A stretch of DNA of 64,000 nt. Origin: Callorhinchus milii (Eukaryota). The notes under the pieces are model-generated. The model did not search any database. It was not told the origin of the DNA and worked only from the letters and a program-made list of their open reading frames with translations. The translations under genes and the position numbers were made by a program. Position 1 is the first letter of the stretch, and each line of letters begins with the position of its first letter. The stretch is from the NCBI RefSeq assembly GCF_018977255.1, contig NW_024704772.1:186001-250000 (forward strand), written 5' to 3'. Shown here in pieces: positions 1 through 64,000 of this stretch.

Positions 1-551
1 GGGGAGTGGTGGTGCTGCCTTTAACAAACAGGTCAGCATCTGCAGTGTCGCTATTATTTAGATAACCCTCTGGTGGTTGGGGGGGAAGAGGAGGCCAAGA
101 GAATGTTACACAAGGTGGGGTAAATATTTAACCACAATGTGAGAGCCAGCAAAACAAGCCCTTCTCTTTGCCTTTGCCTCCAGTAATGAACACTCTCACT
201 GGTATAACCCTCCTGTATATTATATCAGATACTCTCACAACAACAACGTGTCTGCGTATAAACATTCTTCACATGGGACAGCTTCTCGGAGTACTTAACA
301 ATGGTGGAGCTTGACACCGAGTCGGGGAGAGAGAGGAAGGTCTACAAATATGATCTGAAGATGGAACTTCCAGGGTTTCAGGGCAAAGTGGCTGAAATAG
401 CTGAACGGTGCAGGAACACTCTGGTGTGAGAGGCTTTAGCTGAGAACACTCCAATCTGAAATCATTCAGTTGCAATGGATGAAAGGGTCTCTGCTAAACG
501 AAAGCCGACAACAGCATTCTGTGAGGAAAACGACCATCGTACAATTCTCTA

Positions 552-735
552 TATTAATAATAATAATCTTTGCATTTGATACAGCTCCTTATCGCGTCTT
601 CATGACGTCCCAAAGCGCTTCACAGGATACGCTGTAAAGTGAATTAACTGTATATCTTGTGGGCGAAATGGCAGCCAATTGCACACAGCAGCGTCCCCAC
701 AAACAGTCGTGGATTGAGCGACCACATTATTAATA
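552..735 (-). mobile_element. 5'-truncated SINE; representative of many more (e.g. 6118-6290, 8787-8960, 12443-12578, 18608-18752, 22780-22950, 27635-27810, 49778-49990, 56530-56705)
   Basis: SINE 3' body plus (TTA)n tail. Confidence 0.8.
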
Positions 736-974
736 TGATTTTTATTTATTTTTATATTACACTATATACAATGGTGATGGGCAATGAGCAGTATCTGAAC
801 AAAGAGCATTTGCCATTAACAGCAGCATTGGAAGAGGTTCAAGCTTTATAACTCTATCATCCAGTCTATCAATAAACAAGGCCATTCAGCCTGTCCTACA
901 ACAATAACAACAACTGCCATTTATATAGTGCTCTTCACGCAGGGCAGGGTCTCGGAGTGCTGCTCTGTCAATGA

Positions 975-1350
975 AAGAGGAAATGCGGGGGCATCTGATT
1001 GAGGCGTTTAAAACAATGAAGGAAATCATCAACAACAACAAATTGCAGTTATATCATTTGCATATCATGTTGGAAGGCGCTGTAATTGACGAGCTAGATA
1101 GGGGCTGGTTTCTGTCTGGGGATGATGTTAAATTAGAAGTGAGATCAGGAAACAGTTCTTTACACAAAGAAGGGTGAACGCTAGGAAACCAGAGTCGTGG
1201 GAAGTTCGTGGGTTAAAGGTGAGGTGAAAAGGCAGGGAATGGGATTAAAAGATCTTCCGGAATGTAAAAAATAAAGGTGGAAAAGGCAGAACCCCTCCTG
1301 TTAATGAACAGGCTGGGTGGGCTGAATGGCCTCCTGTTGTTTCTAATATG
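975..1350 (+). mobile_element. Degenerate CR1 LINE 3' fragment
   Basis: RGHLIEAFKTMK remnant; GGGCTGAATGGCCTCCT tail. Confidence 0.6.
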
Positions 1351-1518
1351 AATGAATATATAATTGTGGTTAGCATTAGCTCTCTTCCCCCTCCCCCCAT
1401 GTCGCACTGTAACAGCCAATGAAAGAGTCCCCTTTGAATGGGTGAGGTGGGATTGGCCTGGCATTGGTGGGGTGGGGGCTGCTGACGGCAGGCGTTGTGT
1501 TGTCTGTGGTCCTGTCGC

Positions 1519-14241
<12,723 letters not shown>

Positions 14242-14309
14242 CCCGCTGGGCAGCGCTGTCTCTCACCACCTCCCACTCCGAGCTTCTCCCTCAGCCCGCC
14301 CAGGGACAG

Positions 14310-14420
14310 GGGGACAGTTAGACTTTGGCAGGACAGGAAAATAGATTTTGCAATTGCTTCTTTTCAGAGATTAATCGATAGTCAGGCCACAACTGCCTCC
14401 TGTGCTATTTGCACTGGCTG
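14310..14420 (-). promoter_or_regulatory. Candidate hepatocyte-type promoter of TMPRSS6
   Basis: Within 180 bp upstream of the ATG: TAGACTTTG (HNF4-like, 14319-14327), AATCGAT (ONECUT/HNF6-like, 14373-14379) and TATTTGC (FOXA-like, 14406-14412). These are motif matches only. Confidence 0.4.
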
Positions 14421-14582
14421 TGAAGTGAGGAGGAGTTTCACTTGATTTAAAGGAACAACAGCAACAATAACAATGAACAGATCAGGTGTCAGTAAATTCA
14501 TCCAACACCTGAGTCAACAGGTAATGTGGGAATAAACAGTTTACCTGCTGGTTTCCACAGGATCCCAGTGCCCCGGAGGTAT

Positions 14583-15018
14583 GGAATCCTGTAGTTCAAT
14601 GGTTAGAGCTGTGAAGCGCTTTGAGATGTCTGAATGACGTGATAAGGCGCTATATCAAATGCAAGGAGTATTATTATAGAGCACTCGCCTCGCAAGCAAG
14701 ATGACTTGGTTCGAGTCCTGGACAGGACGAAACGTTAGGCAAATTTCCTTACTCCACACACACGCCTGTTAACCTAACAGAAAGTAGGAACCCGGTTGTT
14801 AGTTGATTGGCAGATCGCTTTTCCGGGTGTAATAATCCCTTCAATATAAATAATAATTTGGTCACTCAATCCACAACTGTTTGTGAGACATTGCTGTGCG
14901 CAATTGGCTGCTGCAAAATATACAGTCAATTCACTTTACAGTATATCCTGTGAAGTGTTTGAGACGTCTCGAAGACGTGATAAGGCACTATATCAAATAC
15001 AAGGATTATTATTATTAT
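14583..15018 (+). mobile_element. tRNA-derived SINE with a second SINE tail nested in its head
   Basis: Head interrupted at 14610-14676, with TAGAGC duplicated on both sides. Confidence 0.85.
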
Positions 15019-15245
15019 CCTGCGGGGTATTAGGAAAGAGAAATTAGTTTCTTGGGGTAATTAGCTGTGGGGGACTTTGCTGAAAAATGTACAGTCACTA
15101 CACTTGCTGGTAGTTTCTTGTGAAGCACTTTGAGATGTCAGAGGTGCAGTGTCAAATGCAGGTATTGTGGTTCTTGCCACAATGACAGGAATGAGAGGCG
15201 GGAAAACGGATTGACGCATTGCTGAGTAACCAAAGAGAGAAAACC

Positions 15246-15251
15246 TTTATT
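15246..15251 (-). terminator. Candidate polyadenylation signal for IL2RB (about 2.5-kb 3'UTR)
   Basis: AATAAA on the minus strand at the end of an AT-rich stretch, before the TMPRSS6 upstream region. Confidence 0.35.
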
Positions 15252-15926
15252 ATAGATGTCAGTCACTTACAGGAGAATATCGCTGGATTTTTACTGGAAC
15301 AAAATAACACACATGTATAAGAAGGGCTGTCAGTTTTACATTGTTTTAAACGTTATAGAAAAGAAACACAATAAGCCAAACAAACTCCAAATCGTAGCCA
15401 GTGGAGAAGCCACAATGTGCATGTGTGCGTGGGTGCGGGCGTGCATGAACACAGACAGCTGTGTGTGTGTGTGTGTGTCTGCGTGTGTACACAGTCATCT
15501 CTGTGTGTGTTTGTGTGTGTGTGTACACCGTCAGCTCTGTGTGTGAACACAGGCAGCTCTGTGTCTGTCTGTGTGTATGTACAAGCAACTCTGTGTGTGC
15601 GTGTGAACACAGGCAGTGTTTGTGTGTGTGTATGTACACACTCAGCTCTGTGTGTGTGTGTGTGTACACTGTCTCCTCTGAACACAGGCAGCTTGTGAAT
15701 GTGTAAAAACAGGCAGCTCTGTCTTTGTGTGTGTGTGTATATATACAGGCAGGTTTGTGTGTGTGATGTGTATATACTAGCAGCTCTGTGTATGTGTACC
15801 TGAGATGCAGTGTAAGGAAGTTGGCTATATATAAATGTGACCCGTCAGAAGCCAGCTGCTTCATCTTAAATGCACTTCTATACACCACTAAGGATCCTTC
15901 ATCTTCAATACATACACTGCAATAGT

Positions 15927-16100
15927 ATCTGAAAACAAAAACAGAAGTCACTGGGAACGCTGACAAATTTCTGACGAAGGGTCGTGGATCTGAAACGTTG
16001 ACTCACTTTCCTTTCTTCATAGATGCTGCCTGACCTGCTGACGGTTCCCAGCGACTTCTGTTTTTGTTTTCAGATTTCTAGCATCTGCAATATTTTGCCC
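15927..16100 (+). mobile_element. Penelope-like derived hairpin element with a minimal hammerhead-ribozyme-like core
   Basis: 32-bp inverted arms (15927-15958 / 16044-16075, one mismatch) around CTGACGA-A-GGGTC-GTG-GATCT-GAAACGTT (15971-15999), followed by GATGCTGCCTGACCTGCTGA. Confidence 0.6.
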
Positions 16101-17761
16101 TTTGTCCACAATAGTCTCTGTCGCTCCCTCCTGAGGCAGAGGAAGGCAGGAATATTCCTATTCCTTCCCATGTCACAGTGGGAGGTGTTATAACCAAAGG
16201 CAGTGCTTCGAGAAGTTATATAAGTGCATGTTATTGTTAATCATTAGTTTAACAACATTATTAATCATAGAGCAGCTGTTTGCCACGTTACATAATAATA
16301 ATAACCCTTAAGATCAGTCAGGAAGCTGGAGCGAGCAGCTTGAGAGAGCAGCCTGAGAGTAAGCTTCCCTCCCGTTCGTCCGTCTGTCTGTCTGACTGGT
16401 CGGGGAAGGAACTCCCAGTAACCAGTAAAATTGCTAAGGATTTTCTGGATACACACGAGAATATGTTTAGCAATAGCTGCCAGAGTCTATTATACTTTTT
16501 TTGATCATCCGGGTGTTTGACACATGCGGAAACCATAACCGTGAAGAAATGGACGTCTGACACGCGCGAAAACCCATCACTGTGATCAGCCGGGTGTCTG
16601 ACACGCACAGAAACCCATCAACGTGCAAAAGAGTCTCCAAACCAAACTGAGATTTCCACGCATCCCACCTACACATGGAAATCCCAGAGATAGATTGTTG
16701 GAATGGAATGCGCTTTCTCTCTCTCTCTGGAGGGAAGCATCCTGCTTACCTAATTCTGGAAAGTATTAGGCTCAGGTTGGGAAGAGCCAAGGCTTGAGGG
16801 GAGCCCAGAATGTGTGTTGGGGTAACTGCTGGAGTCTAACCAGCTAAAACCACACAGCTTGCCATTCATATTGCTGTCTGGCCAGCTTTCCCGCTGCTTG
16901 TCCAGCTGGGACCACCCTATCTGTTAGGGCTTTGGCTTGCAGGGTTAACAGGAGCTGAGTGGGATTTATTTACGCACAACCGATTTGCTTCTGCGGAATT
17001 GTGGCTTTGTTTTTCATTAAACTCTCTGCTTGTCAGCCTCCCCAACTCCTCCCTCCAAACGCTGCAGGTGATCCAGAACTAAGCAGCCCATGTCCTCTCC
17101 CGCACCAGGCTCCGCAACCCTTACTGAAGGAGAAGAAGCTGGGTTGTGCGTGCGATAATATATATTGTAAAGCTTAATGATATGATCAACAATAAATCCC
17201 CCAGATAAATTTCTCATTCACGTAGCAGCTGTTTGCGGGGAGGTTGGTGCGCGCAAATTGGCTGTGGCGTACATTATAAAAACACACAGTCACTACACTT
17301 TACAGTAAAACTCTGTGAAACCCTTTGAAATGTCAATAGCAAGCACTATCCCTTATTGTCTTAATGCTAATTCTCGTGCTGTTGCTGAGCACGGTGACTG
17401 GGTTGGGCAGCTTTACCCTCTCTACCCCACTCTGCCCCCTCCCCTCCCTCTGCCCCCCCCACCCCAGGAAGCTTGGCGAATATGAGTAACTTTTAATTAC
17501 AAGAGAAGTAGATGTCAAAACAAAACTAACTATTACAATGAATGGAGAGGTAAAAATATCTCTAAACTAGATGTGACAACTAAAAGCCATCTGTTAAAAT
17601 TCTTCCCTCTCCCGTGTTCAGTGAGATTACACTGAGTTCGTTTCCAGGGCACATTTAGCTTCCAGGCGCTTTGTATGAACAGATATCAGATGCGAGACTC
17701 AAGGCAACAACTCCTCACCTGATGCCAAACACAGCGAGTCCCCATATGGGACCTTCCTTGT

Positions 17762-18577
17762 CTATATGGACTTGTTACTGTACGTGCTCTGAACCTCCTT
17801 CAGGGAGAGATAAGCGTCACAGGATCTGCCCAGGTTCAGTGATGCAGCCTTCAGGATGTTGCCGGCTTCCTGCCTGAACACCCCGGAGCACTGGGAGACG
17901 GCCTGGTCACCGAAGCTCAGCCCCTTGCAGCCCTGCCTGCCCTCATCCTCCTCCCCCTCTTCCTCCTCCTCCAGCTCCTCGTTGAGGAGCATGGTGTGTG
18001 GGAAGGCGCGGGACCCCAGAGAGTAATGTGGGAATTGGAAGAAGGCAATCTGGGGCTTGGGGGGGAGGAGGTCACAGGCTCGGCCGTTGTGTGGAACGTT
18101 TCCAAGCAGCTGCCCCACGTGTCCCACCTCAGCTGCCGATGTTGTGAGAGTAGCCGAGGCTAAAACCTCCTCCATCACACGGTCAAACCCCAGCCTCCCC
18201 CGGCCCCCACACTCGCTGCCCGGGGAGGTGGGCTCCACATCCAAATCTTCATACAGAGAGTCGTTGGAGGTGGTCAGGCACTGGTACGACCCACTCTCCT
18301 CACTCCCTGACTCAGCCCCGCTCTGCCCGTAGCTGAAGTAGACTTTGCAGGGCTCCATCTCCACGCAGTTTGGGTAGCTGAACCAGAAGTAGCCCTGGTT
18401 GGCAAAGCTAGACAGGGAGGAGGTTCCTGCGCTCCAGGAGCTGCTGCCGTCAGAGATGTAATCCTTCTTGATGAACGATTCCGAGTCTTTGATGCTGGAG
18501 ATCTCGACCGGAGAAATTTCTGTTCCCAGCTCCTCAGCCGTGTAGAATGAGGCTGTCAGCCTCCCTCCCAGCCACTT
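17762..18577 (-). CDS. IL2RB: IL2RB last exon (cytoplasmic tail)
   Basis: KWLGG...EISPVEI...NQGYFWF...DAYLSL...stop. Confidence 0.93.
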   Translation of the reverse strand, partial: KWLGGRLTASFYTAEELGTEISPVEISSIKDSESFIKKDYISDGSSSWSAGTSSLSSFANQGYFWFSYPNCVEMEPCKVYFSYGQSGAESGSEESGSYQCLTTSNDSLYEDLDVEPTSPGSECGGRGRLGFDRVMEEVLASATLTTSAAEVGHVGQLLGNVPHNGRACDLLPPKPQIAFFQFPHYSLGSRAFPHTMLLNEELEEEEEGEEDEGRQGCKGLSFGDQAVSQCSGVFRQEAGNILKAASLNLGRSCDAYLSLKEVQSTYSNKSI

Positions 18578-21500
18578 CTGGGGGAGGACAGAGAGAGAGA
18601 GACATTGTATAATAATAATCCTTGCATTTGATATGGTGCCTTATCACGTCTTCGAGACTTCTCAAAGCGCTTCACAGGATACACTGTAAAGTAAATTGAC
18701 TGCGTATTTTGAGGGTGAAACGTGGCAGCCAATTGCACACAGCAGCGTCCCCACCAACATAAATAAATAAAAACAAGAATACCAGTAAAATGGTATTGAT
18801 AATGGCTGTAACTTCAGCACGAGATCGGATTGTTCGTCCACAAGTAAGTGGTGACTCCACCTGCGAGAGGTATTGATGTGTAGTGTGGCTGGGGGGTCAG
18901 TTCTGCAGTTTGGATGTTTATTGAGCAAATCGTGCCGGACACATGAGATCACCTCGTCTGCAAATAGCCCAGCAACCCCTCTTCCCACCCCCACTCCTGG
19001 TGGGTTGAGACGAGTGGCGCTCCCTTAGCTGAGCGTACGGAGTAAAGTGCTATTCTCGCCACTGGGCGAATGTGTTTCTGTGTGGTTGAGGAGGAACCGA
19101 AGCACAAGTGAATTATAAATAACATCATAAAGGAGTTTAAACGCTCACTGCAGGTTTATAACCACAGGAGTGGAGAGTCTAAACTTAGTCCACGGAGTGG
19201 CTAACAATGAGCACACATGAATAGGTTTTTCTGAGTGAACACAACAGCTCCCCCGAATGAGTGATCTGTAGCTCTGACAGACAGGCATACTCACCTCCAC
19301 GCAGACACTCACACACTCACAGACACTCTCACACACACAGACAGACACTCACAGACACTCTCATACACACAGATACTCTCACCCACATACAGACACACAC
19401 ACACAGACAGACACACACAGACACTCTCACACACAGACACTCTCACACACAGACACTCACACACATACAGACACACACACACACACTCTCACTCACACAG
19501 ACACTCTCACTCACACAGACACTCTCACACACATACAGACACACAGACACTCATTCACACAGAGAGGCCGACACAGAGACACACTTCCACAGAGACACAG
19601 ACACTGTGACGCAGACACGCTCACACACACATCCACAGACATCTTTGCGACACAGAGACAATCACACAGACACTCTCACAGATGCTCACACACACACATA
19701 CAGAGACACACACACAGGCACAGGTGCTCAGACATACGACTGAATAGAAACCACAAACAGGCCAGTCTGACAAAGTGCAGGAAATTTCTCGTGAATCAAC
19801 AGTATTAATACAGTGCGGAGCTGGGCTGCTGCCTGCGCCCTCACATAGCTGCCTTCCGTTCAGAAAGTAATATTTGTGGTTCTCGGCTCAGAGGAAGCCT
19901 GCCGCTGCCTTTAAAAGGTCAGACGTTACATTGATACACATCTTTGGGTGACCTTCACTTCACGCATAGTTTCCTCCCCGAGGAGGTGGGGGGGTGGGGG
20001 GCGCGGGGGGGTAGGGCTGTCACTGAGATCTAGTGTTTATCACAGGTAGAGTCACACATGTCCTCTCTCCAAAACAAGATGAGGGAAAGGAAGCACTTGG
20101 TTACTTTTATGGGTCCTTATCTCATCATAAAAGGTTCTACAACTTGACGTTTTTTATATGACTGTTTTAGTCCACAAAATATACAGTCAGTTGAGTGAGT
20201 GTGAGTGAGTGAGTGAGTGAGTGAGTGTGTACTTTTCGCCCACAATATATAGTCAGTTCGCCGTGAAGCTCTTTGAGACGTCTCAAAGACGTGATAAGGT
20301 GCTATATCAAATGGAACAATTATTATTATTATAAATATTATTATTAGACGGCTGCCCTTTACATGAGCAGGCTATGACGTGAACGTTTGATTAATTTGGG
20401 GGATTGACGGCCAGGACACCGGGAGGAGAGAGAGAAACTCCATTCTCTTTTCCAACAGAGTATTTAATGTCCACCTAAATAGGGCACAGACGTAGAGCTC
20501 GCCTTAACCAAAGGACAGCACTTCTGACAAGGCAGCAGCCCTCCAGCACAGTGCTGGGTCATCAACCTGGCCTGTGAGATTGGCATGGGGCTTGAACCCA
20601 CACCCTTCTGACCCAGAGCCCAGGCTTCCTGGATTTGTGCTGAGAATAGAGATTGGACTGTCTTCTGCAGAACAAGGCAGGAAGAGGGCAGAACTGACAA
20701 CAGCCGATGACGTACTCAAGAGAAACTGTGGTTTACCTGAAAATTACCGCCATGTATTGAGTTTAGGTCATAAAAGAATTTGCCGGGATCTGGGACGGAA
20801 AACCATTTCAGCTTCTTCAATCTGTGAATGAATTCAGAGGTGGACAAAGTCTTTGGTTAGTTGAATCTCACGGACAATGGCACCAATGTGGTGACTTAAA
20901 CACAGTTAGAAACAGAGAATAGGGACAGGCAGGACCGGAAAGACATTGAGGTCCAGCCCAGAGTTACACGGTCCTTATGCCTCTCCATTTTGTCCTTTCC
21001 TCAACCCACGTCTTCTGTACGCTCTCACCTCTCTCTGTGTTAGTCATTCAGTCTGTTCACTGTCATATCACAATTCAGACAGGATTTAAATTAATAGAAC
21101 TGGCAAAACAAGGTGTGGTTTCTCTATCTGACTGATGGATAATAGACCTGTTTTTGTTGTTAGCGCTCTGAGGGCTACCCCGTGTAAAAGGGGCTACATA
21201 AATACAAGTCATTCTCCTGTTGGCTATGTGACAGCCGTGTGTGTGACTGCAAGTGTGTGCGTGCGTGTGCAAACGTGTGTGCCCTGCCCATTGTATCAGT
21301 CTCGCTGTTTGCTCCTGATCCCAATCAGTGCTCCTCTCCCCACACAGGCCTGTCTGGTTGTGGTGTAAGCTTACCGTTTGGGCATCATGTATCGGTTGAC
21401 GAACACCAGAATCATGGTGACCACAATGCTGATCAGCGACAGGACCCCCCATACCGCCATCTGGTTTCCATCTGAGAAACAATGGCCATTGCTTATTCAC

Positions 21501-24500
21501 AGTAATAGCGATAATAATCCTTGCATTTGACCCAGCAATCTTCACATTGGGAGGATGCCTCAAAGCGCTTCACAGAGTTCACTGTAAAGTGTAGTGACTG
21601 CATGTTTGGTTGGATAACATGCTCGGGGTTGGGTGTCCGTTACAGGGGGGATTAAGCAGATCCAACGCATCAAGTGGTTTCTTAAATCAGCCCCAGTGTC
21701 CTGCCCTCAACTCTGACAGCTGTTACATCTCCTCTGTGTTTAACATAATAATAATAATCCTTGCATTTGATATAGCACTTTTCACGTCTTCTAGACGTCT
21801 CAAAGCGCTTCACAGAATATGCTGTAAAGTGAATTGACCGTATATTTGTGGGCAAAACGAAAAATGAATATTTCCTATCCTGAAATTCCCCAACGCTACT
21901 CAAATATGGTTCTGGGTGTAACTGTGCCTGCCGGTGCTGTGAGAGCAGAAAGGGTCACCTTACCATTAATGGTGCTTCCTGGAGTCTCCCATTCCACCTC
22001 CAGGCTCCACTGGCTCCACACACTGCGGTAGACGATCCCTCTCCCCTCCAGGGTTTTAACTCTGATCTGGGCTACGTACACCTGGCTGGGCTTCAGGTGC
22101 TTCAGATCGATTGAGGTTCTTAAAACACTTTCAATTAAAAGAAGTTCAGAATCCTAAAATCACAAAGCCCCAAAACGTTTTGTCACAACAGTTATTATTA
22201 TCATTCATCTTAATATAATAATTAAATATGATGCAGCGTCAAGAGACTCTTACAGGATTTTGAGGAAAGGTTAAAGTGATAGGAAAGGTGGAGGGTTTCC
22301 ATGTGTGTGATGGACACCTGGGACCCAGCATCACAGGATCAGTCATGGTATGAAAGCCTCTGGTTGCATGTGCTCAATGAGAAAAAGGCTAGACTACAAC
22401 AACAACAAGATTCCATTTATTGAGCGCCTTTCACGTCGGGAGAACGTCCCAAACATTTGGGGCTTGCTATAGACCGCCAGGCCATAGCAGGGAGAACAAT
22501 GATAATGTTAGGAGTGTATGTGGGAAAGAGAAGGTACATCTTGTATAGAGTCAATACACCTGGCAGAAAAGCAAATGAAACTCACTTTCCAAAGCCCGTC
22601 CTTGGGCTTGTATCTCAGTTCACTTTTCAACGCCATATAGTCGGTTATGGTTTTGGGGACAGTCCAGGAGAACTGGCAGTCATTGGTGGACATGTTGGCC
22701 ACGATGTCTGGACGGGGAATCTTAACTGAAGGAACAACAGACTGGCTTTAGCTTTGGTCAGCGGCTATCTGGCACCAAATATAATAATAATGATAATAAT
22801 CCTTGCATTTGAAATAGCGCTTTATCACGTCATTGAGACGTCTCAAAATGCTTCACAGAATATAGTGTAAAGTGTAGTGACTGTATATTTTGTGGACGAA
22901 ACACAGCAGCCAATTGTGCACAGCAGTGACCCATAAACAGTCATGGATTGAGTTGGGAGGATGTGGTAAGGAAGGTATCCAGTGCTTGTTGTTGTCGGGA
23001 TTGCGAGCTGCAGTGTTTGGGACAAGTTGAAGTTTATACTGTACGTCAGTGGTTATAGATTGTGCAAGTAAATGAAAAATTGTTGCTTTTCACTTACTGT
23101 TCGAGCTTGGTTCAAACATCTCAATCATTCCGTTGAGAGATTTGTGGCCGTTCTTGTGACACCACAGAGTCACATTGAAGGACTGGGCAATGGTGAAAAA
23201 GCTGAAGGAAAGACTGCAGCTTCTGCTTGAGCCTCTGAGCACAGCATCGAGTACACTTTGTGCTTCGCATTTATTGGCAAACCTTTCAAAACATGAAAAA
23301 TTAGATTGGGGACTGAAGTTATTGATATAGTTGACATTACTGTGGCTATTTATGCAACCTTCTGTTTTCTAATAGTATCACAGGGTCTTTAACCTCCACC
23401 AGATCAACAACAACAACAAATAACATTTACACAGCGTCTCTTATGTCGGGAGGACATCCCAAGGCGCTGGACAGTCAGGGATTTGGACCCGAGCTGGGGG
23501 TTGGGATCAGGAGGGTTGGAGAGCAAGGAGGGTAGGGGCAGGAGGGTGATCATAGGCGTGGTCGAAGAGGAGGGTCTTGAGGCGGGACTTGAAGGAGTCA
23601 AGGGAGGGAGCGAGGCAAAGGGACTGAGGGATGGAGTTCCAGAGGGTGGGGGCAGAGAGGTACAGACTGGAACTCATCAGAAGGATTATGGCTGGATCCA
23701 ATCAAATATTCAAGACTGAGCTGGATAGATTATCTGTTAGGTTATCAAGGGATATGGGTCAAAGAGGCGTAAGATAAGGTATATGATATTATAGAATGGT
23801 GGAACAGACTTGGGCTGAATGGCCTCCTCCTATTCCTATGTACCTTATGATCATGACTTACATATTGTCTTCTGCTTGCACCATGCACTGATCCCCGGTA
23901 ACGGCCGCTCGTTCCACCCAGTCACACGTCATCTCAGAGATGTAATCTACCGTGCAGCAGAACTGGCTTGTTCCTGGCACCGCAGGGACACAAAGTAAGG
24001 AGTCAGCTCAGGGGTATGAGCAAAGCCGCTACAACATTCGCTCTTTAACCTCGCTAAACCAACACGGGGGGACGAAGGGAATGCAAATTGAACCCTGACT
24101 TTCCGTTAAATACTTTGGCAACATGAAAGGTACTGTATCACATGGTAGGATTGCTATTCATTATTCTCCAGTGATTGAACATTCAAATCAATCACTGGAG
24201 AATAATCCTGCCATTTGATATACAGCACCTTTCATATTGTATTTCGTATTGTCAAAAGTGTTTAATAGTAGTCGCTGTAAAGTGTAGTGACTGTGTATTT
24301 GTAGGTGAATGCGACGGCCATTTTGCTCAAAATAACATTCCCACAAATAGCCACCAAGTGGCTGAGCAATTTGTATCTCGTGGACTGTTGGCCAGGACAT
24401 GGGGTGATAGAGAGAAACTTCTCTTTTCCCAATAGTGCTGTGGGACAGTTACTGTTGCTGTGCACTTGCTCAGGCACAGTGGGACCTGGGTGTAATGTCT

Positions 24501-24775
24501 CATCCCAAGGACGGCACATCCCGTAATGCAGCACTGTTCCCGCTCTCGTAGAGCTGAACTGTATTGAAGCTTCAGCCTGGACTGTGAGCTCAACATCCTG
24601 AGGTGGGGCTTGAACCCACAATCTTCTGATTCAGAGAGCGATTGTGCCAGGTTGCCACATCAAATAATTACACATAATTGTTAACTGTATACGTACCATT
24701 TATATAGTCATGTCCCTTTGATATTCGCAGAAACATCAGGATGTTAAGGAATCCAAGTTGCAAATAAGCTGCCAT
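17762..24775 (-). CDS. IL2RB: Interleukin-2/15 receptor beta chain (CD122), 8 coding exons, about 567 aa
   Basis: Exons 24775-24697, 23973-23862, 23282-23098, 22725-22586, 22153-21964, 21471-21375, 20821-20737, 18577-17762, all phase-consistent. Motifs: signal peptide then NGTSQF, WSQWS, TM, Box1 [19 protein letters not shown], Box2 [26 protein letters not shown] and C-terminal [10 protein letters not shown]. Confidence 0.95.
20737..20821 (-). CDS. IL2RB: IL2RB Box1 exon
   Basis: [28 protein letters not shown]; 85 nt. Confidence 0.92.
21375..21471 (-). CDS. IL2RB: IL2RB transmembrane exon
   Basis: [21 protein letters not shown]. Confidence 0.85.
21964..22153 (-). CDS. IL2RB: IL2RB D2 exon b (WSXWS)
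   Basis: [14 protein letters not shown]...VWSQWS. Confidence 0.9.
22586..22725 (-). CDS. IL2RB: IL2RB D2 exon a
   Basis: KIPRP...CQFSW...[13 protein letters not shown]. Confidence 0.88.
23098..23282 (-). CDS. IL2RB: IL2RB D1 exon b
   Basis: FANKCE...[21 protein letters not shown]...FEPSSN; 185 nt, phase 2-1. Confidence 0.85.
23862..23973 (-). CDS. IL2RB: IL2RB D1 exon a
   Basis: [19 protein letters not shown]; phase 1-2. Confidence 0.9.
24270..24640 (-). mobile_element. Old DeuSINE-like element; similar remnants at about 8210-8430, 20340-20630, 31700-31870 and 33640-33790
   Basis: GGGTTCAAGCCCCAC head, CAGTGCTGCA..GGGATGAGACATT, and GTCCTGGCCAA..GGCTGC core. Confidence 0.6.
24697..24775 (-). 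CDS. IL2RB: IL2RB signal-peptide exon
   Basis: [26 protein letters not shown]; an upstream acceptor implies a non-coding exon 1. Confidence 0.8.
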
Positions 24776-26299
24776 TCTTCTAGGGAGCTGGAAACATACA
24801 GAATACATCAAAGGAAATCTGATTGTCTACTTTCTGCAGCATTCAAACCTCTTGGCCCTTCCCTCTCAGTCCCCAAAGAAACTAATCTCAGATTTTTAGT
24901 GCTAAATTCTGTTTTGCTTTGAGCTCAGCAGAAGGTTGCACAGTGTGCTCTCAGTGTCGGTGTTCCTTGTTAATGCCTCTTTCACAGAGAGGGTGGTCCT
25001 CTCTGTCAATGATAAGGGGAGAGGTGTTTGTCAACGATTGGTGATTGGCATGTAGATGTATCTGGTGTAGGGTGATTCTATTGAGATCCGTCCACTGAAT
25101 GTTCCCACAACGCTAGTTTGGCAGCTGAGGATTAACTCTGCGTTTGAGTTTCTAGGATTTGAATTCCTGCTCTGCTAACCAGGTGCTAAAGGCACAGGGA
25201 GAAAGGACAGGGCAGGGGGCAGAGGGCACAGGTTCAGATGTGGAGAGCAAGGTTAGGGCAGACACTGCATTGGGACGCCCATAAGCATGTGTCATTTGTT
25301 TTTGTTGTTGTTGCATTGTTGGTGAGAACTTAAACTGAAATCCTTGCTTTGCCTTTTGAGGGGGGATGTTAAAGATTCAGAGCCGCTATTGGAAAAAGAA
25401 GGGAGTTTCTTTCCCTTGTGTCTTGGTCATCAATCCCCCACATGAATTGGTCATTGACCACATGGCTGTGTGTGGGGAGCCTTTGCTGTGCACAGAATAG
25501 ACCGTTTCTGTCAACACATTAGAGGGCTGAACCCTGCGTGTTCACACCTCAGCTTCTAGTTTCTCTCCTGTAGGTCAAGATCTTATCTGTTACAGACTGT
25601 CCCTGTTTGATGTTTACCACTCGCCTTCCTGTGACAGCTTTTTCTCTCCATTCAGACCCTCATACAGGAACATGTTTGACTTAAACAGCTTTTAAGAGGC
25701 AACAAGGCAACTATTTGAATAGGAAAAATCTAAAAGGGTTTGCGCGTGTGTGTCCGCGCGTGTGTGTGTTAGGATTACAGTTGCAGTGCGGAGGTTGAGA
25801 TTAAGAAGGGGTTGGGGGAGGTTGAGTGAATAGCACAATGATTAAAGCAGTGCACAACTCTGCCTCATTAAGTGTAGGCCGCTATGTAACTACACTTTGT
25901 TGTTGATGCGTACCAGACCTGACATATACGACTGACGCTCAGACCTGACACAAGGTTGAAGAAAGCATCACTGTGGCCTTCTCTATTTTTCGAGAACTGA
26001 ATTATTTTTAAGGTTTTAGGCTTTTACTTAACATGTTGTGGAGAAAGGAATAAGCAAAAAAACCCAAATGATGGCACCTGAGGTAAACAAGGCAGCTTAT
26101 GAACAGAAGCTGTCCCTCACAATACTTTGTGTTATTTCCTGTTTTCTTATAATTCAGTGACCACAAAAACCACAATTAAATTTACCCCTTTTAATGAAGA
26201 ACATAATTCGCTTCTCGGTTTGGCCATGGGTTGGAGCCATTATATATTTAACTCATTAGGATTTATGGGGCTTTAGAGAGAATTTGACTGATAATATAA

Positions 26300-26735
26300 T
26301 AAGTACACATACACGCGCACACAGGAGTACACATACACATCACAAACACACATAGGAGTACACACAGGAGTACACACACACACACACACACACACACAGG
26401 AGTAAACACACATGGGAGTACACACACACAGGAGTACACACACACACACAGGAGTACACACACATGGGAGTACACACACACACACAGGAGTACACACACA
26501 CACACAGGAGTACACACACACTTACAGGAGTACACACACAGGATTACACACACATACAGAGTACGCAAGCACACACACACATACACACACAGGAGTACAT
26601 ATACACGTGATTTTACACACACACACAAGTACACACATGCACCAACATGCAATTATACACACATGCGCACACACTCGGGCGCAGGTCACACACGTGCACG
26701 TGAATATACACACAGAACACATACACACATACACT
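26300..26735. repeat. (CA)n/CAGGAGTA compound microsatellite; similar simple repeats at 5495-5710, 12600-12970, 15420-15800, 19300-19720, 29360-29460, 34110-34355, 42915-43040, 46060-46215, 49250-49460, 50370-50505 and 54040-54430
   Basis: Direct inspection. Confidence 0.9.
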
Positions 26736-28884
26736 CCCAGGGGGAGAGAGTAGGGTCAGGCGAGTAAGGGAGCTGTGGGATCACTGTGAAGCCAGCACTG
26801 CTCCTGGTTTGGGGACTGACTGACCGCTCTCCTCAGTCTCTCTGTCTAACTGCAGGTTTGCAAACAAGTGTTTGTGTGCTGTGCAAACTCCCCTCTCGCT
26901 CGTTTGCTCTCTCTCCCAGCCTGGCTCAGCCAGTGAGATACGATCCGCTCTCAGGCTGAGCGAGCGAGTGAGCCACCACAGTGGTTGTGGAGCTATAACC
27001 ACACTGAAGGCCGCTGATGGTAACTTACTCATCAAACCACAGGGTGGATGGGACTCTCTGAGCGATGAGGAGACACCCACAATCTCATTGACTAGTAGTC
27101 CTTGTGTGAACACTTCCCTCTCCATTCCCTGTGTATTTTGCTATTCCAGAAGATAATGGCTGATCTGTACCTCAACTCCATTTACCTGACTTTGCCCCAT
27201 ATCCCTTGATCCCTTTGACCTAACAAACTTCTATCCACCCCAAGGCTGGAAAATTTGCGTAGAACAATGGCCCACACACACAACCACAAGGCGAGTGGCC
27301 AGAGTACCCGGGGGATTGTTGGGCAGGACATCGGGAGAGAAACTCCCAGTAGCGTCATACAATCAAAACACTGAGCTACAGAGCTCCACGTTGAACAGTT
27401 ACATTAGCAAACCAACTTGTGCTATTATCTGATTCAAACTGGAAGTTGAGGAAATGTCAGCGTGTGTTATTAATGGCTTTGATCAGAGATAACATCTTGG
27501 TATGTTTGATCTGCACGGAATTAGACACTGCTGAGAGCAGCCTGCTTCAAATTAGCACCCAGCCTCCCAGCACAGCGTCACTCATACCTAACAGGTGACG
27601 GTCTTACAAGGAAGCCCGAGGCTCTGGCTGACAATAATAATAATCATAATAATCCTTGCATTTGATACAGCGCCTTATCACATCGTTCAGACGTCTCAAA
27701 GCGCTTCACAGGATATGCTGTAAAGTGAAATGACTGTGTATTGTGGGCGAAACAAGGCAGCCAATTTCGTACAGCAGTGTCCCACAAACAATCGTGGATT
27801 GAGTGACCAAACTATTATTATTAATTTTTTTTTGGAGGGATTATTAAGAACCCACCAAGTTACATTATTTTTTCCCCTCATGGCTCTGGCAGGACTCTGG
27901 GCTGTGTGCAAGCTGGCTGCCATGTTTGCCTACAAAGTATGCAGTTGCTCTCACTTGACAGTAATTACTGCAAAGCACTTGCTGACGTGGCGACACTTTA
28001 ACGCACTCGGTTTGGTTTCATACGCTCTCCTTCCAGTTTCAATTCACGGCAGCTGTCTGACACTGTGTGTTATCTGATCTCAATCGTGTTGAAGTATTGG
28101 TTCTGACAGTTTCTGATAACACAGGCAGATAGCTCCAAATACGGTCACAAATACCCGGGCTTGAAACCTTCCTCATGGGTTTCAACATGAGTGCAGTTTT
28201 TGGTCAGAGCAAACATTACCTTTGTATATAACATCCACCCCACAATGCCGTACAGATAGCTCACTGTTTGAGTGGCACCAAGCAGATGAGCTAACACACA
28301 GTCAAGCTGAACCTTACAGGGTTTATTTTCCACCTTGATCCATAATTGAGCCGAGTGGGACTGGGAGCACATTTCCATCTCACTTGAGTGGCCACGATTT
28401 CCAGCTGAGACTTGAGGGTGGACCTACACACGCATTTTCTCTCTTTCATAGGGACAGGAGGAGATCTTTCAGCCCCTCAAGCCTGTACCTCCATTCTATA
28501 AGATTTGTACCTCAACTTCAATTACCCGCCCTTGCCCCATATCCCTCTTTGGGTACCAACCTCAAGGGCAAGTCTCAAAATGGGGGAGGGAAGAAATATC
28601 TGGGTTGAAGAGAGCAAGGTGGGATTGACTAGAGCGCGGGACTGGGATTGGGACGAGAGAGTGGACTGTGTCTGTGCTCTGTGGGGTTTGGGTTTGTTGG
28701 AAGATGGAAGATATTCAGATGGAAGTGTATAATCCTCTGTCAAATCAAAACAATGATGTTATCAGATTAGTTCATCAACCGCGATTAGACCTGGGGGAAG
28801 ATAGAGAGCAGCCAAATAAGTCAATGTTTTGATGATTGACTGAGAAGCTATTTACCATTCATAGGAACAGGGGAACAGGGAGCA

Positions 28885-29031
28885 CCTCATCACATTGTCC
28901 ACCCAACCCTCCTCATCACAGTGTCCACCCAACCCTCCTCATCACAGTGTCCACCCAACCCTCCTCATCACATTGTCCACCCAACCCTCCTCATCACAGT
29001 GTCCACCCAACCCTCCTCATCACAGTGTCCA
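28885..29031. repeat. 26-bp tandem repeat, about 5.6 units
   Basis: CCTCATCACA(G/T)TGTCCACCCAACCCT. Confidence 0.92.
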
Positions 29032-32000
29032 GCCACAACCTCTGTTCCGGGTAACCTATTCCAGCTATTCCTTATCTTCTCTGTGTAATACCTTCTGGTG
29101 TCTGGCCATCACAAAATATAGTCAATTCACTTTACAGTATATCCTGTGAAGTGGATTGAGACGTCTCGAACACGAGATAAGGTACTGCATCCAATGCGAG
29201 GATTATTATTATTATTATTTAATCGCGGTGGAGGATCATAGCAGGTAGAGCAGGGCTGCGATGGGCGGGGCTGGGGATGGGCAGGCAGATCTCTGGGTTC
29301 CAGGCTTGCGATTGATATAACTTTGGAAAAAGGTGTCAGATCTAATGTGCGTCAGAACGTGTGCGCATGTGCGTTTGTGTGTGTTTGCGCACGTGTGAGA
29401 GCGTGTGTGGGTGCGTGCGTATGAGTGTGTGTGTGCGCGTGTGCGCGTGTGTGTGCGTGTGGCTACTGCAGAAAGTGGATGTGAGAGTGGAAATTCAGCT
29501 CCTGTGTTATGTTGACAAGCAGAAACAAACTCTTTATTTCTCCCCAAAAATCTGTGCCCATCAGTGATCAGTGTCTGCCCGTCACAGTGTCAGGAATCCC
29601 AGCCGGGGGGGCAGGGGGGAAATCTACCCAGACATAACTCACCATCTGGCTCATCTGATCCACAGCACCACCTGCGTCTCCTACATTGAGTTTCTGTAAA
29701 ATACAACATGCATTGTGTCATGTCTTATTCCAGGAACATACTGGGGGCAAGGGGAGCAGTCAGTGCCTTGGGACATCTGACATGATACATCGTGTGTGGA
29801 TCCTTACCTGGCTTAGCTTTCTGACCTGTGTGTGTGAGCGTGTGACTGTGTTTTGTGTGACTGTTATGTGTATGTGTGTGTGAGTACGTGCGTGTGTATG
29901 TATGTGTGTGTATGTGACTATTGTGTGTGTATGTATGTGACTATGTCTGTGACTGTGTGTGTGTGTACGACTGCTCTGTGACTGGTGAGTCAGCGCAGAA
30001 CTGATCCACTAACAGTCTTAACAAGTTATTGCAACACTTAAGCCGTGGACTCAAACGTAAAAAAAACTCCCTCCTGGGTTGTGAGAGATGAGACATTAGC
30101 CGAGTTGCCTGTGTGGTCAGACAGAGCTCAGCTCTCACCTGGGTTTCCAGTAATGATTTCCTTTTCCTTTGAAATCATTTTGCAATGTTCCCCCCCCCCC
30201 CCCCCACCTCGTTCTTCTGCTGTGTCAGCCACAAGGTGCAATGTGTGTTAGCAAAGTCACAAGCTCAGAGCCTGACCTGGAGCAGAGCAGAGAATGCCTA
30301 ACAAACCCAGATATAGGAGCACCTTTGATTCCTTCCTGAGAGATGCTGACACGACTCAGGTCCGTACCCCAGCCCGACTCAGCAACTCTCAGCAATGAAA
30401 TAGAGGGAAGAATTGTGTGTACGTGCGTGGGGGGGAGGAACCCACATTTAACAGATACATTTCACATCCCACGATACTCAGAGGCAGAGAGTGAGACTGG
30501 AGTGAACAGCGAGGAGAGGCAACAACAACAACACATGACACATTTCCACAGTCGGGAGGACGTCTCGAGGCGCTGGAAAGTCAGGGATTTGGACCCAAGC
30601 TGGGGGTTGGGATCAGGGTGGCTGGAGGGCGAGGAGAGTAGGGGTAGGAGGGTGATCGAAGGCGCGGTTGAAGAGGTGAGTCTTCAGACTTGCCTTGAAG
30701 GAGGCGAGGGTGTGGAGCGAGGAAGAGGGACTGCGGGATGAAGTTCAAAAGGGTGGGGGCAGAGGCAGTGAGTGAGACTAGCGTGAACAGGGAGGAGAGG
30801 CAGCTCGCTTTCAGTCTGATCAAAACATCAGCTGCAATATGAACTGTTCTCCAGAAGTGTACCAACTTAAAGACGATGGCCTCAGGCCTGAGTACAGGAG
30901 ACATTTCAGACATCAATCCTTTCCCTTTCACTGTGTCAGGCATAAGGGCCATCAGTCACCTGTGAGCTTCAACTTGCAGTTCTGCTCCCCTCTGACACAC
31001 ATTAATACATAGACACACACACACACACTGTATCATAGGTACTAACAAATGCAGAGTTTCAGAGAGCTAAGTCCACCCTACCCGTTAGGGCTTTGGCTGC
31101 AGGATTAACAGGAGCTGAGTGGGATGACTCCCTGCCCCCAGTGACTGATCTGCCCTTCCAAGTCCTGCTGGTTAGTCAGGCTGGGCCGGGCTGTGCTGTC
31201 ATCAGCAGTGAGTGCCCTGGGATACTGCGGACCCGCCTGGCTCAGGAACCAGACGAGAGACCGTCACAGAGGGTTTGCTCAATTCCCACATGCCATTGTC
31301 ACCTCGGAGGCTGCTCAGTCCTCAGTCACTACACCTCAATCACTACACCTCTACCACTACATTCGATTCAGGTGTCAGGCTGACACTCTCGCCTCTAAAC
31401 AACAACAGCAGCATCCCTCATGCAGGATAGCGTCCCAGAGCGCTTGGCAGTGGTGGAGCATGACCCCGAGCCGGTGGGGGTGTCGGTAGATCGATAGGAA
31501 GGTCTTCAGGCATGACCTGAAGATGGGGAAGGAAGGGGCAAGACGGAATGTTCTGGAGTTTTGGGGCATAGTGGCAGAAAATGGCAGGTTGAGGCTGACA
31601 CTCAGTGCAGTGCTGGGAGATCACCGCATTGTCGGAGATAATAATAATCTTTGGATTTGATACACAGCTTTATCATGTCTTCGTGACGTCTCAAAGCACT
31701 TAGATGCCATGCTTCGGATGAGACATTAGACCACGGTTGGTCTGTGCTTGTCCAGATGGGTATTAAAGATCCCGTGGTGCTATTTGGAAAGAGGAGGGAT
31801 TTTCTCCCTGTATCCTGCTCAACAATCCCCCAGATAAAATTGGTCATTCATTTCATAGCTGTCTGTGGGATATTTGGTCTCAGCTCGGGTCCAAATCCCT
31901 GACTGTCCAGCGCCTTGGGATGTCCTCCCGACATTAAAGGTGCCGTTTAAATGTAATTTTGTATTGTTTTGAGTTCACTTACTAATACACAGTGACGACA

Positions 32001-33255
32001 CTTTACAGTAAACTCCTTTGAAGCACTTTGAGACATTTCAGCAATGTTATGAGGCGCGATATCATATCCAATGATCATTATTAACTTCACTTAAGTCACG
32101 ACTCTTGTAACTGTGTCTCAGTCACACTGTCTGAGTAACCGCGTCTCAATAACCATATCTAGTAACCGTGCCTGGTAAATCATAAGTAAGCTGGTAGTTA
32201 GCGCAGTTACCGGCAAACGGCAGTGACACAGGACACAGACACTAAACACCTGAACGGGAAGAGAAAAGAGTTAATCACCTGGAGCTGGAGGCTGAGTTGA
32301 GAGACGATACGTTAGTCAGTCACTGCTACACAGGCTGTCGAGTGAGCAAGACAGAAACTGGTGGGTGATGGTTTGAGGAGGATGTAAGCTGTGTTGATCT
32401 GATAGTGCGCTGCTCAGCACATCACATCACATGCAGTTGTGGCTTCTCCATCACAATAGCTCCTATAGGGCGGTTGGTCAAAGGGAAATGAATAATAAGA
32501 TGTCCCTTCTACATCAAAGCTTTTAGCAACAATGAGCTTCACTTCGAACCGTTCTATTTTTTATGATTTGCTGTGAGATGTTTAAGTGAAATCTCTGTTA
32601 TTTTTAGCATGAATAATCTCACGTTTAATACAGCCATAAAGTCCATTTCCCGGGGAGTGGCTGTAATAATAACAATCCTTGCATTTGGTATACATCGTCA
32701 AAGCACTTTACAGATTTACTGTAAAGTGTAATGACTGTATTTTGTAGTTGAAAGCAGAATGCCGATTTGTGACCACAAACAGCCAAGAAGTGAACGACCA
32801 ATCTTTCCTGTTCCCCCGTGAAGGGTTATCCACTGAGCTGAGGGAATATCTGATGGGCAGGAGTGTGAAAGGACATGGTGAAAGGACAGGCAAAGGGGCA
32901 ACGTTTCAGATCAGCCATGATCTCATCAAATGGTGGAGCAGGCTGGATGGTCTGAGTGGCCCTCTCCTGTCCCTGTATTGTGTTGTAATGGCTGGCAGAC
33001 GCTGTGACTGTGCTAGCGGTGCTCCCAGGGGATGGTTTCCCTTCACACCTGAGCGCTCGCGTCCACCTCCTCATCCATCTCCTGGTCTTTCTTATCAGCG
33101 AGGCCAGCTAGCTCGGGTGTTTCTGCCAGCCCCAGTCCGGCTCAGCCACTCGCGCTCTCGCCCTCGCCTCTGCTCAGGACGTTGTACGCGTTGGGGGACG
33201 TTGAGCTCACAATCCAGGCTTATGCTCCAGTGCAGTGCAGTTTTTAGTAATTAGC

Positions 33256-33261
33256 TTTATT
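33256..33261 (-). terminator. Candidate polyadenylation signal for CYP2
   Basis: AATAAA on the minus strand about 550 nt after the stop. Confidence 0.4.
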
Positions 33262-33805
33262 TGGTATTGTGAAAGGCAGCGGGTGCGTGAGATACAGCAC
33301 ATTGTGTACATCCTCAGTCAACGTCTGTCTATAGTCGCTACCCCCCCACCCCCCCGTCCCTCCCAGCCACGCAGGCTCGTATTTGTGCTGTAACTGGGCG
33401 TGTGCACTGCCCCCTGGTGCTTTGTTGTGATCAGCCACATGTCTCACCGTCTCCAGAGTCTCCAAACCAGGCTGAGAATTCCACAGATGTCTGCCAACGA
33501 ACACACACAGAGATTTCCACGTGTCAAGTCATAGAGGATGTCACAAGCCAAACACCCAATCACTGCCCAGGTGGCGATGAGTTTTAATGTTTGTAATGAC
33601 AGGCGCTGCGAAAATCTCTAATCAACTCATTCATTCAATTCAAATTCCCACAGGTTTAACCAAGGTCCTGTCAGCCTGAAGGACTGTGTCTCTAACAATG
33701 CAGTGGGGTGTCAGTTTAGACTGTGTGATTGCATGTCCTGATGTGTGGAATCGAACTCATAACCTTCTGACTCAGAGGCAGGAACAGCGCTAACACAGGG
33801 GCAGG

Positions 33806-34026
33806 TCACTGGGAGACAGAAGGACCCAGCTCTCTGGCTGGCTGGCGATTCCTGCACTTCACAGCCAGTGTATAGGGACGAGGGGCTAAGGTGATTCGGT
33901 ACAACCCACGCAGGTCGGGAGGGGGCGCATGCGGAGGCCAGAGGAATGTGAAGCTCTGAAGGAGGCTGATGAAGAAGAGGAAGAGCTCCATGTTGGCCAC
34001 TCTCTCCCCTGGACATGCCCGCAGGC
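33806..34026 (-). CDS. CYP2 exon 9 (heme Cys)
   Basis: [19 protein letters not shown]. Confidence 0.92.
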
Positions 34027-37000
34027 CTGAAACACACAAGACATCACATGATACAGAAAGCTGTGTGTCTGTATGCACGTAAAGTGTACAGAACTGCATC
34101 AGCACCAACAGACAGAGACGGAGAGAGACACACATACATAGATACATGGATACATACATACACACACACGCACACAGACACATGCAGAGAGAAGACACAC
34201 TCACAGCCAGAGACACAGATCGAGCGAGATACATACACAGACGCATGTACACTGACAGAGCATCAGGCAGGCAGGCAGGCAGGCAGGCAAGCAGGCAGAC
34301 ATCTACAGCCACACACACTGATGGGGAGAGAGAGAGAGACACACACACACACGCGCAAAGATCTATTATGCGCACTGTCTTCATATCTGCTGTATAATGA
34401 CGCTCAGCATATAATGAAGGAGACTCACAAGGAATGAGATGGACTCACCCAGTGAGAAGGGGATGAAAGCTTCTGGTTTCACAAACTCTCCGTCTTCGTT
34501 CTGGAAGTTTCCCGGGTTGAAGTTGTTGGGGTCTTTCCAGGCGGCCTCATCGAACAGAGCTGAGGTCAGGTTCACCAGCATGATGGTGTCCTGGGGAACG
34601 AGGAGAAGCTACTGTTAGCACCGCGGGATCATAGTGATGTATATGTATATGTATATACGTATATATATATGTATATACACATTTATATATATATATGTAT
34701 ATACACATTTATATAGCGCCCTCCATGTAGGCTAATGTCTCGGAGCGGGTGCTTAGAGTGCTGTAGACCATGATAAGCTGCTTTATCTTATACTGAAAAG
34801 TAGAACCAGGGGACACGGCCTGCGATTGAAGGGGAGTAAATTCTCCTCTTTCACCAGCAACTTCTTAAGTTGTTATATAGGATGAGGCTCCTCAGGGACC
34901 TAGTCTGTTACTGACTGAATTAACCTTTTTCATTGTGTAGCTCCTGAAGCTGGTGTCCTGGATGGCAGCGTGAGCTGGTGTGAAGGGCACCACGTTCCCG
35001 AACCTTTGGATTTCGTGAATGACGGCACTGACGTAAGGCATTTTCACTCGGTCGTCCATGCAGGGCAACCGACACCAGCCGACCACCTGCTCGATCTCCT
35101 TCTGACACTTCTCTGCAGAGAGCGAGAGAGCGACAGAGACACGGACAGAGAGAACAAACCACACAATGAGAGGGATCAGAGCAAGGAGGAGGCCTTTGAT
35201 CACATCCGGAACCAATGGTAATTACCATCTGAAATGATCATCTCGATCAATAGATTTAGTTAATTATCACATAGTGGATCCTGTAGCTCAGTGGTTTGCG
35301 CACTCGCTTCGCAAGCGGGAGGACCTTTGCTTAGATTCTGGGCAGGACAGATCAGGGCGAAACTTTAGGCAAGTTTAATTACTCCACACACATGGCTCTG
35401 TTCACCTCGGAGTATATAGGAACCTGATTGTTAATCAATTGGCAGATCGCTTTTTCCAGGGATAAATTTTTTTAAAGAAACTAATAATAATTTTGTCACT
35501 CAATCCACGACTGTTTGTGGGACACTGCTGGGCGCAATTGGCTGCCACGTTTTGTGCACAAAATATATAGTCGATTCACTTTACAGTGTGTCCTGTGAAA
35601 TGCTTACAGATGTCTAGAAGATGTGATAAGGCTCTATATTAAATGCAAGGATTATTAATATATTATCTAGCTATTATTGACCTCGATAATTCTAGGATTT
35701 AATTCTCTCATTACAATTTTGATCATTGGACTGTCCAACGCCTTGGGACATCCTCTCAATGTGAATGGCGCTGTATAAATGTGATTGTATCTGTACATCA
35801 GAGGCTGCAGTTACCCTGTATATCGGGGTATGTCATCATGTATAATATTGCCCAGCGTAGCGTGGTGGCTGTGGTTTCAGTTCCAGCCACGAACAGATCA
35901 AAGACATTGTACACAAGGTTTCCCTCCGTCAAACAGGAATTGGGAGATTCTTGTTCCTGAAAAATGATAACGCAATATACATTGGTATTTGTCGATTTCA
36001 CGTCAGGAGTGTCTCAGGCCTCTTTACCCAGCTGGTTGCTTTATTCCTCCTTTTAAAGAAATATCTTGTGCCCCCTTTATCGATAGCCACAATCATAAAC
36101 CATTTCCAGCACAGATGGTCATTCAGCTGGACCTCGGTCCCCTCACACTGGAGCTCTCCACTCTCACCCCATCCCCTGCTCTCTCTCTCTCCCCCTCGTG
36201 TCTGTGCTGGTGCCATTGAGAGCACTACGCTCACCTTTTTCATTTCTAATAAATAGGCATCGATGAAATCCCGTGGTTTCTGCAGATCCAGCGATTCCCG
36301 GTGCTTTTTGATGAAATCCTGAATGATTGCTTCGATTTCTGCCTGGACTCGGAACATCTTCTGATGAGGCCCTGGGAAAGAGGAGAGAAAGGGGAGTGCC
36401 ATCGCCACCTGGGGAAAAACAGTGCATTATTCTGTGGGGAAAGCACAGGAGAAAGCTTTAGAGTAGATCTGTCAGTTCCAGAGAGAAAGGGAATAATGGC
36501 TGGAAGCTCGGCTGCTGCTGATGGTGGTGTTTGGGGGTGTGAGGAACACAAGCAGGCCTGAGTTTGCTGAGTCGAAGCTGGGAGGGAAGCAGGAAAGAAG
36601 GCTGTAGGAAGTCAGTATTAATAGGAAGGTGCGAGAGAGTGCGTGAGGATTTATTGATGAGCCTGAGGCAGAGGGAGAAAAGGTCACAGGTTCAGGGAGT
36701 GAAAGACAAGTTTAAGACAGACACCAGGAAGTATTTCTTTCCACTGAGGGGGATTAAACCCTTCAGTGAGGTTCCCAGAAAGTGTGGTGACAGTCAGCAT
36801 GCTGGGATTTTTGAGAGGTCAGGTGTCCTGAGTATTTGAAGGCGGTTCTTCCATTGGCGTATAAACAAAATAGTAATTTTCTGCTAACCTGGAACCAGAT
36901 TCCCGCTTGAAACTTCAAGCTCTTGTCGAAGAGTTCTGTCATTTGTATGAAGTTGGGGTCCGTGTAGTGGAAGCGCTCGCCAAAGACAATGGAGCAAATC

Positions 37001-39405
37001 ACATTGGACACAGCGTTGGTGATCTCAATGTCTGGGTTGAATGGTCGTCCTGGACAAGAGCAAAGAGCAAACCAACAAGTGACTGTCACTACGCTTTCTG
37101 GGAACTGAAGGGTTAATTCTTACAATCCATATCGTGGCTGCAGGCTCAGCAGCTACGTACAGTTAGGTGTAGTGACTCTGTATTTGGTAGGCGGACAGCG
37201 GCCAATTTGTGCAGAGCCTTGTTCCACAGATAGCAGTGAGGTAAATATCCAATATCAACCTGAACAGGGCACAGACTGGACAGGTTTAACATCTTGTCTG
37301 AGAGGTGGCAGGTGCAATGGTACAGTGTTGCCCCCTCCCCCCCCCCACCCCCAAGGAGGCGGTCAGCCTCGACTGTGGCTGATTACCCACTATATCGTCG
37401 GCTTCTGGTGACAGTTTGACAGACTGAGCCAGCCAGGCTGACACCCGACAGAAAGGGGGAACCTTGGATATTATTGAGGATTATATTGGAGATCTTCCAA
37501 TCAAAGAGGACTGTGTGACCACCTACCATCAGTTGATCTGAAGATCTCGATCAAATAGCGCACCTCTTCTAGAATCTTCTCCTCAAAGGCATTTTTACCC
37601 AATCCAAAGTTCCTCAAAATGGTCATCAAGAATCGCCGTTGTTGTTTCCAGGACTTCCCGTAGGGGGCGTTAATAATACCTGATAATGGTAACATTGTAC
37701 ACATGATAATCAGTCTCTGCTTACTTTTCTTTTCAGAGTGAAGAACAAGCAAGACACCCTTCACCCCACCTCAGGGATGTGCCTAGAAATTCCTCATCCA
37801 GCACACAGAATCAGACACAGTAAGAAAATAATAATAATAATAATCCTTGCAATTGATATGGTACCTTATCACTCCTTCGAGATGTTTCAAAGTGATTCAC
37901 AGGATATAATGTAAAGTAGATTATCTGTATATTTTGTGGGCGAAGCATAGCAGCCAATTGCGCACAGCAGTGTCCCACAAACAGTTGTGGATTGAGTGAC
38001 CAAATTATTATTTATTATTTTTTAAAACAAATTTTGAAGGGATTATTACCCTCAGAAAAACAAGACGCTAATTGACCATCCAAGTTCCTACTTACTACTA
38101 GCTAAACAGAGGCGTGTGCGTGCAGTAAGGAAACTTGCCTAACATTTCATCCAGCCTGGGAATTGAACCCAGGTCCTCTCGTTTGCGAGGCAAGTGCTCC
38201 AACCACTGAGCTACAGAAATCCACACTGAGCTACAGGATCCCAGGCGTTAAACACGTGGTTCGAGCAGAGGGACACGTGTGTGACCAGCCCTCTTTGTGA
38301 CGTTATGTAGAACAATGAAGTCTTCTCACCTTGTCCTTTGGAGAAAATATCAAACTGTGGTCGTCCGGCAAAGTTCGAGCCTTGATGGACAAGAGCCTCC
38401 TGGATCATCTGAAAGCCGTTCAGAGCCACCATGGGAATGTGTATCATGTAACACGTGAAAATGTTCCCATACTTCTTGGCAAGCTGATTGTAGTTTGGGA
38501 ATAGGAGGGTGGGGGGAAGGGGAGGGAGGGGAGAGAAAGAAAAGAAAGGATGAGCTTCGTCTGCAGTTAGCACGAGGTTGTCGCACGCATCAACAAACTT
38601 TTCCCTCTGGTGAGGGGTTTGGGGGAGTGGGAAATACAGAACAAGGAGCAGCATCTTAATATTAGAGCTAGGACATTTAACAGTGAAATCAGGAGGCAGT
38701 TTTTCACACACACAAAGGCTAGTGGGAATATGGAACTCTCTCTCTCTCTTCCTCCCCCAAAAGACTGTGGATTAATGCTGGATCCATTCACTTTATCCAG
38801 ACTGAAGTGGAAAGATGATTCACAGGTTAAGGGTATCAAGGGAAATGGGGCAAAGGCAGATAATTGAGGTTGAGGTACAGGTGATCTAACAGAATGGCGG
38901 AGACATCCTCCTGTTCCTATATTCCTATGGCAACAGATCAACTGTGAAGAAGTTTCGATAAAGGTAAACGCACTGGTCAGAGCTGCGCAGCTGTTTGTGG
39001 GCAGAGCAGTACTGTAATTTACACTTTCGTAAACAATCTCCTAACAGTGCCATTTTGCCATCTTCCTGGGGCAAGGTGTGTTTGGAGAAGCATTTGTGTG
39101 GAAGACTCCACACAAATGGGAATAAGTACATTTAAGAATTGATAGGATCACATAACACAAAACTACAATTGAAGGATCAATACAAATTTTTTTCTCTGTA
39201 CCTTCATTATTCCAAATTGTGGATACTTAAGAGCCTGCACAGTGAGGTTTTGGCTGATGGACCACAGGGACGGTCCGTGGGGCAGCTTGCTGTGGCTCTT
39301 CCTGGCCCGCATCACAGCCGTTACCACCACAAACACCATCACAAAGATCCCCCAGGTTTGCACATCCAGCCAGGTCTCCCTGCCCCACAAGCCTGACCAC
39401 TCCAT
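33806..39405 (-). CDS. Cytochrome P450 family 2 (CYP2D/2J/2X-like; subfamily not resolved), 9 exons, about 512 aa
   Basis: Exons 39405-39202, 38483-38330, 37679-37527, 37049-36889, 36408-36235, 35956-35815, 35112-34925, 34590-34449, 34026-33806. Sizes 204/154/153/161/174/142/188/142/221 follow the canonical CYP2 pattern. Motifs: WxxxR, AGTETT, EIQR, FNPGNF and heme FSLGLRACPG. Confidence 0.93.
34449..34590 (-). CDS. CYP2 exon 8
   Basis: [12 protein letters not shown]...AFIPFSL; 142 nt. Confidence 0.92.
34925..35112 (-). CDS. CYP2 exon 7 (K helix)
   Basis: [14 protein letters not shown]; 188 nt. Confidence 0.92.
35277..35665 (+). mobile_element. tRNA-derived SINE
   Basis: Same family; head to (TTA)n tail. 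Confidence 0.85.
35815..35956 (-). CDS. CYP2 exon 6 (I helix)
   Basis: [16 protein letters not shown]; 142 nt. Confidence 0.92.
36235..36408 (-). CDS. CYP2 exon 5
   Basis: PGPHQKMF...[14 protein letters not shown]. Confidence 0.92.
36889..37049 (-). CDS. CYP2 exon 4
   Basis: RPFNP...[19 protein letters not shown]; 161 nt. Confidence 0.92.
37527..37679 (-). CDS. CYP2 exon 3
   Basis: [17 protein letters not shown]...LRNFGLGK. Confidence 0.92.
37828..38240 (-). mobile_element. tRNA-derived SINE with a duplicated 5' tip
   Basis: Same family; CACTGAGCTACAG occurs twice. Confidence 0.85.
38330..38483 (-). CDS. CYP2 exon 2
   Basis: LAKKYGNIF...[14 protein letters not shown]. Confidence 0.9.
38580..38930 (+). 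mobile_element. CR1 LINE 3' fragment
   Basis: [18 protein letters not shown] remnant; related copy at 56900-57260 (-). Confidence 0.7.
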
Positions 39406-39573
39406 TTTCCACTCCAGCTTCCCTGAAAAATTCAGCCTTCTACACAATCTGTACAGCTGCTTCTCCAAACACACCTTGCCCCAGGAAGATGGCAAAATGG
39501 CACTGTTAGGAGATTGTTTACGAAAGTGTAAATTACAGTACTGCTCTGCCCACAAACAGCTGCGCAGCTCTGA
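38977..39573. repeat. Perfect 116-bp inverted duplication (38977-39092 / 39458-39573) enclosing CYP2 exon 1
   Basis: Base-by-base reverse-complement identity; also visible as the identical peptide [38 protein letters not shown] in opposite-strand ORFs. Confidence 0.95.
39202..39405 (-). CDS. CYP2 exon 1 (membrane anchor)
   Basis: MEWSGL...[22 protein letters not shown]; phase 0 donor. Confidence 0.8.
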
Positions 39574-40456
39574 GCAGTGGGAAGAGAGAGATCCATGAGG
39601 GAGGGACTCTTGACAGACAAGCAAACACTTGAAAAGCTCAGCTCTAATTTCACTTCCCACTGCGTGACTCACTTGCCATTGGCTATATTGTCCCGAGAGC
39701 AGCAGAGCTTTACAGCGAGGACTGGCAATCTGTTAAATAATAAGAGTTTTATGTGATAAATGTTCAGAAGAGAAAGGATAAGTGGGGAGAGAGCAAAGTC
39801 CTGTGAGTTTATAGCGCTGATAAAGTTCTAAAGTCTCAACTGTCCTCACAGAGAAATGCTGACAGCAGTGATTGACTTGTTTATGACTAAATGGGCAAAT
39901 GGGCAGTTTAGTGGGATGATTGTTGGCTAGGATAGCGGGATGTTACACCCTTCTCTAGTGCAACACAGCAGAAGGCCCATATCTCTGCAATTCAGCTCCA
40001 ATGGGAGCTCACATTTATCCAGTGCCCCTCATGTAGGTTAATAATAATAATCATTGGATTCGATATAGCGCCTTATCACATCGTTGAGCCATCTCAGAAT
40101 ATACTGTAAAGTGAATTGACTATGTTTTTGTGGGCGAAAGTTAAGTTACTGAGCCAGACGGGACCACAGTATTTCAAGGCATTGCTGGTGACAGCACAGC
40201 CTGGCTCATCGGCAGGACTCGGAGGGACAGACCAGTCATTCAGCAAACCTGGGCAAGCAACGGGAAGCTTAGAAGACAGTGCTGTCTCTCAATGGCAAGC
40301 TGTGTAGTTTTAGCTGATTAAACTCCATGGTGCAAAACCATGTGGTCTTGTAGGTGGCATCATTTCAATACTGAGTCCATGTCACATCCCATTGGAAATA
40401 AATCGACACAGCAAGCAGAACTTAGATCACTGAAGGAATTCAACAAAAGTTACTTC

Positions 40457-40462
40457 TTTATT
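40457..40462 (-). terminator. Candidate polyadenylation signal for CSF2RB
   Basis: AATAAA on the minus strand about 1.1 kb after the stop. Confidence 0.4.
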
Positions 40463-41542
40463 GCTTTTGGTGAACGATAAATGTAAAAGCCATATTACTC
40501 CTTAACAAAGAATGCGACACACCTGAGCTTCCGATGTTGGCTTGCAAGGCAGAAATTCCGGTTTGCCTTCGGTTGAAGATACAATCGTTGAGGATTGTGA
40601 GGACAGAGAAACCAGATCCCAGGAACGACTGAGAGACTGCTGGCTCCTCCTGACCTTCATCCCTCCCATCACAGGCTGGTGAAGATCACAGAGAGAGGAC
40701 CTTGCCAGCAGAGAGTAGATTTAAAAAGTGGGAGGAAGAGTGTTGAGAAGGGGTAGGATTGCTTCTTCCATAGAGCGAGGAGGAAGAGAAGCCCAGGGAA
40801 CCAGAGAGGAGGAAATGGTTGACAGGATTAAAGTTAGTCCTAACCCCAATCCCTAGATCTTTATTAATGTTCCTCTAAAGGTCCAATTCCCCATTCAATC
40901 CGAAGTGCTTTGAAATTGTTAATTGTATTAGTAATAATAATGCTTGCATTTGATACAGCACCTTTCATCATGTGGAGACATTCGGAGGACTTCCCAGTGA
41001 TTGTGTGAGAGGGGGCAGATCAGTGGCACCCTGCCCATAGAACCACTTCATTCAAACATGATCTCCTGATGACAAGGTGGCTCTACCTCACTGAACTATT
41101 TGGTTTGCAAATAACAAGGAAAATCTTGCAGCTATAACAAGCTGTTCACACAATTGGAAACTACAATCGTTAGAACGAGAAGGAACTTGACAGTATTCTT
41201 AACAATTGAAACAGCTCATCCACATGTGATTATTGCCAGCCCAGCACAGCACAGGAACAATATATACACAGGCCCTGACAAGCTACAGGTAAAGTATTCA
41301 CAGACAAAGTGTCACCACAGACAGTCAACAAGACTTTGATTGGTTCACAGAAAGAAAAGTCAACACATTTTGCCAAGTGCCTTGGGTTTGTGTTTCTCTC
41401 GTTCTCCTCTCGGGCCAATACATCATGTCCTTTATTTCTCATCAATGGTTTTCTTTCCAAAGAGTTTTTTTTTGTCACTGAGTCAGTGAGGAAGCTGTGT
41501 GTGCTTGCGTGTGTGTGTATGCATGTGTGTGTGCGTGTGAGG

Positions 41543-42740
41543 CTAGGGCTGGGACACCAGCTGGTGTGTAGTGGTGCAAAGAGACTGATGAGGTTCTGGT
41601 TTATGGCTGACCTGCTGGTTGGCCGCATGGTCATGACTCATGTCCTGAGTTTTCAGCAAAGCCCCGGGGTTGCTGCCTGCATCGTCATGGGAAAGAGATG
41701 TTGGAATGAAGCAATAATCACCAACTTGCTTGAGGACAATGGGTTTGGAGCCTTGTTGCAGAAGGACAACTGGGAACTCAGAGGGAGTGTCCTCAACATA
41801 CAGCGGCTTTTTCACTGGAGGTTCCTCAGGATGAGCTTGAAGCTTGGACGAGGGTTTTAGTTCAGTGACATAATCACTGAGCGCCTGGTGACTTGAGGTC
41901 TGGGAGTTCACACTTGGCCGCTGGTTGGCAGATTGTTTGTTTCCGAGTTCCTGGGGAGCAGTGTCTCCCGGTAAAGACAGCACGTAGCCCCTGCTATCGG
42001 GTGGGCAGAGTGCAGCGAGGCTTTGTCGCTGGGAGTTGGCAGAACGAGTAGGGAAGGCTTCGGGAACTGATTGGCTTGAAGACGGACAAAAAATATTGGA
42101 GTTCATGTTGTGAACATAGCCAGCCATGGTCCCAGGTAAGGGAACTAGGTTTGGCTTTGGGGGGCTTAGAACATAATTGTTCACCACAAAAGGTGGTTCA
42201 TCCGGAAAGGTTTTTCTGGAACAGGTCCTCTCCGCCTGGACATAAGAACCAGAGGTTTTGGGCACTAGCAGAGGACTGGAGGCCGTCTGTGCGAAGCTCA
42301 GGACATAATCGGAGACAGGAGGAGTAGCTTGGTTATTGCCTGATTCGAGCAGAGTCTCAGAGACCTCCTGTGGGATCTTCGTATACCACAGCCTGTCTTG
42401 GGCATCCTCAGACTGGCCATCAGCACCTTTGCCAGGCTCGGCCTTGGGTTTGGAGAAGAAATTAGGCAGGGACGAAGCTTGGCCGCTGTACAGATAGGGC
42501 CCGTCGTAGTCGGAGCGACAGGGAGGGTCTCTGTACCCAGTTAGCTCTCTCAGGTCAGTGTGGGGCAGCACGAGACTGGGCAAGGCTTCCGCAGGCACTG
42601 GCTGGCACCACTGGCTGCCACTGGTCAGCAGCGCAAACTGTTGGTAAGGTTGGTCTTGTCCGATAAGCTGCTCACTCGGCTCGGGAGAGGGTGTGACGTT
42701 CATCTGAGTCTCCTCACTGCTGGCCAACTTGTGCTTCTCA
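41543..42740 (-). CDS. CSF2RB: CSF2RB last exon (long Tyr-rich tail)
   Basis: 394-aa ORF containing DYDGPYL, several YVxx motifs and QVGDYCFIP. Confidence 0.9.
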
Positions 42741-45700
42741 CTGTTGGGAGAACGAGAACACTTTTGTCACAAAACGGCGCAGCAGAGGCAGGGAGAGAGT
42801 GCCGTCAGATAATGTTACCCACTGGCCAAGCTCTCAGCTGGGCATTTAGCACTACACTTTGTGTTCAGCAAGGTGAAGGTTGCCAGCTGAGACTCCCTCT
42901 CACTCACACCACAGCACGCGTGTGTGTCTGCGCATGTGTCTGTGTGTGTATCTGTGCTTGTGTGTCCGTGTGTATGTCTGTGTTTGTGTGTGTCTGTGTG
43001 TGTGTGTCTGTGTGCGTGTGTGTCGTCTGTGTGTGTGTGCATCGGGGGGATGTGCCAGGCTGGATACGGTAAAATAGCTTACCTAGGGATGATCTCAGGA
43101 CATGTAACGCAAGACTCGTCCAAGCTCATCTCATCCGTTATAGTGATGAGAGAAGTTGTGGGTCTTAACAGAGCTCCCTATAGAAACACACACACACACA
43201 CGTCAGCAAGCACTTGGCAAACTGTCTGCCTGTAAACTGCCGTTTGTTGCCAAGTTTATTATACAGAAACCCAGAATGAAATGAAGAATTTCACATTAAT
43301 CTGCACGTTAAATGGAGTCCTGCAGCTCAGTGCTTAGAGCCCTCGCCTCGCAAGCGAGAGGACCTGGGTTCGATTCCCGGGCAGGGCAAAATATTAGGTA
43401 AGTTTCCTTACTCCACACGCCTCTGTTTACCTAGCAGTAAATAGGAAGCCGGTTGCCAGTCGATGGTCGGATCACTTTTCTGGGGGTAATAATCCCTTCA
43501 AAAAATATATTAAAAATATTTGGTCACTCAATCCACGACTGTTTGTGGGACGCTGCTATGCTCAATTGGCTTCCGAGTTTCGCCCACAAAATATACAGTC
43601 AATTCACTTTACAGTATATTCTGTGAAGTGCTTTGAGACGTCTCGAAGAAGTGATAAGGCGCTATATCAAATGCAAGGATTATTTATTTATTTAAGAGTG
43701 AACTGGCGGGTGGAATTTCAGGTCTGTGAACTGTATGCCGTGTTTGTCTATAAATACAGTCTACACTGGACAGCGTTAAAGTGCTTTTGACATTATAGAC
43801 CAGTGATCAATGAGAGTTTAATAATGTAATATATAAATAGTCAGTCAGCCTCTGGAGAAGAGAGGAGCCATTACCTGGCCTTCGCTCTGGAACAGTTTGC
43901 TCTTTCCCGGATTCGGAATACTGTCCAACCAGGAGCGCTTTCTCCTGTGGGATGAAAATCAGAATGCTAGTTGTCATTTTATACAGATAGCAAGTGGGTT
44001 TCTGTTTAAATCTAAAGCCAGCACTTCAGACCAGCAACCGCAGGGAAATCCCCGTTTGTTTTGAGTTAGCGAGTCAACTGAAATAAGCTGAGGTTCACAG
44101 ACTGTACTGACAGGAATCTCTGACACGTGGAAACCTGTCCATCACCTACAGAGTTCTACGTATGTAGCCCCGGAAATCTCTCTCTCTCTCTCTCGCTGGA
44201 GGGACCCACTCTGATTACTTAATCCCAGAGAGTATTGGAGAGAGTATTGGAGGCAGCTTGGCAGGAGCCAAGGGGAGCCCAGAGTGTGCATTAGGATAAC
44301 TGCTGGAGTTTAACCAGCTAAAACCACACGTAGCTTGGCCATTGAGAGCAGTGTCTGACAAGTTATCCAGCTGAGACCATCCTATCCATTCAGGTTGTGG
44401 TTTGCAGGGTGGTCAGGAACTGATTGGGAAGAATCCCTGCCCCTGTGTAGGACAACGGACACCCGTGGGTGAGGCCTGCCTTACCTGCATATGAGCCAGC
44501 AGATCGGTGGAGTCATTAAGATGGCCAGTGAAATAAGTGTCCCAGTTATTAGAATGGTGATGTACTCCGAGTCTGCCACACAAAACACAGCCATTAAAGA
44601 GTTAAAGCTTTTCTCAGAACAAACATTGCCAACGTGAGGAGAGATTGACCCCGGCGCTCGTTTTGATCTCGGAGTCCGCTCCGTTCACGGACAAATCCCT
44701 CTCCCTTTCCCGTCTCCACACAATGGCGCTGAGTAAAGCGATGGACAACAACAACTTGGATTTATATAGTGCCCTCCACGCCAGACGGCGTCTCAGAGCA
44801 CTTTGAACAAGAGGCCTGTGGCCAGGACATCAAGACAGCTCCCCTGAAGCTGGGAGAAAAGTGTCCTTGGGACGTCCTCCCGATGTGAAAGGCGCTCTAT
44901 AAATGAAATCTTGTTGTTGTTGTTGTATGTAAACGCGTGCGTGTGTGTGAAGCTGATGAGGAATGTGTAAGTCTGTGTGTGTGTGGGTGCGTGTGAAGCT
45001 GGTGAGGAATGTGTGTGTGAGAGCACACAGTAATTTCTAGAATAGATCAGTCTCTCTCACTCACCTCCCTTAACGTTCAGGATGATTTCTCTGCTCCATT
45101 CGCTCCAGGGTCCATCATAACCGTCCTGCCCGGCCTTGGCCATCTTAGCCCTGACCCTGAAAGAATACCGGCTGCCAAGCTCCAGCGAGCTCTTCGGGAA
45201 CACGTAGAACCGGCTGCTTTGGGGAATGTCCACCATTTTCGGGTTCTGGCAACAAGGAAAGACAGCGATAGACTTGGATAGGGGCCATGGGAGGCTGGGA
45301 CACCATTCATACCACGGCCCGCGAGAGAGAGAAAGAGAGAGACACAGCAGAGGGCACAGTCTGGGACACCACATTGGGAATGGGAAACATCCGAGTGCCA
45401 GCATTCAGCCTCTAGTCTGGGCTCAGTGAGGGCTACAGCTCATTACCCGCAGGGTAACCAGTGAGTGGGAATGTGGAGTCCTGTAGCTCAGTGGTTAGAG
45501 CACTCGCTTTGCAAGCGAGAGACTAGAGTTCAATTCCAGGCAGAGGGCGAAACCTCGGGCAAGTTTCCTTACTCCACACAGAGCCTAATAATAATCCCTC
45601 CAAAACCAAAACAATAATAAATTGGTCATTTTCAATCTACGACTGTTTGTGGGACATTGCTGTGCGCAATTGGCTGCCGCGTTCGCCCACAAATATACAG

Positions 45701-48700
45701 TCAATTCACTTTACCTTTACAGTATATTCTGTGAAGCGCTTTGGGACGTCCTCCCGACGTGAAAAGCGCTATATCAAATGCAAGGATTATTATTATTATT
45801 ATTATTATTGCTGTGCGCAATTGGCTGCTGCGTTCGCCCACAAATATACAGTCAATTCACTTTACCTTTACAGTGTGTTCTGTGAAGCGCTTTGGGACGT
45901 CCTCCCGACGTGAAGAGCGCTATATCAAATGCAAGGATTATTATTATTATTATTATAATAACGTGAGCGGGAGAGGCCTGGCGGAGTGGAGGCTGTGTCG
46001 AGAGGCTGTTTTGAGGGGCTGAGAGTGGACAGGCCAAAGGGGCTTTCTCATCTGAACCACACACTCGCTCACTCACCCTCACACACACACTCGCTCACCC
46101 ACACTCACGCTCAACCTCACAAGCTCACTCACACACGCTCACTCACTCACACACTCACTCACACACTCGCTCACTCACACACTTGCTCATACACACTCGC
46201 TTACACACTTGCACATTACTGAAGCACGAAGCTCACAACTGAGCACTTACCAGCCCGGCCTGGTCTGCCTTCTCCTGGCGGATCTGGTACTGCAGTGCCT
46301 GTTCCGGTTTCTCTATGGCCTCCCATTTCAGTTTATACCCGTCTGAGCTCGGGGTCACCGTCAGGTTGAAGGGTTCAGCAGCTCTGACTACGAGCAAAAG
46401 GTACATCAGAACCACTGTGAAGCCCTCCGCTCTGGCACCGAAGTTTCAGTTTGGTTTGGAGACGCTTAAGCAACGGTGACGGGTTTCCGTGTGTGTCAGA
46501 CACCCGGATGGTCACGGTGACGGGTTTCCGTGTGTGTCAGACACCCGGATGGTCACAGTGACGGCTTTCCGTGTGTGTCAGACACGTGGCTGGTCACGGT
46601 GACGGGTTTCCGTGTGTGTCAGACACGTGGCTGGTCACGGTGACGGGTTTCCGTGTGTGTCAGACACGTGGCTGGTCACGGTGACGGGTTTCCGTGTGTG
46701 TCAGACACCCGGATGGTCATGGTGATGGATTTCTGCGTGTGTCAGACACTCGACTGACCAACAAAAATTGAGATGGGAACAAATGAACTCACTGGTTTTA
46801 CAGAGCCTGATCATGTGTGTTGGCTCCACTGCCTTCAGGACCACTGTGTAGTTGTCCGCAGTCTCCTGACCGTCCACAGGAAACTTACAGCCAAAGCTGG
46901 TGGGATGCGAGGTTTGCTGCTGTGTGACAGTAGGTGAGCACTCGCTCAGCCTGGGAAACATTACACAAAACAACATTCCAGTCAACAAAAGCCACCGTCA
47001 AACTGGCTTTACTGCATGTTAGCAGCTTCTCCCACCCACTTCTTTGACAAATGCACTTATATAATAATAATCCTTGCATTTGATACAATGCCTTATCACA
47101 TTGTGAAAACATCTTAAAACGCTTCACAGGATACACTGTAAATAGAGTGACTATGCATTTGGTGGGCGAAAATACACTTATGCAATCACACGCCCTGCTT
47201 TTCCCATTTGTCAGCCTGGCTCAGCCACTCACACCCCGGTCTTGGGGTCAGAGGATGTGTGTTCACGGTCCCACACTGGGAGTCCTGTGGCTCAGTGGTT
47301 AGAGCACTCGCTTTGCAAGCGAGAGACCTGAGTTCAATTCCAGGCAGAGGGAAACCTTGGGCAAGTTTCCTTACTCCACACAGAGCCTAATAATAATCCC
47401 TCCAAAAACCAAAAACAATAATAAATTGGTCATTTTCAATCTACGACTGTTTGTGGGACATTGCTGTGCGCAATTGGCTGCCGCGTTCGCCCACAAATAT
47501 ACAGTCAATTCACTTTACAGTGTGTTCTGTGAAGCGCTTTGGGACGTCCTCTCCCGACGTGAAAAGCGCTATATCAAATGCAAGGATTATTATTATTATT
47601 ATTATTATTTGAGCTCACAGTCTAGGCTGACACTAAGGCAGGGCTGGGGGGGGTGGGCTGTCCTTCAGATGAAGAGAGTTTCTCTCTCAAGTCTTAGCTA
47701 ACAATCCCCCCAGATAACATCATTGTACAAATGCAAGGATTATTATTATTATGACTACTATTATTATTGTGCACAATGGCTGCTGCGTTTTCCCACAACT
47801 GCCCAATATAGCGCCCCTCACGCAGGGTAACGCTCTGGGACGCCAGTGCTCAGTGATTTACAGTAAATTTTGTGAAGCGCTTTGCGACGTCCTCCTGAGG
47901 TACAAAGCACTGTACCCCACGGAGGGATCTGATGATGTAGTGCCTCGCGGTGCTGTTGCCCTGGACTCACATGTTGTTGGCTTTGGCGTAGTGCAGCTTA
48001 AACTCCACCTGGCCAAGTGACTGGCTGGGCACCTCCCAGGTACAACCCATCTCTGCCACTCCATCGTACTCACACTGCAGGTTCTTGGGCAGGACATCAG
48101 CAGGTTCTGGTGAGGGAGGCCGCAGGTATTACACAGGGAATAGCATGTAACATGTCCCGACTTCTTTCCAATACGCCTGACCCCATCCCAACATGCCTGA
48201 CCCCATCCCAACACGCCCCACCACGCCTGTCGTGCTAATTGGTGTGTTACCGGTTTTAGGTCCTGTTGTCTCAGGGGTGACGTTCCATCTGATCTCTGTG
48301 CTCCACTGGCTCCAGTACCCTGTGTACTGGCCGCTAGCCTGGGGTCTGGCTCGTACCCGTGCCCGATGCTCTCCCGGCTTTGCCAGCCTCCGGCTGATCA
48401 CTAAGTGTGTCCTGTTCTCCAGCACCAGCTCACTCACAGCATCCTGCACACACCACGATCACAACAACAATAATAATCCTGGCATTTGACACAGCGCCTT
48501 ATCACATTGTCGAGGCATCTCAAAGTGCTTCACAGGATATACTGTAATAATAATAATAATAATAATAATAATCCTTGCATTTGATATAGCGCTTTTCACG
48601 TCGGGAGGACGTCCCAAAGCGCTTCACAGAACACACTGTAAAGTGAATTGACTGTATATTTGTGGGCGAACGCGGCAGCCAATTGCGCACAGCAATGTCC

Positions 48701-50640
48701 CACAAACAGTCGTAGATTGAAAATGACCAATTTATTATTGTTTTGGTTTTGGAGGGATTATTATTAGGCTCTGTGTGGAGTAAGGAAACTTGCCCAAGGT
48801 TTCGCCCTCTGCCTGGAATTGAACTCAGGTCTCTCGCTTGCAAAGCGAGTGCTCTAACCACTGAGCTACAGGACTCCACTGTAAAATATAGTGACTGTAT
48901 GTTTTGTGTTGTCAGTGTCAATGTGACACGGTGAGGTTAGTGTTAGTGTGACACAGTGAGGATAGTGACTAATATTGATGTCAGTGTTACACACCTGCCA
49001 ACACTGCTGGTGGCTGCAGTGATCAACCTGGTATTGGAGGTGGCCATGGAGCCGGCTGCCACTGGCCTCACTGTACACTGTTTGCCAGGTCAGATGGTAG
49101 TCACCGGTCATCATGTGGCTGATGCTCAGGTTGGCTGGAGGCCGGGGTCTGACTGAACACAAACAATACGAATAAGTTCCCAACAAATAGCAACAAATCC
49201 CAATAAAGTAGTTGCTGCATTTACCTCCACATACACCGTACCCTCTCCAAACACACATACGCACTCACATATACACACACACTCTCACAAACATACACAT
49301 AAACACACACTCAAACATACACACACACAGACACATACATACACACAAACATACATGCAGATTCACAAACATACACCTCACAAACATACACACAGACATA
49401 CACAATGCCCTCTCCACACACACACGGACTCTTCCCCCCCCCCACACACACAGGAGCACACTTACTGTTGTCCATCAGGCTGGTGGTTTGTCTGACATTG
49501 AGTGGGGTGACTGGTTTGAAGGTGAACTTGTAGACTAAACTGGCATAAAAAGATTTTCTCCAGATTGTGCAGTTCCAGCTGATGAGGGAGTCGGACTGGT
49601 TCACCTGCACCGCATCACATTGCTGCTCCGGCTCACTAACGTAATAAATGAAACGTTTTACAAAATAATAATAATTTGGTTTAAGCACTATATAAATGTA
49701 ATTTTGTTGTTGTGTTGGTCATTCATTCCACGTCTTTGAGACATCTCAAAGCGCTTCATAGAATATACCGTAAAGTAGTAATAATAATAATCCTTGCATT
49801 TGATATATTGCTTTTCACGTCTTCTAGACGTCTCAAAGCGCTTCACAGAATAGACTGTAAAGTGAATTGACTGTATATTTGTGGGTGAAATTGTAATGAC
49901 AGTGTATTTTGTGGGCGAAACGCGGCAGCCAATTGCGCACAGCAGCTTCCCACAAACAGGCATGGATTGAGGGACCAAGTTATTATTTTTTTTAAATGTT
50001 ATTTTAAAATGCTTTGGGATGTCTGAAGGTGACAAGGTGCTGTAACAATGCTGGTTCTCTCTATTCACCTGCTTAAGCTGTCCACTTTCTGATAGAAGAG
50101 CCTCATGGGTATGTGGGGCTTCACTGAGATGTCCTCCGTCCAGTGGCAATCGATCCTGGTGGCGTAGTCATTGTAACACTGCAGCTCGTTCACTGTCAGG
50201 AGAGAGAGAGAAAACCAGAGTCCGTCAGGTCAAGTCAGGTCAGTGCAAGACACCCCCACCCCTCACTCACCCACCCCATCCCCACTCAGCCCCCTCAATC
50301 CCCCTCTCGCCTCCAATCGCACTCCCCCACCTATTCATGTTACTCTTTTACTGTCCGTCAGTATGTCTCTGTGTCTCACCCTTTCTCTCTCTCTCTCTCT
50401 CTCTGTGTCTCTCTCAATCTCTCTCTCTCTCGCTCTGTTTCTCTCCCCCCTCTCTCTCTACCTCTCTCTTTCTCTCTCTCTCTCTCTCTTTCTCTCTCCC
50501 CTCTCTGGCTGTGGCCAGGATGACCAGCGGGGACAGGGTTGAGGACGGAGAGAAGGGGCTTTACCTTTAGAAGAGCAGACGGTGACAAGAAGCCAGAGCA
50601 GCACCAGACGGAGAAAGCTGGTCCTTCCTGCCGGCAACAT
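41543..50640 (-). CDS. CSF2RB: Cytokine receptor common beta chain (CD131), 13 coding exons, about 927 aa
   Basis: Exons 50640-50565, 50192-50069, 49635-49466, 49152-48995, 48443-48251, 48106-47971, 46950-46793, 46387-46251, 45245-45065, 44572-44485, 43944-43875, 43177-43083, 42740-41543. Two tandem cytokine-receptor modules (LQCYNDY..WSQWS; PKNLQC..WSEWS), TM, Box1 [22 protein letters not shown] and [11 protein letters not shown]. Confidence 0.93.
43083..43177 (-). CDS. CSF2RB: CSF2RB cytoplasmic exon
   Basis: Open 95-nt exon, phase 0-2, which bridges the Box1 exon to the last exon. Confidence 0.65.
43314..43692 (+). mobile_element. tRNA-derived SINE
   Basis: GGAGTCCTG..CTCGC-CTCGCAA-GCGAG (Ala-type anticodon arm)..GGTTCGATTCCC. 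Confidence 0.88.
43875..43944 (-). CDS. CSF2RB: CSF2RB Box1 exon
   Basis: [19 protein letters not shown]. Confidence 0.9.
44485..44572 (-). CDS. CSF2RB: CSF2RB transmembrane exon
   Basis: [26 protein letters not shown]. Confidence 0.82.
45065..45245 (-). CDS. CSF2RB: CSF2RB D4 exon b
   Basis: [13 protein letters not shown]...[10 protein letters not shown]. Confidence 0.9.
45475..45960 (+). mobile_element. Young SINE subfamily copy with a tandemly duplicated 3' half
   Basis: Diagnostic internal deletion (CACAGAGCCTAATAATAATCCCTCC); 3' body repeated at about 45810-45960. Confidence 0.88.
46251..46387 (-). CDS. CSF2RB: CSF2RB D4 exon a
   Basis: [18 protein letters not shown]. Confidence 0.88.
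46473..46759. repeat. 41-bp minisatellite, 7 units
   Basis: Unit ACGGTGACGGGTTTCCGTGTGTGTCAGACACCCGGATGGTC starting at 46473, 46514, 46555, 46596, 46637, 46678 and 46719. Confidence 0.92.
46793..46950 (-). CDS. CSF2RB: CSF2RB D3 exon b
   Basis: ECSPTV...GCKFPV...YTVVLK; 158 nt. Confidence 0.88.
47279..47609 (+). mobile_element. Young SINE subfamily copy
   Basis: Near-identical to the copies at 45475 and 48545. Confidence 0.88.
47971..48106 (-). CDS. CSF2RB: CSF2RB D3 exon a
   Basis: [20 protein letters not shown]; 136 nt. Confidence 0.9.
48251..48443 (-). CDS. CSF2RB: CSF2RB D2 exon b
   Basis: ARVRARP...YTGYWSQWS. Confidence 0.9.
48545..48877 (-). mobile_element. Young SINE subfamily copy nested in an older SINE, with a 7-bp TSD
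   Basis: ACTGTAA at 48541-48547 and 48878-48884. Confidence 0.88.
48995..49152 (-). CDS. CSF2RB: CSF2RB D2 exon a
   Basis: [11 protein letters not shown]...YHLTW...LQYQV; 158 nt. Confidence 0.9.
49466..49635 (-). CDS. CSF2RB: CSF2RB D1 exon b
   Basis: EPEQQC...WNCTI...YKFTFKP. Confidence 0.85.
50069..50192 (-). CDS. CSF2RB: CSF2RB D1 exon a
   Basis: [16 protein letters not shown]; 124 nt. Confidence 0.9.
50565..50640 (-). CDS. CSF2RB: CSF2RB signal-peptide exon
   Basis: CACC ATG context; [25 protein letters not shown]; 76 nt. Confidence 0.85.
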
Positions 50641-50799
50641 GGTGAAATCCCTGCAGATTCTTCGTGGTGAGTTAGTTCAGGAGTGTGTGTGTGTGTATCG
50701 GGTTAGGCTCCTGTCACCTCATCACACCTGCCGACAAAAGATGAGAATGAGCGATTCACTTCCCAGCTCCTCATCGATCGCTTCACTTTCGCCCGGCAA

Positions 50800-51202
50800 A
50801 ACCCCAGGCAAGTTTCCTTACTCCACACACACGCCTTTGTTTACCAGCAGTGAGTAGGAACCCGCGTGTTAGTAGATTGGTGGCTCAAATTTACGGGAAT
50901 AATATAATCCCTTCAAAAAATAAATAATAATTTGGTCACTCAACCCATGACTGTTTGTGAGACATTGCTGTGCGCAGTTGGCTGCTGCAAATAATAGTCA
51001 CTCCACTTTACAGTACATAAAAAAACAATAATAAATTGGTCATTTTCAATCTACGACTGTTTGTGGGACATTGCTGTGCGCAATTGGCTGCCGCGTTCGC
51101 CCACAAATATACAGTCAATTCACTTTACAGTGTGTTCTGTGAAGCGCTTTGGGACGTCCTCCCGACGTGAAAAGCGCTACATCAAATGCAAGGATTATTA
51201 TT
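50800..51202 (+). mobile_element. Older SINE body followed by a 5'-truncated young-subfamily copy (51020-51202)
   Basis: Same diagnostic sequence AATAAATTGGTCATTTTCAATCTACGAC. Confidence 0.8.
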
Positions 51203-51779
51203 TTTGTAAGCCCCTACTCCCTGCAAATAACTCGCAAAAGCCCTTCACCTAGTCTCTGTCTCTCTCTCTCTCTCTGTCTGACTCCCAACTTCCTTGTGTT
51301 GCTGCTCCTCTTCTCCAGTTTTATCTCTTGTTTGACGTCAATCCTCCCCCATAAATCCCACCCTGAATTCACTGCAAGACAGTCATCTTTCTCTTAAATT
51401 CGGAAACTTGGCAAATTGAAGCTTGCAAAACATCGATCAAAACATGTTGCCCCATCGTACCTTCTGTGTAACTAAAGGGAAATGACTGGTGTGTCCTGAT
51501 CGACAGATACCAGGTTTCTAATCTGGCTCCATCTCTGATTGTGGATGTCCATCTGTTATTTGCTGTCAGAAGATAACAAGACACTTCCCTTACGCTCAAC
51601 TCTATCTCTTGCTCACTCTCTCGCTCTTGTGGATTATAAGTCTCCTCTGTGAGATTTACAGCATCTCTCACACAGGAAAAACGCTTCAAAGTGCCAGAGA
51701 GAATAGAGGGGTGTAAGGGGAAGGCTGGGGAGAGGGGCTTAGGAGGGATGGGGGCCCTCCTAACACAGAGAGTATAGAG

Positions 51780-52423
51780 TATACTGTAAAGTGAATTGAA
51801 TGTATATTTTGTGGGTGAAACTCTGCAGCCAAATGTCCCACAAACAGTCGTGGATTGAGTGACCAATTTTTTTTAAGGGATTTTAACCCCTGATAAAGTG
51901 ATCTGCCAATCGACTAACAACCGGGTTCCTATTTACTGCTGGCAAACAGCGGCATGTGTGTGGAGTAAGGAAACTTGCCTAAGGTTTCTCCCCGCCTGGG
52001 AATCGAACCCAGGTCCTCTCGCTTCATAGAATCATAGAATTGTACAGCACAAAAAGAGGCCATTTGGCCCATTGAGTCTGTGCGGCTCTTTGAGAAGAAC
52101 AATGTAATGTCAATCCCACTCCCCGGCCCTTTCCCCATAACCTGCAAACCCGTCCTCCTCAAATACCCGTCCACCGCGTTTTTAAAAGTAGTTATCGAAT
52201 TGGGCAATGAGTTCCAGATTCAAACAACTCGCTGCGTGAAAAAATTCTTCTCACCGCCCCTTGGCTTCTTTTAGAGACTATTTTGAATCTGTGACCTCGA
52301 GTCACCGACACACCCACCAGTGGAAACAGTTTTTCCCTTTCTAACTTATCGAATCCCCTCATGATTTTGAAGACCTCTATTAGGTCTTGCGAGGTGAGTG
52401 CACTAACCCCTACACTACAGGAG
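51780..52423 (-). mobile_element. SINE interrupted by a CR1 LINE 3' fragment (about 52025-52385)
   Basis: SINE head split at CTCGCTT|...|CTTGCGAGG; CR1 peptide DLIEVFKIMRGFD..KLFPL and (ATTCTATG)n tail. Confidence 0.8.
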
Positions 52424-54752
52424 TTCAGTGAGTCGCTGTCAGTGACTGAGTCTCTGACTGACTGACTGACTGACTGACACACTAGGGTGTGAGGTTGCAG
52501 TCAGTGCAGAGAAGTGAGTTTAAAAATAACAGTAAATGAGTTTAACAATGAGTTTGGTTTCACCTTTTGAATGGGCTTTAAGCATCAGGCTTCAATAGTT
52601 ATGCAAATGAGGGTTTGTTTGATGCAAAAATTTGTACTTTTATCGTTTCCTCTCTCGGGTCTGGTCAGGATTTGGGTTGGGTAGCGTTGGGATAGGTTTT
52701 TGGGCGAGGCTTGCTGGTACCCGGTGCCCTCGAGCAGCCAGTGGTGAGACCTACTCCTCACCCTCAGCATCAGTATCTCACAGAGCAGCAAGACATCACT
52801 GCTCTCGAGTAACACCTCACTCAGTTTCACGCTGCTTTGTCGAGATAACAGTATGTCCGGAAACCCAACCTCTCATTACAGGCTCTGTCAACTATTCACA
52901 GTGACTGCCCATCCCTAACACATTCACTAACACAGTCACTAATACAGTGTCACTAACACAGTGTCAGTAACTCAGGGCAGATAGAAGGCTTCCCAGGGCT
53001 TTCAGAATAAATCCCCTGACAGTGTCTCTCTTCCTGACCATTCTACTCCCCTTCCCGCGCCCCCTCCCTCTCTCACAGTGAATCTGTGAATTCCCCTCAC
53101 TGCCTTCCTCATTACTGACACGCAGTGACTACGTTGACAAGTGCCAGGATTGTTATATTTGTTGTGCCCTTAGCTTCAGATTGTCTCAAAGTGCTTCACA
53201 GTAATTAAAGTCAAGCATAGTGACGGTGACGTTATACTGTCATATTATTTGATACAGCTTCACACATTCACAAACACTTCACAAGATTTACTGTAAAGTG
53301 AGTGACTGTGTGCTTTGTAAGTGAGCACAGCAGCCAGTGTGCACAAAGCGGGGTCCCGCATACAGCAGTCAAGTGGATGAGCGATTACTGTATATCTGGG
53401 GGATTGTTGGCCATGACACCAAGATGGAGAGAGACTGGGTTTGCCTCCCCCCACATTGGGAGATTTGTAAACAACCCCCCTGACCCTCTGGTGCTTTCCC
53501 ATGGTTCTTGTTAACTATTCTCCTCCCAACTCCCAGTGACAGGAGTCCAGCCATTGAACTTATTAGTAACTCCTCAACGTCTCAATGTACAATGATTATC
53601 AACATCATTGAATAACCCGGCACATCAATTTAATAATAATAATAACAAATCTTCAAGACGTCTCATAACGCTTCACAGATTACACTGCAAAATGTAGTGA
53701 CTGTATATTTTGTGTGTGAAACGAGGCAAGCGCACTAACCACTAAGCTACAGGACTCCACCATAACTAGCTCAGCCTCTTTATCTTCGCTCACTCTGTGA
53801 ATGTTCATTCTTTTATACTGAAATAAATCATAATAATAATCCTCCTATTTGACACTGAGCCTTTCTCATCGGGAAGAATTTGTCAAAGCGCTTCATGGGA
53901 CTTTACTGTAAAGTGACTGAGATAAAAAATACATATTCTTGTAAGCAATTAGACTAGTCTGAGGGTGCGGAGCTGCCAAGCTGAATGCGAGTGTGGAGGG
54001 TAGAAAGCTAACTTACCTGGAGAGCAAGTTCATTGGTGTTTCTCTGTCAGTCTCCCTCTTTACCTTGGTGTGTGTCACTTTATCTATGTTAGTATGTGTG
54101 TGTGTCTCTCTGTGTCTCTCTAACGCTATCTATGTTTGTCTCTGTCTTTGTGTCTCTATCTATATGTATGTGTGTATGTGTCTCTCTCTCTCTATCTTTG
54201 TGTCCCTATCTATATGTATGTGTGTATGTGTCTCTCTCTGAATTTGTGTCTTTATCTCTATCTTTCTATATTTAGTTGTATATCTATCTCTTTGTGTTTC
54301 TGTCCGTACATTGCTCTTTCTCTCTCTCTCTATCTACCTGTGTTCCTCTCTCAGTGTTTCTCTCTATCTGAGTTCCTCTCTCACTCTCTCTATCTGTGTG
54401 TGCGTTTCTCTGTCTATCTCTCGTCCCTTCACGATCGCTCTGTCTGTCTGATGCCTGTTCCTCTCCCAAGAGCAAACCTTAGCCGCCTCCATAAAGCCCA
54501 TTGGTCCATAGTTGTGTCTGTGTACGCCCACTGATTAGTCCTCAATCTCAGAGTGTAAAGTACAGGAAAAGTCTAACTAAAGTTTGAGTCAGAGAATCTA
54601 TAGCTGGTGTCGTTTTTTTTAGTTTGAAAGATATTTTTTAATTAAAATTTCTCAGCAGCTGAGATGCGGGTGAAGGTTCTGGGCTGTTGTGTGTAAGAAT
54701 GGTTAGTGTGAGGCTGGCTGGCTCTCAGCTGGCCCCAATCCACTATATATCT

Positions 54753-54770
54753 GGGAATTTCCTAGGAAAT
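54753..54770. promoter_or_regulatory. Overlapping NF-kB and STAT (TTC-N4-GAA) consensus sites upstream of CSF2RB
   Basis: GGGAATTTCC at 54753-54762; 14-bp palindrome ATTTCCTAGGAAAT at 54757-54770. Confidence 0.45.
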
Positions 54771-55359
54771 GGGTTTGGCTGGATTAGGTTACTGGCTTTG
54801 ATGAATCATCAGTGAGACGCAAAACCAGGAAAGGCTTGAGAGTGAGAGCCAGGGGTATGACACAGAGAGAGGAGAGAGAGGCAGGGAGTGTGACAGAAAG
54901 ACGTGACTAAAGGCAGGGAGTGTGACAGAGAGAGAGGGGCCAGTGTGACCGAGAAAGAGAGGAGCCGGCAAGCTTTCCCGATGCTTGTCCAGCTAGGATC
55001 CCCCGACTAAAGTTAGGGCTTGGGCTGCAGGGTTAACAGGAGCTGAATGGGATGCCTCCCTGCCCCCAGTGACTAGTCTGTTGTTCCAGGTCCTGCCGAT
55101 CAGCCGGCCTGCGCTTTACTGTCATTAGCAGTGAGTGCCCTGGAATACAACATTAACTTTGCGTACAGAACTTCACGTTAAGCCCAGGAGTGACCTCTCT
55201 TTTTCTCTCTCTCGCTCTCTCTCTCTCTTTCGCTCTCTCTCCACCTTTGGGGCTGAGCCTTCACCATTCCCCATCCTCCCCTCTATAACCCCCTTCTAAA
55301 ATAGTTTGTGCTTCTCCTCTCTCGCGTCTCCAATCACACCCCACTCAAAAACAAACTTC

Positions 55360-55640
55360 CTAAAACACAGCAGTTGAGAGTCCTCCGCTCCACCCTCGGC
55401 GGCCGTACCTTCAGCCACTATGTCCCGAAGCTCTGGAATTCCCTTCCTCACTCCCTTCGCCTCGCCCCCTCTCTTCCTACTTTCTGGTCCCTTCTGAAGA
55501 CCTTTCTTTTCGACTGCGCCTTTGGTCACCTTCCCCCCACCCCCTCCCCCGGCTCAGCCCCAGGATTTGTTACTGTGAAGCGCTCTGAGACGCCGTCCGG
55601 CGTGGAGGACGCTATATAAATCCAAGTTGTTGTTGTTGTT
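55360..55640 (+). mobile_element. L2-type LINE 3' fragment; similar copies at about 3640-3860, 7890-8140, 11310-11510, 23405-23670, 30520-30770, 57280-57475 and 57915-58110
   Basis: GGRTFSHYVPKLWNSLPHSLR...LKTFLF peptide typical of the L2 ORF2 end; (TTG)n tail. Confidence 0.75.
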
Positions 55641-55828
55641 GAGAGGAGCGACGGAGAATGTGTCAGCAACAACGTTAACATTTAGCAATGCCTGACTTCA
55701 GTTTCTGCTGTGTTCTCTCAAGCCTTCGCCGACAGACCCTGCTCACACTCCAGCCTGGGCTCAGACTGTGCCACCAGCATTCTCTGTAGTTACACTAGTG
55801 TAAATTTACACAATTCAACACTATCCAG

Positions 55829-56194
55829 TGGAGTCCGACAGTTCGGTGGTTAGAGCACTTGCCTGGCAAGCAAGAGGACCTGGATTGATTCTCGAAACAT
55901 TGGCCGTGTTTCCTTACTCCCCACACACACGCCTCTGTTTACCCAGCAGTAAGTAGGAACCTGGCTGTTAGTCGATTGGCAGATCACTTTTCCGGGAGTA
56001 ATAATCTCATGAGAAACAAATAATAATTTGGTCACTCAACCCATGACTTTGTGGGACACAGATATGTGCGCAATTGGCTGCTGTGTTTAGCCTTCAAAAT
56101 GTAGTCAATTCATTTGCAGTATATTGTGTGAAGCGCTTTGAGACGTCTCAAAGGCGTGATAAGGCGCTGTATCAAATGCAACGATCATTATTAT
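55829..56194 (+). mobile_element. tRNA-derived SINE
   Basis: Same family. Confidence 0.82.
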
Positions 56195-56899
56195 TGGAAT
56201 CTTCTTATTGATCTTGAAGATGTGCCACAGTCACGAGGCTTGGCGGAGTGAGGAGGTAAACAGTTAATTCTGAGAAACCTCTGGTTCCTTTTTCTCAAAG
56301 CCCAGTCCAGCCCGTCACTGTGCTCTGCTTCCTTCCCCTTTTTATTTCCAGAAAGAAAGTGCATCAACAATTTTTTTAATGTTAAAAAAAATGGATACAG
56401 CAGCTGAGGGTGAAAAGTTCTCTGTCCGTCCCCTCCCCTCGCCTCATGTCTCTCTCTCTCTCTCTCTCTCTCTCCCAGTGTCCCTGCCCGACAATCCTCC
56501 AGACAGATAAATTCGGATATTTTTTAAAAATGTGGTCCCTCAATCCACGGCTGTTTGTGGGGACGCTGCTGTGCGCAATTGGCTGCTGCGTTTTGCCCAC
56601 AAAATATACAGTCAATTCCCTTTACAGTATTTCCTGTGAAGCGCTTTGAAACGTCTCGAAGACCTGATAAGGCGCCGTGTCAAATACAAGGATTATTATT
56701 ATTAATATTCTTCACTGCGTGACTGTTTGTGGACACGTTTGCTGCCGCGTTCGCCAACAAAGTAGACAGCCATTACACTTCACTGCTAACCCTGTGAGGA
56801 GCTCTGATATGCTCCTGATAAAGGAGATATGTGTCTAAAAAGCAGCCAAGGCCTCACCAGCAAATAGCACAGGGTCATTCACACTCCCATCCCGTCATA

Positions 56900-57260
56900 A
56901 CTTAGGAACAGGAGGAGGCCATTCAGTTCCTCGATCCTGTTCCGCCATTCTACAAGATCATAGCTGATCAACTCCAATTTACCCACCCTTGCCTTGACAC
57001 CCTGATCTAACAAACATCTTTCCACTTCAGTCTTGAAAAAGTGAATGGATCCAGCCGTAGTCCACAGCCTTTTGGGGGAAGAAGGGAGAGAGAGAGAGTT
57101 CCATATTCCCACTAGCCTTTGGGTGTGTGAAAAACTGCCTCCTGATTTCACTGCTAAATGGCCTAGCTCTGATGTTAAGACGATACTCCCTTGTTCTGGA
57201 TTCCCCCACCCACCAGAGGAAATGGTCGCTGTAGCTACCCTATAAAATCCCTTTATCATT
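56900..57260 (-). mobile_element. CR1 LINE 3' fragment
   Basis: [27 protein letters not shown] remnant. Confidence 0.72.
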
Positions 57261-58351
57261 GAAAATAACGTTCACATGTGTCGCTTCCTTCAAGGCCTGT
57301 CTCAAGACCCTCGACTTCGACCGCGACTTTGGGCACCCTCCTACCTCTACTCTCCCTGCCCTCCACCTCTCCTGATCCCAACCTACAACTCGGGTCCAAA
57401 TTCCTGACTGCCCACCGCCTTGGGACATCCTCCTGGTGTAAAAAGCGCCGTGTAAATGTAATGTGTTGTTGTTGGTGGCGCACATGACATGACACACGCT
57501 TTAGCAGTTTAACTTCACGCCTTACGATCTCAAGTGGAAAGAATTGCAACACACAAAGTTCTGCCCATAGACTCGGCCGCGGCTGTGAAAGCCTGAGAAA
57601 CGTTGTCCCATCCCCACGTGACAGGCAGTGACCGGCTGGGCTCTCAGCTATTCTTTAATCTCGCTGTGGTTTCTGAGAAATGGCAAACATTTAACGCTGG
57701 GAAACAATTGTCTACAGGAATCATCTTCCCCAAAGCCCCTGGCTTTCACATCACACGCATGGCCTGTTAACATAGTCAGGACGAGCTCATGTGGGACACG
57801 AAGCAGCTCAGTTTCTAGGCACAAACCCAGCCTGATCCTGACAGCAAAGTAATTAAACATTCTGCTGAATATCGGGCATGTTTAGACTGGCTTCCTGCTC
57901 CATACCAGTCACTCTGCCTCGCTTCCTCCCTTGCCTCCTTCAAAGCACATCTCAAGACCCACCGCTTCGACCAACCCTCCTACCCCCACCCTTCTTGCCC
58001 TCCGCCCCTCCTGATCCCAACCCCTAGCTCGGTTCCAATTCCCGAACTGTCCAGCGCCTTGAGACGTCCTCCCGATGGGAAAGGCACCATGTAAATATAA
58101 TGTGTTGTTGTTGCTTGTTCAACTGGGACTGGCTACCCGCTAGTCATGGCTTCGTCTACAGCAACCACGTGGGAAGGATCCTGGCCTCCCTGTGAGCAAA
58201 CACAGAAGCCAATCTGTGCTCAGCAGCGTCCCCACTAACGTTTATTGGAGGGGGGAGATTTTTATCTATTTGAATAACACGGTGGGAGAGTTTTATCACT
58301 GCCCAGGCAGGAGATGGAGTGGGAGCTCGGTTTAATGTCAGATAGTGTGTT

Positions 58352-58892
58352 GGAGTCCTGTAGCTCAGTGGTTAGAGCACTCGCCTCACAAGTGAGAGAC
58401 CTGGGTTCTATTCCCAGCAGGGCGAAATGTTGGACAAATTTCCTTACTCCACACTCCTCTGGTTACCCAGTAGTAAGTAGGAACCCAGTTGAACAACTGC
58501 ATTTCGGCCACAAATGTACAGTCAATTCATTTTACAACATATTCTGTGAAGCGCTTTGTGACATCTGGAAGACGTGAAAAGTGCTATATCAAATGCCAGG
58601 ATTATTATTGTTATTATTACCTAGCAGTGAGTAGGAACACGGTTAATATTCAATTGGAGGATCGCTTATCCGGTGGTAATAATTCCTTCAAAAAAAATAA
58701 TGATAATAATTTGGTCACTCAATCCACTGTTTGTGGGACGCTGCTGTGCGCAATTATTGGCTACTGTGTTTCGGCCACAAGATAAACAGTCAATTCACTC
58801 TACAGTATATCTTGTGAAGCGCTTTGAGACTTCTCAAAGATTAGATAAGGCACTGTATCAAATGCCAGGATTATTATAATTATTATTATTAT
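58352..58892 (+). mobile_element. Composite/nested tRNA-derived SINE
   Basis: One head with two 3' bodies and tails. Confidence 0.8.
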
Positions 58893-59452
58893 ATTGAACC
58901 CTCAGCCCTCAGTCCAATATGTAACACATGGTGCCACCCCCCTCGCCCACCGAGAAGCCATTCACAGACAGCAAGGGGTTAAGTGAGTGGGAGGTAGTTA
59001 CAGGAAGCAGAGGAGGCTGTTACAGTAGATGTAATACTATTTACCATGTTTTCCTCTGCTTTGCATAGAGACTGAGTCATGTTGTGTGTGGGCTGTGTTA
59101 CGATCACTAACAGTCACTCACACGTGGGGGAGCTGGACAGAGCGCCTTGTTCAAACTTACACGTTTAGCAATCTTTACAAGAGTTATTTATCATAAATAT
59201 TTATCATATTTATCAGTGATTACTGGCAGGTGATTGAAGGAGCATTTTGACCAAAATACAAGATGTTCATGGCATTACCATTGACTAGGATCCACAGACA
59301 GTGAAAATCTGAGTGTGCTTGCCTTGTCTTGTCTGGGTAAAGATTCTCTGGCTTGTGTCAGCAAGTTGCATGGTGCTGAGTGCCCTGTGGGGAACTCGCT
59401 GAATGGCATTGCACAATGATTTTCTGACTGTTCATTGCTCCTTGTGGGAGAT

Positions 59453-59755
59453 GGAGCACTCGCCTCACAAGCGAGAGAACCTTTGGTTCAATTCCTGGAG
59501 GGGGCAAAGTGTTGGAGTAAGAGGTGTGTAGAGTGAGTTTCCTTACTCCGCACGCCTGTTTACCAAGCAGTAAGTAAGAACCTGGTTGTTAGTCGATTGG
59601 CAGATCACTTTTCTGGGGATAAAAATCCCTCAAAAAAACAATAATAATTTGGTCACTCAATCCACGACTGTTTGTGGGACGCTGCTGTGCACAATTGGCT
59701 GCTGCGTTTCGCCCACAAATATATAGGCAATTCACTTTATAGTATATCCTGTGAT
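59453..59755 (+). mobile_element. tRNA-derived SINE (partial)
   Basis: Same family. Confidence 0.75.
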
Positions 59756-60843
59756 GGTATAGTATATCCTGTCATGGGTTTAGGTTATTAATCCTGTGCC
59801 GTCTCTCAGCCCTTCACTGAGATGTCGCCCCTGGAGAGAGCCCCTCGCCTGTCTAATCATTGGTCACAGCCCGTTCCTCTGACCCCGGTCACTCGCCTGT
59901 ATCCGCGCTGCAGAATTCTCTCCAGTGAAATAGCTAGATTGATGTGAAATCAATGTAGAGTGAAGCCCTGATACCGAGTGAAGACAGTGTGAAGTGCAAC
60001 TGAGACAGGGTTCTGGGTCTGTGTCCACATCCCCCCTGTGTGTGAGCTGCTCACGGCTCCTCCTGTGTCTCTCCCCGTTTCCGGCTGGTGTCAGGGAACG
60101 TTCACTGTGTACCATGGTTGCTCACTGTATGTGCTGATACCATCTGTACCAAACTATCCATCACCGGGGGAAATCAGAGCAACAACCACAAAGAAACAAC
60201 CACAAAGTAAAGAAACCTGGATAAGAGATAACAATCCCTTCTGCCTCTCTCATACTCAGGACACTGATTGCTCTTCTTCAGCTGGTGAGGAGAGAGAGCA
60301 GGGAATGGGATTAGAGTAGAGAACTCCAGTGTGAGGGGGACTGAGCACCAGCACAGACACGAGATTGGAGATTCTGAGTTCCTGTCTGCCTGTTCGGGCG
60401 AACATTATATATTGATAATGATGTTTACATGCTTTGTGCATTCAGTGCTGATAGGGGTTGAGTTTTTGTGTATTGCAGGAAGAGGCAGGTGTGTCTTTAC
60501 CTATCGGTCGCTAACACAATGGATAGGAAGGGCAAAGATAGTGATAGACCTTCAATGAATGAGCTGAGGTAAGTGAGTAAACATACTGAGGAGAGCACGT
60601 CAGCACCTGAACAGCTCAGCTCACAGACAGTGGGATGCATGGGGGCTGGTCTGGGCAGGCTTTCCTGAGCTCAGGAATGTCTCTCTTTCTCTCTCACACA
60701 CGGGGGGAAAGGTGAAAGGCTGTGGCAATCGGTGCTGATACCTGACTCACACCTCTCCCGGCCCCCCCATACCAGTCCTGGGAGCCCTGCTCTCTGTGAG
60801 CAGAGACAGAGACACAGAGAAGCAGAGGGCCCGAGGCCACAGC

Positions 60844-63142
60844 ATGAACTGTGAGTGAGCGAATGGCTTATTTTATTTACAATGTTAAAAGTAAAACTCC
60901 AGAGATAGTTCCCTGCGTCCGATCACGGCGGGAAGTGGGACACTGAAGTGTAGTCACAGTGCTTAGAGGGAGGTAGAGGTTGTGAGGTGAGGCTTTGTGT
61001 CAGGTGAGGAGTGCTGTTTGTTCTCCTCTCCCCACCCACCTCTCTCTCTCTGCGGGACCTTGGGGCTTGTTTGCAGACTAACAGCTCATGTAGACTCGCT
61101 CTCACACCAACCCAGAGGTGAGCTGTCTCAGTGTGGGGAGGGGAGTGAGCACATCCATAATAAATAATTTGGTATAGAGCTTTATCGTGTCTTCAAGATG
61201 CCTCAAAGAGCTTCACAGAATATACTGTAGAGTGAATTGACTGTATATTGTGGGTGAAACACGGCAGCCAATTGTGCACAGCAGCGTCCCACAAACAGTT
61301 ATAGATTGAGTGACCATTATGTTTTTAAGGGATTATTATCCCCAGAAAGCGATCTGCCAATTGACTAATGACTGGGTTCCTACTTACTGCTGGGTAAACA
61401 GAGGCATGTGTGTGGAGTAAGGAAACTTGCCCGATGTGTTGCTCTGCCAACCCGGGAATCAAACCCAGGTCTCTCGCTTGCGAGGCGAGGGCTCTAACCA
61501 CTGAGCTACAGGCCTTCACTGTCACTAACTTGGGAATTGCAGACTGTGTTTGAAAAAAATAAGTCAGTGCTAGGATTATTATTATTATTATTATCATTAT
61601 AGTGCAGAGGGTAGTGAGCACATCTGTAAAGTGCTCGGCTCGAAATCAGATGGTTAAAGGGAGGAGCATAGAAATTATGAGAAGTATTTAGCGAGTAAAT
61701 ACTGGTATGTATCTCAATACAAGCTGGGAAATGGCATCGCAGAGCTCCATATTACCTTCACATTAACAGTGATGGATTTACTGTGAGCTGCTCACAATGC
61801 GGGAGCCAATGCTGTGAATCAAATAATAATAATAATAATCTTTGCCTTTGATATAGCACCTTATCACGTCTTTGAGACGTTTCAAAGTGCTGCACAGGAT
61901 ACACTGTAAAGTGAATTGACTGCATATTTGTGGGTGAAATGCAAAAATCAACAACAACAACTTGGATTTTCACAGCGTCCCCACACGCAGGGCAACATCC
62001 CAGGGTGCTTGATGGAGCTTGTGGAGCTGGAGAATCCTGGCATTGCACACGAGTGTGCGCGACATCACTGTGTAACAGCGAGTGGTTGTTGTTGTTGTTG
62101 TTGACTTGGCATAGATGAAGCGGGGGAGCGTCTGGCTGATGTGGAGTTGGGTGGGTGGGAGAGGGGAAAGTTCCAGAAGGGCTGAGTGTTGATTCGAGCG
62201 CTCTGGGATGCTACCCTGTGTGAGCGGAGCTGTATAAGTGCAAGTTGTTGTTGTTAGGCGGACTGTTTGTTACAGGTGCTGGAGAGTGGACGGGAGTCGA
62301 GGCTGTACAGGGAACAGGGCTGGAGCTGGAGAGCGAGGCCGAGCGGGGGGAGAGGCTGTGGGACGAGGTGGAGAGTAAGCGCAATGTGCTGACCCGCTCC
62401 ATCAACCCGGCCAAGCTGACAGCCTACCTCAGGCAGTGCAAGGTCCTGGATGAGGAGGACGAGGATGAGGTGCTCAACTCCCGGCAACTCACCTCCCGCA
62501 AGGGCCGTGCAAGTCAGTGCCTCCTTTAGCGTACATTGCTCTGTCCCTCCCTCATCCATCCCTTTTCCTCACTCTCCACCCATCCTCCTGCCTTCCTCCT
62601 GTCCGCTGCCTCTTCCCCCATAGCCCCACCCGACCCCCATCTGCCCACCCATCCATCCACCTGCTCTCCTCTACCCCAGTATTTCTCCCGTCCCCTTCTA
62701 CCTACCTGCCTGCCCTTCCCTCTGCGCCCCCCTCTCTCCAGCATCTCTTCTGCCCACCTGTATACATCTCTGTCTGTCTGACCTCAGTTGCGCCCACCCG
62801 CCCGCACTGGGAGCTGGGGCTGTGGTTGGGGTTGATGGGGGCTGTGAGCTGAGAGTTGTGATGTAATGAGTCCTTGCCCCCCAGGTCAGCTGCTGGACAT
62901 GCTGAGACTTTGGGGGTTAAGGTTAATGTTGGAGTTGGGGTCGGTAGGGCTGGGGTTGAGGCCTGTGAGCTGAGAGTTGGGGTGTAACCAGATGTACCCC
63001 ACAGGCCGGTTGCTGGACATGCTGAGGTGCCGGGGGAGCCGTGGTTACGAGGCTTTCCTGGAGAGCCTGGAGCTGTATTATGCTGAGCTTTACCGGCTGC
63101 TCACCGGGGAGGAGCCCACACGCCGTTGTTCCGTGCTGGTCG
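60844..63142 (+). CDS. CARD10: Caspase recruitment domain protein 10 (CARMA3), 5' part; gene continues past the window
   Basis: Exons 60844-60850 (putative ATG AAC T|GTGAGT), 62276-62512 and 63005-63142. CARD sequence LWDEVE...[24 protein letters not shown]...[25 protein letters not shown]. The [12 protein letters not shown] motif and the synteny favour CARD10 over CARD11/14/9. Confidence 0.85.
61156..61514 (-). mobile_element. tRNA-derived SINE
   Basis: Same family. Confidence 0.82.
62276..62512 (+). CDS. CARD10: CARD10 CARD exon a
   Basis: ttacag acceptor, GTCAGT donor; phase 1-1. Confidence 0.88.
63005..63142 (+). CDS. CARD10: CARD10 CARD exon b
   Basis: 138 nt, phase 1-1, [14 protein letters not shown]. 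Confidence 0.9.
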
Positions 63143-63236
63143 GTGAGTCACTGGCACTCGCGGGGTTAACTTCCGTACCGGCACCGTACCAGGGTCACAC
63201 CAGGAAATGCCAGCTCAGCCAAACACAACCAGCCTC

Positions 63237-64000
63237 ACGTGTGTGTGTGTGTCTGTGTGTGAATGCATGCGTGTGTGACTGAGTGTGTCAATGTGACTGC
63301 GTGTGAGTGAGTGCGTGTGTGTGTGTATGAGTCCGTGTGTGAATGTGAGTGCGTCTGTGAGTGTGTGTATCTGAGTGTGTGTGAGTGTGTATGTGTGAGT
63401 GAGTATGTGTGGGTGTGAGTAAGTGTGTGTGAGTAAGTGTGTGTGGGTGTGAGTGAGTGAATGAGTGAGTGAATGAGTGAGTGAGTGAGTGAGTGAGGGA
63501 GTGAGTGAATGGGTGGGTGGGTGGGTGGGTGTGAGTGTATGAGTGAGCGTGTGTGTGTGAGTGAGTGTGAGTGAGCGTGTGAGTGAGTGAGCGTTTGAGT
63601 GTGTACAGGTTACTGTTGTCCCAATGCTAACACTGTGTGAGTATGAGTGAGTGTGTGTGAGTGAGTGTGAGAGTGTGTACATGTTACTGTTTTCCCAATG
63701 CTAACATTGTGTGTGAGTGTGAGTGATTGTATGTTTGTGTGAGTGAGTGAGTGTGTGTGTGAGTGTGTACAGTTTACTGTTGTCCAATGCTAACACTGTG
63801 TGAGTGTGAGTGAGTGTGTGTGTGTGTGAGAGTATGTACAGGTTACTGTTGACCCAATGCTAATGCTGTGTGAGTGTGAGTGAGTGTGTGTGTGTTTGTG
63901 TGAGTGAGTGTGTGAATGTGTACAGGTTACCGTTGGCCCAATGCTAACGCTGTGTGTGAGTGTGAGTGAGTGTGTGTGAGTGAATGTGTGTGTGTGAGTG
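63237..64000. repeat. (GT/GAGT)n microsatellite followed by about 5 units of a 70-90-bp composite satellite
   Basis: Recurring GTGTACAGGTTACTGTTG..CCAATGCTAAC separated by GT/GA tracts. Confidence 0.85.

Follow-up and report, generated by a model that had tools for sequence, protein, structure and literature searches.

An inverted repeat in intron 1 of a Callorhinchus milii CYP2 gene is probably the tail of a repair patch that begins with the 5' end of a dynein intron

The movement of intron sequence between genes is a long-open question. Intron transposition at pre-existing positions is described for fungi (Mycosphaerella) and a tunicate (Oikopleura) in the accessible part of a review (PMC3443670), and two laboratory cases in yeast appear in the available text of a second paper (PMC11146597). 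As far as its accessible text describes, a human intron-gain survey (PMC12124190) was not built to detect donor-to-donor patches. In the literature that was searched, with subscription journals mostly outside its coverage, no vertebrate donor-to-donor intron transfer was found. Regarding repair, complex MMB-TIs are reported as germline variants, 33 and 26 of them in two people (available part of PMC8421209), and snap-back SD-MMEJ, in the accessible portion of its description (PMC5728401), leaves a hairpin-primed synthesis pattern that matches the one reported below. Here, we describe a CYP2-family gene of Callorhinchus milii in which the donor region of an intron from a different gene seems to have taken the place of a working vertebrate splice donor, at a divergence (about 3%) recent enough for the source, the junctions and the order of events to be read.

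The gene is located on the minus strand (33806-39405) of the window, which is the whole 64-kb stretch of DNA analysed (G000:C31:186001-250000). It is an intact nine-exon CYP2-family gene encoding 512 amino acids (UniRef name CYP2AA1-like, Callorhinchus milii), all nine exons of which were mapped inside the window, and its protein scored 431 bits against Pfam p450. Coding exon 1 (39202-39405, minus strand) contains 68 codons, ends with AAG in phase 0 and is followed by a donor GT at 39201. Transcripts were examined in four RNA-like runs from two studies; the RNA label is a guess with which the spliced joints agree, and these runs, like the DNA-like runs used below, come from one species. The joint between exons 1 and 2 (39202/38483) was present in 4/4 RNA-like runs, and all eight introns were spliced in run X5. 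An unbroken contig extended from 39202 to 39543 in X6, and mRNA contigs reached 39484 in X8 and X11. From the X6 contig, it is likely that at least 86 nt of the upstream repeat arm belong to the 5' UTR. A candidate 5' UTR intron, extending from near 39672 (donor-like) to 39423 (acceptor-like), was rejected, as contigs crossed 39423 unbroken in X6, X8 and X11. Ahead of the ATG, the CYP2 frame stays open through a further 109 codons (39406-39732, minus strand), with no Met and probably by chance.

Two neighbouring genes were observed on the same strand of the window. The one at about 41544-47000 has a WSEWS motif and is, we assume, class I cytokine receptor-like; downstream of this gene, RNA-like contigs extend as far as 40431, which leaves about 850 nt to the 5' end of CYP2, and its introns contain inverted SINE pairs (99%) lying 1-3 kb apart. 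The other, at about 3000-14000, presumably encodes a type II transmembrane serine protease, matriptase-2-like by its motifs.

The original prediction was that of a perfect 116-bp inverted duplication clamping CYP2 coding exon 1, and the duplication itself was confirmed. Positions 38977-39092 are the exact reverse complement of 39458-39573 (116/116), the loop between them measures 365 nt, and the upstream arm starts 53 nt from the ATG at 39405, as had been claimed. The repeat is in fact longer than first noted, with arms of 122 bp (38971-39092 for the intronic arm and 39458-39579 for the upstream, promoter-proximal one, both given for the minus strand) and a single mismatch at 39574. Chance was excluded for this match (E 2.8e-57 in the 64-kb window). 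When the 991.5-Mb genome was searched with the arm, only two matches were obtained; such a search can skip very common words, yet it returned both copies. With two copies, the arms are not a high-copy repeat or a MITE. In a survey of 1.06 Mb (100 stretches of 10 kb plus the window), seven perfect inverted pairs of at least 40 bp with a spacer of up to 1 kb were detected, among which only the CYP2 pair was at least 100 bp long; five of the seven were multi-copy repeats and one, by its look, was a long-armed element. A low-copy MITE-like element with long near-perfect inverted ends was observed at L081:94-849 (G000:C1:50140094-50140849).

In order to establish whether both copies are present in animals, contigs from four DNA-like runs (four samples of one study) were used. 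These are 31-mer contigs, which cannot span 122-bp arms and carry no information on how the loop is oriented. Over 38971-39092, a 122-nt contig without a single difference was obtained in 4/4 runs, at depths of 12.4, 18.4, 24.6 and 20.7 as against 6.3, 6.8, 12.8 and 7.4 for the exon, that is, at roughly double depth. The unique flanking contigs ended 30 nt inside the repeat at both outer ends (39000 and 39550), and position 38970 carried no branch. Thus, contig depth and contig limits indicated that both repeat copies exist, and an assembly chimera, an objection foreseen for the intronic copy, was ruled out by their support in 4/4 runs. No empty or alternative allele was seen in the same 4/4 runs. 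Judging from the contig limits and from the fact that 39574 is not listed as a variant, the arms of those animals are likely to be identical at 122/122 positions. The mismatch at 39574 is likely absent from these four other samples and would be a private variant or an assembly error.

When the first 98 nt of intron 1 (39104-39201, minus strand) were compared with the genome, one other match was found, on another scaffold (C3:76377693-76377790). There, the sequence is the 5' end of a dynein intron, of which the CYP2 segment appears to be a copy (G000:C3:76377789-76377693, minus strand). The match begins at the GT donor in both genes, in sense, and pairs the first 98 nt of the CYP2 intron with the first 97 nt of the dynein intron. 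It amounts to 96/99 when one common G of the exons is included, this being the only base of exon sequence visibly common to both genes. One of the 3 differences in 99 may be polymorphic (39137). Past the first 98 nt, the comparison of CYP2 intron 1 with the dynein intron gave no significant match: the remainder (38484-38970, minus strand) carries its own acceptor, its 3' end is single-copy by genome search, and it contains a repeat fragment at about 38650-38930 that we take to be CR1.

The DNA ahead of the match at C3 proved to be an axonemal dynein heavy-chain exon of 75 codons (human DNAH5 1829-1903, E 3e-30). Its last residue corresponds to 2009 of PDB chain 9fqr_I3, and the following dynein exon picks up at 2010. 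The intron between them is GT..AG, in phase 0 and 1554 nt long. A candidate reading of the C3 site as a CYP2 retrocopy in neutral DNA was dropped on account of this exon. Chain 9fqr_I3 is listed as CFAP57 and aligns as a 4730-aa dynein heavy chain, so that its label looks misassigned. The C3 exon scored 119.8 bits against the 4730-aa chain and 106.2 bits against human DNAH5, and two paralogues showed the reverse preference. On this one exon and on the length of the DNAH8 protein, which fits the 4730-aa chain, the C3 gene is likely to be DNAH8. In mammals, DNAH8 is described as testis-specific in the available part of PMC7256033. No repeat that crosses the C3 junction turned up when the flanking C3 sequences were used as queries. 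The C3 copy may be common to other animals, as an 89-nt contig over 39104-39192 in 3/4 DNA-like runs suggests.

Both intron positions are ancestral. A GT donor was found at the same codon in 3/3 dynein paralogues, and 10/10 exon-2 matches among CYP2 paralogues start after AG at the same codon. Since the CYP2 position is shared by these 10/10 matches, no new intron position was created. The introns of the CYP2 paralogues, compared for an ancestral donor, were too diverged to show one.

The last 6-9 nt of the copied segment (39104-39112, minus strand) belong to a young tRNA-derived SINE, of which they are the 5' end. In the dynein intron this SINE is complete, in sense, with an (ATT)7 tail, and lies downstream of the matching piece; on the CYP2 side only these 6-9 nt of its head are found, with no SINE body, tail or target duplication. 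The family is abundant, with 6156 genome copies sharing an identical 49-nt head in a pattern search. Four young copies are present in the window (45473-45956, 47279-47617, 48552-48879 and 51021-51205), one of them with a tandemly doubled 3' half, and the dynein gene has a second young copy in one of its later introns (L149, G000:C3 about 76370500-76370830). In some copies (L035, L037 and window 38220-38233), part of the 5' head is repeated immediately upstream, as though the reverse transcriptase had started anew at the 5' end.

Read along the gene strand, intron 1 begins with the 98 nt (39201-39104). Then come a single T, 12 nt copied in reverse from 39107-39118, and the 122-nt reverse copy of the upstream arm. 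The 12-nt copy (39102-39091) and its template (39118-39107) fold into a perfect snap-back hairpin of 12 bp whose loop is 4 nt long (39091-39118, minus strand), and the single untemplated T at 39103 sits at this loop. Only two such 12-bp hairpins were found in the 64-kb window. Both the 12-nt and the 122-nt copy follow a single template strand in co-linear order, with TG (a 2-nt microhomology) as their overlap and a skip of 341 nt between them on the template; this microhomology concerns the internal switch only, the outer junctions being of the kind that would be read from an ancestral allele. The tract would thus draw on several templates, namely the dynein intron, the local hairpin and the upstream arm. 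On this anatomy, the inverted repeat is likely a tolerated scar of template-switch repair, and its 122-bp inverted copy probably forms the tail of an error-prone repair patch in CYP2 intron 1. Taken alone, the inverted repeat is an ordinary tolerated scar; its origin would be explained by the snap-back hairpin together with the start of the intron taken from dynein, neither of which had been noted at first. The same appearance would result from a long fold-back and a subsequent internal deletion.

Perfect identity of the arms had been taken to imply a very recent origin or ongoing gene conversion. A recent origin was supported; gene conversion is unneeded, as 0-1 differences in 122 bp permit up to 3-4.5% divergence.

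To assess the direction of transfer, several lines were considered. First, a 5-nt target-site-like duplication flanks the SINE alone at C3. Duplications of at least 5 nt were present in 10/30 true SINE flank pairs and in 36/930 mismatched pairs; the C3 duplication comprises 2 bases beyond the ATT tail and requires a SINE 5' end that includes TGT, as seen in 12/30 copies. Second, the shared piece has 28.6% GC, a value as low as this being found in 2.3% of windows near CYP2 versus 9.8% near dynein, and the other seven CYP2 intron starts have 41-60% GC; the GC argument is weak. Third, the repair scar sits at CYP2. The probable identity of the C3 gene as DNAH8, testis-specific in mammals, was weighed alongside. 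Each line is modest, and together they favour a transfer from dynein to CYP2. Under the opposite transfer, CYP2 would have been the original home of both the piece and a full SINE; these would have been retroposed onto the dynein donor, and the SINE would later have been lost from CYP2 to leave the scar. Such a course would explain the complete tailed SINE at C3 as a retroposition product, as well as the 6-9-nt remnant at CYP2; it has nonetheless a slim chance of being right, since the duplication at C3 flanks the SINE alone, GC suits dynein better, at least two events are required and an excised-intron template is still implied.

For the transfer from dynein to CYP2, we favour a cDNA made from the excised dynein intron as the patch, fitted at CYP2 donor to donor, with the break then closed by snap-back and inverted copying. 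We give this reading a probability of about 0.55. A sense SINE provides a handle for LINE reverse transcriptase, as is established in retroposon biology. The enzyme would have engaged the sense SINE inside the dynein intron RNA and would have proceeded to the 5' end of the intron; with DNAH8 as the gene, male germ cells would be the likely setting. As an excised intron begins at GT by nature, the end of its cDNA has a built-in microhomology to any donor. This end may have paired with the CYP2 donor through the common G|GT(A), so that the former intron start was replaced. Copying would have halted, or a later break would have fallen, 6-9 nt into the SINE head, and a snap-back plus one further switch would have rejoined CYP2 intron 1, the whole sequence being one event or two. 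Because no SINE body, tail or target duplication is left at CYP2, reverse transcription is inferred from the boundaries alone. It should be noted that this is a single case from a wide scan, and that the share of chance is not negligible.

The exact exon-intron joint in both genes is also what spliceosomal reverse splicing predicts, with no need for microhomology. In this scheme, the dynein intron lariat would have been joined to CYP2 exon 1 RNA, and the chimera would have been reverse-transcribed, recombined through exon 1 and broken off after 98 nt, with snap-back closure. According to the accessible part of the review (PMC3443670), most suspected reverse-splicing events concern pre-existing intron positions, and catalytic activity of the lariat spliceosome after splicing is reported in the available text of PMC11146597. 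However, the 3' part of the dynein intron and its acceptor stayed behind, co-expression of CYP2 and dynein in germ cells is required, and in the same portion of the review (PMC3443670) reverse splicing is described as shown only under non-physiological conditions and into the original site. We therefore hold reverse splicing to be doubtful, with a small but appreciable probability.

Template switching at the DNA level could likewise have produced the three segments, which are readable as one continuous synthesis. Here, a break at the CYP2 donor would have been primed on the dynein locus by GGT(A), and the register of the two donors would be a coincidence helped by selection for a splice site. 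Multi-template microhomology insertions are common germline variants in the available part of PMC8421209, and the divergence of the piece (3/99) did not differ significantly from that of the arms (0-1/122; Fisher p 0.09-0.33). Two coincidences weigh against this course, of about 2% on the template side and of a few percent for the CYP2 break, giving about 1 in 1000 or less, a figure that is uncorrected for the breadth of the scan. Extrapolation from 1.0 Mb gives about 4.3 million GGTA sites genome-wide, and the genome contains roughly 0.1 million such donors. DNA-only switching is thus rather unlikely.

A pre-mRNA stem of 116 bp, able to control splicing, had also been predicted from the repeat. 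On the evidence of one RNA-like contig, both arms occur in one transcript and at least 86 bp can pair, which upholds the stem in part. The folding of the arms was strongly favoured (z -20; -165 kcal/mol for the 86-bp stem), the CYP2 donor being 109 nt from the stem. The predicted unpairing with and without the intronic arm was 0.12 and 0.11 for the donor, and 0.39 in both cases for the ATG. The splicing clamp was not supported: exon 1 joins exon 2 in 4/4 RNA-like runs, and the predicted access to the donor is unaltered by the stem. No sense A>G change in the arms was listed in the RNA-like contigs, which drop rare variants, and both variants listed in exon 1 of the RNA-like runs also occur in DNA runs. 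No Rfam family was detected in the region, the best intronic small-RNA match reaching 16 bits against a 65-bit threshold.

One X5 RNA-like contig runs from exon 1 through the arm into the opposite strand. It was rejected as proof of an inversion since it carries spliced exon 2, which is impossible in cis from an inverted allele; we read its opposite-strand joint as a 31-mer collapse of the arms. This contig, the perfect stem of at least 86 bp and the lack of an alternative allele in 4/4 DNA-like runs are what could be cited for arms retained by selection, whether as an RNA clamp, as a substrate for editing or siRNA, or as an invertible on/off switch. Splicing is normal, however, with the same donor access with and without the arm, the X5 contig is accounted for by the collapse, and neither a sense A>G change (a weak point) nor an Rfam family was found. 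Selection for such a function is very improbable, and the RNA stem is likely tolerated rather than a selected switch.

These observations suggest that excised SINE-bearing introns can act as germline repair templates. The CYP2 patch is likely a rare footprint of spliced-out intron RNA copied back into a vertebrate genome. If reverse splicing were true, the locus would instead be a natural vertebrate product of it, an aborted intron transposition still 97% identical to its source, and the inverted repeat would mark the point at which the copy broke off.

Compared with known systems, the scar resembles MMB-TI (PMC8421209) and SD-MMEJ (PMC5728401), as described in the available parts of these papers, by the inverted copy of nearby sequence, the several templates, the 2-nt microhomology at the internal switch, the hairpin priming and the germline setting. 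It differs from the cases in those same parts in that one of its templates lies far away in the genome, with a splice donor as the starting point in both genes, and in that the template of the long arm is 365 nt away. LINE/SINE 5' transductions and chimeric retrocopies, in the accessible part of PMC13174262, likewise fuse host sequence, in sense, with a retroelement at its 5' end, the source element being intronic. The chimeras presented there contain exons ending at donors, whereas the CYP2 case is an intron start beginning at a donor; and, unlike SINE 5' transduction by TPRT, the CYP2 daughter has 6-9 nt of the element and neither tail nor target duplication. Finally, as in the intron transposition described in the available part of PMC3443670, foreign intron sequence is found in sense, exactly from the 5' splice site and at a pre-existing position. 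In contrast to that process, only the first 98 of 1554 nt moved at CYP2, the branch point and acceptor being native, the host is a jawed vertebrate and a repair scar follows. Since the acceptor end was unmoved and no intron was gained, the CYP2 patch stands outside the class of intron transposition.
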